A DNA stretch of 64,000 nucleotides from an uncultured Chloroflexota bacterium (GCA_913051185.1 CAJXBM010000003.1:121-64120); one strand, 5' to 3'. Shown: positions 1 through 64,000, counted from the first letter of the stretch. Translations and numbers: made by a program. Notes: a model not told the origin generated them from the sequence alone.

Positions 1-180
1 GAGCCTTGCCTGCTTCGGACTCATTTATATTGAAAAAAAAACGAGCAATAATTTCTCTATAGCACTGTTTAATTTTTGTTGAGTTATCAGCTATGACCTG
101 AATTTGGATAGGCGCAGCTGCGTCTTATGGGTGTCCTATGCTAACCTCTTTATAGGCGAGGACAGAGGGGATGCGAGTCT

Positions 181-2712
181 ATGGCTGATCGATTTGACAA
201 GTTCACAGAGCGTGCACGACGTGTTTTGACGCTGGCTCAAGATGAAGCTCAAAGGTTTAATCATAATTATATTGGTACAGAGCATTTGCTCTTGGGACTG
301 GTGCGTGAAAGTGATGGCGTAGCAGCTCGAATTTTAGCTAATCTCTCAGTCGAGCTTCCGAAAGTCCGCTCATCAGTTGAATTCATCATTGGGACCGGCG
401 ATCGAGCGTCTTCTGAAGATATTGGTTTAACTCCGCGTGCTAAGCGAGTAATTGAACTAGCTGTTGATGAAGCCCGGAGACTTAATCATTCCTATATTGG
501 AACTGAGCATATTCTTTTGGGTCTGGTTCGCGAAGGCGAGGGGATAGCGGCTGGGGTGTTAGAGTCTCTTGGTGTCAATTTGGCCCGAGTTCGGAATGAA
601 GCACAGAGAGTGCTGGCCCAGAGTGGAACTGAACCGTCTAAGCAACCAGCGGTGGCAGGACAGAGACAGGATCGAACCCCATTATTGAATCAGTTGGGGG
701 TCGATCTGACAGAAATGGCCCGATCTAGTCAACTAGATACGATCGTTGGTAGAGGGAGTGAGATTGAAAGAGTCATTCAGATTTTATCTCGTCGTACGAA
801 AAATAATCCAGTTCTGATTGGCGAACCAGGTGTTGGTAAAACGGCGATTGCAGAGGGACTTGCCCAACGGATTATTACTGGTGATGTTCCAGACACCCTT
901 ATAGGAAAACGTATGCTCACTCTTGACATCGGTTTGCTGGTAGCAGGAACTAAGTACCGAGGCGAGTTTGAAGAAAGACTAAAGAAGGTTATTGCTGAGA
1001 TTAAATCAGCTTCGAATTGCGTTTTGTTTATAGACGAGCTGCATATGCTCGTTGGGGCAGGGGCTGCAGAGGGAGCAGTGGACGCCGCAAATATACTAAA
1101 GCCAGCTTTGGCTCGAGGTGAGATACAGGCTATCGGTGCGACTACTCTTGATGAGTACCGTAAGCATATTGAGCGGGATGCGGCCCTGGAGAGACGTTTT
1201 CAACCGGTGCGCGTAGAGGAACCTTCGGTAGATGAGACTATTGAGATTCTGAAAGGTGTGCGTGGAGCTTATGAAGATCATCACAAGCTAACCATTGGTG
1301 ACGATGCCATCGGTGCTGCTGCAGAACTTTCCACTAGATATGTATCTGACAGATTTCTTCCAGACAAGGCTATCGACCTAATTGATGAAGCATCTGCACG
1401 CGTGCGAATACGGCGATATGCTGTGCCTCCCTCTCTGCGTGAGGTTAGAAATAGTCTTGCGGCTTTGAGAAAAGAGAAAGATGATGCATCATCTGATCAG
1501 GAATATGAGCAGGCTAATGATCTCCGTCAACGTGAACAGCGCCTCGAAGTGGAATTAGAAGCACTTGAAAAAGAAGTTGCTGATGAGCAGTCAAAAGATA
1601 TTCCAGTTGTTGGTGAGGATGATATTCGAGATGTAATCTCCCAATGGACTGGTGTACCACTTTCGAGAATCGCTGCTGAGGAGTCACAGCGGTTGCTGCA
1701 GATGGACTCATTTATCAAGGAAAAGGTCATTGGGCAAGATGATGCAGTCGAAGCTGTTACGAGGGCAGTGCGACGCGCGAGCGCCGGTCTGAAAGATCCG
1801 AAACGGCCGATAGGTGTATTTATGTTTCTTGGGCCTACAGGAGTAGGGAAAACATACTTGGCAGAGATGCTTGGTGAGTTTATGTTCGGATCCAAAGACA
1901 ATATCGTCAGAATTGACATGTCTGAATTCATGGAAAAGCACACGGTATCTAGATTGGTGGGTTCTCCTCCTGGGTATGTCGGATACGAAGATGGTGGCCA
2001 ATTAACAGATGTGGTTCGTCGAAAGAGCTATTGCTTGATTTTGTTGGATGAGATTGAAAAGGCTCATCCAGATGTTTTCAATACGCTCTTACAAATCTTT
2101 GATGATGGACATTTATCTGATGCGAAAGGACGTAAGGTAGACTTTCGAAATACGATTATCATCATGACTTCAAATGTGGGATCCGATCTTATTCGGAAGG
2201 ATTCAAAGGTAGGATTCCAAACGATTCTTGATGAATCTAAAACTGTTGAAGATCAGTATCGTCGAATGAAGGATAAGGTTGAGGAAGAAGAAAAACGCGT
2301 ATTTAAGCCTGAGTTTTTAAATAGAATTGACCAGTCCGTGGTATTTCATGCATTGTCACCTGAGCATATCAGAGAAATTGTAGATTTAGATCTCAACGAC
2401 TTGCGTGCGAACCTACGACAAAAGCATATGCGAATGGAAGTTACAACAGAGGTTCTTGATTACTTGGGTGACCGAGGCTGGGATCCGGTATTTGGTGCTA
2501 GGCCTTTACGTCGACTCATTCAGAGCGAGGTTGAAGATAAATTATCTGATAGGTTGTTGTCGAGTGAATTTAACGAAGGTGACACTGTTAAGTTAATTAT
2601 TACTGACGGCGAAGTTGGCTTCGAGCGAATTGAAATGTTGGAAGACGCGTCCGGTGATATTGAGACATCTGAGGGAGACAGGGAAGGTGCCGAAGAACCT
2701 GTCTTAACGTAG
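181..2712 (+). CDS. clpC: ATP-dependent Clp protease ATP-binding subunit ClpC (Hsp100 AAA+ unfoldase)
   Basis: 843-aa ORF. Two N-terminal Clp_N repeats ([14 protein letters not shown] / [14 protein letters not shown]). Two AAA+ modules with Walker A GEPGVGKT and GPTGVGKT and Walker B FIDELH / LLDEIEKAH, separated by a UVR-like linker ([13 protein letters not shown]). GAGGGGA Shine-Dalgarno about 10 nt upstream of the ATG. Confidence 0.95.
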
Positions 2713-2734
2713 TTGTTTTTAGAGGAAATGCTTC

Positions 2735-3613
2735 GTGTTCGACCGTCTCGATAAAAAGCGTCGTGATGTCGAATGGCTTGCCACGGTGCGAGAGTCGAGA
2801 GCGTTTCGTTATTTAGTCCTTGATGTGGATGCTCATCTAATATATACAAGAGATGTACAGGATCTTTCGGATCTTCCATTATTCTCGACCGATTTACTAC
2901 CTTCTGATTTTGACGTCAAAGCGCATGGTTTATTTTTAGGCGAGCGTGATGGCGAATTGATATTTTGTTTTGATATCGGAGTAATGGGACCGATATTTAC
3001 AGATATGACCGAGTCAGTGGATTCACGTTTGGTTACCCAAAATTTATCTCCCACGGATAGCTCTATTTTTTTGATGGCTAGAGGTTTGAATCTCTGGTCA
3101 GAAACTGTGCAATTTTGTGGCCGCTGCGGTTCACCGACGGAAAAGTTGGCTGGAGGGATGTCATATCGTTGTGGGCGAGCGTCTTGCAGTACCAAGCACT
3201 ATCCAAAAATCGATCCGGCAGTGATTATGCTCGTTACTGACGGCGCAAATCAAGTGGCTTTAGGACGTGGTCGTCGGCATCCAGAAGGAATGTTTTCTTG
3301 CTTTGCTGGATTTCTTGAGCCAGGCGAATCGATTGAAGATGCAGTTGTGCGTGAAGTCAAGGAGGAAAGCGGCCTCCATGTAGAAGAGCTTCATTATTTT
3401 TCTTCTCAGGCTTGGCCATATCCGTCAGCTGTGATGATTGGATTTATTGCTACAGCGCGAAAGACTGAACTTGAACTCGACTCGGATGAAATACTTGATG
3501 GGCGTTGGTTTTCTCGATCCGAGCTGGAGGTCGCAAGTCAGGCGAAGAGTCAGATGTTACCTCGACCGGGTTCGCTTGCTCGCCAATTATTAGACCAATG
3601 GTTAAATAAATAA
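2735..3613 (+). CDS. nudC: NudC-type Nudix hydrolase (NADH pyrophosphatase family)
   Basis: 292-aa ORF with a GTG start preceded by AGAGGAA. A C4 zinc ribbon (CGRCGSPT...YRCGRASC) lies directly N-terminal to the Nudix box GFLEPGESIEDAVVREVKEESGL, which is the NudC architecture. Confidence 0.8.
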   Translation: MFDRLDKKRRDVEWLATVRESRAFRYLVLDVDAHLIYTRDVQDLSDLPLFSTDLLPSDFDVKAHGLFLGERDGELIFCFDIGVMGPIFTDMTESVDSRLVTQNLSPTDSSIFLMARGLNLWSETVQFCGRCGSPTEKLAGGMSYRCGRASCSTKHYPKIDPAVIMLVTDGANQVALGRGRRHPEGMFSCFAGFLEPGESIEDAVVREVKEESGLHVEELHYFSSQAWPYPSAVMIGFIATARKTELELDSDEILDGRWFSRSELEVASQAKSQMLPRPGSLARQLLDQWLNK

Positions 3614-3647
3614 TTAAGCTTTAACTGGCAGAGTATGTTTATTATCT

Positions 3648-4721
3648 CTAGGGGTATTCATGGCGTGTGCGGTTCATTGACTGCAACAGACCTATCAAAA
3701 TGAATACTGATATTACAGACGAGCCGCCAGCAGATATAAGCGGTAGCGTGATTCCAGTAGTGGGGATAAACCGAGTATTTACGCCGATATGTACTATTGA
3801 CTGAATTGTAAATAAGCTGGTCAATCCCAAGATTGCTAGTTGGTTAAATGCCATATTGTGGTTAGTTGCGAGAGCTATACCTCTTGACATGACTATGATG
3901 ACTAGCCCACAAACAAGGATTCCGCCAAATGCACCAGTGGTCTCAAGCCATTGTGCAAAAACGAAATCAGAGTTTCTGACGGAGATTCCAGCCAAGGCCT
4001 GGCTTTCGGAGAAAAAACCGTTACCCCAAAAGCCACTTCCATTTAGAGCAATATCAATTTGTTTCGCGGTATAACCAGACCCAAGAGGATCTCTGCTCGG
4101 GTCAATGAATGTGGCAATTCGGTCAAGTTGATAACTAGGGATGATTGACGCGGCAACCGGAAGAAGTCCTACACCGAGCAGGATTATAGCGATCACGGTC
4201 TTCCATGGCATCCCCCAAAGAAAAATCATCAGGATGCAAGAAAAAATTAACACTAACGTCGATCCTAGATCGGGTTGAAGTAGGATCATAAAAGTTGGGA
4301 TTCCCGCGATCACGAGGACTAGACAAAGTGGGATAAAGCCTGGTCTGTATCGGCTCCCAATAAAAGCAATCATCAATATTGTCGTGATTTTGACTAATTC
4401 CATTGGCTGAAAACTGAGTGGCCCCAGTTTTAGCCATCGTCTGGCACCAAATGATTCGTCTCCTACTAATATGACTAATGCGAGCAACAATAGGCCGAAA
4501 AGGTATCCACTAGGTGAGATTGTCTTCAGCATGTCACTAGGCATGTGAGTTATTGTGATCATTGTGACTAGGCCAATTAGCCCGAAAGCAACGTGGCTGA
4601 TAGTAGACGATGTAAGCGAGCTAAAGTCTTCGCCAGTTGAGGTTTGAAGACTTACTACACCGATCAAAAGCATCGTGAAGCTAGAAAAAAATAGCACGGG
4701 ATCTGCTATAACGATTCGCAC
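3648..4721 (-). CDS. rodA: SEDS-family peptidoglycan polymerase RodA
   Basis: 357-aa polytopic membrane ORF with the SEDS C-terminal signature TGITLPLISAGGSSVISVFILIGLL. It lies directly downstream of mrdA in the mre cluster, so RodA is more likely than FtsW. The start appears to be GTG. Confidence 0.85.
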   Translation of the reverse strand: MRIVIADPVLFFSSFTMLLIGVVSLQTSTGEDFSSLTSSTISHVAFGLIGLVTMITITHMPSDMLKTISPSGYLFGLLLLALVILVGDESFGARRWLKLGPLSFQPMELVKITTILMIAFIGSRYRPGFIPLCLVLVIAGIPTFMILLQPDLGSTLVLIFSCILMIFLWGMPWKTVIAIILLGVGLLPVAASIIPSYQLDRIATFIDPSRDPLGSGYTAKQIDIALNGSGFWGNGFFSESQALAGISVRNSDFVFAQWLETTGAFGGILVCGLVIIVMSRGIALATNHNMAFNQLAILGLTSLFTIQSIVHIGVNTRFIPTTGITLPLISAGGSSVISVFILIGLLQSMNRTRHEYP

Positions 4722-4766
4722 GAGTCGGATTATAAGAATAAGTATCTCCTGCTCTCTGGGTCTCGT

Positions 4767-6647
4767 TTATTCGGATCGTGAGGCTAAATAGGCTTCAAAA
4801 ATATCTTTCGCAACTGGCGAGGCATGGTACGCCCCGTTTCCATGCTTGATATATACCGCGATTGCTATCTCCGGATTAGGGATTGGTCCGAATGCAATGA
4901 CAAATCCGTGTTCATCGTAAGTTCCATCGGAATAGGGCGGTCCGAATTCAGCAGTGCCTGTTTTTGCACCAATTTTATATCCATCAGGTTTAGCTCTTTG
5001 CGCAGTTCCATCAGGGCCGGAAGCCGTGGCGACCATCGCATCATGTATAAACGAGAAATGCTCAGTTTTGGCGGGAATTTTTTCAAAAGCACGAGTGCCA
5101 TCCGTGTTTTTGATAATTGTTGGTTTTAGCCGAGTGCCTCCGTTTGCAAGAGCTCCCGTATAGACTGCTAGCTGCAGCGGTGTCGAGAGAAGATTGCCCT
5201 GACCGATTCCGAATTGATATGTGTCGCCCAACGTCCATGCTTCATTTATTACATTTTTTTTCCACGCTTCCGACGGTACAAGTCCACTTGATTCGGTGGT
5301 TACCTCTAGTCCCGTATTCATTCCAAAGCCGAAGCGACTGGCCCAGGTAGCAATATTTTCCGAACCAAGTCCCTTGATATCGTCACCGGTTGGAATAGTG
5401 CCTGGCGGCCAACCTCCTGCTAATACATAGAAATAGATATCTGATGAGCGGACAATAGCCCGAGTCATATCTAATGATCCATGTGGGTACCAATCTCGAA
5501 AAATTGTCGGGTCTGCTTCTGGATAATACATATTTGGGACTAATAATTCACCAGTACTTACGATATGTGTATTTGGATGAGCCGTACCAGCCTCAAGGGC
5601 AGCAAGCGCAACCAAAGGTTTAAAGGTTGAGCCAGGAGGTTCAAGGCTCATGGTTGCCCTGCTGACAAGCGGTTTTTGAGGAGCAGAGAGTACAGCATTT
5701 AATTCGTCTGAACGGTCAGCACTTGAGAAGATATTTGGATCGTAGTCGGGGGCGCTTGCTAAGGCCAAAATTTCACCTGTTCGGACATCCATGACAACAA
5801 AAGCACCTTCCGGTGTGTAGGCCCCACGTCCCTCTCGCAGACTTGGGTCTCGTGCGTCGCTAATCCCGGCTTGAATATACTTTTTAAGCGACTTGAATCC
5901 TTCGAGTTGAAATTGATAATCAATCGTAAGGGTTACGTCTGTGCCCGCTTGACTTGATTTACTCGATCTGACTGAGTACGATCGGCCAGTTAGATCACTT
6001 TGCACTACTGATTCGCCTGTGACACCTCGTAATGATTGTTCTTGTGTGGCTTCCACCCCACTTACTCCAATTAAAGAAGTCGGTTTGTAATTAGCTAACG
6101 TATTTATGTTCTGATCGACTGAGTCAAGCCGTCCAAGATAGCCAATGACATGAGCTAACCCAGAGTTCATAACGTGATATTGGCGACGAATAACTGGTCT
6201 TATTTCAAATGCTGGATATTTATTTAGGAGAGAGCCGAGGCGAATAGCTTCGCGGCTAGATATGTCTTGCTTGATTACTCTAGGCTCGTAGGGATCGTTA
6301 ATTGAGAGGTCACTTTTTAATATTGACTCTAGCCACGAAATGTCCAGGTCCGCAGTATCAGCGAGAAGTGTCAGAATTTCGTATTTTTTACCGTCGTCTT
6401 TAGGAAAAAAACCCGGGATTATCAGTACCTCTAGAGAGGAAATATTTCCAGCTAGAAGCTCTCCATTTTTGTCAAATATATTACCCCTGACGGGTTCGAT
6501 TTGTTCTACTGACTCCTGCAATAAAAGGTCATTGTCAATAACTTGGGCGGAGTCTATGACGGTTTTCTTGATGATTATACCAATCGAAAAAATCATTGTG
6601 ATGATAAGAATTAATGAAATAATTGTGATGCGTGCTGATTTTTCCAT
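4767..6647 (-). CDS. mrdA: Class B penicillin-binding protein 2 (elongasome transpeptidase)
   Basis: 626-aa ORF with an N-terminal TM anchor and transpeptidase motifs SxxK (PPGSTFKP), SSD and KTGTAE. It sits between mreD and rodA. Confidence 0.9.
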   Translation of the reverse strand: MEKSARITIISLILIITMIFSIGIIIKKTVIDSAQVIDNDLLLQESVEQIEPVRGNIFDKNGELLAGNISSLEVLIIPGFFPKDDGKKYEILTLLADTADLDISWLESILKSDLSINDPYEPRVIKQDISSREAIRLGSLLNKYPAFEIRPVIRRQYHVMNSGLAHVIGYLGRLDSVDQNINTLANYKPTSLIGVSGVEATQEQSLRGVTGESVVQSDLTGRSYSVRSSKSSQAGTDVTLTIDYQFQLEGFKSLKKYIQAGISDARDPSLREGRGAYTPEGAFVVMDVRTGEILALASAPDYDPNIFSSADRSDELNAVLSAPQKPLVSRATMSLEPPGSTFKPLVALAALEAGTAHPNTHIVSTGELLVPNMYYPEADPTIFRDWYPHGSLDMTRAIVRSSDIYFYVLAGGWPPGTIPTGDDIKGLGSENIATWASRFGFGMNTGLEVTTESSGLVPSEAWKKNVINEAWTLGDTYQFGIGQGNLLSTPLQLAVYTGALANGGTRLKPTIIKNTDGTRAFEKIPAKTEHFSFIHDAMVATASGPDGTAQRAKPDGYKIGAKTGTAEFGPPYSDGTYDEHGFVIAFGPIPNPEIAIAVYIKHGNGAYHASPVAKDIFEAYLASRSE

Positions 6648-6656
6648 AAAAATACT

Positions 6657-7163
6657 TTACCGGTAAGCATTCTTGTTTTGTATATATAAGACCTGCAAAG
6701 AAGCCGCGCATAACACGCCAGTGATTATGGCTGTTGTTAGACTGCTGGCGAAGTAATTTTCAGTGGATAGAACCTCAAGAAAATTACCACGGCCCCAGTT
6801 TAGGACGAAGTGAAACCAGGATACAGACATGAAGCTTACGATCATAGAGGTCACTATCGTAAAGAGTGATCTAGCCTGCCACTCAATTTCAAAGGCTGCA
6901 TAAATCATAAAAATAACTGGGACTGCACTCAGTGCCAGAAGTAGTCGGGGCACGCTCATAATACTCAATCCTCCCCATATTACTGCGGTAATGAATATTG
7001 GTAGCCATACAGTCGACATGTTTTTACTTGACCCCAGCAGTGAAATGTAACAAATCGGGAGTATCGCTGCGTTTGTGGGTTCCCAAATATTTTGAACCAA
7101 AGAAATTTGGAAAAAAGTGATAAGGCAAGATAAAATCATGAGAACTAGCGGTTCTTTAATCAT
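6657..7163 (-). CDS. mreD: Rod shape-determining protein MreD (positional call)
   Basis: 168-aa strongly hydrophobic multi-TM ORF located exactly between mreC and mrdA. The assignment rests on position, size and hydrophobicity only. Confidence 0.6.
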   Translation of the reverse strand: MIKEPLVLMILSCLITFFQISLVQNIWEPTNAAILPICYISLLGSSKNMSTVWLPIFITAVIWGGLSIMSVPRLLLALSAVPVIFMIYAAFEIEWQARSLFTIVTSMIVSFMSVSWFHFVLNWGRGNFLEVLSTENYFASSLTTAIITGVLCAASLQVLYIQNKNAYR

Positions 7164-7165
7164 AT

Positions 7166-7978
7166 CTAATCCATCGCTTGTGACTGGAATTGTGGGTCGA
7201 AATCAGTAAGTATGTACAGCCTATCTAAATTGTTTAGGTCAGCCATTATTTCGACGATGATTTCCAGCATGATATTACTCTTACTATTGGTGACTCGTGT
7301 TACTGTGCCAATTATTATGCCGTAAGGGAATCGTCCGCCTATTACGCTTGTAACTAATATTTCCTTTTCTCGAATCTGTTCAGTTTTTGGGACATATCTC
7401 AACGCATGGGAATTTGAGTCATGGGTGAGAAGGCCTTGTGTTCTGGAATGTTCACCGATGGCTGGTATATTTGTCTTTACGTCATTAATTAGTTGAATAC
7501 GCGATGTTTCAGTCTCAACACTGACGACCAAGCCAGCGAGCAGGCCCATCTTATCAACGACAGGCTGTCCAGCCTGTACGGCCTGACTAGCTCCCACGTT
7601 CACAATAACCTGACTATTCCCGCTGACCATTTCTTGAAAAATCACATCTGCCTTCGTGAGGCTTGGATTATTAGGAATGGCAACGCGAGCAGAATTAAGG
7701 TTGTCTAGCTCTCTGAGACTAATAATCTCGGTGTTTAATTCAATGATTTCTTCACGTAGGATGGCATTCATTTCTTTCAAATTTTTAACCGACCCTTGTT
7801 CTGGGATGAGTTCCACCAAAGCTTGATACGTACTTTCGCTCACACTAGCGACAGGCGTCAATATTTTTAGCAAAACGGATTCCGCACGATCTCCAATCGG
7901 CGTCCAATTTAAAATAGTAAAACTAACTATCAAAATAATTAGTATTGAGAGCATGTTTGGGTTTGACCATCGCTCCAT
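7166..7978 (-). CDS. mreC: Rod shape-determining protein MreC
   Basis: 270-aa ORF with one N-terminal TM helix (MLSILIILIVSFTIL), a coiled-coil segment (LKEMNAILREEIIELNTEIISLRELD) and a beta-rich C-terminal part. It lies directly downstream of mreB. Confidence 0.8.
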   Translation of the reverse strand: MERWSNPNMLSILIILIVSFTILNWTPIGDRAESVLLKILTPVASVSESTYQALVELIPEQGSVKNLKEMNAILREEIIELNTEIISLRELDNLNSARVAIPNNPSLTKADVIFQEMVSGNSQVIVNVGASQAVQAGQPVVDKMGLLAGLVVSVETETSRIQLINDVKTNIPAIGEHSRTQGLLTHDSNSHALRYVPKTEQIREKEILVTSVIGGRFPYGIIIGTVTRVTNSKSNIMLEIIVEIMADLNNLDRLYILTDFDPQFQSQAMD

Positions 7979-8009
7979 TGTTGTCCTCGAGTTTCAGTCG
8001 TTTTCTGTC

Positions 8010-9083
8010 CTATTCCGGCAGCTTTCGGAGTGAGTCTTTGCTAGAAATCAGACGGAGGGTATCTGCCTCTGAAAGGGCGGCAGCGCACCCTTTTGCGACA
8101 GCCTTCAAAGGATCTTGGGCCACATAAACGTTGAACTTAGTTGAGGTTGAAAGCCGTTCATCAAGTCCCTTAAGTAGTGAACCTCCCCCGACGAGCGCTA
8201 TACCATTTGTCATTAGATCTGCTATAAGTTGTGGTGGCGCCTGCTGCAAGGTGCTTTGAACCATTGTTACGATGTCTGCCACAACTGGAGACAGCGCTAC
8301 GCGTAACTCGGCTGTTGAGATCGGAACACTTCGTGGCAAGCCAGATGCGATGTCTCTGCCGCGCACGTCTGCCGTGAATTCTTCAGTTAAAGGGATAGCT
8401 GATCCCGCGTCAATCTTGAGGCTCTCAGCGCTTCTAATGCCTACAACTAAGCCGTGTTGCTCTCGTAAGTAGCTGATGATGGCTTCGTCCATGGCATCAC
8501 CCGCAGCATTTGTCGACGAAGAAACAACCATTTCACCTAATGAAATCACCGCTGCTTCTGCAGTTCCACCACCGATATCGACGCACATAGTTCCCCCAGG
8601 TTCGGTAACTGGCAGGTTACATCCGATAGCAGCAGCCAAAGGTTCTTCGATGGTGAATGCCTCACGTGCACCCGACTCGTATGCGGCCTGGCGAACAGCC
8701 CTTTTCTCAACTTCAGTAGCCGCTGACGGTATTCCTATGACGACGCGTGGACGTGGGTTCGCATACCACGAATTTGGGTGCGCTTGGCGAATAAAGTACT
8801 GGAGCATGCGTTTTGTGGTATCAGCGTCAGAGATAACACCGTCACGTAACGGGCGAATGGCAACTACAGAAGCCGGAGTTCGACCAACCATTTTTTTAGC
8901 AGCTTCACCAATTGCTAGGGTTTTTGAAGAATCCTTATCGATTGCTACAACTGTTGGTTCGTCGATGATTACTCCACGGCCAGCTAGGGCCACGAGAGTG
9001 TTTGCAGTTCCAAGGTCTATACCCATGTCCTGAGAAACGCTTCCAAGAATTGTATTTGCCAAAAACTGAAACGGGTTACGCAT
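8010..9083 (-). CDS. mreB: Actin-like rod shape-determining protein MreB
   Basis: 357-aa ORF with actin/Hsp70-fold phosphate motifs GIDLGTANTLV and VDIGGGTAEAAV. It heads the mreBCD-mrdA-rodA run. Confidence 0.95.
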   Translation of the reverse strand: MRNPFQFLANTILGSVSQDMGIDLGTANTLVALAGRGVIIDEPTVVAIDKDSSKTLAIGEAAKKMVGRTPASVVAIRPLRDGVISDADTTKRMLQYFIRQAHPNSWYANPRPRVVIGIPSAATEVEKRAVRQAAYESGAREAFTIEEPLAAAIGCNLPVTEPGGTMCVDIGGGTAEAAVISLGEMVVSSSTNAAGDAMDEAIISYLREQHGLVVGIRSAESLKIDAGSAIPLTEEFTADVRGRDIASGLPRSVPISTAELRVALSPVVADIVTMVQSTLQQAPPQLIADLMTNGIALVGGGSLLKGLDERLSTSTKFNVYVAQDPLKAVAKGCAAALSEADTLRLISSKDSLRKLPE

Positions 9084-9170
9084 AGGTTTTTATCCGAATA
9101 TTAGTTTTACTTTCACCGGTCTTCCAGAAAACCACTACTAGTATAGCTGTGTGGAGAAAAGCCTATTATT

Positions 9171-10304
9171 TTACAAAGTGAAAATACTTTCGATCCCCCA
9201 GCCAATGGCAAATGTGAGAGAAGCGATAGATACTCCTATCGTCATCTGTCTGAATCCTGATTTCAATATGCTTTGACCTGTCAGGAGCGTGACTAACCCT
9301 CCCAAGGTAAATAGTCCAAGGGCGCATAACACCCCTGCAAAAAGGATATGAGCCACTGAATTACCGAAAAGGAAAGGGATGACTGGAATTATCGCTCCTA
9401 TAGAGAAGAGTAAAAAGGAGCTTATTGCAGCCTTCCAAGGGGATCCGATGTCATCTACATTGATCCCCAACTCTTCTCTCACCATAGTATCGCGAGCATT
9501 ATCAGGGCTCTGGAAGATTGACTCAACCAGTGCTTTCGCGTGTTCGCTAGAGACCCCCTTTGCCTGATATATCAGCTCGAGCTCACGTTTTTCTGCATCC
9601 GGATCTAGTCTTAATTCCTCTGTTTCGATAGCAATTTGTGCCTGTGCAGCTTCTTTCGTGGTCGTGACAGAAATCCATTCACCGAGACCCATGGAAACAG
9701 ATCCTGCTAATAGACCGGCAAATCCTGCTAAAACCACGGCTTCTTGACTAGGATTTGCCCCGGCAAATCCTGCCACCAGAAGCATGTTGGACACGAGACC
9801 ATCGCTTGATCCTAATACACCAGCTCGAAGCGTATCGCGCGAGGCAAAAGAGCTATGCCGTTGTTCTAATCGTGAAATCATGTTTCCTGATGCACCTGAA
9901 CTGCTCTCCAGTGCTGCAAAGACACGAGCATGAGAGGCTTCATCTGCCGGTAACATTTCTAATTCGGCAACCGAATCCCCCACGTACATGCTTGCAGCAT
10001 CGCTTTCAAATGCCTTTATTACGGGCAGGACGAGGTCAGGACTGAATTTTCTCGCAATCCACATGAGTGCCTTTGCTCGTATCGATGGTTCTGGCAGAGT
10101 ATTATCTGCATCTAATTTAGCTAACTCTTGCTGCCATAGATCAACATGCCGTTGCTCTGACTCAGCAAGGTGACTGTAGACCTCAATTAAATTCGAGTCA
10201 TTTTCTATCTCAGCAAGTTGTTGATATATAAAGATTCCATCTACTTCCTCGGCAAGATAGGATTTGTATTTCTTCTTGAGTTCTTTATCTGTTTGGCTGC
10301 TCAT
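9171..10304 (-). CDS. Erythrin-VIT1 fusion protein (MbfA-type membrane-bound ferritin / iron exporter)
   Basis: 377-aa ORF. N-terminal ferritin/rubrerythrin-like di-iron motifs (LAESEQRHVDLW; ADEASHARVF) are fused to a C-terminal VIT1/CCC1 membrane domain (GVLGSSDGLVSNMLLVAG and following TM helices). Confidence 0.7.
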   Translation of the reverse strand: MSSQTDKELKKKYKSYLAEEVDGIFIYQQLAEIENDSNLIEVYSHLAESEQRHVDLWQQELAKLDADNTLPEPSIRAKALMWIARKFSPDLVLPVIKAFESDAASMYVGDSVAELEMLPADEASHARVFAALESSSGASGNMISRLEQRHSSFASRDTLRAGVLGSSDGLVSNMLLVAGFAGANPSQEAVVLAGFAGLLAGSVSMGLGEWISVTTTKEAAQAQIAIETEELRLDPDAEKRELELIYQAKGVSSEHAKALVESIFQSPDNARDTMVREELGINVDDIGSPWKAAISSFLLFSIGAIIPVIPFLFGNSVAHILFAGVLCALGLFTLGGLVTLLTGQSILKSGFRQMTIGVSIASLTFAIGWGIESIFTL

Positions 10305-10342
10305 GGCCTACTTCAACCTCAGCATTGCTTATTTTAAATCTT

Positions 10343-12499
10343 CTATGTTGATTCTTCCATTCTAATGGAATTAATTATGCCATCGAAGGTGCTTTCGTCT
10401 ATTACTCTTACGTTTTGTTTTATTGCATCTTGTCTCTTTTTTCCTCCCCCTTCTCCCGCGAGCAAAATAGTGGTGTTTTTTGAGACGGAGGTGACCACCT
10501 CTCCGCCCTGCTGCCGAATTAGGTTTTGAATTTCAGGTCTCTTCCAGCGAGTTAGTGTCCCCGTTATTGCAATTTTATGACCTTGAAGGGCATCTCCAAA
10601 TGCTATTTGATTTTCTTCAACATTTACGTTCAGGCTGACTAGTTTGTCCATAAGAATTTGATTGTATGGTTCACGGACCCACTCATAGATGCTAGTCGCG
10701 ACAATTTCACCTATTCCCGTTATGTCGAGGATGTCTTCATAATTAGCTAAACGAAGGTTTGTCAGAGTTCTGTATCGTTCAGCGATTAACTTAGCCGTAG
10801 TTTCACCAAGGTGTCTAATGCCAAGTCCAATCAGAAGGCGGTGAAGTGGCAAGGTTTTACTTTCTGTGAGGCCCACGTTTAATGTTTGAAACCATTTTTC
10901 ACGTATTCCCGGAAACTTATCCAATTGATCAATTCTTTTAAGATGCTGTACAACTCTGTCATCATTTTTTTTCCCGTACTTTCTGGCAACTTGTCTCAGT
11001 CTATCAAGCCTATTTTTGAAATTAAGAATTTGAATCCTTTTATCTTGCATAAGGTAAATGTCTGCCAAAGATTTAATGCAACCATTTCGAACTAGGAGTG
11101 AGGCGCGTTCTTCGCCAAACCCTTCGATATTGAGTGCTTGCCTGGACACGTAGTGCTCAACTTGACGCGCAAGCCGACCTTGGCAATTTACATTGGAACA
11201 ATAGTGAGCGGCTTCAGCATCTTTTTTTGTGACCGGACTCTGGCAGTCAGGGCAGACTAAAGGCATTTCAAATATCGCAGATGTTTCCGTTCTTTGAGAT
11301 AAAATGGGACCTAATATCTGAGGGATAACTTCTCCTGCGCGCTGTACGACAACTTGATCTCCGACCCTTAGATCTAAATCTTGGATGTGGTCTAAGTTAT
11401 GGAGTGTTGCTACGGATATATTTGCTCCGCCGACGAACACTGGTAGAAGTTCAGCGTATGGAGTCAATACACCTGTTCGTCCAACTGAAAGCTTTATATC
11501 TCGTAATTTCGTAGTAGCTTGTTCAGCCGCAAATTTCCATGCCGTCGCCCAGCGTGGTTCGCGACCCACTATGCCCAAACTATTCTGTGATGCGAGGTTA
11601 TTTATTTTTATGACAACTCCGTCGATATCATAATTTAGTGAGTCGCGTTCGGCCTCGAGATTTTTACAGTAATCAACAATTTGATTTGTATCAGAGACAT
11701 TCTTCATCAGAGGGTTCGTGGGGAATCCAAGGGATGCTAGCCACTCGATTGTTTTTTGATGCGAGTCGAATAAGTCATTATTCTCAGTCCAACCTAGTTG
11801 ATATATAAAAACACTCAGATTTCGCCGGGCAGTAATCTTTGGGTCTAAGTTACGAAGTGAGCCAGCAGCGGTGTTGCGCAGATTTACATAGAGAGGTGAG
11901 TTTTGCTCGGCTCGCCGTTTGTTTAGCTCATCGAATTCAAATTTGCTGATATATACTTCACCCCGAACTTCAAAGCGTTCGGGTATTGTCTTAGTGCCTA
12001 TGGGGTCTACGGTCAGAGGTAAACCTCTGATCGTTCGCAAATTATCTGTAATATCTTCGCCTTCTTGCCCGTTTCCACGAGTAGCACCACGAACAAATTT
12101 TCCCTTTTCGTAGACCAGTGAGACGGCTAGACCATCTATTTTGGGCTCAAGTATGAAGTTCGTCTCTAACTCTGGATATTGTTTCACAGCCTTATCAAGC
12201 CACAGTTGCAGTTCATCAGGTGTAAAAACATTTGATAGCGAGAGTAAGGGTTCGGGATGTAATACCGTACTAAACGAAGTGGCTACGTTTTCCGATATTC
12301 GCTGGGTAGGTGAGTCTTGGGTGAGAAATTGTGGAAACTCTTCCTCCAGTTCTCTTAGCCGGTGCATTAAGTTGTCGTACTGTGAATCACCAATCTCTGG
12401 TGAATTAAGTACATAGTATCTGTGGTCATGGTGTTGAATACTGATACGGAGATTATTTATTTCCTGCTCGATTTCAGTTTCGTTGAGCGTCTCATGCAT
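10343..12499 (-). CDS. ligA: NAD-dependent DNA ligase LigA
   Basis: 718-aa ORF with the adenylation motif KIDGLA, a C4 zinc finger (CPDCQSPV...CSNVNC), an HhH region (GLGIRHLGE) and a C-terminal BRCT domain (KIAITGTL...GGEVVTSVSKNTTILLAGE). Confidence 0.95.
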   Translation of the reverse strand: MHETLNETEIEQEINNLRISIQHHDHRYYVLNSPEIGDSQYDNLMHRLRELEEEFPQFLTQDSPTQRISENVATSFSTVLHPEPLLSLSNVFTPDELQLWLDKAVKQYPELETNFILEPKIDGLAVSLVYEKGKFVRGATRGNGQEGEDITDNLRTIRGLPLTVDPIGTKTIPERFEVRGEVYISKFEFDELNKRRAEQNSPLYVNLRNTAAGSLRNLDPKITARRNLSVFIYQLGWTENNDLFDSHQKTIEWLASLGFPTNPLMKNVSDTNQIVDYCKNLEAERDSLNYDIDGVVIKINNLASQNSLGIVGREPRWATAWKFAAEQATTKLRDIKLSVGRTGVLTPYAELLPVFVGGANISVATLHNLDHIQDLDLRVGDQVVVQRAGEVIPQILGPILSQRTETSAIFEMPLVCPDCQSPVTKKDAEAAHYCSNVNCQGRLARQVEHYVSRQALNIEGFGEERASLLVRNGCIKSLADIYLMQDKRIQILNFKNRLDRLRQVARKYGKKNDDRVVQHLKRIDQLDKFPGIREKWFQTLNVGLTESKTLPLHRLLIGLGIRHLGETTAKLIAERYRTLTNLRLANYEDILDITGIGEIVATSIYEWVREPYNQILMDKLVSLNVNVEENQIAFGDALQGHKIAITGTLTRWKRPEIQNLIRQQGGEVVTSVSKNTTILLAGEGGGKKRQDAIKQNVRVIDESTFDGIINSIRMEEST

Positions 12500-12621
12500 A
12501 ACTAATAGGATAAGCTAGAGCGTTCAATCACGTCTGCTAATTTATATTTACAAACTCTCGTGAATATTTAGTTGTAAACTAGGTTCTACGCTAATTATTT
12601 TCTACGAGGCCGATTTAAGAT

Positions 12622-13236
12622 ATGAATGATGTTGTGATAGTTGACTATGGTGCAGGAAATCTGCTTAGCGTCGAGCGCGCTGTGAAATTTGCCGGCGGGA
12701 ATCCAGTTGTAACCTCAGATCCAACAGTAGTTTCTGATGCCCCTGGCTTAGTCATGCCGGGTGTTGGAGCTGCCGCAGACACTATGAGGAATTTACGTGA
12801 ACGTGGTTTAGATCAAGTTATTGCTGAGTTTATAGAATCTGAGCGCCCATTTCTTGGAGTATGTATGGGAATGCAGGCACTATTCGAAATATCTCGTGAG
12901 GGTGGAGAACATGAATGCCTAGGCGTGCTTGGTGGAGAGATAGTGCGTTTTCCGGAAGAGGCGGTTGTGCCTCATATGGGCTGGAATGTAGTTAATCAGG
13001 TGTCAGAACATCCCATTATGGCTGGGATCGAGGCCGGTTTTCACTTTTATTTTGTTCACTCTTATTTTGCGAGACCAACCGAATCCGCTTGTGTTATTGC
13101 AGAGGCAACTTATGCTGGAGTCAAATTTCCTGCTGTTGTGGGGACTCGTAATTTAATGGCTACGCAATTTCATCCTGAAAAAAGCGGACCTGCAGGCCTC
13201 CGTCTTTATAAAAATTTCATTGAGTTATTAAGCTAG
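12622..13236 (+). CDS. hisH: Imidazole glycerol phosphate synthase, glutamine amidotransferase subunit HisH
   Basis: 204 aa. Class I amidotransferase with nucleophile motif GVCMGMQ and HPEKS. It is the first gene of a hisH-A-F-I run. Confidence 0.9.
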   Translation: MNDVVIVDYGAGNLLSVERAVKFAGGNPVVTSDPTVVSDAPGLVMPGVGAAADTMRNLRERGLDQVIAEFIESERPFLGVCMGMQALFEISREGGEHECLGVLGGEIVRFPEEAVVPHMGWNVVNQVSEHPIMAGIEAGFHFYFVHSYFARPTESACVIAEATYAGVKFPAVVGTRNLMATQFHPEKSGPAGLRLYKNFIELLS

Positions 13237-13286
13237 ATGCAGAGCGTACTGATTTCTATATTTATTGCACGACAAGGAGTAAAACT

Positions 13287-14000
13287 ATGGATGTAATGCC
13301 CGCAGTTGATATACGGGATGGTAATGCCGTACGTCTTGTACGAGGCGATTACGACAAAGAAACTGTCTTTGGGTCTCCAAAGGATTTTGCTGAAGAATGG
13401 GTTAGACAAGGTTCAAGTCATTTGCATTTAGTTGACCTTGACGGTGCCAAAGCCGGGTACCCAGTCAATCTAGACTTGGTTCAGGAAATTATTAATCATT
13501 GTGGAGTAGAGATTCAGCTCGGTGGTGGTTTGCGATCGCTAGAGTCAATTCAAGCGGTGATTGCTCTAGGAGTTAATCGATTTATAGTTGGTACATCTGC
13601 GATTTCTGATTCAGAGCTATTAGAACAGCTTGCGGAGGAGTATGCAGCAGAACTCATTGTTTCAGTCGATATACGTGGAGATTTTGTAGCCGTCTCAGGA
13701 TGGTTGGAGGATAGTTCAATTCGAGCCACAGATTTCTTTGTAGAGTTGGAGAAGGTTGGTGTGAAAAGAATTATCTATACCGACATTGAAAGAGATGGGG
13801 TTGCAATGGGCCCAAATCTTGAGATGTGTGAGTATATTACTGGTCAAACGAATCTTTCGCTTATTGTCGCAGGCGGAGTTTCCAGCATCTCTGATATCGC
13901 AGAATTAAAATCGATTGGAGCTGAGGGCGTCATCATTGGTAGAGCCTTGTACACCGGTGACGTTAATTTATCCGATGCGCTCGAAGTGGCTGAGGGATAA
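13287..14000 (+). CDS. hisA: ProFAR isomerase HisA
   Basis: 237 aa. HisA/HisF (beta/alpha)8 family with N-terminus MPAVDIRDGNAVRLVRGDY. It sits between hisH and hisF. Confidence 0.9.
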   Translation: MDVMPAVDIRDGNAVRLVRGDYDKETVFGSPKDFAEEWVRQGSSHLHLVDLDGAKAGYPVNLDLVQEIINHCGVEIQLGGGLRSLESIQAVIALGVNRFIVGTSAISDSELLEQLAEEYAAELIVSVDIRGDFVAVSGWLEDSSIRATDFFVELEKVGVKRIIYTDIERDGVAMGPNLEMCEYITGQTNLSLIVAGGVSSISDIAELKSIGAEGVIIGRALYTGDVNLSDALEVAEG

Positions 14001-14008
14001 TAATTTAG

Positions 14009-14791
14009 ATGTTGACTAGGCGAATTATTCCGTGTTTCGATGTCGATAATGGAAGAGTTGTTAAAGGAGTGTCCTTTGTAAACCTCCGTGACGCAGGAGA
14101 TCCGGTCGAACTTGCATCACAATATGAGCGAGATGGAGCCGACGAGCTAGTCTTCCTTGATATAACTGCCTCTTCAGACGACAGGACAAGTACTTTTGAA
14201 CTGATACAAAGAACTGCGGAACAAATATTTATTCCCCTGACTGTGGGTGGGGGAGTTCGATCTCCAGAGGATGTGAGAAGAATGCTGGAGTCGGGCGCGG
14301 ATAAAGTTTCTCTAAACACAGCAGCTGTCGAGAATCCTGACCTGATTGAGAAATCAGCAAAGGGATTTGGATCACAGTGTACGGTAGTAGCCCTAGACGC
14401 AAAATCAACTGGAGATAATCGATGGGAAATTTTTACACACGGTGGTCGTACTAGGACGGAGAAAGATGTGATTGAATGGGCCATCGAAGTTACTGAGCGA
14501 GGTGCGGGGGAGCTTTTAGTGACATCAATGGATAGTGACGGGCACAAGGAGGGGTACGATATTCCTTTACTCAGAGCTATCAGAGATAAGGTGCGCGTTC
14601 CAATAATTGCGTCGGGTGGTGCAGGCGGACCGGAGCATTTTTTACAGGCATTAACTGCGGGAGAAGCAGACGCCGTGCTTGCTGCATCAATTTTTCATTT
14701 TGGAGAGCATTCGATTAAATCAGTGAAAGAATATCTGAGTGCTCATGGAATAGCTATACGGCCTGTGATTAGCGCCGATCAGAAACTTTAG
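14009..14791 (+). CDS. hisF: Imidazole glycerol phosphate synthase cyclase subunit HisF
   Basis: 260 aa. Carries [27 protein letters not shown] and further HisF-typical motifs. Confidence 0.92.
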
Positions 14792-14792
14792 A

Positions 14793-15170
14793 ATGTGTGA
14801 GAAGGAGATTAATATGACTAGCTTCGATCCCAGTGAATTAACATACGACGAGAGAGGCCTGATCCCCGCTATTTTGCAACTTGAAGATAATGGGACAGTC
14901 ATCATGCTCGGGTATATGAACCAAGCAACGATGAAAAAAACCATTGAGATTGGACAGGCCGTCTTTTGGTCAAGGTCTCGACAAGAAGTTTGGCACAAAG
15001 GTGCAACATCAGGTGATTTCGTTAACGTCCATTCGATCACAACCGACTGTGATCGTGATGTAGTTATTTTGAAGGTTTCACTCGTTGAGAATGGAATTTG
15101 TCATACCGGCGCATCTTCATGCTTCATTACTGAATCCGGCCAAGATCAGATCGTTGAATTAAAGGCTTAA
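14793..15170 (+). CDS. hisI: Phosphoribosyl-AMP cyclohydrolase HisI (no HisE half)
   Basis: 125 aa. Starts 1 nt after the hisF stop. Motifs SRSRQEVWHKGATSGDF, DCDRDVVILKV and CHTGASSCF. Confidence 0.88.
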   Translation: MCEKEINMTSFDPSELTYDERGLIPAILQLEDNGTVIMLGYMNQATMKKTIEIGQAVFWSRSRQEVWHKGATSGDFVNVHSITTDCDRDVVILKVSLVENGICHTGASSCFITESGQDQIVELKA

Positions 15171-15474
15171 TTAAGAGTTTTGCCTAGTGGTATTTTGAAC
15201 TATTCGCACCAGTCCCATTTATCAGTCATTACAAGGCTTTGTTAGCGACGTAGGATGACAGGTCCTAACCCTAAACTTCCTTGGATTTCGAACAAATCAG
15301 AGCGCTCGCCAACTCAAGTCCAGAAAATGATGCAACCTAAGTGGGGCTTGAAAACCCGAGAACTTATTAGATAGTCCGATTTTCAGATTTAGCAAGTTCT
15401 GGAATCTTCATGGTACTCCTGTGCCAAGCTCCATCAACCCGCTACACTGCCGATGTACCGAGAGGAGAGATGTT

Positions 15475-16377
15475 ATGGCAGATGCCAATTTTGAAAATTT
15501 AATTTATGAGGTCCGTGATGGCAAGGCTTATGTCACTCTTAATCGCCCTGAAAAGCTAAATGCGCTGTCTAGGGAACTTCAACAGGATATTCACGATGCA
15601 ATGTGGGCCGCTGATAACGACAAGAGAGTTCACTGTGTAGTTCTCAGTGGAAACGGGCGTGCGTTCTGTGCTGGATATGACCTCACTGCTCCGAAAATCG
15701 ACCCAGGCGAGTTTGGACGTCCCAGCGGTTCCGGTGGTGGAATAGATGACGATACTTGGGGTATGGAGCTGCAACAGAGACTCCGGATGGCTATTTTTGA
15801 CATGCACAAACCGGTAATAGGTAAAGTACATGGTTACTGCATAGCTGGCGGAACTGATCTCGTGTTGCTGGCTGATATTATCGTTGCCGCCGATGATGCA
15901 ATAATTGGATTCCCGCCAGTACGGGCAATGGGAGTACCTCCAGCTCATATGTGGCTTTATCATGTCGGACCTCAGTGGGCTAAGAGACTACTGCTGACAG
16001 GCGATAGCATTTCAGGTGCAGATGCAGCTGAAATAGGGCTAGTGCTTCAAGCAGTTCCATATGATCAGTTGGATGAAGCGGTCGAGTATTTAGCAGATCG
16101 AATGGCGATGATTGACGCAGATCTGCTGTCAGCCTCGAAGCGAACTGTTAATCTGGGCCTCGAGCTAATGGGGGCACGAACTATGCAAAGGCTTTCAAGT
16201 GAAATGGATGCTCGTGCACACCTTGCTACTGCAGTTAGCGATTATGGTGAAATTGCAAGAGGGCAGGGATTGAAGGCCGCGTTAGAATGGCGCGATACTA
16301 AGTTTGGAGACGGACGGGCGACTCCGGCTTATCAGAATCGTAGAGCGACCCAGGAAGAAAGAAATACGAGCGCTTAA
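15475..16377 (+). CDS. Enoyl-CoA hydratase/isomerase (crotonase) family protein
   Basis: Crotonase oxyanion-hole motif GNGRAFCAGYDL. I prefer ATG 15475 (MADANFENL...), which has GAGAGGAGAG 5-14 nt upstream, over the GTG at 15421 used by the ORF track. Confidence 0.8.
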   Translation: MADANFENLIYEVRDGKAYVTLNRPEKLNALSRELQQDIHDAMWAADNDKRVHCVVLSGNGRAFCAGYDLTAPKIDPGEFGRPSGSGGGIDDDTWGMELQQRLRMAIFDMHKPVIGKVHGYCIAGGTDLVLLADIIVAADDAIIGFPPVRAMGVPPAHMWLYHVGPQWAKRLLLTGDSISGADAAEIGLVLQAVPYDQLDEAVEYLADRMAMIDADLLSASKRTVNLGLELMGARTMQRLSSEMDARAHLATAVSDYGEIARGQGLKAALEWRDTKFGDGRATPAYQNRRATQEERNTSA

Positions 16378-16406
16378 GAGCTCGTGCGAAATGAAGGGAT
16401 ATTAGA

Positions 16407-17741
16407 ATGGCAACAGAATTCGCTGACGGCGTTAAGGATTATATTGATAGATCTCTTCAGCACCTTTGGATTCACACGATTCAGCAGGATGAATTAAACC
16501 AGGATGATGCTTTACTCGTGATTAAATCGGGTGAGGGAATATATCTGACGGATTCCAAAGATCGACAGTATATTGATTTAATGTCTGGCTTGTGGGTGGT
16601 TGCTGTGGGACATGGGCGCCAAAGACTGGCAGACGTGGCATCTGAGCAGATGTCAAAGATGTCTTTTGCCAACCCATTTTCATACGCGACAGAGCCTGCA
16701 ATTGATTTGGCTACTCGACTAGCAGAAATTACGCCGGAGGGTATTGAGCGTGCTTTTTTCGTTAATTCCGGCTCGGAGGCAGTTGAAGCGGCTCTACGAA
16801 TGGCTAAGCAGTGGCATCACAATCGGGGTGATAGTAAAAAGTATAAAGTGCTTTCTCGTGTTGGTTCCTATCATGGAACAACATATGCAGCTATGTCAGT
16901 CAATCATTCCTCATATATGAATAAAGCTCCCTTTGAACCAATGATGCCTGGTGCAATCAAAGTGCCCAGTGTTCTAGATGCGAGTTTTATTGAACAAGTT
17001 ATTAAGGATGAGAAACCTGAAACAATAGCGGCATTCATCGCTGAACCTATCTCAACAGCTAATGGATCTCATGTGCCAGATCCGTCTTATTGGCAACGTT
17101 TGCGAGAATTGTGCGATGAGCACAATATTGTCTTAATTGCAGATGAGGTTATTAACGGATTTGGTCGCACGGGTAAATGGTTTGCGATGGAGCATTTTGG
17201 GGTTAGTCCAGACATTATGACTGTCGCAAAACAATTGTCTTCCGGTTACGCTCCAATTGCCGCTGCATTGGCAAGCGAGAAGATTTCTGACGGCTTTAGA
17301 GGAGACGCCTCGAAGGCATTAGTGGGTGGAAGTACGTGGGGAGCTCATCCTGTTTCTTGTGCTGTTGCATTGGCAAATCTAAATATTATTGCGGACGAGG
17401 GTTTGGTGGAAAATTCTGAACGCACCGGCGCATACATTGCCTCGCAACTGGAAGAATTACAGAAACGGCACTCCAAAATCGTCTCGGATACACGTGGAAT
17501 TGGACTCATGCAAATTGTGGACCTAAAGCGCAACGTGGAGGCCGGAGAAGAATTTAGGACCGATGACGAAGTCGGTAAAGTTGTTAGTCAAGCAATGCGG
17601 GACAATGGACTCCTGTCTAGGGGTGGTGCAAGCATACAGATTGCCCCTCCGTTAATTACTAATCGTGAGGAAGCTGACGAAATAGTTGATTCTTTGGATC
17701 AGGTACTCGACACCGTTGAATCAACATACGGGATTGGCTAG
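16407..17741 (+). CDS. Class III (omega-type) PLP-dependent aminotransferase
   Basis: 444 aa. Motifs NSGSEAVEAALRMAK, ADEVINGFGRTGKWFA and the PLP-lysine context MTVAKQLSSGY. Confidence 0.85.
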   Translation: MATEFADGVKDYIDRSLQHLWIHTIQQDELNQDDALLVIKSGEGIYLTDSKDRQYIDLMSGLWVVAVGHGRQRLADVASEQMSKMSFANPFSYATEPAIDLATRLAEITPEGIERAFFVNSGSEAVEAALRMAKQWHHNRGDSKKYKVLSRVGSYHGTTYAAMSVNHSSYMNKAPFEPMMPGAIKVPSVLDASFIEQVIKDEKPETIAAFIAEPISTANGSHVPDPSYWQRLRELCDEHNIVLIADEVINGFGRTGKWFAMEHFGVSPDIMTVAKQLSSGYAPIAAALASEKISDGFRGDASKALVGGSTWGAHPVSCAVALANLNIIADEGLVENSERTGAYIASQLEELQKRHSKIVSDTRGIGLMQIVDLKRNVEAGEEFRTDDEVGKVVSQAMRDNGLLSRGGASIQIAPPLITNREEADEIVDSLDQVLDTVESTYGIG

Positions 17742-17783
17742 CAACTTGCTGTTAGGGCTCATTAGAGTGCGTGGAGATAATAA

Positions 17784-18752
17784 ATGAATATATTAGTCAT
17801 TTTAGGCCTCACAATGCCTTCAATTTCAGATAGCGAGGTTGAAAACATTAGGATTGCTGCTGGTCCTAACGGTATCGTTACGGTAGCGTCCAGCATCGGG
17901 GAGGCAATGGAGTTAGCTCAAGAATCTGAAGTTATTCTAGGCCATGTACCTTTGCCATTGATGCAGCAGGCTCCAAAATTAAAGTGGGTGCACTCAGCTT
18001 CTTCTGGCGTTGATATATATGCTTATCCGGAATTTCGAGACAGTGAGATAGTTTTGACGGGAGAGAAAGGTCTGGTGGGGGGGCATTTAGCTGATCACGG
18101 GTTTGCATTGCTATTGGCTATGACTCGAAACCTGCAGCGTGCCATTAAATTTGGTCCTGAGGGTTGGAATAATCGACCTCAGTTGAGAGCTGAAGAGATT
18201 GAACTTGATGGATTGACTCTCGGAATCTTGGGATTTGGTGGAACTGGTCAGGCGATGGCAAAACGCGGCAGTGCTTTTGGGATGAATTGTTTGGCCGTTG
18301 ACAATAATCAGATCGACGGGAATCACGATGTAGCGGAAGTATGGGGCCTTGACTCTATTCCTGAACTTCTCAGTCTTTCTGATGTGGTTGCTATCTGCTT
18401 ACCGCTCACGTCTGAGACACAGGGTTTCTTCAATGATGAGGTGTTTCAACAAATGCGAAAGGGTTCTTTCCTGATTAATGTCACCCGCGGGGAGATCGTG
18501 GACGATCAGGCATTACAACGGGCTCTCGACTCGGGACATGTTCGGGGTGCTGGTTTGGATGTGCATACAGTAGAACCGATGCCAACGGATCATCCTTTTT
18601 GGAATTATGAGAATGTCGTTATGACTCCGCATACAGCTGGGGCTTCGCAATTAAGATCTGGTCGTAATATCAATCGATTTATTGAGAATATTGGCCGATG
18701 GCAGGCGGGTGAACCGCTCTTGGGCGTGTATGACAAGCAAGCTGGATATTGA
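17784..18752 (+). CDS. D-isomer-specific 2-hydroxyacid dehydrogenase family protein
   Basis: 322 aa. NAD-binding GILGFGGTGQAMAKR and an R/E/H catalytic triad context (NVTRGEIVD, LDVHTVEP, TPHTAG). Confidence 0.85.
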   Translation: MNILVILGLTMPSISDSEVENIRIAAGPNGIVTVASSIGEAMELAQESEVILGHVPLPLMQQAPKLKWVHSASSGVDIYAYPEFRDSEIVLTGEKGLVGGHLADHGFALLLAMTRNLQRAIKFGPEGWNNRPQLRAEEIELDGLTLGILGFGGTGQAMAKRGSAFGMNCLAVDNNQIDGNHDVAEVWGLDSIPELLSLSDVVAICLPLTSETQGFFNDEVFQQMRKGSFLINVTRGEIVDDQALQRALDSGHVRGAGLDVHTVEPMPTDHPFWNYENVVMTPHTAGASQLRSGRNINRFIENIGRWQAGEPLLGVYDKQAGY

Positions 18753-18796
18753 TTGTTCTTGACTTACTTGAGTTAGTCAATGGTTTGGACTTTAAT

Positions 18797-20365
18797 TCAA
18801 GCTCGCATTCCGCGCCCTTTAGGGCCGAGAGTACTAGTGCTGAGTACTCGGTATGCATCGTGAATCCATTCGACTAGTAGTGGTCTTGTATCACGCGGAT
18901 CAACGATATCTTCAATATTGAAGGATTCAGCGGTTCGAAATGGAGATCTCAGGAGATTAAGTCTATCTTCAATTTCCTGTCTGTGGCTTTCAGGATCGTC
19001 CGCGGCCTCGATGTCGCGTCGATAGGCAGCCATTACACCACCCTCAATTGGAAGGGAACCCCAATCTCCGGATGGCCAAGATATTCTGTAGGGCCATCTC
19101 GAATTTGAATGATTTTGATGGGCAGCTCCTGCTACACCGTATGCTCTGCGTACGACTACGGTCGCCCAAGGCACACTGCATTGATAGATAGCTTGTAGTG
19201 CTCGAACACCTGCTTTGATCACACCAGCCTTTTCAGCCTCTACACCAATCATGAAGCCCGGCTGATCTACAAGATTTATTATTGGAAGATTGAATGTATC
19301 AGCGAGGTCTATAAATTTAAGCATTTTTTCTGAACCTGGAGTATCTAGAGAGCCACCGACAGCCATCGGGTCGTTGGCAATAATCGCTACGGGAAATCCA
19401 TCAATTCGGCCGAGACAAGTAACGACTGATCGACCGAAGAATTTACCTATTTCAAAGAAGGAATCATGATCGATAACATGTGTGATTAACTTTCGAATAA
19501 TATGTGGCTGCCGTCGTTCACGAGGAATAATTGACAATAATTCCTCATCACGTCTGATGGGAGAATCGTCAGTGGTTTCGTGAGGTGGAATTTCCCAGCT
19601 GCTCGAAGGGAGGTAGGATAAAAATCTCTTCATTTGTTCGAACGCGTCTAGTTCATCCACCGCCTCGTTGTCACATACTCCGGAACCGTGAGCATGGATT
19701 TCGGCACCGCCTAAGTCCTCTTTGTCCACCCACATACCAAGCCCGCGCTCAACTACAGGTGGTCCCGCAGTGAATACTTGTCCGGTACCCTTAACAATCA
19801 CTGAAAAGTGCGATACTGCGACTCGGGCGGCACCTATTCCCGCAACCGAACCCATCGCGGCTGCAACTACGGGGACTTGTTCCATAGCGTCATTGGCAGT
19901 TTCCCAAAAACCTGGTCCGCCAGGAAGATACGTACGTCCAATATCTTCGATCGTTTTAACTGATCCACCACCACCAGTTCCGTCCACAAGTCGAACTATC
20001 GGGATTCTCAGTTCAAGTGCCATGCGCTCTTGATGAGTTTTTTTATCACCAACCGCACCATCGGCCGCTCCGCCGCGCACAGTAAAGTCGTCGCCACCGA
20101 TACTCACGCGCCGGCCATCGATTTTTGCTAGCCCCATCACATAGTTGGACGGGCGAAAGTCGATGAGCTCGTTCTCTTCGTAGGTTGCCTTTCCAGCTAG
20201 GACTCCTCGTTCTTGAAAAGAATTTTCGTCAGCTATGGTCGCTATCCTGTCACGAACGGTAAGTTTCCCGTTATCAATATGTTTCTGAACGCGCTCCTCA
20301 CCTCCGAGGTTGTAGGCAAGCTCTTTTCGCTCGTTTAACTCATCAATTTCAGGCTGCCAAACCAT
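18797..20365 (-). CDS. Biotin-dependent carboxyltransferase subunit (acyl-CoA carboxylase beta / decarboxylase alpha family)
   Basis: 522 aa. Two carboxyltransferase halves (RVSIGGDDFTVRGGAADG...; PVAIIANDPMAVGGSLD...). Paralog of the 38785-40347 gene. Confidence 0.85.
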   Translation of the reverse strand: MVWQPEIDELNERKELAYNLGGEERVQKHIDNGKLTVRDRIATIADENSFQERGVLAGKATYEENELIDFRPSNYVMGLAKIDGRRVSIGGDDFTVRGGAADGAVGDKKTHQERMALELRIPIVRLVDGTGGGGSVKTIEDIGRTYLPGGPGFWETANDAMEQVPVVAAAMGSVAGIGAARVAVSHFSVIVKGTGQVFTAGPPVVERGLGMWVDKEDLGGAEIHAHGSGVCDNEAVDELDAFEQMKRFLSYLPSSSWEIPPHETTDDSPIRRDEELLSIIPRERRQPHIIRKLITHVIDHDSFFEIGKFFGRSVVTCLGRIDGFPVAIIANDPMAVGGSLDTPGSEKMLKFIDLADTFNLPIINLVDQPGFMIGVEAEKAGVIKAGVRALQAIYQCSVPWATVVVRRAYGVAGAAHQNHSNSRWPYRISWPSGDWGSLPIEGGVMAAYRRDIEAADDPESHRQEIEDRLNLLRSPFRTAESFNIEDIVDPRDTRPLLVEWIHDAYRVLSTSTLGPKGRGMRA

Positions 20366-20410
20366 GGTAGGAACTCCTTCTACTAGTGATTCTTTTGTCG
20401 TCGAGACGAC

Positions 20411-20623
20411 TCAATCTAACTTTGCAAGAGTAGTACCCTCGTCAACATATTGACCTTGCTCGACAGCTATTTCAGATACGGTGCCATCGGCGGGAGATAA
20501 GATAGGCGTGAGCATCTTCATGGACTCTAGGATGATTATTTCTTGATCCGCGGTAACCGTATCTCCCACGTTAACTTTGATTTCTGAAACTACTCCTGGC
20601 CATTCGGCTTTAATGTCAGTCAT
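20411..20623 (-). CDS. Small biotinyl-carrier domain protein (BCCP-like)
   Basis: Biotinyl-lysine motif ILESMKMLTPI within a roughly 70-aa lipoyl/biotinyl fold. I place the start at ATG 20623 (MTDIKAE...), which has GGAGGG 7 nt upstream. The ORF-track GTG at 20638 overlaps that Shine-Dalgarno sequence. Confidence 0.8.
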   Translation of the reverse strand: MTDIKAEWPGVVSEIKVNVGDTVTADQEIIILESMKMLTPILSPADGTVSEIAVEQGQYVDEGTTLAKLD

Positions 20624-20759
20624 TATTATTCCCTCCACATTAGTTATTTTCCCGAAGTATAGCTAAACATGAGGACATAGGCGAAGCAATTGACTAGAAT
20701 TCCAGTATGTTTACTTGAAGCAAAACGAATAAATCTGTGGATCAGAGGAGATACTTCGT

Positions 20760-23174
20760 ATGCGAGTTTTAGAGATAAGTAACTCCGAGGGCGCTGCGGC
20801 ATTCGCTGGTAAATTATTTCATCGCTGGGGTGCCGAAGTCATTCGAATTGAGTCACATGAAAGAGTAAAGGCTACTCTCCACGGAGATATCTATGTGAAC
20901 GGTGGAAAATCTCGAATAGCGATAGATTTTGCAAACTCGCAAAATCTTGAGGAGCTTAGCACTATTGCAGAGACCAGTGACATCATCCTATCTGATCTGT
21001 CCCCGAGAGAAATTGATGATTTTGGTTTATCTGGAATAGGTGGAGATCGGACACGAGCAAGAATTTTCATCACGCCATTTGGGCGCAGCGGTCCTTATAA
21101 AGATTTCAAGGCGACCTCAGCGACCTTAAATGCACTCGGGGGATCTACATGGCTCTCGGGAGATCCAGAACGCGAGCCTTTGACACTTCCGGGTCAGTAT
21201 TGCTATTACCAGGCAGGCAGTCTTGCATATGTACATGCAATGTCACAGTGGTTGTATGCGAGTAATCTCATCACGGTCGACATATCAGTCCTAGAGACTC
21301 TTGTTTCATTGCATCAATTCACCGACGTGATGTGGATTTTTGAAAAAATAGTTAGAACGAGGCATGGCAATCGATTTCAGACACTCTGTCCTACCACGTT
21401 ACTTCCTGCAAGTGATGGTTGGGTTGGAATGAATATCTTGCCCAATTTTTGGGCGCCTTTTGCTTTATGGATTGGTGGATCAGACTTAGCCGATCGCGAG
21501 GATATTTTTCTTAATTCCGACAGAATGGCTCGAGAGGATGAAATTGAGGACCTGATTCGAGAATTTTTGCGTGATAAAAAGGTACGGGATATTTTGAAAG
21601 ATGGGCAGGAGACATGGCGAGTTCCGATTGGAATAACCGTACCGTTAGACCAAATTTTTGATGATATGCAATTGGTTTCACGAGGATATTTCAAAGAAAT
21701 TAAGGGTGACACACGTGGCTTATTGACACCGGGATCACCTTATACGATTTCTGGTGTGATACCGAGACCCGAGTTACTGCCCGATCCTTCGGGCGCTATA
21801 CAGATTCAGGACCTAAAGACGAATTCTGCAGATCTACCTCAGTCGGGGAGTAATTCAACCGATCGGCCGTTAGATGGATTGAAGATTGCAGATATGACTC
21901 GTATCTGGTCAGGACCGCTTTGCTCGAGGTTGTTGGGGGATCTTGGTGCTGACGTACTGAAAATCGAGGCGCCGATGGGACGGGGTCCCAGCTCGGCTCC
22001 TGCAATGTTTAGTGGCCTTAAAGAGGGGGAAAGTTTTGAGCAACTTTGGAATCGACATGGTTTGAATAACAAACTGAATAGGAATAAACGATCTGTTTCT
22101 CTTGATTTAAAGTCTGAAGCAGGTCGGGAGATATTCTTAAAAATTGTCGCCGAAAGCGATGTCCTCATTGAAAACTTCAGCGTTAGAGCCATGCCGTCGC
22201 TAGGTTTGGATTATGAAACGTTACACCAAGTGAATCCAAGATTGATATACATCGCGATGCCAGCCCTAGGCCGTGAAGGACCTTACAAGGACTATGTAGG
22301 ATTGGGTCCTAGTATTGAACCTCTCTCGGGTTTACCGGAAATAATGGGATATAGCCATGAGGAACCACGAGTGACCTCTCAGGCTATAACAGATGCGGCA
22401 GCCGGAATAACTGCGGCAACTTCTGTTCTCGCAGCCTTGAAGCATAGAAGGGATACGGGCGAAGGGAGTCTTGTTGATCTTTCTCAATCAGAGGCGATGG
22501 GTTGCTATATTGGAGAGTTTTATTTGCAAACTCAAATCGAAGGTTCTCCTCCTGGTCAACATGGGAACGATAATTTGGATTTCGCGTTTCAGGGTGTGTT
22601 TAAGTGTCAAGCGCTGCAGACAAATAAATTTAATAGTCAAAAGGCATCGTCAGAGCGACTTTCGGATCAACCAACCACGAGTAATCGTGATGATGAATGG
22701 ATCGCGATTTCATGTCAGACAGAGGATGAGTGGTTGATTTTTGCAGAGTTTGCGGGTGAGTCATGGCAATTAGATCCATTATTTTCTGACGTAGTAACAC
22801 GTCGGGTGAATAGGCAAATTCTGGTCGAAAGAATAAACGAGTGGACCGGTAAGTATGACAAGAATGAACTGATGATGCTTCTGCAAGATGCTGGTGTTCC
22901 AGCGGGGGCAGTTTTGTCGGCACCAGAATACCTTCAAGATCCACATCTAGTGGAAGAGGAGTATTTCTCGTATACGGAGTGGTCGACTGGAGAGAAACCT
23001 CAAAGTGATGGTTTACCCGTTAAATATGATGGCACACGGAGATATTCCTGGTGGTCTGGACCTCCCGCTTTGGGAGGTGCCAATGAGGAGGTGCTTGAAA
23101 AGCTAGGATATTCGGAACGTGAGATATCGGAGTTATATGCTCAAGGAGTAATTGTTAATCGACCACCGGAGTAA
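20760..23174 (+). CDS. Tandem (two-domain) family III CoA-transferase (CaiB/BaiF-type) fusion
   Basis: 804 aa, roughly twice the usual 400 aa. The C-terminal half has classic motifs (LDGLKIADMTRIWSGP, NRNKRSVSLDLKS, ITDAAAGITAATSVLAAL). The N-terminal half is a diverged copy (MRVLEISNSEGAAAFAGKLF, GGKSRIAIDFAN). Confidence 0.8.
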   Translation: MRVLEISNSEGAAAFAGKLFHRWGAEVIRIESHERVKATLHGDIYVNGGKSRIAIDFANSQNLEELSTIAETSDIILSDLSPREIDDFGLSGIGGDRTRARIFITPFGRSGPYKDFKATSATLNALGGSTWLSGDPEREPLTLPGQYCYYQAGSLAYVHAMSQWLYASNLITVDISVLETLVSLHQFTDVMWIFEKIVRTRHGNRFQTLCPTTLLPASDGWVGMNILPNFWAPFALWIGGSDLADREDIFLNSDRMAREDEIEDLIREFLRDKKVRDILKDGQETWRVPIGITVPLDQIFDDMQLVSRGYFKEIKGDTRGLLTPGSPYTISGVIPRPELLPDPSGAIQIQDLKTNSADLPQSGSNSTDRPLDGLKIADMTRIWSGPLCSRLLGDLGADVLKIEAPMGRGPSSAPAMFSGLKEGESFEQLWNRHGLNNKLNRNKRSVSLDLKSEAGREIFLKIVAESDVLIENFSVRAMPSLGLDYETLHQVNPRLIYIAMPALGREGPYKDYVGLGPSIEPLSGLPEIMGYSHEEPRVTSQAITDAAAGITAATSVLAALKHRRDTGEGSLVDLSQSEAMGCYIGEFYLQTQIEGSPPGQHGNDNLDFAFQGVFKCQALQTNKFNSQKASSERLSDQPTTSNRDDEWIAISCQTEDEWLIFAEFAGESWQLDPLFSDVVTRRVNRQILVERINEWTGKYDKNELMMLLQDAGVPAGAVLSAPEYLQDPHLVEEEYFSYTEWSTGEKPQSDGLPVKYDGTRRYSWWSGPPALGGANEEVLEKLGYSEREISELYAQGVIVNRPPE

Positions 23175-23226
23175 ATAACGTTTACTTAGTACTTTTAATT
23201 CGATCAAGCTTTTGATCTCTATGGTG

Positions 23227-23254
23227 TTGGGCGCTTGAGACAGTCTAGTAGAAT
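23227..23254 (+). promoter_or_regulatory. Candidate promoter for nurA-herA, possibly giving a leaderless transcript
   Basis: TTGGGC, then 16 nt, then TAGAAT. The -10-like hexamer ends 6 nt before the nurA ATG (23261). No Shine-Dalgarno sequence is present in the 20 nt upstream. Confidence 0.25.
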
Positions 23255-23260
23255 AACCGC

Positions 23261-24235
23261 ATGGAACCTGATCTTTCGGATTTGAGTTTATCTATTGCCT
23301 CTTGGGATCCTGCATATGGATCTGCTGTAGACTTTCGCGAATTAGACCAATCGGATCAACAAATTATTGATGACTCAGTCGAGATGAACTCTCTCGATTG
23401 GAAGCCTTTGTATGGTGATATAGCAGCCGCGCCACAGAACATATTATTTGTGGATGGTATTCAACGTGTTGAGGCGAGGCTTGAAATCTATCCGGCGAAT
23501 TTTGTGGTACCGCAATCGGCGTTATGGGCCGCTATCGGTGCCGGAGCAGTCCGTTGGAATCGAAAAGAGCATGCGTCAGAATTTATGAATCTCACTCATA
23601 GACGGGTAGTTATCCTTCCAAAAGGTATCGATATTAGCCATATTGACCGCTTAAGAAAGGCAGACATCCATTTTGATATTTGTCACGCTGGGGGCAGTGA
23701 ATTTTCTGATCTTCAAAACGAAGTACACGTGCAAATGGCGCGACTGGAATATGAAATTGTTCGCGCGATAGCTGATTTTTCGAGCAACGTGGTGATAGCT
23801 GACGGTCGGGTTAGACCTAAGCATCCGCCAGGCACGTTGGGTTACGTGAAAAGCCATGAACGGAGCTATCTGAGTGGGAGACCGGCCGAGACTGTTCCAA
23901 ATTTAGATATTGAGCAACGGACTCCTTTATTTCTGATTGATGGACAATATCCTCGTTATTCTTGGTATATCAGAGTTGGATATGTACCTAGGGGGAATAA
24001 GTGGCAAGGCATTGCGCGACTCGAAGTATCAGCGGAAATTGATGCGAAGCGAGCAGCAGAACTTGCTAATATTTCAGCGATCGCCATCCCGATTGCAGCG
24101 CCGCCACTCTATATGGATCCACGTGCACCACAAAATCTAGTACCCATAGCAGCGTTGGAGAGAGAGCTAAGGAGAGGTCTAGGCAATCCAGAATTATTGA
24201 ATAGAAAACTTAAGGTTGCATTGCATGAAGCGTGA
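23261..24235 (+). CDS. nurA: NurA-like nuclease (partner of HerA)
   Basis: 324 aa. NurA-like motif series by eye: LFVDGIQRVE, VVIADGRV, GYVKSHERSY and a C-terminal PQNLVPIAALERELRR. The stop is 9 nt before the HerA-type ATPase start. The call leans on that gene pairing. Confidence 0.55.
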   Translation: MEPDLSDLSLSIASWDPAYGSAVDFRELDQSDQQIIDDSVEMNSLDWKPLYGDIAAAPQNILFVDGIQRVEARLEIYPANFVVPQSALWAAIGAGAVRWNRKEHASEFMNLTHRRVVILPKGIDISHIDRLRKADIHFDICHAGGSEFSDLQNEVHVQMARLEYEIVRAIADFSSNVVIADGRVRPKHPPGTLGYVKSHERSYLSGRPAETVPNLDIEQRTPLFLIDGQYPRYSWYIRVGYVPRGNKWQGIARLEVSAEIDAKRAAELANISAIAIPIAAPPLYMDPRAPQNLVPIAALERELRRGLGNPELLNRKLKVALHEA

Positions 24236-24244
24236 GGTGATTTC

Positions 24245-26101
24245 ATGAATCAAAGGTCAGAAGCACTAGAGCGTGTTGGACGAATCGTAGGAGATGCTCG
24301 GACTAATACCCGAGAATTCAGGATAATTCTGGATGACACTTCATATCTCGCGGTGGATGATTTAGTTGTCGTAATTTCGAACATCCCGGGCTTAACTGAG
24401 CCACTTGGAACTTATGGAGTGGTGATTGAGAGCGAGTCGACTTATGAAGGCGTCACTTATGAGACAGATGTACGTCGAATTGCGGATTCAGGAGTATTGC
24501 CTGCAGAATTGATTCGAACTGCAACAGTCGCGATCACAAGAATGATTCCTGAAATCTGGACTGCCCCACTGGCCGGACAGATAGTCCATCGTGCAACAGG
24601 AGTGGAGCGAGATTTAGCCTTGTATGTGGATGATATGGGAAGAAAAATGCCTGTTGGCTTAGCTCCAGATGGGTCTCCTATATTTTTAGACCTTGACTTC
24701 TTCGATGGTACGAAGGGGGGGCACATGTCGATTAGTGGCGTGTCAGGTGTCGCAACCAAGACCACCTATGCTTTCTTTTTCATCCGGATGCTGACCGGTG
24801 CTAGGCACCTGAGAGAGAGCACTGAAAATTATGATGTGGTTGGTGACTCACTCCACAACACGCGAGTTCTCGTATTCAACGTAAAGGGACAGGATTTATT
24901 GTGGTTGGATACACACAATGCAGACTTCACAAATATCGATGAGGAGGGGTGGACCACTTTGGGAATTGCACCAACTCCTTTTCAATTGGTGACCCGAGAC
25001 GTTTCGATATCGGATTTGCAACCAGGAATTCCTACAGTCTCATTTTGGTCACCACCTCAGGAAGGTGCTCCCGACGATCTCGTACTTCCGCAAGCCGATC
25101 GAACTGGTGTATCCCCATTTTATTGGACACCACGTGAATTCATTGACTCGGGTTTGTTGTCATATGTCTTTACGGATGCTTCGGATTCTCGCAATCAGCT
25201 TCAGTTCTTACTAGAGCGGATTCAATCGCAGCTGCAACGTTGGGCTGTTGATTTAGTCGATGCGACCGGTGCCGTTGTACTACGGCACCCTAGCGAGCAA
25301 GAGTTTGCCGAAGGAAGGCGAGTTGCCGTTGCACCTCGATCAGGCGAGATTACGGTCAATTCACTTGAGACTCTTAAGGACGCTATTAGATACTTCATTG
25401 ATCCTGATGAGATTGAGCCTCATCCCGATTGGGTAGGTAGTATTGAGCGCGGCACGATATTAGCTTTCATAAGGAGACTAGAGGCGGCTTCTCGAATCAA
25501 CCGGCTTGGTCAATTAGTTCGAGCTGGTGCCAAGATGAGCGTGGATAGAGACCTCGCAACGGTTACGGTGGTCGATATTCATTCATTGCATGAGCTTGCT
25601 CAGCGATTTGTAGTTGGAGCTCTACTGAAGGAAACGTTTGAAGAGAAAGAGGAAACAGGCTCGCGAACACCACTCTCAGTTGTGGTATTAGACGAGATGA
25701 ATAAATATGCACCAATACAGGGTGACAGTCCAATTAAGGACATGTTGATTGATATCGCTCAGCGGGGACGCTCTTTGGGTGTGTTATTGATTGGAGCTCA
25801 GCAGAGCGCATCCAGGGTTGCTCCGGATGTTTTGGAGAATGCGTCTATTAGAATTACAGGCCGGCTCGATTCTGCAGAATCTGAGCGTAGCCAATATGGT
25901 TGGATGCTTCCTTCTACGCGCGCGCGCGCCAAACTTTTGAAACCAGGCACGATGGTACTTGGACAACCTGCAGTTCCATTACCAGTTGTACTTAAATTCC
26001 CTCGGACTCCCTGGGCGACTAGGGCAGAAGAGCGGTTAATATCTCCAAGCGAGGACTTATTTTCAGGATTAGATTCATCACTGTCTGAGGACATCGAGTA
26101 G
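24245..26101 (+). CDS. herA: HerA-type (FtsK/HerA superfamily) hexameric ATPase/translocase
   Basis: 618 aa. HAS-barrel-like N-terminus (VGRIVGDARTNTREFRIILDD...VDDLVVV), P-loop-like ISGVSGVATKTT, Walker B LSVVVLDEMNKY, then IAQRGRSLGVLLIGAQQSASRV. GAGGTGA Shine-Dalgarno upstream. Confidence 0.8.
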   Translation: MNQRSEALERVGRIVGDARTNTREFRIILDDTSYLAVDDLVVVISNIPGLTEPLGTYGVVIESESTYEGVTYETDVRRIADSGVLPAELIRTATVAITRMIPEIWTAPLAGQIVHRATGVERDLALYVDDMGRKMPVGLAPDGSPIFLDLDFFDGTKGGHMSISGVSGVATKTTYAFFFIRMLTGARHLRESTENYDVVGDSLHNTRVLVFNVKGQDLLWLDTHNADFTNIDEEGWTTLGIAPTPFQLVTRDVSISDLQPGIPTVSFWSPPQEGAPDDLVLPQADRTGVSPFYWTPREFIDSGLLSYVFTDASDSRNQLQFLLERIQSQLQRWAVDLVDATGAVVLRHPSEQEFAEGRRVAVAPRSGEITVNSLETLKDAIRYFIDPDEIEPHPDWVGSIERGTILAFIRRLEAASRINRLGQLVRAGAKMSVDRDLATVTVVDIHSLHELAQRFVVGALLKETFEEKEETGSRTPLSVVVLDEMNKYAPIQGDSPIKDMLIDIAQRGRSLGVLLIGAQQSASRVAPDVLENASIRITGRLDSAESERSQYGWMLPSTRARAKLLKPGTMVLGQPAVPLPVVLKFPRTPWATRAEERLISPSEDLFSGLDSSLSEDIE

Positions 26102-26110
26102 TGACGCTTT

Positions 26111-27886
26111 TTAGTCTAGGCTCTGAGGCGGACCGCCTTCACTCGGCTCCAAATATATATCTATATCATCCAAGAATGCTTCGATCGGATCTTCATTCTT
26201 AGCTAGATCCCCGTTGCCTTGCACTTTGATATCCATCGACTCTGCGTATCTTTTATAGAGTTCTAAGGAGTCGCCATATTTTTGATGACCAGCAGTATGT
26301 CGCGCACTAGCCATCAACAATTCACCGCCGAAGCTTGAAGTCGTGCGCGTATAATCTTCCAACATGCAAAGACCGATTTCTTGATTATGGGGGTCGTTGC
26401 CTTGCTTAACCGCGCCCATCGCCAGAATTTTTACCAGTGACTCACGTTCGTATCCGGCAGCAAGATAAGCCTCAACGTAGGCCACGCTTGCGTCCTGATC
26501 TAAGGCCATCATAGATTCATCAATTTTTTTAAGCATTTGTCGAGGAGACAGTTGGTCAGTTCCGTCCGGAGCTTGAAACGAGCGAGCCTGGAGCGTTTTG
26601 CTAAACCGAGATGTATGATGAGTTTTGTAATTATAGTCAGGCATATCACGAATTAAGCGAGCACATTGATTTACGAAATTAGCGGCGATATAAAGTAATT
26701 TCGTTTTATGTGGATGTTCAAATGTTCTAAAAAACCATGCGAGCGTGTTCGTATATTCGTACCCATGCTGTGGCATGCTGTAGGCGGGCGGGTCTGCTAT
26801 CGCTAAGATGACTCGTGCCGAGGCGATTTGGATAGCATCCAAGATTGCCGAAGGTGAGCGGCCAGCTTTAAGTAGCATGGTGATCGCCTCAAAATAGGCA
26901 GCCTCCTCTTCACGAAGAACCATTCGAATAAGCGATTCTTCTTCTATTTCCGTCAAGGGTTGCGTCTGCCGAAAATATGCCTGATCGGTATCAGTTGCTT
27001 CGGTTGCTGCTAGTGAGGATGTAGGCGCTTCCTCTTCTAGCTGATTTATCATTATCTGGCAGGCGGCCTCGTAAGCAGAGTACCATCTGGGTCCAACAGC
27101 TAAATCCGGTACCGTTGCGTAGATTACATGGTGAGCATTATCCCAGCCTATTCTGTTTCCTAACTCCACAGCAGCTCGTGCTCGGAAGCTTTTATGACCA
27201 GTCGTGAATGATCTGTTGTACATCATTCGATCCTGAACATCTATTAATCCAGCAAATACTGTATTTGCTAAGAGGTTTTTTCGGTTACCTGTATCTTCCC
27301 AAAGACCTAGCCATTGGCGATAAGACCCTGAGACATCTCCCCGTTCAACTAACTGTAGCCAGTCACTCACCCCATTATCGAAAGTCCCATCGATTAGATT
27401 GGGTTGTTCATCTTTCCAATGAACCTCTGGGTTCAGAGGGCCCTCGGGGTATTTCGATGCGTCATAGACGCGCCGTGAATAATGACCGGGCATACGACCT
27501 TTTAGCTGATTCCAGATGTCTAGACCTGTGGGCACATACCAGATCGTTTGGGCAAGGGGAAGAAATTCAAATTGTTTTGGCATGTAATTTTCTAGACGAA
27601 GCGTTGCCCCACCTGATAGTAAGCAGTGATCGTTGTTCACAAATCTGACGATACCTTGATCGATTTTTTGATGATACGGAACGTGGGTAAATGGTGCATG
27701 TGTCCGAACTGTCTCTGACAGTATTTCTACTTTAGATCGACCTTGCTTTAGCAGTTCATACATAGTGTTGGTTGCGGAGATCTGATCACGATCAATAATA
27801 TTCTCACGAAGCTGCTCGTAAGATCGTCGAGCATTTTTGTCATTAATATCATTTGAGATGGGTTCAAGTTCTGCGGGAGCAACCAT
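26111..27886 (-). CDS. Hypothetical protein, no recognisable family (His-rich, internally repeated helical protein)
   Basis: Uninterrupted 591-aa ORF with an ATG start and AAGGA 8 nt upstream. I recognise no motif. The confidence value refers to it being a real CDS, not to any function. Confidence 0.8.
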   Translation of the reverse strand: MVAPAELEPISNDINDKNARRSYEQLRENIIDRDQISATNTMYELLKQGRSKVEILSETVRTHAPFTHVPYHQKIDQGIVRFVNNDHCLLSGGATLRLENYMPKQFEFLPLAQTIWYVPTGLDIWNQLKGRMPGHYSRRVYDASKYPEGPLNPEVHWKDEQPNLIDGTFDNGVSDWLQLVERGDVSGSYRQWLGLWEDTGNRKNLLANTVFAGLIDVQDRMMYNRSFTTGHKSFRARAAVELGNRIGWDNAHHVIYATVPDLAVGPRWYSAYEAACQIMINQLEEEAPTSSLAATEATDTDQAYFRQTQPLTEIEEESLIRMVLREEEAAYFEAITMLLKAGRSPSAILDAIQIASARVILAIADPPAYSMPQHGYEYTNTLAWFFRTFEHPHKTKLLYIAANFVNQCARLIRDMPDYNYKTHHTSRFSKTLQARSFQAPDGTDQLSPRQMLKKIDESMMALDQDASVAYVEAYLAAGYERESLVKILAMGAVKQGNDPHNQEIGLCMLEDYTRTTSSFGGELLMASARHTAGHQKYGDSLELYKRYAESMDIKVQGNGDLAKNEDPIEAFLDDIDIYLEPSEGGPPQSLD

Positions 27887-27915
27887 TTTGTTAATCCTTG
27901 CTTAGTTCAGGGCAT

Positions 27916-27942
27916 ACTTGTTACTGGGTTATGTTAACAAGT
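27916..27942. promoter_or_regulatory. Operator-like inverted repeat ACTTGTTA-N11-TAACAAGT in the divergent orphan/sbcD control region
   Basis: Perfect 8-bp arms at 27916-27923 and 27935-27942 inside the 148-bp region between the divergent starts at 27886 (-) and 28035 (+). Confidence 0.35.
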
Positions 27943-28034
27943 TTTTTATAAAATTTGAAGGCTTTACAAAGTGAATTTCGGCTCCAGAGCGAGTGATTAA
28001 CCAGATTATACTTTTTGAGATAGAGTGATAGGTA

Positions 28035-29285
28035 ATGAAGATTCTGCACACGTCCGACTGGCATATAGGTAAGAAACTCGGAGCGTTTGATCGTACATCA
28101 GAATTCCGTTCAGCCATCAACGAACTTGATGATATTTGTACAGATCAGAGCATTGATGCCGTACTAATATCGGGAGACATTTGGGATAAAGGGACGCCGA
28201 CACCTGGTCTGTTGGATATAGGCATAGACGCGATGAGGCAACTTTCGGGCGACGGGAATCGAGCCATCATAGTAATCGCCGGTAATCATGATTCGGCACC
28301 GTTTTTCGATGTAATGAGTAAGATATTAAAACCGTTCAATATTCATTTCGTCGGATATGTGAAACCACCGGCTGATGGCGGAATAGTTCGAATTGAAAGT
28401 GCAGGTGGAAAACTTGCGGTGGGGTGTATTCCGTTTTTACGAAAAGGCCATGTTGTGGACTTAATGGGAGATTTGTCGAAATCATATGGGGCTTATCAGG
28501 AAACCTTAAAGAATATATTTGAGACCTTTGCACGGGAACTTTCGAAAGACCAAGCTGATGGTGCGGTAACTATGCTGATGTCCCATGCCACAGTTAATGG
28601 CGCGTCAATCGGCGGAGGTGAGTGGAGTTTACATACCGGGCAAGATTATGCAATTGAAGCAGCTTCGTTTCCCTCGAGTGTGCAGTACGTTGCAATGGGA
28701 CATATACACAAGCCACAGAAAATAGCTGGAAGCTCCGTGCCGGCCGAATATGCAGGGACACTTCTCCCTTTGGACTTCGGTGAGCGTAACGATGAAAAGC
28801 GAGTTGTAATTGTAGAAGCAGTCTCCGGAGCGCCTGCTCGAATAGAGAGTATTCCGCTAAAAGTGGCACAAAGACGACCTCTTCGCCGACTGACTGGAAA
28901 CTTAGATACGATTTTGCATGAGTACGAGGAGGAGCTGGAAGCTCTAGGTCATAAATATCCTGATCTGGATGCAGAGAGTGGTCCATATTTCGATATAGTC
29001 GTAGAAACAGATGGGCCAGATACTAGCTTGAGTGACAAGATTCATCAGGAGCTCGGCAGTGTGGTAAAGATTCAAGCAAAATACCAATCCGAGATCGTAG
29101 CGTCGGTTTCGAAATTGGATCAGTCAGACGAAGAGTCATATAAGGATTATTATCGTCTCGAGCATGGCGTTGAGGCTAATGCCGGTTTGTTAGATGGATT
29201 CCGTCAAGTTGCAGAAACTGCCAGTTTGCAACGTCAGGAAGAATTGCTCGAGGCAGAAATCGAGAGCGCTGATGCGGCCAATTGA
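28035..29285 (+). CDS. sbcD: SbcD/Mre11-family DNA repair nuclease
   Basis: 416 aa. All calcineurin-like phosphoesterase motifs occur in order: HTSDWHIG, ISGDIWD, AGNHD, MSHATV, GHIHKPQ. Confidence 0.9.
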   Translation: MKILHTSDWHIGKKLGAFDRTSEFRSAINELDDICTDQSIDAVLISGDIWDKGTPTPGLLDIGIDAMRQLSGDGNRAIIVIAGNHDSAPFFDVMSKILKPFNIHFVGYVKPPADGGIVRIESAGGKLAVGCIPFLRKGHVVDLMGDLSKSYGAYQETLKNIFETFARELSKDQADGAVTMLMSHATVNGASIGGGEWSLHTGQDYAIEAASFPSSVQYVAMGHIHKPQKIAGSSVPAEYAGTLLPLDFGERNDEKRVVIVEAVSGAPARIESIPLKVAQRRPLRRLTGNLDTILHEYEEELEALGHKYPDLDAESGPYFDIVVETDGPDTSLSDKIHQELGSVVKIQAKYQSEIVASVSKLDQSDEESYKDYYRLEHGVEANAGLLDGFRQVAETASLQRQEELLEAEIESADAAN

Positions 29286-31860
29286 ATTAACTATTCAAGG
29301 TTTTCGTTCGTTTAAAGAATCTACAAAAATTGATTTCAGAGGACGCAATCTCGTTGGTATTCTTGGACCTATTGGGTCCGGTAAATCTACGCTACTCGAT
29401 GCGATTTGCTTTGCGCTCTATGGGAAAACACCGACCATAGGTCAGGGTACACGAGAACTTGTCAATCAGAGATCTGATCCGAATCAAGCATCGATCGAGC
29501 TGGTGTTTCGATCTCAAGACAGTAATGGCAATCTTCGGGGATGGTTGGCACAGAGAATTATTCGGACGAGTGGTGGCGGCGGACAAGTTGGACTTTATGA
29601 ATATGATTTAGTTCTCTCTCAGCGCGGCCGATTGGTAGTCGATAAAGCTCGTGAGATGAATGAGCGAATTGAGACAATTTTGGGAATTGATTTTGATGGC
29701 TTTTCAAGGTCAATTCTACTTGCTCAGGGTCGTTTTGCAGAATTTTTGAACGCTCGGCCTTCTGAACGCGATGTCGTATTGAAGGGTGTTTTTGGTTTAC
29801 AGCGAATTGATGAAATGCGTGAAGAAGCAGGTACTCGATTGAACACTTCGAGGTCCCGAGTCGAGACGCTCGAAAGGACACTCGATCAAACGGTGTTGGC
29901 TAGAGGACAATTCGATGAGTTGGAAACCGAACGAGCTGAGTTAGAACAAATCGCAATAGAACTGGATGAAGTTTTAGAGAAGATTAAACCACTTACTCAA
30001 GTAGCTAACTTTAAGAGAGAGAGACATACGTCGATTGAGGAGCAGATTCAGAGACTTGAAGAAATAAGGGATTCATTACCGGCAGCAACTGAAACTGAGA
30101 TTTTGTTCGATCATATGGATGCCTCCACATCGAAGCGGGCGACAATTGGTGTTCAAAAAAAGCAGGCGGAAAGTGGTGTGTTGAAAGCTGAGGAACAACT
30201 GGCGAGCGCACAGCGAGAAATTGGAGGTCAGGAAAAAGTCCTAGCTCGCCAGAAATTGATTGAACAGGTCAAAGTTGTAAAACAATCCTTTGAGCAGTCT
30301 GATCAATCTTTGAAAGAGAAAGGTGTCACCTACCACACCATTACGTCTGACGTTAGTGACGCTGAACAGAAATATCGCGACTCTGAAAGACAAGTTAGTG
30401 AAATCGTGGAGCATATACGCACAATTGAAAAACAACTATTAGGTGCTAAAGAAAGACTTAATGAGGCTGAAAGACACGACAGAGCTGGTGCACTTCTTAG
30501 TGAACTTAAGATTGGAGATCCTTGTCCCGTTTGTGGTAATGCAATTACAAATATCGTTAGAGCAGACGACGGAAGTGAACTCACGCTCGCAAGTCAACAA
30601 CAGAGCGATTTGGAAGGAGAACTTGCAGTAGCTAGGGATACGCAGCAGCAGATGACTAGCAGTCATGCCGTTAAGTTTGCCGCACTTGAACAAGCAAATA
30701 AGATAGAAGAGACCAGTCGTGTCGAGATTGCAAATGCGCACAATCTGTTAGAACAATTACGAATAGAACTTGAAACTTCCTTGATTGCTGCTCAGCTAGA
30801 TTTTGAAGGTTCTCCGTCTCTTGAGGACATGGTAGGTATTGTTGACGGACAGCAGAATCAACTTGATCAATCTCAACTCTATTTGAATTCAGCCAACCAG
30901 ACTCTGGCAACAGCACTTGGTGCGCTAACCGCGCAGCTGCAAGACGATGAAGCAACAAACCGAAAGCTCATTATCTTATCCAATAGGCTTTCTTCGGCCG
31001 CAGCCCAGATGGGTCTAGACGTAATGTCAGAGGATGATTTCTCGACTAGTCAGAAGTTAAGACTTTTCAGAGATCGTGTTCGTGAGGAATGGAAGACGAA
31101 GGACGCGAGTTTACGCAAAGAGCTTGTATCTGTTAGTTCGGAAATTGTTGTAATTGATGATCAAATTATGGACGTAATGTCATCGGTATCTGGGTACGCA
31201 GGGAATCCCTCTAGAGAAGAATTCGAAGCTTTTTTTCAGTCAACTAAGGAGAAAATATCAAATCTTAGTGGGCAGTTGACACTTCTACAAAAGCAGATCG
31301 ATTCAGAGACTGAAGTGATTCAAAACATAGATCTGGCCAAAAGGGAGATGAATGTATTTGAGACCCTTCGGCGCGATCTTACGGATTCACGATTCGTACG
31401 ATTTTTACTGGAAGCTGAACGCAGTGAACTTGCACGCGAGGCTTCAGATAAATATGCATCGATGTCCAGCGACCGCTATCGATTTACAAATGACGGCGAC
31501 TTCAATATTTTAGATTTTTCTCATGGAGGACAGGAAAGGAGCGCACGTACCCTTTCTGGCGGGGAAACTTTCTTGGCGTCACTTTCTCTCGCGCTAGGCT
31601 TATCGGAGATGATCTCTCGCAAAGGTGGACGCCTTGATTCTTTTTTCCTGGATGAAGGATTCGGCTCATTGGATGAAGAGCATATTGAGTTGGCAATGGT
31701 TGGAATTGAACAGTTAGTTAACGAAAATTCGGACAGATTGGTACTCTTGGTATCACATGTTCCGGCACTACGGGAACGATTAGAGGATGTAATTGAGCTC
31801 GCACGTGACCCGGAAGATGGGCACACGCGTTTGGTAGCGGGCGGGACACGAACTGCCTGA
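29272..31860 (+). CDS. sbcC: SbcC/Rad50-family SMC-like ATPase
   Basis: I place the start at ATG 29272 (MRPIELTIQGFRSF...), overlapping the sbcD stop by 14 nt. Walker A GPIGSGKST, Q-loop LAQGRF, long coiled coil with zinc hook CPVC (30523-30534), signature LSGGETFLASLSLALGL, Walker B FFLDEGFGSLD, H-loop LVSHV. Confidence 0.9.
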   Translation: MRPIELTIQGFRSFKESTKIDFRGRNLVGILGPIGSGKSTLLDAICFALYGKTPTIGQGTRELVNQRSDPNQASIELVFRSQDSNGNLRGWLAQRIIRTSGGGGQVGLYEYDLVLSQRGRLVVDKAREMNERIETILGIDFDGFSRSILLAQGRFAEFLNARPSERDVVLKGVFGLQRIDEMREEAGTRLNTSRSRVETLERTLDQTVLARGQFDELETERAELEQIAIELDEVLEKIKPLTQVANFKRERHTSIEEQIQRLEEIRDSLPAATETEILFDHMDASTSKRATIGVQKKQAESGVLKAEEQLASAQREIGGQEKVLARQKLIEQVKVVKQSFEQSDQSLKEKGVTYHTITSDVSDAEQKYRDSERQVSEIVEHIRTIEKQLLGAKERLNEAERHDRAGALLSELKIGDPCPVCGNAITNIVRADDGSELTLASQQQSDLEGELAVARDTQQQMTSSHAVKFAALEQANKIEETSRVEIANAHNLLEQLRIELETSLIAAQLDFEGSPSLEDMVGIVDGQQNQLDQSQLYLNSANQTLATALGALTAQLQDDEATNRKLIILSNRLSSAAAQMGLDVMSEDDFSTSQKLRLFRDRVREEWKTKDASLRKELVSVSSEIVVIDDQIMDVMSSVSGYAGNPSREEFEAFFQSTKEKISNLSGQLTLLQKQIDSETEVIQNIDLAKREMNVFETLRRDLTDSRFVRFLLEAERSELAREASDKYASMSSDRYRFTNDGDFNILDFSHGGQERSARTLSGGETFLASLSLALGLSEMISRKGGRLDSFFLDEGFGSLDEEHIELAMVGIEQLVNENSDRLVLLVSHVPALRERLEDVIELARDPEDGHTRLVAGGTRTA

Positions 31861-31957
31861 TTACTAGATCATTTAGAGTCAGGCGGTATCTTGAAATTTC
31901 TTCCCCCGTCTATTCCTCGGAATCGCGCCTTGGCTGGGGCTGTGTTATATACATGTA

Positions 31958-33763
31958 ATGGCTATGAGTTCGCCCGTATTGGGTCGATTAATTCGAGTGG
32001 CACTTCGTCACAAGCAACGCTTCTTTTGGACCAACGGTGTAATGATTGCAGCTGCCATTGGTACCGCTGCTCTTCCCACTTTAATTGGTTGGATAATTAA
32101 CTCTGGTCTAAAACTTCGAGTAGACGACGGAATTAGTACCGCTGCGGCATCATGGGGTGTTCTTTCGCTTATGTGTGGCTTGTTATTCGTGACCGCGATT
32201 GCTCGTGGGGCTTTAGCGTACGGGCAGGCCTATCTCGGTGAATCTCTCTCGCAACGCGTTGCGTACGATCTACGGAATACACTTTATGACCATCTTCAAC
32301 AACTCTCTTTTGGATTTCACGATAAAGCTCAAGTGGGAGAAATTATGCAGCGTGCCACTCAGGATATTGAGGGAATTCGCATGTTCGTACAGATGGGTGT
32401 CACAAGGCTCGTATTTATTACACTCCTGATTATTCTTTCGGTCGGGTTGATTGCACTGGAAAATATACGAGTCGGTCTTATAGTTATCGCACTTATTCCT
32501 ATCATTGGTATCTATGCTGGAGTTATGTCGCTTAGGATGAGACCTATTTGGCTGGGAATCGTGCAAATGCAGGGTCAGCTGGGGATTGTCCTGCAGGAAA
32601 ATCTGGTTGGGCAGCGGGTGGTGAAGGCTTTCTCTCGTCAAGAGTTCGAGCAGAGCAAGTTCGATGACAAGGTAGATAAGCTCTACCTCGAGTCCTATCG
32701 CACTACAAAATATATGGCGTTTAATGAGCCGTTTTTACAGGGCGCTTGGCTAGTTGCCGTAGCCTTGGTTTTTTGGGTTGGAATTAAAGAAATACAGGCT
32801 GACAGATTGCTGCCAGGAGATCTGATTAAGTTCCAGATATATCTGGTTTTGCTCCAAGTACCAGTCAGGGCGCTTGGTTTTGTTGTGAATATTGTAGCTC
32901 GTGCATTTTCGTGTGGTCGGCGGTTATTTGAACTACTAGATCAAGTCTCACCGGTCAACGATAGTGACAACGCAACTGACATCGCGCCCGGTCCGGGGGA
33001 TGTTGTTTTTGAAGGAGTTTCATTTGAATATGATCCAAACAGAACCGTTCTGGATGAAATTAATATTCATGCAAAACCAGGACAAACGGTGGCGCTACTC
33101 GGACCGACTGGGTCAGGTAAGACTAGTATTGTCCATCTTCTTCCTCGATTTTATGACGCAACTCAGGGTCGAGTATTGATCGATGGTGAGGATGTACGCG
33201 ATGTAACGTTAAATAGTCTCCGGCAAGCGGTTGGATTGGTTCAGCAGGACGTATTCCTTTTTTCTGCCACAATCCGTGAGAATTTAGCGTATGGCAAACC
33301 AGACGCGACCGATGAGGAAATTATAGCGGCAGCCCAGGCAGCTCGGTTACATGACTACATCGTGTCACAGCCTGACGGGTATGACACTTGGGTAGGTGAG
33401 CGTGGCTCAACTTTATCGGGAGGGCAACGGCAGCGAGTGGCTATCGCGCGAACGCTATTACTTGATCCTCGAATTCTCATATTTGATGATTCCACAGCCG
33501 CCGTTGATATGCGTACTGAGTATTTAATTCAAGAGGCTCTGCGAACTCTTATGGCCGGCCGTACTACATTCCTCATAGCTCAACGTTTACGGACAGTTCG
33601 TGAGGCAGATCAGATTCTTGTTATGCGTGATGGCAAAATTGTCGAACACGGTAAGCATGAAGAATTACTTGCGGCAAATGGATTTTATCGAGAAATTTAT
33701 GACTTGGAGCTAAAAGATCAGGAAGATGCGTCCGTATCGCAAACCGGAAGGGTGGGTGAATAA
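31958..33763 (+). CDS. Heterodimeric ABC exporter subunit (degenerate-site half)
   Basis: 601 aa. Six-TM exporter domain plus an NBD with Walker A GPTGSGKTS, signature LSGGQRQRVAIAR and Walker B ILIFDDSTAAVD (Asp in place of the catalytic Glu). Confidence 0.85.
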   Translation: MAMSSPVLGRLIRVALRHKQRFFWTNGVMIAAAIGTAALPTLIGWIINSGLKLRVDDGISTAAASWGVLSLMCGLLFVTAIARGALAYGQAYLGESLSQRVAYDLRNTLYDHLQQLSFGFHDKAQVGEIMQRATQDIEGIRMFVQMGVTRLVFITLLIILSVGLIALENIRVGLIVIALIPIIGIYAGVMSLRMRPIWLGIVQMQGQLGIVLQENLVGQRVVKAFSRQEFEQSKFDDKVDKLYLESYRTTKYMAFNEPFLQGAWLVAVALVFWVGIKEIQADRLLPGDLIKFQIYLVLLQVPVRALGFVVNIVARAFSCGRRLFELLDQVSPVNDSDNATDIAPGPGDVVFEGVSFEYDPNRTVLDEINIHAKPGQTVALLGPTGSGKTSIVHLLPRFYDATQGRVLIDGEDVRDVTLNSLRQAVGLVQQDVFLFSATIRENLAYGKPDATDEEIIAAAQAARLHDYIVSQPDGYDTWVGERGSTLSGGQRQRVAIARTLLLDPRILIFDDSTAAVDMRTEYLIQEALRTLMAGRTTFLIAQRLRTVREADQILVMRDGKIVEHGKHEELLAANGFYREIYDLELKDQEDASVSQTGRVGE

Positions 33764-35716
33764 ATGGCCTACTGGGGAGGCGGTGGTGCTGGAGGTTGGA
33801 GTGGAAATGCCGGTCCGGGGCCGGCTAATAATAAACAAGGCCGCGTAGATGGTTGGGATTATAGTGAACTTGGTCGAATCTACAACAAGGATTTAATAAA
33901 GCGACTATTTCCTTTCATTGCCCCGTACAAATGGCGTGGGATAGCCGCTATTTTTGCGATGATGCTGGTTTCAGTTACAACCTATTCCCAGCCATTTCTA
34001 ATGGCACAAGCATTGGGAGCTATTATCGAAGCTTTGCTCGAGTGGAAGAGTGCAGAGTCGGGGAGTGCTGAAGCGAGTCGCCGCTTAGATGATGTCAATG
34101 GATTAATTTTGCGATATGGGGCGATCTTAGTCGGACTGGCATCTGCGGCCTTCGCGGGGATGTTCTATCAACGCAGACTAACCGGATATATCGGTCACAA
34201 TGTTCTTCGAAAATTGCGCAGTCGCATGTTCGAACATTTAAATCGATTATCGATGCCTTTTTATGACAAGGAGGAGGTCGGTCGAGTGATGTCACGAGTA
34301 ACATCTGATGTCACCACGCTGCAGGAGTTAATGACGACTGGCATACTTACCGTGCTATCGGACGTCTTTGGACTTGGTTTAATTCTATTTTTTATGTTCT
34401 GGATGGATCCATTTTTGGCCATCGTGTCTCTCTCTGTTATTCCAGTATTATTCATTTTTATGGCCGTTTGGCAGCGCTATGCGGCTCGCGCATTTATACG
34501 CACTCGTATCGCAATTGCTCTCGTCAATTCCAATATCAATGAGAACGTGTCTGGAATCCGGGTGGTGCAAGCCATGCGTCGTGAGTCGACCAATCTGGAC
34601 GAATTTGATGAACTGAACAATCAGAATCTTGAAACTAATCTTTCCGCAGTTCGTTTGCAAGGCCTTGTTATGCCGGTGGTCGAGTTACTTTCATCGATTG
34701 CCACAATATTAGTATTGATAGTAATTATCATTCGGCTAATGAACGGGTCGCTCGATCCAGTTGATGCGGCAGCCTTTTCTCTGGGCTTTTTACTGTTTAT
34801 ACAAAGATTTTTTAATCCAGTGCGCGATATAGTTCTGCAATATACCCAGCTTCAGCGGGCTATGGCGGGTGCACAACGAGTCTTTGAGGTGCTTGATACT
34901 GAACCTTTAATATACGACAAACCTGGTGCACATGAATTTACTCAAATTGATGGCAAGGTGGATTTTGATTCAGTTGATTTCGAGTATTTACCTGGAGTCC
35001 CGGTACTCAAAAAATTTGATTTACACGTGCAACCGGGAGAAAATATTGCGTTAGTAGGTCACACAGGTGCTGGGAAGACTTCGATTACGGCTTTAATAGC
35101 TCGCTTCTACGACATTCAAGGTGGACATGTTCGGGTTGATGACATCGACGTCCGCGATATCCAGTTAGCATCTTTGACTCGACGAATGTCGGTAGTGCTG
35201 CAAGAGCCCTATCTGTTTTCAGGTTCAATTGCTGACAACATCCGGTACGGTCGTTTAGATGCTAGTGATGATGATATAAGAAAAGCCGCTGTAGCTGTCG
35301 GCGCTAGTGATTTTATCGAAAACTTAGAAGGTGGGTATGATTCAATTCTTCACGAACGAGGACAAAACTTATCGGGTGGTCAGCGTCAGCTAATTTCATT
35401 TGCAAGGGCACTTGTAGCTGATCCTGCGATTCTAGTTCTTGATGAGGCAACTGCGAATATTGATACTGCGACAGAAAAGGTAATTCAGGAGGCATTGGCT
35501 ACAATGCTGAAGGGGAGGACATCGTTTGTGATTGCACATCGTTTGTCCACGATTCGCAATGCTGACCGAATTGTAATGATGTCTGAGGGCGAGATTATTG
35601 AGATTGGCAATCACGAAGAGTTAATGAGTTTGAATGCTAATTATGCAGATTTGTATCGTATGGGTTTTGAAGATGTGTCTGGTGAAGATGCACTATCTGA
35701 GACTACTCAAGGCTAG
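33764..35716 (+). CDS. Heterodimeric ABC exporter subunit (consensus-site half)
   Basis: 650 aa. Starts on the nucleotide after the upstream stop. Walker A GHTGAGKTS, signature LSGGQRQLISFAR, Walker B ILVLDEATANID. Gly/Trp-rich N-terminus MAYWGGGGAGGWSGNAGPGP. Confidence 0.85.
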   Translation: MAYWGGGGAGGWSGNAGPGPANNKQGRVDGWDYSELGRIYNKDLIKRLFPFIAPYKWRGIAAIFAMMLVSVTTYSQPFLMAQALGAIIEALLEWKSAESGSAEASRRLDDVNGLILRYGAILVGLASAAFAGMFYQRRLTGYIGHNVLRKLRSRMFEHLNRLSMPFYDKEEVGRVMSRVTSDVTTLQELMTTGILTVLSDVFGLGLILFFMFWMDPFLAIVSLSVIPVLFIFMAVWQRYAARAFIRTRIAIALVNSNINENVSGIRVVQAMRRESTNLDEFDELNNQNLETNLSAVRLQGLVMPVVELLSSIATILVLIVIIIRLMNGSLDPVDAAAFSLGFLLFIQRFFNPVRDIVLQYTQLQRAMAGAQRVFEVLDTEPLIYDKPGAHEFTQIDGKVDFDSVDFEYLPGVPVLKKFDLHVQPGENIALVGHTGAGKTSITALIARFYDIQGGHVRVDDIDVRDIQLASLTRRMSVVLQEPYLFSGSIADNIRYGRLDASDDDIRKAAVAVGASDFIENLEGGYDSILHERGQNLSGGQRQLISFARALVADPAILVLDEATANIDTATEKVIQEALATMLKGRTSFVIAHRLSTIRNADRIVMMSEGEIIEIGNHEELMSLNANYADLYRMGFEDVSGEDALSETTQG

Positions 35717-35730
35717 AGAGGGTTATCGCT

Positions 35731-36156
35731 TTGAATGCATCTGATTTGAGAAAACGACTAGAGTTGGATACGGTTGCATACTGGCAGCTGCTGGGCATAG
35801 AAATTCATGAAGTCTATGGTGCTGGAGACGTCTCGCTCGTTGTTGATATGCGAGAACAGCTTGCCACTCGACTTCCAGATATTATGCACGGCGGAGCGAT
35901 ATCTTCGCTAATTGATTCGGCCGCGGGAGCTGCTGTCTCGACGATACGTACTCACGATGATGCAACGTGGCAAGGACAAGCGACTCTGGATTTGAATGTT
36001 ACTTTTTTACGAGCAGCCAAAGGTCGAGCGATTGCTCGCGCGACAGTCTTGAAATCATCGCGGTCGCTGGTGTTTATATCAGTGGATGTTAAAGACGAAT
36101 CTGATGAACTTTTGGCAACCGGGCGTGCCACCTATACGATTATTCGATCTCGTTAG
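35731..36156 (+). CDS. PaaI-type hotdog-fold thioesterase
   Basis: 141 aa with an apparent TTG start. Motif IMHGGAISSLIDSAAGAAV is typical of PaaI/4HBT-class thioesterases. Confidence 0.7.
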   Translation: MNASDLRKRLELDTVAYWQLLGIEIHEVYGAGDVSLVVDMREQLATRLPDIMHGGAISSLIDSAAGAAVSTIRTHDDATWQGQATLDLNVTFLRAAKGRAIARATVLKSSRSLVFISVDVKDESDELLATGRATYTIIRSR

Positions 36157-36932
36157 ATTCGGGGTTCCCACGAGAATCGCTTGATTGCAATTATTAGTCC
36201 AGCAACTCCCCAGATTCCCACGATTGCAAGATGGTCTAATTCAAAGCCTGATCCTGCCGCAAACGGGTCAAAGGCCGAGAGCAACATTCTTGCGAGATGC
36301 TGCACCGGAAATATGGCACTTATGTACACCATCCAGTCGGGAGCATTTTCTAGAGGAATGAAGACATCTGACACAAAAAGCAAAGGGATTACCGACGCAT
36401 TTACGATGGCGGGCGCAGCATTCGCGTTTGGTATCACAGTCGTGATGGCTAGACCGAGCGAAGAAAAAGTAAAGAGTCCCAGAATGATGCTGCAGATCGC
36501 AGATGCGGCGGTGGTGCTCGGAAGAGTAACTCCGTAGAACAGGGACCCGAAAAGACTCACTATTAATATGAGTATTACGCCAACAAAGGTCAGATGGATA
36601 ATTTTGGAGGCTAGAAAGAGCCAAACCGGTAAAGGAGTGCCATAGACTCGCTTAAGGAATCCGCTATCTCTGAGGACTGTGACCTGCATTGCGAGCCCGG
36701 TATAAGTGCTGTTGATTACGGACAGCGTGATAATGGCAGGTATATAGAAAGTAGATCCGCTTGCCGACATACCACTTGGTGTGGTGATCATGTCATTTCC
36801 AAACATCGAGGTGAATACGACCAAAAATATCAAAGGAAACGCAAATGTAAAGAAAGCCGCCGCTGGATTTCGCCAGAAGGATCGATTGTCATATATGAGC
36901 TGAGATTGGATTTGACGAAGGGTTGATTTCAT
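36153..36932 (-). CDS. ABC-2 type transporter permease
   Basis: 259-aa six-TM hydrophobic ORF. It overlaps the upstream ABC ATPase gene by 4 nt. Confidence 0.75.
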   Translation of the reverse strand: MKSTLRQIQSQLIYDNRSFWRNPAAAFFTFAFPLIFLVVFTSMFGNDMITTPSGMSASGSTFYIPAIITLSVINSTYTGLAMQVTVLRDSGFLKRVYGTPLPVWLFLASKIIHLTFVGVILILIVSLFGSLFYGVTLPSTTAASAICSIILGLFTFSSLGLAITTVIPNANAAPAIVNASVIPLLFVSDVFIPLENAPDWMVYISAIFPVQHLARMLLSAFDPFAAGSGFELDHLAIVGIWGVAGLIIAIKRFSWEPRI

Positions 36933-37864
36933 TGCGTAGCCTGATTTTTCTGATGTGTATCTAGGATAGATAGATAAATATCTTCGAGCGTAGCCTGCCG
37001 AACAGCTAAGTTATCAAGCTTAAAATTGTTGTTTATTGCTGCTGAAGTTAGATGGTGCAGCGCCGGTGTTGGGTCACTGGTGCGAAGAATGAAAGTGTCA
37101 TCAAATAGATCTAAGGAGTTATCTTTCACCGCTTTGGATTCATTGATAATTGAGTTGAACCGTGGATCCACCTGAAAACTTATTTGTGATCCAGTATATT
37201 TTTGTCGTAAATCTGGTGTGGTTCCTGAGGCTATGATTTGGCCGTCGGCCATGATTGCAATTCGGGTCGCTAGAAATTCTGCCTCCTCCATATAATGTGT
37301 GGTCAGTAGAACGGTGCACCCGAGTTCCTCCAGTCTCTGCACCATTTCCCACGCAGCTCTTCGCGCTTGAGGATCGAACCCAGTAGTAGGTTCATCGAGA
37401 AATAGTATCTCTGGATTTCCAATTAGTCCGATTGCAACGTCTAACCGTCTTTTTTGTCCGCCGGATAATCTTCTGGCAAGAGACGTTCTCTGACTCTCAA
37501 GCCCAACAATCTCGAGAATTTCGTCGGTATTCCTTGGTCGTGAATAATATGAGCTGAATAAGTCAACGGTTTCTCTGACTGTTAAATACCCATCTACCGT
37601 CGTTTCTTGAAGGACAATTCCTATACGCTCTCTAAACTCGTGTACTCTCTCATTTGGTTTGAATCCTAAAACCGACACACTCCCGCTGGTAGGCGCTCGA
37701 TGTCCCTCTAAAATTTCAATTGTTGTAGTTTTGCCGGCGCCATTAGGCCCCAAGAGAGCGAATATTTCCCCTGGTTGAATCTCAAGATCGATTCCTTTTA
37801 GCGCCTCTACGGTTCCATACGTTTTACGAAGATTTTGTATGGTTATTGCGGGTGAGATGGTCAT
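36929..37864 (-). CDS. ABC transporter ATP-binding protein (ABC-2/DrrA-like)
   Basis: 311 aa. Walker A GPNGAGKTT, signature LSGGQKRRLDVA, Walker B ILFLDEPTTGFD. Confidence 0.9.
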   Translation of the reverse strand: MTISPAITIQNLRKTYGTVEALKGIDLEIQPGEIFALLGPNGAGKTTTIEILEGHRAPTSGSVSVLGFKPNERVHEFRERIGIVLQETTVDGYLTVRETVDLFSSYYSRPRNTDEILEIVGLESQRTSLARRLSGGQKRRLDVAIGLIGNPEILFLDEPTTGFDPQARRAAWEMVQRLEELGCTVLLTTHYMEEAEFLATRIAIMADGQIIASGTTPDLRQKYTGSQISFQVDPRFNSIINESKAVKDNSLDLFDDTFILRTSDPTPALHHLTSAAINNNFKLDNLAVRQATLEDIYLSILDTHQKNQATQ

Positions 37865-37878
37865 GCTTGTGTTAGTAA

Positions 37879-38769
37879 CTAGAAGAGTAATGATGAAAGT
37901 CGCCGTGTGTATTCACGGCTGATCTCATGGCCGTTTCCTAGAACATTGAACACGTCGAGCGCGCCAAGTCTGCCACCATCATTTCTGACTGACCGATCTA
38001 GTCGAACAGTGCTAAGAAAATGTTCAAGTGCTGTTTGCCATTCTCCCTGTAATGCGGTTCGGCAACCAAGTATATAATGTGCTTCTGCTTGCTCACTATG
38101 TTCATGTGCGTCAGATTCTAAGACCTCCAAAGCTTGGGCAACGGCTTCATCATCTGATCCATCTCTGATGAAATGTATACGGGCAAGCTGTCGTGTAGCG
38201 CTTGGTTCTTTTGGGAACTGTTTTAGAATTGACTCTGCATCATCAATTTTGCCCTCTTCAATCAGTAAGGCACCCATTCCTGCATTAGCCCTTGGGTGAC
38301 TGGAGTCATGCTTGAGGGCTTCCTCGAAGAAAATACGAGCCTGTTCAAAGTCACGACTTTGCAGTGCTTCTGCACCTTTCATCATGGATTCGTCAGCAGG
38401 CGACGGGGCTAGTTTCATGAAAAAGTCTTTAACTTGAGCTTCAGGGAGAGCTCCCGTAAATTTATCGACTGCCTGCCCATCCTTGAACGCAAAAACTGCT
38501 GGGATAGAGCTTATTTCGAATGCTTGCGCGACTTGCGGATTTTCATCCGAGTTGATTTTGACTAGACGTACTTTGCCGTTGAATTCAGTTGTAACTTTCT
38601 CCAACACCGGACCCAAGATTCGACATGGCCCACACCACGGAGCCCAGAAGTCCACAACGACGGGGAGTTGCTTTGACGCTTCAATTACATCAACCATGAA
38701 GGTTTGGTCGGTGGCTTCGACGGCAACACTAGGCGATGTTTGTTCACCATCCAATGAGATTGTGGTCAT
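37879..38769 (-). CDS. Thioredoxin-domain protein with C-terminal TPR-like helical domain (YbbN/CnoX-like architecture, active-site CGPC retained)
   Basis: 296 aa. VVDFWAPWCGPCR thioredoxin motif followed by about 180 aa of helical repeats (EALQSRDFEQARIFFEEALKHD...). Confidence 0.8.
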   Translation of the reverse strand: MTTISLDGEQTSPSVAVEATDQTFMVDVIEASKQLPVVVDFWAPWCGPCRILGPVLEKVTTEFNGKVRLVKINSDENPQVAQAFEISSIPAVFAFKDGQAVDKFTGALPEAQVKDFFMKLAPSPADESMMKGAEALQSRDFEQARIFFEEALKHDSSHPRANAGMGALLIEEGKIDDAESILKQFPKEPSATRQLARIHFIRDGSDDEAVAQALEVLESDAHEHSEQAEAHYILGCRTALQGEWQTALEHFLSTVRLDRSVRNDGGRLGALDVFNVLGNGHEISREYTRRLSSLLF

Positions 38770-38784
38770 GATTTACTTCCTGTT

Positions 38785-40347
38785 CTATGGCTGATATGGG
38801 TTTGGGTTTGGACCGAGTTGGGTTGCTAGTACCCGCTGAGCTTCTTCCACAAATTCAACCAGCACTGTACGAGTGTCTCTGGGATCAATAATATCTTGTC
38901 CCGTTGCTTCAGCGGTTCGAAATGGCGAGGCAATAGCCTGTAATCGAGCTTCTATTTCGGCGGTTTTTGCAGCTGGATCATCAGATTCACGAATTTCTCT
39001 CGCATATGCTGCGGATGCGCCACCTTGAATGTGCATGGATCCCCAGCGCGCACTTGGCCAGGCCCACCGCTTGTACATTCCAGAGGGTCTGTGATGACTT
39101 TGTCCTGCGACTCCGTACATACGTCCCATCACTACCTGAGCCCAAGGCATTCTGCTGTCACAGGTGACCATAACCAAACGGGCTCCTGCACGTTCAATTC
39201 CACGCTTTTCACTGTCTATTCCAACCATAAATCCAGGCTCATCTGTTAGGGTAATCATTGGCAGATGAAACGTATCACATAGCCTTATCAGTCTTATAAC
39301 TTTCTCGCCAGCATCCACGTCGGTGGTACCACCAAATATCTTGGTATTGTTAGCCATGATACCTACTGGATAGCCATTAATTCTGGCTAATCCAGTAATC
39401 CGTGCACGACCGTATTTTGGAGCAATTTCAAAGAATGAATCCTTGTCAACAACGTCATTTATGATCTTGTGACTGTCGTAGGTCATTCGGGGATCGCGTG
39501 GTATGGCAGACAGTAGGTCTTCTTCACGACGGTCTGGGTCATCAGTTGGCTCAGTCCGCGGTGCCATTTCGTTTACGTTTGATGGTAGATATGAAAGAAA
39601 CCTTCTGATGATTTCAAAAGCTTCCTCTTCCGTCTCGGCGAGATTGTCTACTACACCTGAAATTCCGATGTGAATTCTGTCATCCCCAAGTTCCTCCTTG
39701 GTCACGTCATAACCTAGGGCAGCCTTGACTACCGGTGGCCCACCTGGAAATACCTGACTTATTCCCTTCACCATGACATTGAAATGAGCTAAGCACGTTT
39801 CGACGGCAGGTAAGCCGGCAACGGATCCTAGTGCAGCTGAGACTACTGGTACAAGTCTTAGTAGTTGAACATCGCGCTGCGTATTGATATTTCCATCTGG
39901 TACATAGGTGCGGCCAAGTGTTTCAAACCCACGAACTGATCCCCCAGCCGCATCTTGTAATCGGATGTATGGAATTTGCCATTCTAGAGCTCGTTCTTTC
40001 GTGCCTAATTCACCACCTAAGCCCGATTCGGTTCCTCCGCCAGACCCTCCTCGGACAGTAAAGTCTCCAGCATCTACAGCCACTTGCCGACCGTTGACTT
40101 TTCCAAACCCTTTTACTGCACCTTTGGGCACAAAGCTTTCAAGACTTAGCCCATCCTCGCTGTACGACGCCGTGCCCACAAGCGGCTGGATCTCGCGCCA
40201 TGATCCTTCATCAATAAACTTTTCTACTCGTTCTCTAGCCGTGAGTTTTCCTCTGCGTCGCTGCTCTGTGACTCCTGCTTCACCGCCCATTTTCGCTGCG
40301 AGCTCTTTTCGGAGTTTGATTTCGTCAACTTCAGCTTTCCAAGACAT
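38785..40347 (-). CDS. Biotin-dependent carboxyltransferase subunit, second paralog
   Basis: 520 aa, colinear with the 18797-20365 product (MSWKAEVDEIKLRKELAAKMGG... versus MVWQPEIDELNERKELAYNLGG...). No adjacent biotin carrier gene. Confidence 0.85.
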   Translation of the reverse strand: MSWKAEVDEIKLRKELAAKMGGEAGVTEQRRRGKLTARERVEKFIDEGSWREIQPLVGTASYSEDGLSLESFVPKGAVKGFGKVNGRQVAVDAGDFTVRGGSGGGTESGLGGELGTKERALEWQIPYIRLQDAAGGSVRGFETLGRTYVPDGNINTQRDVQLLRLVPVVSAALGSVAGLPAVETCLAHFNVMVKGISQVFPGGPPVVKAALGYDVTKEELGDDRIHIGISGVVDNLAETEEEAFEIIRRFLSYLPSNVNEMAPRTEPTDDPDRREEDLLSAIPRDPRMTYDSHKIINDVVDKDSFFEIAPKYGRARITGLARINGYPVGIMANNTKIFGGTTDVDAGEKVIRLIRLCDTFHLPMITLTDEPGFMVGIDSEKRGIERAGARLVMVTCDSRMPWAQVVMGRMYGVAGQSHHRPSGMYKRWAWPSARWGSMHIQGGASAAYAREIRESDDPAAKTAEIEARLQAIASPFRTAEATGQDIIDPRDTRTVLVEFVEEAQRVLATQLGPNPNPYQP

Positions 40348-40482
40348 AAGTAGTCCTCCAGATAATATTAGTTATGATTTAGCAGCATACTTGCTGAAGT
40401 CCTCTATCGCCATATCATCAATATGTAGAGATACTTTCGAGGGGCCAGAGATGCGCGGGCAGGGGTTGATAAGGACTGTGAC

Positions 40483-41298
40483 ATGATTAGTTTGAAGCGA
40501 AACAATAAGGGCGAATTTGCTGAGGCAAAGGGCCGACGGGTTCAAAAAAAATCTATATATCAGGCCTATCAGACAGAAGAATATAGGCTCAGTCGAGGAA
40601 AGTTCGAGGACTTTCTAAGCTGTGCGCGTTGCTTTTATCTGGATCGTGTCTGTGGCCTGGTTTCACCAGGAACTCCAGGTTGGGCACTAAACTCCCTGAC
40701 CGATGACCTGTTGAAAAAGGAGTTTGATGTCTGTCGGGACCAGGAAATACCTCATAGATTGTTCGCGAAATCTGACCTTGGGGATATTGTGCCATTCAAG
40801 CATGTAAACATGGACAGATGGCGTGATTCGCTTCGACATGGACTGGAATTTCGACTCGAAGGCACGGGAATCCTACTCACAGGTGGGATCGATGATCTCT
40901 GGTTTAATCAACGTTCGCAGGAGGTGATCGTCCTTGATTATAAATCCCAAGCCAGCCCATACCCAGTACGTACCAAAGCATACCTGGAGGGGACATATCA
41001 TCAAGGATATAAGCGCCAGTTAGAATTCTACGCTTTTTTACTGACCAAAATGGAGTTTGATGTGGCAAAGGTAGGATATTTCTATGTTTGTAATGCTGAT
41101 AAGCATGCTGCTGGATTTTATGGACAAATGAATTTTGAAGAAACGATAGTCCCGTATACGCTGGATATCACCTGGATTCCATCGAAGATCGAGGAGATGC
41201 TGGCTGTGCTTAATGGCAAAAGGCCTCCAGAATCCAATCCAGCTTGTGAAAATTGTGCCTACGCTCGCGAGCGATCTTTGAGCGAGTCAGAGCTATGA
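40483..41298 (+). CDS. PD-(D/E)XK nuclease family protein (Cas4/RecB-like) with 2+2 cysteine motif
   Basis: 271 aa. Motifs GGIDDLWF, VLDYKS ((D/E)xK) and QLEFYAFLL (QxxxY), plus N-terminal CARC and C-terminal CENC. Confidence 0.7.
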   Translation: MISLKRNNKGEFAEAKGRRVQKKSIYQAYQTEEYRLSRGKFEDFLSCARCFYLDRVCGLVSPGTPGWALNSLTDDLLKKEFDVCRDQEIPHRLFAKSDLGDIVPFKHVNMDRWRDSLRHGLEFRLEGTGILLTGGIDDLWFNQRSQEVIVLDYKSQASPYPVRTKAYLEGTYHQGYKRQLEFYAFLLTKMEFDVAKVGYFYVCNADKHAAGFYGQMNFEETIVPYTLDITWIPSKIEEMLAVLNGKRPPESNPACENCAYARERSLSESEL

Positions 41299-41531
41299 AT
41301 CAGGAGCATAATCACGATGAAATTTGTGCGGAGCAATACCTAGAGTGGAAGCAGAACCATAAGGTAGTGGTCGATATGCGCGGGACCTATGCTCGGCAGG
41401 AAATTTTGGCAGCTCGGGCAGCTCGTGACGCACTCGAACAAGTCATGAAGGTTAGAGGCTGCTCAGGTGAAGCCATTCGAAAGATTGAAAAAGAACAGGA
41501 AATAGCAAAGCACGGGTACCCACTTTTATAG
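41295..41531 (+). CDS. Small hypothetical protein (78 aa), translationally coupled to the nuclease gene
   Basis: The ATG overlaps the upstream stop (ATGA at 41295-41298). Sequence MNQEHNHDEICAEQYLEW..., predicted helical. I recognise no family. Confidence 0.45.
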   Translation: MNQEHNHDEICAEQYLEWKQNHKVVVDMRGTYARQEILAARAARDALEQVMKVRGCSGEAIRKIEKEQEIAKHGYPLL

Positions 41532-41544
41532 TTACCATTATTTG

Positions 41545-42795
41545 ATGCTTCAAAACCTCCTGCCGACTGCTCCCGCATTTAGTTATACCAATTATCGATG
41601 GTGGACGATTACAAATGCGACGGGTCCTCTCGAAAGAGGTATCCAACAGGGAATACTGGCGTTCTACGTGTTGGAGGTGACTGGTTCTGCAAGTTTGATG
41701 GCGGTTTCAGTGGCTCTCCAAGGTGTGTCAGCTCTTTTCATGCTGCCTGCAGGAGTATTGGCTGATCGATTCGATCGGAAATCGTTACTGATTGCTTCGT
41801 TATTGTTGGCGGCTCTTGTCACGATCGGGTTTTGTGTGCTGATTACTCAAGGGATTGAAAGTTATTCCCTCATTCTGGCCTTTGTCATGTTGACAGGAAT
41901 TTTAACATCGGCACAAATGCCAATTTCTCGAGCTATTCTGCCTATGACTCTGCCACGTGAGCATTTATTAAATGGGATTTCTCTCGGGACTATAACGCAG
42001 AGCCTTCCTCGCGTACTTGGTCCCGGTATTGCGGCTTTATTCTATGACTGGTTTGGGCCGGCTGCAGCATTTTTAGTTGGAGCAGTAGTACTTCTTTTCG
42101 GAGCGCTTGCTGTATTGCCGATGCAGCTGGGTGCGATCGATCAATATGCAAACGGCGAGGATGAGACTGTCGGTATGGATCGCACTTTTCGGTCAGATAT
42201 GGCGCAGGTGATTGAGTTTCTAAGATCTAATCCGGTACTGCTTACGATCATGGCATTAATGTGCGTGACAGGTCTATTTATGATGGGACCAGTTAATTAC
42301 GGAGCTCCTATTATTTTCCGAGAAATTCACGAAACATCAGCCCGCTCACTCGGATTTGCATGGGCGATGTTGTCGGCAGGTATGGTGACAAGCTCTCTTT
42401 TCATAACACGAGTGAAAGATATGCCGAACAAGGGTGGTTTTTTTGCAATGGCACTGATGGGGGGTGGGTTTTGCACGGCTGCGCAGGCATTGAGCCCAAC
42501 CGCTGGCATTGCAATATTTTTCTTTTTCATCTGGGGTTGTTTTGGTGGTTTTTTTATGAATATGAGCCAAGGTCTTTTACAAATGCGTACACCGGATAAA
42601 TTTATGGGTCGGGTGATGTCTTTGAGTAGTCTGGCAATGTTAGGACTTATGCCGATAGGAGTCGCTCAGGTTGCATTAATCGACAACGGGCTTGGATTGG
42701 GTACCCAGCCCGCTGTTGTGATATCGGGAATCATTTGTTTCTCTGCTGCGTTGGTTGCCTTGCTTGCACACCGAGAATTTAGGCAGGCTCGATAA
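41545..42795 (+). CDS. MFS transporter (EntS/MFS_3-like)
   Basis: About 416 aa with a 12-TM-like hydrophobic profile and motif-A-like GVLADRFDRKS. I prefer ATG 41545 over the TTG at 41542. Confidence 0.8.
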   Translation: MLQNLLPTAPAFSYTNYRWWTITNATGPLERGIQQGILAFYVLEVTGSASLMAVSVALQGVSALFMLPAGVLADRFDRKSLLIASLLLAALVTIGFCVLITQGIESYSLILAFVMLTGILTSAQMPISRAILPMTLPREHLLNGISLGTITQSLPRVLGPGIAALFYDWFGPAAAFLVGAVVLLFGALAVLPMQLGAIDQYANGEDETVGMDRTFRSDMAQVIEFLRSNPVLLTIMALMCVTGLFMMGPVNYGAPIIFREIHETSARSLGFAWAMLSAGMVTSSLFITRVKDMPNKGGFFAMALMGGGFCTAAQALSPTAGIAIFFFFIWGCFGGFFMNMSQGLLQMRTPDKFMGRVMSLSSLAMLGLMPIGVAQVALIDNGLGLGTQPAVVISGIICFSAALVALLAHREFRQAR

Positions 42796-42808
42796 CTCAA
42801 TCTGAAAG

Positions 42809-43606
42809 CTATTTATTGAATTCAGGTTCTCGTTTTTGAGCGAACGCTTCAATTGCCTCGTCATGGTCAGGTAATCTTCGTGCGATTTGGTCACGGATAC
42901 TCTCTCGTTCCATTACAGCTGACAAATCTCGATCCATAGGGTTCTTTTCCAATAATTCTTTTATCATCATCACCGCATCGGTCGGATTGTTTGCAATTTC
43001 ATTAGCTCGCTCAAGAGCTTTATCGAACAATTCATTAGGTGCAGTAACATCAGATACAAGTCCCATCCGAAGAGACTCTTCAGCTCCAACAATACGGCCA
43101 GTGAGACACATGTCAGTTGCGTGGCCCAGGCCAACTAATTCTGACAGGATTCTCGTCGACCCCAGTTCTGGCATTAGGCCCATTTTTATAAAACGAATAC
43201 TTAGTTTTGCCTCAGTTGAGGCTATTCGGATGTCACATGGAAGAATCATGGTTAATCCGATACCAACCGCATAGCCGTTAATAGCAGCGATCGTAGGTTT
43301 GGATTTTCGGAGCATAGTCGGGTATTCATAGGCGCCTGAAACTCCTTGAACAATTTTTTCACCATCTCCTTTTTTATTCGCTTGAGCACGATCAGCAAAA
43401 TCACCTAGATCTGCTCCTGCACAGAACGCTCGTCCTTCACCAGTCAGTATGATCGCTCCAATGGAGTCATCATCGTTCCAGCTAGCGATTTGATTCCTGA
43501 TTTCATGGGACATTTGGTTGGTCCATGCATTTAGTTTTTCAGGTCTATTCAATCGAATTACCCCAACTCGTCCTATAGTCTCAGTGAGTATTTGTTCATT
43601 GCCCAT
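42809..43606 (-). CDS. Enoyl-CoA hydratase/isomerase (crotonase) family protein
   Basis: 265 aa. Motifs LNRPEKLNAW, GEGRAFCAGADL and INGYAVGIG. Confidence 0.85.
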   Translation of the reverse strand: MGNEQILTETIGRVGVIRLNRPEKLNAWTNQMSHEIRNQIASWNDDDSIGAIILTGEGRAFCAGADLGDFADRAQANKKGDGEKIVQGVSGAYEYPTMLRKSKPTIAAINGYAVGIGLTMILPCDIRIASTEAKLSIRFIKMGLMPELGSTRILSELVGLGHATDMCLTGRIVGAEESLRMGLVSDVTAPNELFDKALERANEIANNPTDAVMMIKELLEKNPMDRDLSAVMERESIRDQIARRLPDHDEAIEAFAQKREPEFNK

Positions 43607-43639
43607 GATTAAGTTTCTCCTATATTTTTTCTGGATTAT

Positions 43640-44761
43640 CTAGATACCTGCAGGATGAAGCACGCTTCTAGCGACTTCTCCCGCCAACATGTCATCGAAT
43701 GCTTCGTTAATTTCATTTAACGGACGGCGTTTCGAGATTAATTCGTCGACCATAATTTTCCCGTCCATGTACAGGTCCACTAGTTTGGGGATATCTCTTT
43801 GTAGGGAGTTCGAACCGTAGAAGGACCCGATTAATTTCTTCTCTCTTAAGAACGCTCGTCCTGGCACTGTGACGTCTTGCCCTACAACACCCACTACTAC
43901 AGCGGTTCCTCCGTCACGAACCATATCAAAGGCTTGCCTACAAGTTGCTCCTAACCCAATCGCTTCAAACGCGTAATCAATGTAGCCATTTGCGATGCCA
44001 CGAGCTTTTTCAACAGGGTCACCTTCGCTTGCGTTAACAAAGTGTGTCGCACCAAAATTGGCAGCCATATCGAGCTTGTTATCCATGGTGTCGATTGCAA
44101 TAATCTTACGCGCTCCTGCCAACCGAGCTCCTTGCACGATGTTAAGACCTACGCCACCCATACCGATTACTGCGATATCAGAACCGGATTGAATTTTTGC
44201 CGTATTTATGACGGCTCCTACTCCGGTAGTGACAGCGCACCCAATAAGACACACTGTCTCGAGGGGCGCATCGTTTCGAATTTTTATAGCAGCTCTTTCT
44301 GGCATAACGGTGTATTCGGAGAATCCAGCAACACCAACTCCCTGCATGATTGGAACGCCATCTTGGGAGATTCGTGGTTGTTCACCCGTATATGCTCGAT
44401 CTGGATCGTCAGGCCGCTCGCAGAGCCATGGGGTGCCGTTAATACAGAAAAAACAATTTCCGCCGCAGTTTGGTCGAAAACCAACCACTACGTGATCTCC
44501 GGGCGCTACCGCGGTCACACCTGGACCTATTTCTTCAACTATTCCAGCAACCTCATGACCGAGAATTGCCGCTTTTGGCGCGACTATACCCGCAGGCAGG
44601 CTGTTGTTTCTGAAATTATTAATCCAGTGCAAATCAGAATGGCAGACACCGCATGCTGCAATCTTTATTAGGACTTCACCTGCTTGAGGCTCAGTCAACT
44701 CAACACTCTCCACAGCAAGTGGATCAGCGCTTCTTAATACAGCGGCATTCATTTCAGGCAT
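43640..44761 (-). CDS. Zinc-dependent alcohol dehydrogenase (MDR family)
   Basis: 373 aa. Catalytic zinc motif CGVCHSDLH, structural zinc cluster NCGGNCFFCINGTPWLC, NAD-binding VIGMGGVGLN. Confidence 0.88.
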   Translation of the reverse strand: MPEMNAAVLRSADPLAVESVELTEPQAGEVLIKIAACGVCHSDLHWINNFRNNSLPAGIVAPKAAILGHEVAGIVEEIGPGVTAVAPGDHVVVGFRPNCGGNCFFCINGTPWLCERPDDPDRAYTGEQPRISQDGVPIMQGVGVAGFSEYTVMPERAAIKIRNDAPLETVCLIGCAVTTGVGAVINTAKIQSGSDIAVIGMGGVGLNIVQGARLAGARKIIAIDTMDNKLDMAANFGATHFVNASEGDPVEKARGIANGYIDYAFEAIGLGATCRQAFDMVRDGGTAVVVGVVGQDVTVPGRAFLREKKLIGSFYGSNSLQRDIPKLVDLYMDGKIMVDELISKRRPLNEINEAFDDMLAGEVARSVLHPAGI

Positions 44762-44994
44762 TTGTGTCTCCTCAAGTAGATTAATTTCGATTGAAGTGTA
44801 ACGGTTTGTGCTGTTGACTGAACTCGCTAGTAGATCTTTTTTTCAAAATTGATTAGTTATTTTGCATGGAGGACACATAGGAAATATTGTTATGACTGTG
44901 TGTGGGGGAAATAATAAATTCTCCGGTGATTGGTCAGATTCATTTCTCCAGCTGATCATCTAGTAACAGGTAGTATTTTACGGGAGTCTAAATA

Positions 44995-46134
44995 ATGCAA
45001 GATAGAGTGGCGGCATTAATTTCAGAGTATGACGCACAAGGCTGGCATCGGACAGGAACTGATGTGGATGCTCAATCTATTGAATGGATGAGTGACCATG
45101 TCCGCAAGATCGGCTTAGAGCCTAGTGAGGTTACGTATGAACTCGATAGAGTGGAAGTAGATTCTGCATATCTGGAATTTGGGTCGACGCGAATTATAGG
45201 CACTCCTCTTTTTGACTGTAGTTATACCGATGAACATGGCTTGACTGGCTTATTGGCCCTTAATGACCCTGCGGCTGAGATTACTTTGTTGGACTCGGAT
45301 AATTGGGGAGCAGAGTTACTTGAATTGCGGAAGAAAAAAACGCACGGTGTCATTGTTGTGATAACCAATGGTCATGAGACTGGTTTATCGCTCGCGAATG
45401 CCTTTGATTTTCTTGCTCCGCATGGTCCTCCAGTTTTACAGATTGGCGATGACCAACGGGATGAGCTTTTACGGATCGCTAAGAGCGAAGTGATGACTCG
45501 TGTGATTATTCAAGCTCACAGAGTGAAATCAAATTCAGCTACCGTGTTAGTGGAAATTAATGGTAGACGACCTGACCTCGAACCCATAGTAGTAAATACG
45601 CCATTGAGTGGGTGGTGGAGTGTAGCGGCTGAGCGAGGGGGTGGATTGGCTTGCTGGATGGAGATACTGCGAAATTGTCATGCGCTGGGATCCGATCGTC
45701 CTATTCTATTTGCCGCAAATACTGGGCATGAATTAGGTTTCATCGGACTGGAGAATCTTCTTAATCAGCGGACCGAGTTGGCGACATCCGCGACATGGGT
45801 GCATTTTGGAGCCAATATTGGTGCGAGATTAGGCTCAATCGGGAACATAGTGGCTTCAACCCCAGAGCTTGCTGGACTTGCAATGAGTTTTATCGGAAAG
45901 ACAGTACAAAGACCAACGACAAGTCGTATTACGAGAGAAGTGCTACCGCTTCGTCAGGGTGGAGAAATGGGTTGCGTTGCCCAACGTGGTGGAAAAAAGT
46001 ATTTGGCTCTTACTAATGACAATGAATTTTTTCACATGGCCGAAGATCGATTCGATTCGAACGTAGATGTTGACATTGTCTGTTCCTACGCGAGCGCTTT
46101 TAGAGAATTAGTATTAAGTCTATCGAATAAGTAA
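44995..46134 (+). CDS. Hypothetical protein, possibly M28-like Zn-peptidase fold with non-canonical ligand positions
   Basis: 379 aa with GGGAG Shine-Dalgarno upstream. There is a loose by-eye resemblance to M28 aminopeptidases (AAERGGGLACWMEILR; NTGHELGFIGLE). The residues I align to the metal ligands are substituted. The functional call has low confidence. Confidence 0.4.
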   Translation: MQDRVAALISEYDAQGWHRTGTDVDAQSIEWMSDHVRKIGLEPSEVTYELDRVEVDSAYLEFGSTRIIGTPLFDCSYTDEHGLTGLLALNDPAAEITLLDSDNWGAELLELRKKKTHGVIVVITNGHETGLSLANAFDFLAPHGPPVLQIGDDQRDELLRIAKSEVMTRVIIQAHRVKSNSATVLVEINGRRPDLEPIVVNTPLSGWWSVAAERGGGLACWMEILRNCHALGSDRPILFAANTGHELGFIGLENLLNQRTELATSATWVHFGANIGARLGSIGNIVASTPELAGLAMSFIGKTVQRPTTSRITREVLPLRQGGEMGCVAQRGGKKYLALTNDNEFFHMAEDRFDSNVDVDIVCSYASAFRELVLSLSNK

Positions 46135-46262
46135 TTTTTTGCTTGTGTATTGTCAAAGCTGACTAAGCAGACCCAGTTTGTTCGTTGATTGTTTTTACTG
46201 TAGTTTGAACCCAGTTTTATTAATTGAGTGGAGTTTGGTAATTACATATAAGGAGTAATAAT

Positions 46263-47894
46263 TTGAAGCCCAATAATTTGATAAATAGACGTTCTCTTTT
46301 GCGTGGAGCCGGAGTTGGTGCAGCTGGACTTGGTGCAGCCGCGCTAATTGGCTGTTCAGACTCAGAGGAAGAATCATCTTCGGCGAGCAGTGCATCTTCG
46401 TCGAGTAGTGCAGCTACAGCAGCAGCTGCAAGTGGGCCCAAGCAAGGCGGAGTAATGCAGGCTGGTCAGACGGCTGAGATTAACCCTACGACAGGTTATC
46501 CATTCGTGTTTTTGGCTGAAAATCCGTACTTAACTCTTCCAGTAGAACCAGCTATTAAATATCGAGACAACCTAGAACCTGAGATGATCTTGGCTGAGCG
46601 TTACGAGTTCAATAGTGATCTTACCGGGGCTACTATCCAACTTAAGTCAGGACTCGAGTTTCACAACGGTGCTCCAGTAACAGCTAGTGACTATGTCTTC
46701 GGTCTTGAACTTTTGAATGACCCGGAGTCATTTGGAGTTACTGGTTCGTTTCAGTTGAAGAAATTTTCGGATTCGATAACTGATTTTAAGATTGTGGACG
46801 ATCTGACGATTGACTTCACATTTGATAAGCCCCGACCGAATATGACCGACTTCTTTGCGCAACTCATGGTTACACATCGTGATAGCTATTCTGATGTGCT
46901 TGGCGGCAAGGGGATCGTAGGAACAGGTCCATTTACTTGGGGTGAGTATATTCCGGGTGAGAAAGTTACCTTCGAGAAAAACGAAAATTACCATTATTCT
47001 GATGTGCTTGGCGGTCCACATATGGATGGCGTCGAAGTTAAGTTCTTCGCAGATATGGATGCTATGGGACTAGCTTTTGAGGCTGAAGAGCTTGATATGT
47101 TCTATGGCGATCCAAGTGTGGCTGCCCGATTCAGAGATGATGGGTTGACTCGTTTGACTCCCAAACGTGGTGTTGTGTATGTAGGTATGAATGTCACCAG
47201 TGACCAACTTGGAGACCCCCGAGTTCGACGAGCATTATTTTATGCGGTGGATCGTACCAGAGCGGTGACGGAACTTGGTGAAGGTTTTGGAGAAGTAACG
47301 GCCCAGTCTTGGCCCAAGGGCTCGCCTGCTTGGAGAGAAGCACTGGAAGCTCCACTCTATTACCCTGAGGATGCCAAGAAGCTTCTGGCTGAAGCAGGAT
47401 TCAAACAAACACGGCCAATTGTGATTGATCACCGATCAACGCAATCTTATATCGATCATGCAACACTATTGAAAGAGAACTTCGAAGCAATTGGTGTTGA
47501 AGTTGAGTTAAATGCAATGGAACCAACTGCCTTCATTAAGCGACTGAGAGCTCGTGAATTCCCAGATTTGTGGATTACTGCTCATGCGTTTGCTAACCTC
47601 TCGCCAGTCACGAATTTCTTGATGACCTTCCCATTCAGGGAAGGCAACATGAGTTTTTACGAGCCCGAAGAATATATATCGATTATTCGGGCTCTTGAGA
47701 CTGTACAGGGTACGAGCGATGCGGCTCAGGCTCAGTATGATTTGTTTGAGAAGCTATGGATAGAAAACCCATGGCTGATTCCAATGCGACCGACTCAAAG
47801 TATTATCGTTAAATCTAAGAAATTACAGGGATTTGACAAAGTGAGTATTGCTCCACAGGAGCCTCCTTACGCCGAACTTTGGTTGGATTCATAG
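46263..47894 (+). CDS. ABC transporter substrate-binding lipoprotein, family 5 (DppA/OppA-type)
   Basis: 543 aa with a TTG start and AAGGAG 7 nt upstream. Twin-arginine-like signal ending in a lipobox Cys (NRRSLLRGAGVGAAGLGAAALIGC), then a Ser/Ala-rich linker, then a family 5 solute-binding domain. Confidence 0.85.
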   Translation: MKPNNLINRRSLLRGAGVGAAGLGAAALIGCSDSEEESSSASSASSSSSAATAAAASGPKQGGVMQAGQTAEINPTTGYPFVFLAENPYLTLPVEPAIKYRDNLEPEMILAERYEFNSDLTGATIQLKSGLEFHNGAPVTASDYVFGLELLNDPESFGVTGSFQLKKFSDSITDFKIVDDLTIDFTFDKPRPNMTDFFAQLMVTHRDSYSDVLGGKGIVGTGPFTWGEYIPGEKVTFEKNENYHYSDVLGGPHMDGVEVKFFADMDAMGLAFEAEELDMFYGDPSVAARFRDDGLTRLTPKRGVVYVGMNVTSDQLGDPRVRRALFYAVDRTRAVTELGEGFGEVTAQSWPKGSPAWREALEAPLYYPEDAKKLLAEAGFKQTRPIVIDHRSTQSYIDHATLLKENFEAIGVEVELNAMEPTAFIKRLRAREFPDLWITAHAFANLSPVTNFLMTFPFREGNMSFYEPEEYISIIRALETVQGTSDAAQAQYDLFEKLWIENPWLIPMRPTQSIIVKSKKLQGFDKVSIAPQEPPYAELWLDS

Positions 47895-47908
47895 AATTTA
47901 GCTGATTG

Positions 47909-47959
47909 TCTTCGGGTAGGTTTGGATCGGATATATGTCTGTTCAAACCTACTCGAAGA
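47909..47959 (+). terminator. Intercistronic stem-loop (attenuator / mRNA-stabilising hairpin) between the SBP and permease genes
   Basis: 16-bp stem TCTTCGGGTAGGTTTG / CAAACCTACTCGAAGA (15 Watson-Crick pairs plus 1 G-U) with a 19-nt loop. It starts 15 nt after the SBP stop and is followed by the U-rich GATTCTCATTCTTTTTATT. Confidence 0.5.
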
Positions 47960-48017
47960 GATTCTCATTCTTTTTATTAAACTCATGTGAGTATAAAAAT
48001 GATGTGATAGAGGCCCC

Positions 48018-48971
48018 ATGCTAGAGTTTGTCCTGCGTCGACTCATTCAGACAATCCCTGTCCTTTTGATCACGAGTATTGCCGTTTTCCTGGTGGTTCG
48101 GCTTATTCCTGGCGACCCTGCAGATTATTTAACGAGTGAAGATGCACCACCAGGTACATATGAACGAATACAGGCCGAATTAGGTTTAGATCGCCCGTGG
48201 CCTGTGCAATATGTGGAATGGGTGGGCGGCGTGATACGAGGTGATTTTGGTACATCATTTCGAACAAAATTTACGGTCAGTGATCTTCTAAAGAGATCAT
48301 TGCCACCAAGCCTTGAACTCGCTGCCGTATCCTATGTGATAGCGATGGCGTTTGGAATCCCATTGGGAGTGATGGCTGGAGCGAGGCCGAAGTCATACTG
48401 GGACTGGGTGCTTTCAAGTTTCACAATGACGACCATAGGCATCCCCAATTTTTTATTAGGTATTTTGTTGCTTTGGGTGTTTGCTGTCATTTTGGATTGG
48501 TTTCCTGTGGCGGGTCGGGTTAGTCTCTTTGAGAATCCGATTGATGCTCTCTGGCGATTAGTGCTTCCGGCACTCACATTAGGCGCTAGCCAGGCTGCTA
48601 TCTTGGCTCGTTATACGAGAACGTCTGTGCAGGAGTCGATGGGCCGAGACTATATTCGAACTGCCCGATCAAAAGGACTTACTGAGCGGGCAGTCATATT
48701 TCGGCATGGGCTAAGGAATGCATTAATTCCGGTGGTAACGATTGCCGGCTTGCAGGTAGGTACACTTCTATCCGGGGTGGTGATTATAGAGACTGTTTTT
48801 ACTCGACCAGGTCTTGGACGAACAATTATCGAAGCAATCCAGAATCGTGATTATCTTGTAATACAGGGGATGCTTCTTTTTCTGGTGACTTTATATATCC
48901 TCGTTAATCTAGCAGTCGATATTACCTACGGTTTCCTTGATCCTCGATTGAGGAGTGCTAAGAATGGCTAG
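48018..48971 (+). CDS. ABC peptide/nickel-type transporter permease (DppB/OppB-like)
   Basis: 317 aa. The hallmark N-terminus RRLIQTIPVLLITSIAVFLVVRLIPGDPA is followed by six TM segments. Confidence 0.88.
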   Translation: MLEFVLRRLIQTIPVLLITSIAVFLVVRLIPGDPADYLTSEDAPPGTYERIQAELGLDRPWPVQYVEWVGGVIRGDFGTSFRTKFTVSDLLKRSLPPSLELAAVSYVIAMAFGIPLGVMAGARPKSYWDWVLSSFTMTTIGIPNFLLGILLLWVFAVILDWFPVAGRVSLFENPIDALWRLVLPALTLGASQAAILARYTRTSVQESMGRDYIRTARSKGLTERAVIFRHGLRNALIPVVTIAGLQVGTLLSGVVIIETVFTRPGLGRTIIEAIQNRDYLVIQGMLLFLVTLYILVNLAVDITYGFLDPRLRSAKNG

Positions 48972-49860
48972 TTCTAATGAGTTACTCGGTTCCGTCACTT
49001 TTTATCAGCGCTTCAGAATTGGAGAATCTCAGTGGAAGTTGATTCTCTATAGATTTTTTTCGAACCCTCAGGGTATCGCAGCGGCATTTGGAATTGGGCT
49101 TCTAGCATTCTGCGCAATTTTTGCCGCCGTGATTGCACCAGATCCAAATGCTCAGGACGCGACTGCACGATTCCTTCCGCCTTCATGGGATCATTTTTTT
49201 GGCGTAGATCAGATGCGCCGAGATATGTTCGCTCGTACAGTTTATGGTCTCCGAATATCGTTACTTATCTCATTTACGTCGGTAGCAATTGGATCGACCC
49301 TGGGAATTATAGTCGGCTTGGTAACCAGTTATATTGGTGGTTGGGTTGAATCTGTGGCGATGCGTTTTGTGGATGCTCTTTTAGCATTTCCTGGTTTACT
49401 CGCGGCTTTAGCTATTATCACGATTCTCGGTCCTGGGATCAGAAACGTGGGTATTGCGATAGCGTTCTTTAGTATTCCCTCATTTACACGATTAGCAAGA
49501 GGGCAAATGCTCTCTGAGAAAAGAAACGAGTACGTTGTCGCTGCTCAGACTATCGGTGCAGGCCCGACACGAGTGATATTCAAGCACATCGCTGTCAATG
49601 CGATTCCTCCTCTACTCACACAAGTGGCGTTATTTATGTCGACAGCTGTGCTTCTTGAGGCATCATTAAGCTTCTTGGGGCTAGGCCAGCAACCTCCTGA
49701 TCCATCACTAGGCGGACTGATTAGCGCATCAAAGACTTTTTTGCGTCAGGCGTGGTGGTATCCTTTATTTCCAGGCGCAACACTGGCACTCTTATTGGTG
49801 TCTCTCAATCTTTTTGCGGATGCAGCGAATGAGGCAACAAGTCCATGGGCTCGTCGCTAA
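48964..49860 (+). CDS. ABC peptide/nickel-type transporter permease (DppC/OppC-like)
   Basis: I place the start at ATG 48964 (MASSNELLG...), which has AGGAG 8 nt upstream and overlaps the upstream stop. The profile is multi-TM and typical of DppC. Confidence 0.85.
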   Translation: MASSNELLGSVTFYQRFRIGESQWKLILYRFFSNPQGIAAAFGIGLLAFCAIFAAVIAPDPNAQDATARFLPPSWDHFFGVDQMRRDMFARTVYGLRISLLISFTSVAIGSTLGIIVGLVTSYIGGWVESVAMRFVDALLAFPGLLAALAIITILGPGIRNVGIAIAFFSIPSFTRLARGQMLSEKRNEYVVAAQTIGAGPTRVIFKHIAVNAIPPLLTQVALFMSTAVLLEASLSFLGLGQQPPDPSLGGLISASKTFLRQAWWYPLFPGATLALLLVSLNLFADAANEATSPWARR

Positions 49861-49914
49861 CCCATTACTGACTTCGCGACGGGATATGAATTATTGTAGT
49901 TTTTGTTTTGCAAG

Positions 49915-50601
49915 CTAGCTCAGAAATTTTTTTATCTTCTCAATATTTTCCTGTGGGGTAGAGTCATGATTGAAGACAGCTGATCCTGCTACCAGTATAT
50001 TCGCACCAGCATCGATACATAATTTAGCGTTATCCGGCTTTACTCCGCCATCTACCTCTATATTCAAAGATAAGTTCAACTTAGTGCTAAGTTCTCGCAA
50101 CACTGTAACTTTATCCAGTAATGCTGGGTTCATCTGCTGCCCCCCCCAGCCTGGCCGTATCAGCATCACAGTTACCTGCTGGATTTCAGGAAGAAGTTCT
50201 TCAATCTCGGTGACGCTAGTACCTGGACTTATAGCGATGCCTACCTCACTTCCTGTTTCTCTTGCTCGAAGCACAGTCTCACCAAGACCAGGCCCTCCAA
50301 GATTTGGAGCCTCCATAGCGGCTTCATAGTGGAATATTAGCCGCGACGCTCCTGCCTTCACGAAGTCGTCAAAATGTTCTGTAGGATGGGCGACCATGGC
50401 ATGCACTTCGACCACGTTATCTGTCATTTCTGATACTGCCTTGATGATTTCAGTTCCGAACGAAAGCGGAGGCACAAAATGTCCATCCATTACATCAAGG
50501 TGCCAGATCAGTGGCCCCGATTCGTCAGCCGCCTCTATCTGATCTGCTAATCGTCCAAAGTCAGCCGTAAGGATTGAGGGTGCGATCAGACAGTTATTCA
50601 T
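49915..50601 (-). CDS. rpe: Ribulose-phosphate 3-epimerase
   Basis: 228 aa. Motifs IAPSILTADFGRL, HLDVMDGHFVP and VDGGV. Confidence 0.92.
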   Translation of the reverse strand: MNNCLIAPSILTADFGRLADQIEAADESGPLIWHLDVMDGHFVPPLSFGTEIIKAVSEMTDNVVEVHAMVAHPTEHFDDFVKAGASRLIFHYEAAMEAPNLGGPGLGETVLRARETGSEVGIAISPGTSVTEIEELLPEIQQVTVMLIRPGWGGQQMNPALLDKVTVLRELSTKLNLSLNIEVDGGVKPDNAKLCIDAGANILVAGSAVFNHDSTPQENIEKIKKFLS

Positions 50602-52001
50602 TCTTGTGTAGCTTCTTCACTCAGCCTTATTTGAGCTGATTTTCTAGCAGCTTGGACGGTTCCCGGTGCTGTTCCCCCAGTTGCCGATCTGGCATTAAGT
50701 GAATATTCGATCGTGATTTCAAGAGCGCCTTCGTCAAATTCAGGATGTATATCCCTTAGCTCTTTAAGCGTGAGCTCTGCGAGAGATTTGTTCTGCCGTT
50801 CACAAAACGAAACCATATTACCGACCGCACTATGGGCTTCACGAAATGGGACGTTTTTTTTAGTTAAATAATCAGCATAATCCGTTGCAAGAGCAAAGTT
50901 CGCTTGTGCGGCAGTTCTCATATGCTCTCTATTGAACGAGCAAGTGGGCAACATTGCGACCAATATATTCATGGTGTCGAGAACTGTGTCGACTGAGTCG
51001 AATAATGATTCCTTGTCTTCTTGCATATCTTTGTTATATGCGAGTGGCTGACCCTTCAAGAGAGTCATTATTTGAACCATATTACCTATAGATCGAGCGC
51101 TTTTTCCACGCGCTAGCTCCGCTAGGTCTGGATTTTTCTTTTGTGGCATGATGCTTGAGCCCGTTGAGAATCTATCGTCTAGGTTCAGAAATCTAAATTC
51201 AGCGCTCGCCCAAAGGATAAGTTCTTCAGCGAGGCGTGAGATATGAATCATAGACAACGCGGACGCAGAATGGAAATCAAACACAAAATCTCGGTCCGAC
51301 ACTGCGTCGATCGAATTCTCAATAACTCCATCAAATCCAAGTAGATCCGCCGATGCAGCTCTATCAATCTCATATGAAACTCCGGCGAGTGCGCCCGCTC
51401 CAAGTGGTGATTGATTTGTACGCGATCGCGTTTGTATAAACCTTTCGGTATCTCTCGTGAACATCGCTTCGTACGCCTGTAGATGATGACTCAAAAGTAT
51501 TGGTTGGGCCCGCTGCAGGTGCGTGTATCCTGGCATTACTGTTTCGGCTTCTTTTTCGGCCAACTCAAGTAATACAGATCGCAAGGCACGCAGTGACGTA
51601 ATAGCTGAATCACACGCTTGTCTAACAAATAATCTAATGTCAGTAGCTACCTGATCATTTCTTGACCTAGCAGTATGGAGGCGGCTACCCGCGTCACCAA
51701 TTTTTTCAGTTAGGGCAGCCTCAATATTCATGTGAATATCCTCACGTTCGAGGCTAAAGACAAACGTGCCTTCAGTGATTTCCTGTTCGATTTCTATCAG
51801 TCCATTTATTATTTGATCCCTATCTTCATGGTTAATAATATTTTGGGCGGCAAGCATTTTGGCATGGGCTATCGAGCCAGCTATATCCTCTCGATAAAGT
51901 CTCTTATCAAAAGAGATTGAGGCATTGTACTGGTCGGTGAGTGCATCAGTGTCAAGTTCGAAACGTCCGCCCCATAACTTGTCAGATTTGTTTTCAGTCA
52001 C
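50598..52001 (-). CDS. argH: Argininosuccinate lyase
   Basis: 467 aa. Motifs LWGGRF and the fumarate-lyase signature GSSIMPQKKNPD. The 3' end overlaps the rpe start by 4 nt. Confidence 0.95.
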   Translation of the reverse strand: MTENKSDKLWGGRFELDTDALTDQYNASISFDKRLYREDIAGSIAHAKMLAAQNIINHEDRDQIINGLIEIEQEITEGTFVFSLEREDIHMNIEAALTEKIGDAGSRLHTARSRNDQVATDIRLFVRQACDSAITSLRALRSVLLELAEKEAETVMPGYTHLQRAQPILLSHHLQAYEAMFTRDTERFIQTRSRTNQSPLGAGALAGVSYEIDRAASADLLGFDGVIENSIDAVSDRDFVFDFHSASALSMIHISRLAEELILWASAEFRFLNLDDRFSTGSSIMPQKKNPDLAELARGKSARSIGNMVQIMTLLKGQPLAYNKDMQEDKESLFDSVDTVLDTMNILVAMLPTCSFNREHMRTAAQANFALATDYADYLTKKNVPFREAHSAVGNMVSFCERQNKSLAELTLKELRDIHPEFDEGALEITIEYSLNARSATGGTAPGTVQAARKSAQIRLSEEATQE

Positions 52002-52005
52002 AGTT

Positions 52006-53259
52006 CTACTCGTTTTCTGGTGCGGCTAAGCGCAACAGATCGCCATCACTTCCGGTAAGCGATTGTCTTTGTGCTTGGACTTGCGCCGGTAACCCATGCA
52101 GGCGAATAAATCCCCCGGCTTGACTTTGGTCGAAGAGGTCGCCCTCTTTGTTGTAGGTTGCCAGTTCAGGAGAATATAAAGATCTATCAGCTCGTCGTCC
52201 TGTAACTGTAACCGAACCATGCCAAAGCCGGACTTTTACGTCGCCTGTCACGTGCCGTTGTGTTGATACCACGTATGCCGCTAGGTCACGGTGATGAGCA
52301 CTAAACCAGAGTCCGTTGTACACGAGATCGGCATATTCCTGCGACGCCGTATTTTTGAACCGTGATTGAGCTTTAGTAAGGGTTAAATCTTCTAGTGCTC
52401 GATGGGCTTCTAACAGTATTAGAGCCGCCGGCGCCTCATAAATCTCTCTGGATTTAATACCTACGAGTCTGTTTTCTACCATGTCAATGCGTCCGATTCC
52501 ATGTTGGCCACCCTGATCAGATAGTTGTTGGACTATTTCTGTGGGAGAGAATTCTTCACCGTCTAGTGCAATGGGGACACCTTTTTCAAATCGTATGTTG
52601 ATTTCTTTTGCTGCCGAAGGCGTTTCACTCAGAGGCTTTGTCCACTCGAATACGTCCTCAGGAGGTTCCAACCACGGATCCTCAAGTACTCCAGCCTCAA
52701 CCGATCTGCCCCAGAGATTTTCGTCAGTTGAATATGGGGAGGCTGTTGTTTGCCGAACGGTGATGCCGTATTTTGCTGCATAAGTTAAGGCCTCGTCACG
52801 AGAGACAGAGTGCTCTCGGGTGGTTCCTACTATATTCAGGTCAGGTGCAAGAGTTTGTACACCGACATCAAGCCTGACTTGATCATTTCCTTTTCCAGTA
52901 CAGCCATGTGCAACGGCAGTTGCTCCAATTTCTCTAGCTTTATCAACAAGCATTTTTGCAATTAATGGACGGCCTAATGCGGTTGCGAGTGGGTATCGGC
53001 CTTCATAGACTACGCCAGCTTGTAGTGCAGGCCAGATAAAGTACCGGATAAACGTATCTTTTGCGTCGATTATTTCTACTGAGGCAGCTCCTGCCTCTTC
53101 ACCTCGAGATCTAATTCCGTCGAGGTCTCCTAAGTTACCAAGGTCGATGGTCAGACAGTGGACTTCATATCCACGTTGGTCTCGTAGCCAATGCGCAGCC
53201 ACGGATGTGTCTAACCCTCCCGAAAATGCCAGTACGATTTTTTCTTTTTCCTGATTCAT
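52006..53259 (-). CDS. argG: Argininosuccinate synthase
   Basis: 417 aa. Carries the ATP-binding motif AFSGGLDTS and GCTGKGNDQVR. Confidence 0.95.
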   Translation of the reverse strand: MNQEKEKIVLAFSGGLDTSVAAHWLRDQRGYEVHCLTIDLGNLGDLDGIRSRGEEAGAASVEIIDAKDTFIRYFIWPALQAGVVYEGRYPLATALGRPLIAKMLVDKAREIGATAVAHGCTGKGNDQVRLDVGVQTLAPDLNIVGTTREHSVSRDEALTYAAKYGITVRQTTASPYSTDENLWGRSVEAGVLEDPWLEPPEDVFEWTKPLSETPSAAKEINIRFEKGVPIALDGEEFSPTEIVQQLSDQGGQHGIGRIDMVENRLVGIKSREIYEAPAALILLEAHRALEDLTLTKAQSRFKNTASQEYADLVYNGLWFSAHHRDLAAYVVSTQRHVTGDVKVRLWHGSVTVTGRRADRSLYSPELATYNKEGDLFDQSQAGGFIRLHGLPAQVQAQRQSLTGSDGDLLRLAAPENE

Positions 53260-53294
53260 AGGCTTAGTCTACATGCACTGCACCTAAAAGAAAA

Positions 53295-53330
53295 AGTTCT
53301 AGAACTAAGCATATCTAGGAACAAGAGTTC
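53295..53330. promoter_or_regulatory. Pair of GAAC/GTTC-based palindromes upstream of argG
   Basis: AGTTCTAGAACT (53295-53306, perfect 12-bp palindrome) and GAACAAGAGTTC (53319-53330, GAAC-N4-GTTC) lie 36-71 nt upstream of the argG start. The second overlaps the argS stop codon. Confidence 0.2.
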
Positions 53331-54993
53331 ACATAGATTTTGGTGCACTGATTCCCATTAGATCTAAAATTCTCGCGAGCACGTTCCTTGTGGCTTCCAA
53401 CAATAGGAGACGCGATGAGCTGAGTTCAGGATTTTCAATCTGAACTACTCGACATTGTCCATAAAAATTATGAAAAGCAGCAGCCAGCTCACGAGCATAG
53501 TGGGGCAGGTGGTGTGGTGCAAGATCAGACAAGACACGTTCCACTATTTCTGGGAAAAGTAACAGCGACACGATAAGTTTTATCTCGGCTGGGTCAGTGA
53601 GTAATTCAGTACTTGCATTCGTGGCATCGAGTTTTTGTTGGGCGGCGAGGTCGAGGATTGAAGAAATTCGCGCGTGTGCGTACTGAATGTAGTAAACAGG
53701 ATTTTCATCAGATTGCTTTACCGCAAGCTCGAGATCGAACTCCATTGGCTGATTGGCGCCGGTCGCTAAAAAGAAATAGCGCGCGGCATCTTCACCGACC
53801 TCGGCAACAACATTTGCTAATGTCACTATCTCACCAGCCCGCTTGGAGAGAGGGACTATCTCATCACCGCGACGTAGAGTGACCAACTGATAAAGCAAGA
53901 CGTCAAGCGCCTCTGATTCACCTCCCACAGAATCTATCGCGGCTTTTAAACGAGAAACGTGCCCCTGATGATCTGCTCCCCAGATGTCAATTACGCGGTC
54001 AAATCCTCGTTCGATAAATTTTTCATAGTGGTAGGCAATGTCGGTAGCATAATATGTAGGTGTGCCGTCCGATCGGACTAATACATTATCTTTTGATTCA
54101 CCTAATTCGGACGACGCAAACCAGACTGCACCGTCGCGCTCGGTAATCTGTTTTTTCTCAGTGAGAATGGACATGATATGGTCGTACTGACTATTTTCTT
54201 TCATCAGACTCTTTTCAGAGAACCAAGAGTCAAATTCCACTCCGATTTGGTCCAAATCTTTTTTGATTTGCTCGATCATAATATCTATTCCGAGAGCGCC
54301 CATTTTTTCAATAACGGACTCTTTGTCTTGCTCCAAGAACTCTTCTCCATGACGGTTCTTCACCTCCTGAGCTAAATCGATCATGTAACTGCCTGGATAT
54401 CCGTTATCAGGGAGATCTGCCTGATTTCCATGGAGTTGCAGATACCGCGCGTAGAGCGTTTGCCCAAATATTAGAACCTGATTGCCTGCATCGTTGATAT
54501 AGTACTCTTGCTGCACCTGATACCCAGTAAACTTAAACGTGTTAGCTAAGCTTGAGCCGATTGCTGCACCCCGGCCATTACCCACATGGATTGGTCCGGT
54601 AGGGTTGGCTGACACATACTCAATTTGAACGGACTTCCCTCCTTCAATTGGAATTTGTCCGAACGACCGATCATTTGCTATCACGGCGGCTTGTTGCGCT
54701 AACCATTTGTGGTCAAGAAAGAAATTAATGAATCCCGGTGGCGCTATCTCAACTCGTTCGACCGCTTCGTGCGATGGAATATGCTCGATGATAATTTCAG
54801 CAAGATCGAGAGCTTTTATTTTCACCAATCCTTGAATTTTAAGGGGTAGATTAGAGGAAAAATTACCGTGTTCGTGGCGATTTGGATGTTCAACCGTGAT
54901 ATTGTGATTTGGAACAGACGAGATGGCATCCGCATGCTTCGCCGATTCAAGAGCCTGCTCAAGCAGTGAAATGATTTCGTCTCTGATTAGCAT
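53329..54993 (-). CDS. argS: Arginine--tRNA ligase
   Basis: 554 aa. Class I aaRS with SANPTGPIHVGNGRGA (HIGH region) and a C-terminal DALR-type anticodon-binding domain. Confidence 0.93.
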   Translation of the reverse strand: MLIRDEIISLLEQALESAKHADAISSVPNHNITVEHPNRHEHGNFSSNLPLKIQGLVKIKALDLAEIIIEHIPSHEAVERVEIAPPGFINFFLDHKWLAQQAAVIANDRSFGQIPIEGGKSVQIEYVSANPTGPIHVGNGRGAAIGSSLANTFKFTGYQVQQEYYINDAGNQVLIFGQTLYARYLQLHGNQADLPDNGYPGSYMIDLAQEVKNRHGEEFLEQDKESVIEKMGALGIDIMIEQIKKDLDQIGVEFDSWFSEKSLMKENSQYDHIMSILTEKKQITERDGAVWFASSELGESKDNVLVRSDGTPTYYATDIAYHYEKFIERGFDRVIDIWGADHQGHVSRLKAAIDSVGGESEALDVLLYQLVTLRRGDEIVPLSKRAGEIVTLANVVAEVGEDAARYFFLATGANQPMEFDLELAVKQSDENPVYYIQYAHARISSILDLAAQQKLDATNASTELLTDPAEIKLIVSLLLFPEIVERVLSDLAPHHLPHYARELAAAFHNFYGQCRVVQIENPELSSSRLLLLEATRNVLARILDLMGISAPKSM

Positions 54994-55018
54994 ATTCTAG
55001 GTACCTTGCTATCCATGG

Positions 55019-56053
55019 TTAGTCTTTAAAATAATTGATTTCCAGTGCATCTCGCACATCTTCCATTGTCTCTTGAGCAATTCTCCGCGCGTGATTAGAT
55101 CCTGATTCCAAAGCCTCTCTTACCAAATTCGGCTTACTTTCATATTCCTGACGTCTTTCGCGCGAGGGCTCTAAGAAACGGTTAATTGCGTCCGCAAGAA
55201 GCATCTTTACCTCCACATCCCCGACAGTACCCGCGCGGTATCGTGCTTTTAAATCATCTACTTCGTCAGTATTCGGGTTGAAGGCGTCATGATAGATGAA
55301 GACTGGATTCCCCTCGACACGGCCTGGGTCCGTGGCATGAATCCGATTTGGATCAGTGTACATTTTCCGAACCTTTTTTAGTACATCTTCCTGAGAATCT
55401 CCCAGAAATATTGCATTATTAAGACTTTTACTCATCTTTGCTTGTCCGTCGATACCAACCAACCGTCCCACTCGACCTATCAGACCTTGAGGTTCGGGAA
55501 ATAGTTCTCGCCCGCTAACATTATTAAACTTCCTTGCAATTTCGCGACTCATTTCGATATGTGGTTGCTGGTCCTCTCCTGTTGGGACAAGATTTGCTTT
55601 AGGCATCAGAATATTCGCAACCTGCATCATTGGGTAATTGAAAAAAGCCAGAGGTGCCGATCGTTTAGTCGACTGATTCTCGATCTCTGTCAGTTCAGCT
55701 TTCAGAGTGGGGTTGCGCTGTAACATGCCCAGCGGTGTCCACCATGACAGCCATGTGGTGAGTTCTGCGTGCTCAGGCACGGCGCTTTCTATTACAAAAT
55801 GACTCTGTTCTGGATCAAGTCCAATTGATAACCAGTCAAGCGCAACCTCGAAAACACTTTTACGAACTCTATCAAAATCATCAGCATGGTCGGACACTTG
55901 ATAGTCAGCTATCAAGAAGAAACAATCATATTTAGGCTGCAGATCGAGCCAGTTTTCCAATGCACCGACGTAATGACCGAGATGTAGCGGTCCGGTAGGT
56001 CTGACTCCTGTCAAAATGCGTTCATTATCAGAGTGCTGTGAGTCTTTTGTCAT
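55019..56053 (-). CDS. trpS: Tryptophan--tRNA ligase
   Basis: 344 aa. Motifs [18 protein letters not shown] (HIGH) and KMSKS, with TrpRS-like size. Confidence 0.9.
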
Positions 56054-56180
56054 CTATCGACTTTCTAACAAATGAAGTTACTGAACTATCTTAATCCTGG
56101 ATAAGGCTATATGTGCACACCTTTTGATTCAGTTAGAGCATATTGCCTAGGGTATTATAAGATTTTTAGAACTATGTAAG

Positions 56181-57335
56181 CTATCTTTTTTCGATTGGTA
56201 CATATTCTCTATGAGCTTCACCAGTGTAGATTTGTGTCGGTCGATAAATGCGATTCCCACTTGCCCATTGTTCTTCCATGTTCGCGACCCAGCCTAGAGT
56301 TCTTCCGGCCGCGAAGATTGGCGTAAAGAGCTCAACTGGTATACCAATAGCCGCAAAGACACATCCACTGAATAAGTCGACATTTGGGAATAATCCTCGA
56401 TCGCCTAAACGAGCAGTGGCAACTTCCTCAACTGAGAGCGCGATTTTATAATAATCATCAACTTTTGAATTCGCCTCAATGATGTCGGAGGCAAGTCGTT
56501 GAATAACTTCCGATCGTGGATCCTTGACACTGTATACACGATGGCCGAAACCTGGAATTTTGAACTTATCGTCTAATTTTTTACCGATTTCAACTTCTGC
56601 GTTATTCGGGTCTCCAATTTCCATGAAAAGTCTTAGGGAGCCTTCATTTGCGCCACCATGAGCCGGACCAGAAAGTGCCCCAATTGCAGCAGAAACCACG
56701 GCCTCAGGCTCAGCCTTAGTTGAGGTCACCACCCGTGAGGTGAAAGTCCCAGCATTGCCTGCAGAATGATCTGCCTGGAGCGTCAACAGCTGGTTCATTA
56801 CATCCACATGTCCCTCTGGATGACTCTCATTTCCGGTAATCATTCGCAGGAGCATCTCCGCATGCGATTCGTCATCGCGGGGTCCGGCATAGGGTCGATC
56901 CGTATAAGCCTGGGCAACGACGCCAACTGCTGTCGCTACTTTCGCAACAAGAGCAAGCGAGCGGTCGCGGATGGAATTAATTTTTGGTTCGAAGTCGTTA
57001 TCTTTAGGCCCAAGAAGTGCTATCGCCGCCTGTATCGCGAACATTGGGTGTGTATTTTTTGCGATACTTCTTATTATTTCAACAACTTCGTCACTGAGAT
57101 TGCGTTCTCTTTTTAAAATAGAGCCAATCTCGTCAAGTCTGGTTCGACTTGGTAATTCACCATCAAAAAGAAGAGCGACGGTTTGTTCAAACGTCGCTCC
57201 AGGTAGAGTGAGGTCTTCAATTGAATAACCCCGATAGGTCAGGCGACCAGCTTGTCCTTCAACCAATGATAAAGAAGACTCGCAGATAGGAACGCCCTCA
57301 AGCCCTGGGCTGTAACTAGGTGAGCCAGTTGTCAT
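56181..57335 (-). CDS. gltA: Citrate synthase (or 2-methylcitrate synthase) family enzyme
   Basis: About 384 aa. Motifs GFGHRVY and LSGPAHGGANE. I prefer ATG 57335 (MTTGSPSY...), which has AAAGGA 7 nt upstream, over the TTG at 57353. Confidence 0.88.
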   Translation of the reverse strand: MTTGSPSYSPGLEGVPICESSLSLVEGQAGRLTYRGYSIEDLTLPGATFEQTVALLFDGELPSRTRLDEIGSILKRERNLSDEVVEIIRSIAKNTHPMFAIQAAIALLGPKDNDFEPKINSIRDRSLALVAKVATAVGVVAQAYTDRPYAGPRDDESHAEMLLRMITGNESHPEGHVDVMNQLLTLQADHSAGNAGTFTSRVVTSTKAEPEAVVSAAIGALSGPAHGGANEGSLRLFMEIGDPNNAEVEIGKKLDDKFKIPGFGHRVYSVKDPRSEVIQRLASDIIEANSKVDDYYKIALSVEEVATARLGDRGLFPNVDLFSGCVFAAIGIPVELFTPIFAAGRTLGWVANMEEQWASGNRIYRPTQIYTGEAHREYVPIEKR

Positions 57336-57579
57336 ATTGATTCCTTTCATCAATCAAACCGCAGTTAACATGAGGCAGCAGACCGATAGGTTTTCGCCGC
57401 CTGTTAGATCGTTAGAGAATGATATCACCCATCGCTGAGCCCTTCTACCACAAAATATTATGACTTCGATTGGGATTTGGGCGTTTTTGTGAGTTAGCAT
57501 GTACTTAGCAGAGCTTGAGCAAACATAATTTTTACGGGGCTCAGGTATTTGTTTACATTGACTGAAAGAGGGAGTGATT

Positions 57580-58311
57580 ATGGCTTCAGGGACAGGACGA
57601 TTTGGTCTTCCAAGAAATGATGAAAATGAAGATCAGACCTCAAATAATTTGGAAGAGATGACTTTGTCCATTAAATCTGCAAAGGCGAGACCAGCAGAAA
57701 TAGAAGGTGAGATGGATGTTCAGCTAGATACATCTCGTGGAGATGTCACGCTACATTTTAGACCTGTAGAGGGTGCGGTAAGTGCGACAGTGTTCGTAGG
57801 CGGTGCTGCGGGTGGGGTTAAAGGTCCAGCTGATGAAGTTTATCTTCGGTTAGCATCTTCACTGGAAATCAATGCGATAGCGGCGATTAGAGTGGAATAT
57901 AGGGAGGCCGGCGAGTTTGAAGAATGCGTTCTGGATACCCTCGCGGCGTGCTCTTTCTTGAAAGGTATAGGGGCGGAGAAAATTATTTTGGTGGGACACT
58001 CATTTGGAGGAGCAGTAGTGATTAAGGCGGCCGCGTTGGCAGAAGCGGTAGTGGCTGTAGGCAGCCTTTCGGCTCAAAGATTTGGAACATCAGAGGTAGA
58101 TGTGCTCAACAAGCCACTATTACTAATTCACGGGTCAGTCGACGATGTTTTGGATAAGGCCGCATCTGAGGATATTTTTAATCGCGCGAACGAGCCAAAA
58201 GAAATAGCGATAATTCAAGGCGCAGGACACGGCCTTAGCGAGGGTGCAGACGATGTGTTTGGCTTACTGGAAACTTTTATTAAAAAGCATGGCGCCGACG
58301 ACGGCAACTAG
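57580..58311 (+). CDS. Alpha/beta hydrolase (dienelactone hydrolase / peptidase S9-like)
   Basis: About 243 aa. Nucleophile elbow GHSFGG, later IHGSVDD and GAGHG. I prefer ATG 57580 over the GTG at 57574. Confidence 0.7.
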   Translation: MASGTGRFGLPRNDENEDQTSNNLEEMTLSIKSAKARPAEIEGEMDVQLDTSRGDVTLHFRPVEGAVSATVFVGGAAGGVKGPADEVYLRLASSLEINAIAAIRVEYREAGEFEECVLDTLAACSFLKGIGAEKIILVGHSFGGAVVIKAAALAEAVVAVGSLSAQRFGTSEVDVLNKPLLLIHGSVDDVLDKAASEDIFNRANEPKEIAIIQGAGHGLSEGADDVFGLLETFIKKHGADDGN

Positions 58312-58312
58312 G

Positions 58313-59794
58313 TCACTCATTGGTTGGTGCGGACTTGTGCCAGTCAGTAACACTTTGGTATGCGTGGGCGTAGCCCATTAGATCTGTTTCACCAAAAGCT
58401 TTTCCAATCATCTGGAGGCCGATTGGTAAGCCCTCTGAAAAACCGCAGGGCGTGGAGAGGGCCGGGAGACCGACTATGTTTGCGGGTAACGTGAATAAAT
58501 CGTTGAGGTACATTTCTATCGGATTGTTTATTTTAGAGCCAATTTCGAAGGCTGTAGTTGGCGTGGTTGGCGTGAAAATAGTATCTACTTCATTTAACGC
58601 TGTATTGAATTCCTCTTGAATAACGGTCCGAACCTTCTGGGCCTTTAGATAGTAGGCGTCATAATATCCAGCTGATAACGCATATGTGCCGATCATTATC
58701 CGTCTTTTGACCTCTGGTCCAAACGCTATTCCGCGGCTAGCTGACATAACCTCTTCTGCATTTTTGCCGTCCAGCGCTGAAAACCCGTATTTCACACCGT
58801 CATAGCGTGCCAAATTTGCTGATGCCTCGGATGGCGCTAATAAATAATAAACTGGTAGCGCCGCCTTAATCGAGGGAATAGAAATGTCTCTGTTTATAAT
58901 CGCGCCTCTAGCTTCGAATTCGCTAATTGCCTGCTCAAATAACTCAAGAATATTGTCTTCAACACCTTCTTGTAATAGTTCGCTTGGAATCCCGATTTTG
59001 ACCCCGTCAAACCCTTGGCCAAACGTAGATTTGAAGTTGGGAACAGGCTCATGGGAAGAAGTTGAATCCTTTTCGTCGTGACCAGCTATCACTTGAAGTA
59101 GGTCAGCCATATCATTTGCGTCTCTGGAGAACGGTCCCACTTGATCAAGTGAAGAGGCAAATGCGACTACCCCGAACCTAGACACGCGACCGTAGGTGGG
59201 TTTGAGTCCCATTACACCGCATAAAGCAGCAGGTTGTCGAATTGACCCTCCTGTGTCCGTTCCAATTGAGAGCGGAACCCCTCTCGCCGCAACAGTGGCA
59301 GCAGACCCCCCAGAAGATCCGCCTGGTACTCTCGATAAATCCCACGGGTTGTGAACCTGACCATACGCAGAATATTCATTTGAAGACCCCATAGCAAATT
59401 CATCTAGATTCGTCTTTCCCACGATTACAAGTCCTGCATCCTTTAGCCTTTGCACGACGGTGGAATCCTCAACAGGGATGAAGTGTTCAAGCATTTTTGA
59501 TCCGGCAGTCGTGCGCTGGCCGGCAGTATTAAGCAGGTCTTTGACTGCAATCGGTATACCGATCAACGGACCATTTTCACCTGATTTAATACGCTGTGTA
59601 GCATTTTCTGCAGCTGACAGTGCTGCCTCATCAGCGAAGGAAATGAACGCATTGAGATTTTTATTTTGGGATATTATTTTGGCGTTTAAGGCCTTAAACA
59701 AATCCGTGGGTGTGTATGCATTCGATCGGAAATTCACTGCGTGTTGGGCGGCGGTACCACCTATGTCAGAATCGATCATCATGCGGATACCCAT
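58313..59794 (-). CDS. gatA: Glu/Asp-tRNA amidotransferase subunit A
   Basis: Amidase signature GGSSGGSAATVAA. It lies directly downstream of gatC. The start is ambiguous (ATG 59794 or 59782), and the ORF-track start at 59836 would overlap gatC. Confidence 0.9.
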   Translation of the reverse strand: MGIRMMIDSDIGGTAAQHAVNFRSNAYTPTDLFKALNAKIISQNKNLNAFISFADEAALSAAENATQRIKSGENGPLIGIPIAVKDLLNTAGQRTTAGSKMLEHFIPVEDSTVVQRLKDAGLVIVGKTNLDEFAMGSSNEYSAYGQVHNPWDLSRVPGGSSGGSAATVAARGVPLSIGTDTGGSIRQPAALCGVMGLKPTYGRVSRFGVVAFASSLDQVGPFSRDANDMADLLQVIAGHDEKDSTSSHEPVPNFKSTFGQGFDGVKIGIPSELLQEGVEDNILELFEQAISEFEARGAIINRDISIPSIKAALPVYYLLAPSEASANLARYDGVKYGFSALDGKNAEEVMSASRGIAFGPEVKRRIMIGTYALSAGYYDAYYLKAQKVRTVIQEEFNTALNEVDTIFTPTTPTTAFEIGSKINNPIEMYLNDLFTLPANIVGLPALSTPCGFSEGLPIGLQMIGKAFGETDLMGYAHAYQSVTDWHKSAPTNE

Positions 59795-59801
59795 ATATTC
59801 A

Positions 59802-60125
59802 TTAGTCGAGAACCCCTTTGATCCTAATGAATCCATCTTCTATCCGAGGAGCATTTTGGAGGACTTGATTAGGCGAAAGCGGACTTTGAATCTTATCCTT
59901 GCGTAGATTTTGATGGGATTTTTCAAGATCTTCTCTTGCGAGAGTAATCTCTTCCCCGGACACATGTAATGTTGGATTCACCTCACTGGTGTCTACTTCG
60001 TTGAGAGATTCAAAGTGACCAAAAATCAGTGAAAGATCTGCTTGCAACCTAATAGCCTCGGCATCGCTGAGTTGTACTCGAGCCAGTTCAGCCACGTGGA
60101 TCACATCTTCTTTCGAAATTTTCAT
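59802..60125 (-). CDS. gatC: Glu/Asp-tRNA amidotransferase subunit C
   Basis: About 107 aa from ATG 60125 (MKISKEDVIHVAELARVQLSDAE...), a typical GatC N-terminus, and upstream of gatA. Confidence 0.85.
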   Translation of the reverse strand: MKISKEDVIHVAELARVQLSDAEAIRLQADLSLIFGHFESLNEVDTSEVNPTLHVSGEEITLAREDLEKSHQNLRKDKIQSPLSPNQVLQNAPRIEDGFIRIKGVLD

Positions 60126-60205
60126 GGGTCTAGCATACGATCGGGGAGACACTCAATCTAGTCAATCTAGATAGAATTTCCGCGACTTTCAAGAGTTCTA
60201 CAGGA

Positions 60206-61039
60206 GTGGCATACTTAAAGCAGGTTACCCGAACATATGATCATTTAGATATTTTAGGACTGGAAATGGATCAAGCTAACTTTGAACCTGTGGCATCACG
60301 TCGTGGCAACCCATCTTACCTATGGAGATTTGGGCAAGAACGTCGACTAGACTTTATCAGGCCATTTCTTTACAAACCTGACGACTTGATTCTTGACTTA
60401 GGATGTGGTGTAGGCGAATATGTACGCGCGATCAAGTTGACGGGTGCTGAATGTGTTGGAATAGACATTGAACGCCCCCGACTACTCGATGCAACGGCAA
60501 GAGACAAATTAGTGGACGCAAGTGATTTTACGCCGTCTAGTTATTTGCTTGCTGCGAGCGAAGCATTACCTTTCGAGGGTGAGTCATTTGACGCTGTGCT
60601 GATGAATGAAGTGATTGAGCATGTACAAGATGATAAAGAGACTTTACGAGAGATCTATAAAATACTAAAACCAGGTGGTGTTTGCATTCTGTTTGCGCCA
60701 AATAAAGGTTATCCATTTGAAACTCATGGAATTTGGTGGCGAAACAAATATATCTTTGGCAATATTCCAATTGTGAATTGGTTACCTGCGAGACTGAGAA
60801 ATAAGCTTGTGCCACATGCAAGAGTATACGGCCACTTGGAATTTGAATCCTTAATCCAGAATCTTTCCTTCACCATCTTGGACCACTCTTATGTTTTTCC
60901 GGGATTCGACAATATTTATAGGCGATCTAAGGTTTTAGCTAATGTATTGCGCTTTGTCTGTTATCGACTTGAACGAACGCCACTATGTAGGCTTGGGCTT
61001 TCCCATTTCATGGTTTTACAGAAGGAACCTAGGCAATAA
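60206..61039 (+). CDS. Class I SAM-dependent methyltransferase
   Basis: 277 aa with a GTG start. SAM motif I ILDLGCGVGEY and motif post-I VGIDI. The stop overlaps the PBP1A start (TAATG). Confidence 0.75.
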   Translation: MAYLKQVTRTYDHLDILGLEMDQANFEPVASRRGNPSYLWRFGQERRLDFIRPFLYKPDDLILDLGCGVGEYVRAIKLTGAECVGIDIERPRLLDATARDKLVDASDFTPSSYLLAASEALPFEGESFDAVLMNEVIEHVQDDKETLREIYKILKPGGVCILFAPNKGYPFETHGIWWRNKYIFGNIPIVNWLPARLRNKLVPHARVYGHLEFESLIQNLSFTILDHSYVFPGFDNIYRRSKVLANVLRFVCYRLERTPLCRLGLSHFMVLQKEPRQ

Positions 61040-64000
61040 TGGCTTCAAGAATTCGGAAGTTGTTAGCTTTAGAGCGAGCGAATATTTTCTCTCACAAAGA
61101 GAAATCTGTATCGAAGTTATTTTTGGCGCTAATACTCGCTGCGGGTTTTGTAATTTCTATCAGTTTGGTTTTGATGCTCACCGCCAGCTTTCTCGCAAAA
61201 GATTACTATGAAGACGTTTCAGAAAATGTAGTTGAACCTCAATTATTATTGAGCGAATATTCTCGCGGGTCGGCCAAAATCTACGACAGGAATGGTCAAT
61301 TTTTATATCAATTTGTGAGCCCCACTGATGGCCTTCGCCAGCCCGTTCCGCTCTCGGAAATTTCGACCTGGGTTGTGGACGCGACGATATCTGTTGAAGA
61401 CCCGTCGTTTTATACAAATAATGGACTAAACATTACTGGTTTAGTCCGAGCTGCAGTAGAGAATCTACTTCCTTGGTTTAGTTCACGGACTAATCAAGTG
61501 TTGGAGGGATCAGGTGGTTCGTCGATTACTCAGCAGTTGGCGAAGAATATTTATATTCCTGAAGATCAGAGACTCGAGCGAAGCTACACACGAAAATTAA
61601 AGGAAACAGTGGTAGCTCTTGAGCTCACACGTAAGTATCCCAAAGACGACATTTTAGTCTGGTACCTTAATTCAATTTCATACGGCGGACCATATGTGGG
61701 AATAGAAACCGCATCTTTGGCATACTTCGGAAAGGAATCTAGTGATCTGACACTTGCTGAGTCAGCTTTGCTTGCTGGCATTCCTCAGTCACCTGCTTTG
61801 TACGACCCCTTCTCACCGCAGAACTTTGACCCCAGTACCGGACAGCTTGTGTGGGGCTCTCCTGCCAAAGCACGACAATCAGGGGTACTTGATTTGATGG
61901 TCAGGCGCGGTGTGATATCTCGAACTCAGGCTGAAGCAGCAGCTATGGAACCTCTGGAATTCCAAACAGTTGAATTTGATATCGATGCCCCTCATTTTAT
62001 TCTTGGTCGTGTGGCCAATGAGCTCATCGCAAGATTTGGACAAGACTCGCTTTTTAATGATGGTCTTGAGGTGATTACTACTCTTGATATGAAACTACAA
62101 AGAACGACGGAACGTGTTCTTGAATCGACTATAAGCGAGAACGGAGACTCAGCAGGTTTACATAATGGAGCAGTTTTAGTTTTGGATCCTAAAACAGGAC
62201 AAATATTGACGTATGTAGGGTCTCGCGATTATTTCCGAGATGACATCGAAGGTAGAAATGACAACATAATGTCTTTAAATTCACCAGGGTCTACTTTAAA
62301 ACCCTTCGGCTATTTAACAGCGTTTGGTAAGGGTTGGGGCACGCAAACAGCGATATTAGATACACCGTTCTCCTTAGTTGATAGTGAAACTAAGGAAGAG
62401 TGGCGGCCGGTTGATCCACTTTCGTATTGGGCTGGTCCACTTTCTGTGGCCAAATCACTCGGTAATTCGTTGAATGTTAGTGCAATTAAGATGGCCATAT
62501 ATACAGGAGTTCCGGCGTTATTGGAGACGCTTCAGGCAGTTGGCTATACGTCGTTTGATAATCCTCTAGGCTATGGACCTGCTTTAATTACCGGAGGAAG
62601 CGATATTTCGCTGTTTGATCACGTAATTGCCTACAGCGTTCTAGCGAACAAGGGAATAATGCGTGGTCAGGAGCCACAATCTACAGATCTCATGAAGGAT
62701 ATTGGGCGCGAACTGGAGCCTATAACTTTGCTGAAGGTTTCAGATTTCTCGGGAGCTATTCTTCATAATTTTGAGGAGCCAAAAGAGAGACGAATTGTAG
62801 GTGCCGAATACGCATATATGGTCACATCAATTCTATCGAATGGTGAAAATCAATGTTTGGTTTATGCTACGTGCAACCGATTAAAGGTTATCGATGGCTA
62901 TGCAACCGCGGCAAAGACAGGAACAAGTGAACCGTTCGCTCAAGAGAATGTGCCGGGCGAAGATATACAACGCTTGATTGGAGAAACTTGGACCATCGGT
63001 TATACCCCGAACATAGTTGTGGGCGTTTGGGCTGGAAACTCCGACAACTCAATCATAAGAGATATTTATTCAACGACCGTCGCATTCCCAGTTTGGCGCC
63101 AAGTCATGATCAACTCCTTTGAAATTTTAGAGATTCCTCCCGATGATTTTGTTCGTCCTCCAGGCATCTCAGAGGTAGAGGTTTGTTGGCCTTCTGGTCG
63201 TTTGGTCACAGAATATTGCCCTGACTGGAGGAGAGAGAAATCACTTTATGCCACAGAGGTTTTGGAGAGAATCCAAAGAAGTGAACCTACCGTGAATGAG
63301 AGTGTTGTGCTGACACCAACGCCTGTTCCGATTTTTGACGAGGATAAGGAAAAAATCTCTCTCGAGGATTCAGATACTGAGCAATCTGAATTTGTTCCTG
63401 CGACCGACGGGTGGGACGTCGGACTGAATTATGAGTCTGGTTACGATGATTGGTGGAAATTAGTTTTGATTGATCAGCGAACAAACGAAATTGCAAAAGC
63501 AGTTACGCCAGAGCAGTTCATTAAATCTGAGGTTCGATTGGTGCTGCCATGGAACGAGATCTGGGAGTGGGAGGAGATTTTTGAGTGGGCTAGATTGCAA
63601 GGGATTCAGGAATTAATCCCCCGATTTCCCCAGCAAGTCGATATTGAAGCCACTGACATGTCGATGTTTATATCATATCCGGGAGCAAATCAGCAGTTGT
63701 CAGGCATACAGAGAATTAGGCTGAACAATACGTACCCTGACTTTTCAGTTATCAAGTTAGAATTATCAGCTTTAGGTACTAATTCATGGACGCTCCTCAA
63801 AGAGCTACCATTCCAGACTGAGGCTTTTACGGGATTAGATTGGGATACTCGATTGTTTCCGGACGGTTATTATCGACTAAGAGCCAGCATTCTATTACCA
63901 GACAAGAAGTATTCTGAATATCAGATCCCCGTGACTCTCGTGAATGGATTCTCTGGCTTGGGACCATCGATCCAAATTTCTGGAGCAGACTCTTTTTCGG
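61039..64000 (+). CDS. Class A penicillin-binding protein (bifunctional GT51 glycosyltransferase/transpeptidase), 3'-truncated by the window end
   Basis: The frame is open from ATG 61039 to the window end. It is absent from the ORF track because it has no stop in the window. My translation shows a TM anchor, GT51 motifs EDPSFYTNNGLN and GGSSITQQLAKN, and transpeptidase motifs SPGSTLKPF (62281) and AKTGTS (62911). At least 240 aa of extra C-terminal sequence follow. Confidence 0.9.
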   Translation, partial: MASRIRKLLALERANIFSHKEKSVSKLFLALILAAGFVISISLVLMLTASFLAKDYYEDVSENVVEPQLLLSEYSRGSAKIYDRNGQFLYQFVSPTDGLRQPVPLSEISTWVVDATISVEDPSFYTNNGLNITGLVRAAVENLLPWFSSRTNQVLEGSGGSSITQQLAKNIYIPEDQRLERSYTRKLKETVVALELTRKYPKDDILVWYLNSISYGGPYVGIETASLAYFGKESSDLTLAESALLAGIPQSPALYDPFSPQNFDPSTGQLVWGSPAKARQSGVLDLMVRRGVISRTQAEAAAMEPLEFQTVEFDIDAPHFILGRVANELIARFGQDSLFNDGLEVITTLDMKLQRTTERVLESTISENGDSAGLHNGAVLVLDPKTGQILTYVGSRDYFRDDIEGRNDNIMSLNSPGSTLKPFGYLTAFGKGWGTQTAILDTPFSLVDSETKEEWRPVDPLSYWAGPLSVAKSLGNSLNVSAIKMAIYTGVPALLETLQAVGYTSFDNPLGYGPALITGGSDISLFDHVIAYSVLANKGIMRGQEPQSTDLMKDIGRELEPITLLKVSDFSGAILHNFEEPKERRIVGAEYAYMVTSILSNGENQCLVYATCNRLKVIDGYATAAKTGTSEPFAQENVPGEDIQRLIGETWTIGYTPNIVVGVWAGNSDNSIIRDIYSTTVAFPVWRQVMINSFEILEIPPDDFVRPPGISEVEVCWPSGRLVTEYCPDWRREKSLYATEVLERIQRSEPTVNESVVLTPTPVPIFDEDKEKISLEDSDTEQSEFVPATDGWDVGLNYESGYDDWWKLVLIDQRTNEIAKAVTPEQFIKSEVRLVLPWNEIWEWEEIFEWARLQGIQELIPRFPQQVDIEATDMSMFISYPGANQQLSGIQRIRLNNTYPDFSVIKLELSALGTNSWTLLKELPFQTEAFTGLDWDTRLFPDGYYRLRASILLPDKKYSEYQIPVTLVNGFSGLGPSIQISGADSFS

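Follow-up and report, generated by a model that had tools for sequence, protein, structure and literature searches.

The window analyzed here, a 64,000-nucleotide stretch of DNA from an uncultured Chloroflexota bacterium, carries five open reading frames that we confirmed at positions 23261-31860 (Table 1). Their order is nurA-herA-(X591)-sbcD-sbcC, and the four named genes are not contiguous, being interrupted by a 1.8-kb gene on the opposite strand (X591). Here, nurA and herA are separated by a gap of 9 nt, the convergent stop codons of herA and X591 lie 9 nt apart, and sbcD and sbcC overlap by 14 nt.

Table 1. Genes and intergenic region of the nurA-herA-(X591)-sbcD-sbcC locus, with positions counted from the first nucleotide of the window.
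Feature	Position	Strand	Description
nurA	23261..24235	+	Predicted bacterial-type NurA nuclease, 324 aa; putative RNase H-like 5'-3' exo/endonuclease and HerA partner
herA	24245..26101	+	Predicted Deinococcus-type HerA/FtsK-superfamily hexameric dsDNA translocase, 618 aa, with N-terminal HAS-barrel; clade variant without the pore-loop Arg
X591	26111..27886	-	Inserted 591-aa gene; widespread conserved family; outside the resection module
Divergent intergenic region	27887..28034		148 nt, AT-rich (34% GC); arose through the insertion; putative promoter of sbcDC (and X591)
sbcD	28035..29285	+	Mre11-family nuclease subunit, 416 aa, bacterial type
sbcC	29272..31860	+	Rad50-family ABC ATPase, 862 aa, CPVC zinc hook, short coiled coil, bacterial type

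The base composition of the locus matches that of its flanks, and relatives with 92% and 75% HerA identity share synteny over the whole neighbourhood, which extends from the his genes to the ABC exporters. Moreover, the 64-kb window includes core genes (ClpB, PBP2, LigA, ArgRS, and the his genes), all genes of the locus are under purifying selection similar to that on the flanks (dN/dS 0.03-0.14), and all examined relatives keep the four genes side by side and intact, bar one contig that is possibly mis-assembled. The setting is the core chromosome of a marine Dehalococcoidia clade, with vertical inheritance, and composition, synteny, and core genes give no support to the portrayal of the locus as a self-contained island in a first-pass annotation of this DNA.

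That annotation had also assigned the first two genes to a NurA-like protein and to a HerA with a HAS-barrel-like N-terminus, and both assignments hold, as each protein matches a chain of the Deinococcus radiodurans complex (PDB ID: 7F6D). As a single sequence, NurA matched D. radiodurans NurA (drNurA, 7F6D_H) with E=6e-15, while a profile of its orthologs gave 2.7e-47 for the same chain and 2e-20 for Thermotoga TM1739 (PDB ID: 1ZUP). Here, D65, K197, and R288 align with D53, K201, and R309 of drNurA, the residues mutated in an earlier study (PMC9960219), with the same 20-residue tag offset at all three positions. Among 70 orthologs, D65, E163, D181, K197, and R288 are 100% conserved and H199 is 97% conserved, and dN/dS against the 92% relative is 0.14.

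HerA, in turn, aligned by phmmer over residues 4-596 with residues 8-600 of D. radiodurans HerA (drHerA, 7F6D_B; E=5e-109), and the HerA family profile raised this to 3e-145. This full-length alignment takes in the N-terminal HAS-barrel as well as the RecA-like domain and an inserted helix bundle. The Walker A K172/T173, the Walker B D483/E484, and the acidic D217 of strand beta2, which correspond to K175/T176, D487/E488, and D220 in drHerA, are invariant in 14 diverse homologs, and R548, the equivalent of the TR-motif arginine R552, is kept. By homology to 7F6D, the two proteins would form a hexameric HerA ring with a NurA dimer (6:2).

More conspicuously, one of two pore-facing arginines is missing from the window HerA, which has I491 at the position of drHerA R495. 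This position is Ile in five close relatives (92-99% identity) and Ala in one (the 75% relative), and Arg in all 111 other homologs. In drHerA, the R495A mutation led to a full loss of 5' resection and an attenuated DNA-dependent ATPase (PMC9960219). Moreover, an E216Q change sits beside the catalytic acid, and there are 14 further changes at otherwise near-invariant columns; features specific to the clade include E216Q, R432S, E550Q, R563K, and a 9-aa insertion, along with arginines at positions 77, 190, 382, 402, 417, and 597 (R77, R190, R382, R402, R417, and R597). The window-clade HerA forms a long branch, with 60% identity to all others, as against a median mutual identity of 76% among those others, yet its dN/dS is 0.05. 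Given the Ile at the R495 position, E216Q, and the 14 other changes, translocase activity of the window HerA may be altered. This natural loss of an experimentally essential pore arginine is the only unusual feature of the locus.

The third and fourth genes of the set were likewise identified correctly beforehand, with a complete SbcD motif set and an SbcC bearing a CPVC zinc hook. SbcD exceeded the TIGR00619 cutoff (4.6e-45, 154 bits versus 77.65), matched Metallophos over profile positions 1-191 of 191 (1.8e-13), and has all five phosphoesterase motifs (D8/H10, D48, N84/H85, H184, and H223/H225). In SbcC, the Pfam models AAA_23, SMC_N, and SbcC_Walker_B all exceeded their cutoffs, though the TIGR00618 score (5.7e-69, 233 bits) was under the cutoff of 478.5. 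Its motifs comprise a Walker A (GPIGSGKST, 32-40), Q-loop (LLAQGRF, 149-155), zinc hook (CPVC, 418-421), signature (LSGGE, 761-765), Walker B (FFLDEGF, 791-797), and H-loop (VSHV, 827-830), and 29272 is the correct start, since the profiles align from residue 1. The protein is short, with 862 residues against a median of 845 in linked orthologs and 1048 in E. coli. Among PDB entries, SbcD was closest to E. coli SbcD (1e-25), followed by T. maritima Mre11 (4e-22) and P. furiosus Mre11 (9e-15), and SbcC was closest to E. coli SbcC (1e-35), followed by T. maritima Rad50 (4e-23) and then archaeal Rad50. The window NurA, SbcD, and SbcC have lost nearly no invariant residues.

Against Pfam, neither the window NurA (PF09376 included) nor the window HerA gave any match, which on its face would count against the NurA and HerA assignments. 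The matches to 7F6D stand against this, and the Pfam outcome is a failure of sensitivity for the bacterial clade, with PF09376 being matched by 9 of 18 NurA orthologs (best E=6.2e-07). Similarly, HerA scored 18 bits with NF040819 (helicase_HerA; cutoff 970), and the HerA models of Pfam and NCBIfam are built on archaeal-type sequences. Because these models miss the bacterial clade, this machinery is systematically under-annotated, appearing as "ATP-binding protein" or "hypothetical protein." In the PDB, archaeal NurA and HerA structures went unmatched even by the NurA ortholog profile and the HerA family profile, respectively.

We examined synteny in 80 HerA loci from species-representative reference genomes. 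At every testable locus, sbcD is co-directional with herA and lies downstream of it (71/71, with a gap of at most 150 nt in 66), sbcC lies downstream of herA (64/64), and nurA lies upstream (70/70). The taxa with linked loci include Chloroflexota, Acidimicrobiia, other Actinomycetota, and Gemmatimonadaceae. In distant loci (28-39% HerA identity), which come from Cyanobacteria, Chlorohelix, Streptomyces, and Nonomuraea, all four genes are linked in 5/5 cases with two gene orders, of which the archaeal herA-sbcD-sbcC-nurA is seen only in the Streptomyces and Nonomuraea copies. Apart from these genes, no flanking gene family was seen at more than about 17 of the 80 loci, the flanks elsewhere carrying aconitase, dehydrogenases, and CoA-transferases. 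The machinery is widespread, with relatives in at least 563 species-level genomes and matches to over 3,000 protein clusters. The pairing of nurA-herA with sbcDC is thus no coincidence and recurs, whereas X591 is absent from 79 of the 80 loci.

Compared with known systems, the window pair is close to the D. radiodurans NurA-HerA (DR_0836/DR_0837; PDB ID: 7F6D, 7WRW, and 7WRX), sharing the full-length HerA architecture with HAS-barrel, RecA-like core, Walker residues, and TR-motif Arg, the bacterial-type NurA with its D53, K201, and R309 equivalents, and a nurA directly upstream of herA. The window HerA differs in having Ile for R495 and a 9-aa insertion. Moreover, the pair is not beside sbcCD in Deinococcus and Thermus (PMC5448004 and PMC4663267), whereas it is so placed in the window and in no fewer than 71 further species. 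The earlier remark that bacterial HerA-NurA and SbcCD are normally treated as separate topics is a fair one, though an identically ordered set of the four genes (nurA-hepA(herA)-sbcD-sbcC) had been noted in the bacterium Oceanithermus profundus and read as archaeal-like double-strand break (DSB) repair (Blesa 2017, PMC5448004). There, the cluster was reported as a curiosity of a single genus and ascribed to secondary SbcCD recruitment (PMC5448004), whereas here linkage proves to be the norm in Chloroflexota, Actinomycetota, Gemmatimonadaceae, and Cyanobacteria, and in the window copy an inserted gene separates the two pairs.

With the archaeal herA-mre11-rad50-nurA operon (Sulfolobus and Pyrococcus), the locus shares the same four protein families and the same proposed division of labour, in which Mre11/Rad50 would recognize and clip ends and HerA-NurA would carry out long-range 5' resection. 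In contrast, the window gene order differs from the archaeal one, SbcD and SbcC are nearest to E. coli SbcCD rather than to archaeal Mre11/Rad50, and HerA and NurA have diverged too far for archaeal structures to be matched. The NurA-HerA interface has been reported as ionic in bacteria and hydrophobic in archaea (PMC9960219).

X591 gave no sequence match in Pfam, NCBIfam, PADLOC, or the PDB, and so its lack of an annotation stands. Its description as an orphan does not, as there are more than 1,800 homologs, all labelled "hypothetical." X591 adjoins herA in 1 of the 80 loci and only in the narrow clade of the window (L001, L083, L085, and L086-88; 75-99% HerA identity), whereas homologs with 51-66% identity have alcohol dehydrogenases, transporters, methyltransferases, and CoA-metabolism genes as neighbours, and herA, nurA, and sbcCD are not nearby. 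The AF2 model (pTM 0.87) is all-alpha and matched no PDB fold at E<=0.001. The family is highly conserved across Chloroflexota, Rokubacteria, and Tectomicrobia whatever its context and has many invariant His, Asp, Asn, and Glu residues, which together suggest an autonomous enzyme. X591 is an unrelated recent insertion and a passenger rather than a subunit.

In the divergent region beside it, an alignment of three relatives showed conservation of an AT-rich block, together with a -10-like box that reads TATAAT in L086. A scan for the sigma-70 consensus returned no match, and the promoter role is for this reason given as putative, although the sbcD-sbcC unit is probably transcribed from this new region. 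As the operon is physically split, co-expression of nurA-herA with sbcDC is not assured here.

Taken together, we regard the window locus as the probable bacterial counterpart of the archaeal herA-mre11-rad50-nurA operon, that is, a DNA-end resection module split by the passenger X591; this counterpart relationship had been proposed at the outset and is strengthened by the strongly conserved linkage. The observations behind it are the homology of the proteins, their intact catalytic motifs, purifying selection on the genes, and a near-obligate linkage across phyla. In such a module, with the enzymology carried over by analogy from E. coli SbcCD and D. radiodurans NurA-HerA, SbcCD would act as a zinc-hook-linked, ATP-gated Mre11/Rad50 clamp that finds and cleaves DNA ends, hairpins, or blocked ends, leaving clean termini. 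The HerA hexamer, capped by the NurA dimer, would load onto the cleaned end, its channel feeding duplex DNA to NurA, where the strands would be separated and the 5' strand degraded, and the remaining 3' tail would become a substrate for RecA. In the window clade, X591, encoded on the opposite strand, was inserted between herA and sbcD and left the two units nurA-herA and sbcD-sbcC. A physical and functional hand-off between the pairs in bacteria is suggested by the synteny and by archaeal biochemistry. The SbcCD link to Deinococcus NurA-HerA "remained to be uncovered," with no bacterial experiment joining the two (PMC4663267), and for this link the strict synteny is strong genomic evidence of joint action. 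Deletion of nurA-herA in Deinococcus raised resistance to UV and MMC, and its authors doubt an efficient resection complex in vivo; this phenotype, the Ile at the R495 position with the other HerA changes, the split operon, and distant plasmid copies near defence-type genes all count against the resection module.

A different view would have HerA-NurA uncoupled from SbcCD in the window clade and repurposed or attenuated, HerA perhaps being a weak or non-translocating ATPase scaffold that regulates NurA, with no single four-part machine. The operon split, the long HerA branch with its substitutions and insertion, and the clade-restricted loss of an arginine whose replacement in drHerA abolishes resection are in keeping with this. 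Nevertheless, we consider it unlikely, as the HerA dN/dS is low with Walker A, Walker B, D217, and R548 intact, the partner proteins retain almost all invariant residues, the four genes stay together in the relatives, and one of the clade-specific arginines might supply a compensating basic residue. Far less probable still, and largely refuted by gene context, is a five-component machine in which the X591 protein would serve HerA-NurA/SbcCD in this lineage as a new accessory subunit or regulator. Although X591 is retained between herA and sbcD in relatives with 75 to 99% HerA identity, is the most conserved of the five genes (81% versus 75/59/42% identity; dN/dS 0.03), and its insertion coincides with accelerated HerA evolution, it lies on the opposite strand, is confined next to herA to the narrow clade, and belongs to a family with metabolic contexts elsewhere, so the fifth component once suggested is unsupported. 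With Foldseek, about 90-115 residues of X591 locally resemble the C-terminal helical domain of MgsA/RarA, a similarity that lacks statistical significance (E>1).

As for a module aimed at foreign DNA, also raised in the first-pass annotation, the four genes would serve mainly as a nuclease/translocase against linear phage or plasmid DNA, with repair secondary, comparable to the degradative mode of RecBCD and to HerA defence systems. Such a role has been speculated for archaeal HerA-NurA (PMC3326311), and distant homologous cassettes of the four genes do have suggestive surroundings: on plasmids, with Wadjet-type genes (TIGR02680/TIGR02678/DUF2397) and an ImmA/IrrE peptidase as neighbours in Streptomyces, and with ImmA/IrrE, a TIR protein, and transposases as neighbours in Chlorohelix, while one cassette is carried by a conjugative cyanobacterial plasmid. 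But the family appears in just 6 of 72,556 plasmid records (one truly a chromosome) with one distant phage match, and the flanks of other loci are metabolic. Weak PADLOC matches to MADS components and LmuB reflect generic P-loop/SMC-head similarity; NurA was unmatched there, and no defence-system model was matched as a system. Likewise, the HerA/FtsK-superfamily ATPase shared with the SIR2-HerA and DUF4297-HerA anti-phage systems is weakly matched by the window C-terminal ATPase core (PDB ID: 8XAU, E=0.008; PADLOC HerA models, E=0.03 at best), over about 120 residues of the P-loop core, and the window HerA has NurA and SbcCD as partners, with no SIR2 or DUF4297 effector adjacent. Because the locus sits in a core-chromosome context with perfect synteny in relatives down to 75% HerA identity, a defence role at the window is quite improbable.

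Extending the resection module beyond the window, a joint reading, which we hold as speculative and on balance doubtful, would have a near-obligately linked four-gene module in at least five bacterial phyla, in nurA-first and archaeal orders, perhaps as the main DSB-resection machine of Acidimicrobiia, other Actinomycetota, and Chloroflexota. The window-clade HerA, under strong purifying selection without the pore-loop Arg that is essential in Deinococcus and Sulfolobus, may then have another mode of DNA gripping or loading, or a non-translocating role, that arose with the operon split. If true, a module across at least five phyla contradicts the published view that bacterial NurA-HerA occurs "only in a few bacteria." Tractable carriers of the four genes are found in Streptomyces, Nonomuraea, Oceanithermus, and the cyanobacterial plasmids.

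To establish how widely the four genes nurA, herA, sbcD, and sbcC are linked in bacteria, we probed 80 loci around HerA relatives in species-representative genomes with the window proteins, at least 563 relatives being confirmed. Here, in all 71 loci whose sequence extends 1.5 kb or more past herA, sbcD follows on the same strand (at most 150 nt away in 66), sbcC is present in 64 of 64 loci having at least 4.5 kb downstream, and nurA in 70 of 70 having at least 1.2 kb upstream. Among the taxa with the linkage are Dehalococcoidia, further Chloroflexota, Acidimicrobiia, Actinomycetes, Thermoleophilia, and Gemmatimonadaceae. Moreover, distant copies retrieved through a plasmid collection (28–39% HerA identity) carry the four genes together in five of five examined. 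The order is nurA-herA-sbcD-sbcC in Sphaerospermopsis (conjugative plasmid), Aulosira, and Chlorohelix, and herA-sbcD-sbcC-nurA in a linear plasmid of Streptomyces and in Nonomuraea, whose 11.8-Mb record is labelled plasmid but is evidently a chromosome. The gene order of the archaeal operon is thus the same as in Nonomuraea gerenzanensis (NZ_LT559118.1, locus L089, 6794–13492) and the Streptomyces sp. BB1-1-1 plasmid (locus L091, 6893–14462), whereas the remaining bacterial copies, including that in the window, have nurA first. Since the linkage persists at identities as low as 28% and through changes of gene order, it provides strong evidence for functional coupling of the four genes. The first-pass annotation is partly supported: its bacterial four-component counterpart of the archaeal resection set holds, and its fifth component, island, and defence module do not.

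This kind of arrangement was already known, as in Oceanithermus profundus sbcD and sbcC had been described to follow nurA-hepA, an architecture interpreted as archaeal-like (Blesa et al., 2017; PMC5448004), and therefore the window is a new instance. In the accessible literature, we did not find the linkage recognised as a rule across several phyla, though an earlier mention of bacterial linkage is possible. A 2023 structure paper places NurA-HerA "only in a few bacteria" (PMC9960219), which conflicts with the 3,186 protein clusters (E≤1e-10) and at least 563 species genomes in which we find HerA homologs.

The coordinates of the five window genes agree exactly with those of the first-pass annotation, and the start of sbcC is supported biologically because SbcC profiles align from residue 1. 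The gap between nurA and herA is 9 nt, the stops of herA and the 591-aa gene are convergent and 9 nt apart, a divergent intergenic region of 148 nt (34% GC) separates the 591-aa gene from sbcD, and sbcD and sbcC overlap by 14 nt. As the dN/dS values show, purifying selection acts on all five genes.

Genes of the window locus and its surroundings, with dN/dS computed against the 92% relative
Feature	Window positions	Strand	Product	dN/dS
nurA	23261-24235	+	324 aa	0.14
herA	24245-26101	+	618 aa	0.05
591-aa gene	26111-27886	-	591 aa	0.03
sbcD	28035-29285	+	416 aa	0.06
sbcC	29272-31860	+	862 aa	0.13
Flanking genes				0.03-0.09
ligA	10343-12499	-	NAD-dependent DNA ligase	
CoA-transferase gene	20760-23174	+	804 aa	

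Although a Pfam scan of the NurA, HerA, and 591-aa proteins gave zero matches, and NCBIfam only an 18-bit trace of HerA, so that the profile matches by which the first-pass naming of NurA and HerA was to be judged are literally missing from Pfam, sequence and profile searches against the PDB are decisive for both identities. These blanks, which in view of those searches we do not count against the assignment, are a failure of model sensitivity. In fact, the window HerA aligns end-to-end with Deinococcus radiodurans HerA (drHerA; PDB ID: 7F6D, chain B) at E=5e-109 (residues 4–596 against 8–600), and a HerA family profile finds the same chain at 3e-145. The drHerA residues K175/T176, D220, D487/E488, and R552, functional according to the structure paper, correspond to window K172/T173, D217, D483/E484, and R548. 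Likewise, the window NurA matches the NurA chain of 7F6D (drNurA) at E=6e-15, and a profile built from 18 NurA orthologs, nine of which match Pfam NurA, retrieves this chain at 2.7e-47 and Thermotoga TM1739 at 2e-20. The equivalents of the mutated drNurA residues D53, K201, and R309 (PMC9960219) are window D65, K197, and R288, and these are invariant among 70 orthologs together with E163, D181, and H199 (the last at 97%). As the Pfam NurA and HerA models and the NCBIfam HerA model miss this bacterial clade, the annotation gap is a systematic one. Public records name the NurA and HerA of the window (23261–26101) and of loci L090, L092, and L091 "hypothetical protein" or "ATP-binding protein".

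For the other pair, SbcD carries the full set of five phosphoesterase motifs and scores above the TIGR00619 cutoff, while SbcC has a complete ABC head and a CPVC hook at 418–421. For both, the nearest match is E. coli SbcCD, followed by Thermotoga Mre11/Rad50 and only then by the archaeal proteins; they are of bacterial type and did not arrive within an archaeal operon. In one 92% relative (contig ERZ27247722 k141_358567; locus L083, 2–1138), sbcD is present as two ORFs, of 153 aa (Metallophos) and 200 aa. Decay was rejected as an explanation, since sbcD is intact in the further relatives at L085 and L086-88, and the split comes from a frameshift in one population or else from misassembly.

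Despite the purifying selection on it, the HerA of this clade forms a long branch, with 60% identity to all other homologs, which share 76% (median) with each other. Near-invariant columns are changed at 16 of 263 positions in HerA, compared with 2/50 in NurA, 3/38 in SbcD, and 0/22 in SbcC. The most striking of these is at the position of drHerA R495: the other homologs, 111 of 111, have Arg there, whereas the window and its close relatives have Ile (I491, codon ~25715–25717) and the 75% relative has Ala. The other 15 changes fall in columns with a conservation of 97% or more among 114 homologs, and among the clade changes are E216Q (adjacent to the catalytic acid), R432S, E550Q, R563K, and an insertion of 9 aa at 188–196. 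In drHerA, R495A abolishes 5′ resection and attenuates the DNA-dependent ATPase, and the Sulfolobus equivalent, K363, is essential for translocation (PMC9960219). Either a clade-specific basic residue compensates, or the HerA of this clade works differently. This natural loss of an essential pore arginine, along with the breadth of the linkage, is of more interest than the window itself. Phylogenetically, the loss coincides with the gene insertion that splits the operon.

In a tblastn search of the 80 loci, only L001 (from the 75% relative) contains the inserted 591-aa gene, which also occurs in the 92% relatives. In three Dehalococcoidia loci with ~60% HerA identity (L002-L004), which lack it, herA and sbcD are 15–17 nt apart, and therefore the gene was inserted within one narrow clade, splitting the ancestral operon. 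The flanks of the insertion show no meaningful direct or inverted repeats and no marks of mobile elements. In three relatives, the new 148-nt region retains a −10-like box together with an AT-rich block, and plausibly this region is a putative sbcDC promoter, though a consensus scan for promoters and terminators gave nothing above shuffle expectation and no match there.

The gene had been called an orphan, yet its family comprises more than 1,800 scored homologs, all annotated "hypothetical" (records P0121-P0240; homolog loci L081, 8001–9719, L082, 8001–10340, and L084, 3584–5347), with identities above 50% spanning Chloroflexota, Rokubacteria, and Tectomicrobia. No Pfam or NCBIfam model matches the family, and Pfam on 25 members returned one Lactamase_B (metallo-beta-lactamase) fusion and nothing else. 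The AlphaFold (AF2) model is confident (pTM 0.87) and all-alpha, and it has no Foldseek match in the PDB at E≤0.001; a likeness to the C-terminal helical bundle of MgsA came from short local matches with E>1 and is uninterpretable. Because at least 20 His/Asp/Asn/Glu residues are invariant in the family, the protein is probably an uncharacterised metal-dependent enzyme. The homologs sharing 54, 51, and 66% identity neighbour alcohol dehydrogenases, transporters, an MBL-domain fusion, and methyltransferase or TPP enzymes, with no resection gene nearby. Moreover, clustering of all flank ORFs in the 80 loci found no universal extra partner. Given the clade-restricted insertion, the metabolic contexts, and the lack of a universal neighbour, a role as fifth component is unsupported.

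The window HerA is most similar to Dehalococcoidia MAG proteins (99, 92, and 75% identity) and next to those of Chloroflexota, Acidimicrobiia, and Actinomycetota (55–60%). The 92% relative (NCBI MAG GCA_029247135.1) and the 75% relatives (TARA and other marine metagenomes) show perfect synteny with the window over the stretch from his genes through enoyl-CoA hydratase, aminotransferase, carboxyltransferase, CoA-transferase, and the five genes to two ABC exporters. Elsewhere, the window encodes a ClpB-like ATPase, PBP2, the NAD-dependent ligase, ArgRS, argininosuccinate lyase, and similar genes, with no tRNA or Rfam element found in it, and the GC of the locus (0.445–0.481) is the same as that of the remaining window. 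On this synteny, gene content, and GC, the locus is core chromosome and not the self-contained island once proposed. LigA, with a complete domain set and ~11 kb upstream of the cluster, is the sole other DNA-repair or replication gene among the large ORFs of the window.

By analogy, the best-supported reading is that the locus would be a chromosomal module for double-strand-break end processing. SbcCD would clip and clean DNA ends, after which HerA6-NurA2 would translocate the duplex and degrade the 5′ strand, leaving a substrate for RecA. This enzymology is borrowed from structures of E. coli SbcCD (PDB ID: 6S6V and related) and D. radiodurans NurA-HerA, and from synteny and the archaeal precedent we infer that the two pairs may be coupled. 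We found no bacterial experiment in the literature tying SbcCD to HerA-NurA. In Deinococcus, nurA-herA knockouts have higher UV and MMC resistance, and their authors question whether the complex is efficient in resection in vivo.

Alternatively, the locus could be a defence module against foreign DNA, as the first-pass annotation also suggested. Some support comes from plasmid-borne four-gene cassettes, which adjoin Wadjet-type genes (TIGR02680/TIGR02678/DUF2397), ImmA/IrrE, a TIR protein, and transposases, and given this siting and these neighbours a subset of the distant modules may be mobile or associated with defence or damage response. However, the window locus is core and vertically inherited, plasmids and phages almost entirely lack the HerA family, and PADLOC matched no defence model as a system, so that a defence role is unlikely here and end processing is preferred. 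Matches to mad3, mad8, LmuB, DndD, and PbeC in PADLOC reflect generic ABC/SMC-head or P-loop similarity, not system membership. Distant plasmid cassettes with such neighbours are L091 (1–6328), L093 (1–6661 and 13731–15209), and the conjugative plasmid L090; ImmA/IrrE-family metallopeptidases adjoin the cassettes in both Streptomyces and Chlorohelix.

Among the flanks of the 80 loci, the commonest neighbours are aconitase, glucose/sorbosone dehydrogenase, and CoA-transferase, the family counts being lower bounds from a naive ORF caller partly confounded by spurious antisense ORFs in high-GC genomes. The double-length family III CoA-transferase of the window is directly upstream of nurA, and a CoA-transferase is directly downstream of sbcC in several Acidimicrobiia (L005, 15893–17035; L010, L011, L014, L020, L025, and L066). 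Identity among these is only 24–35%, and the recurrence is probably a coincidence in CoA-transferase-rich genomes. An ORF of ~1040 aa directly 3′ of sbcC in 12 Actinomycetes loci (e.g., L017, 15567–18686, + strand) is a lineage-specific neighbour, with no Pfam match and weak coiled-coil/SMC and histidine-kinase-like NCBIfam similarity. Lastly, ~4.3 kb separates herA and sbcD in L056 (3103–7413), including an opposite-strand ABC-transporter-like gene, the herA-sbcD gap is ~0.5 kb in L005, and the nurA-herA gap is ~0.8–0.9 kb in L036 and L040; interruption of the four-gene operon is tolerated in more than one lineage.
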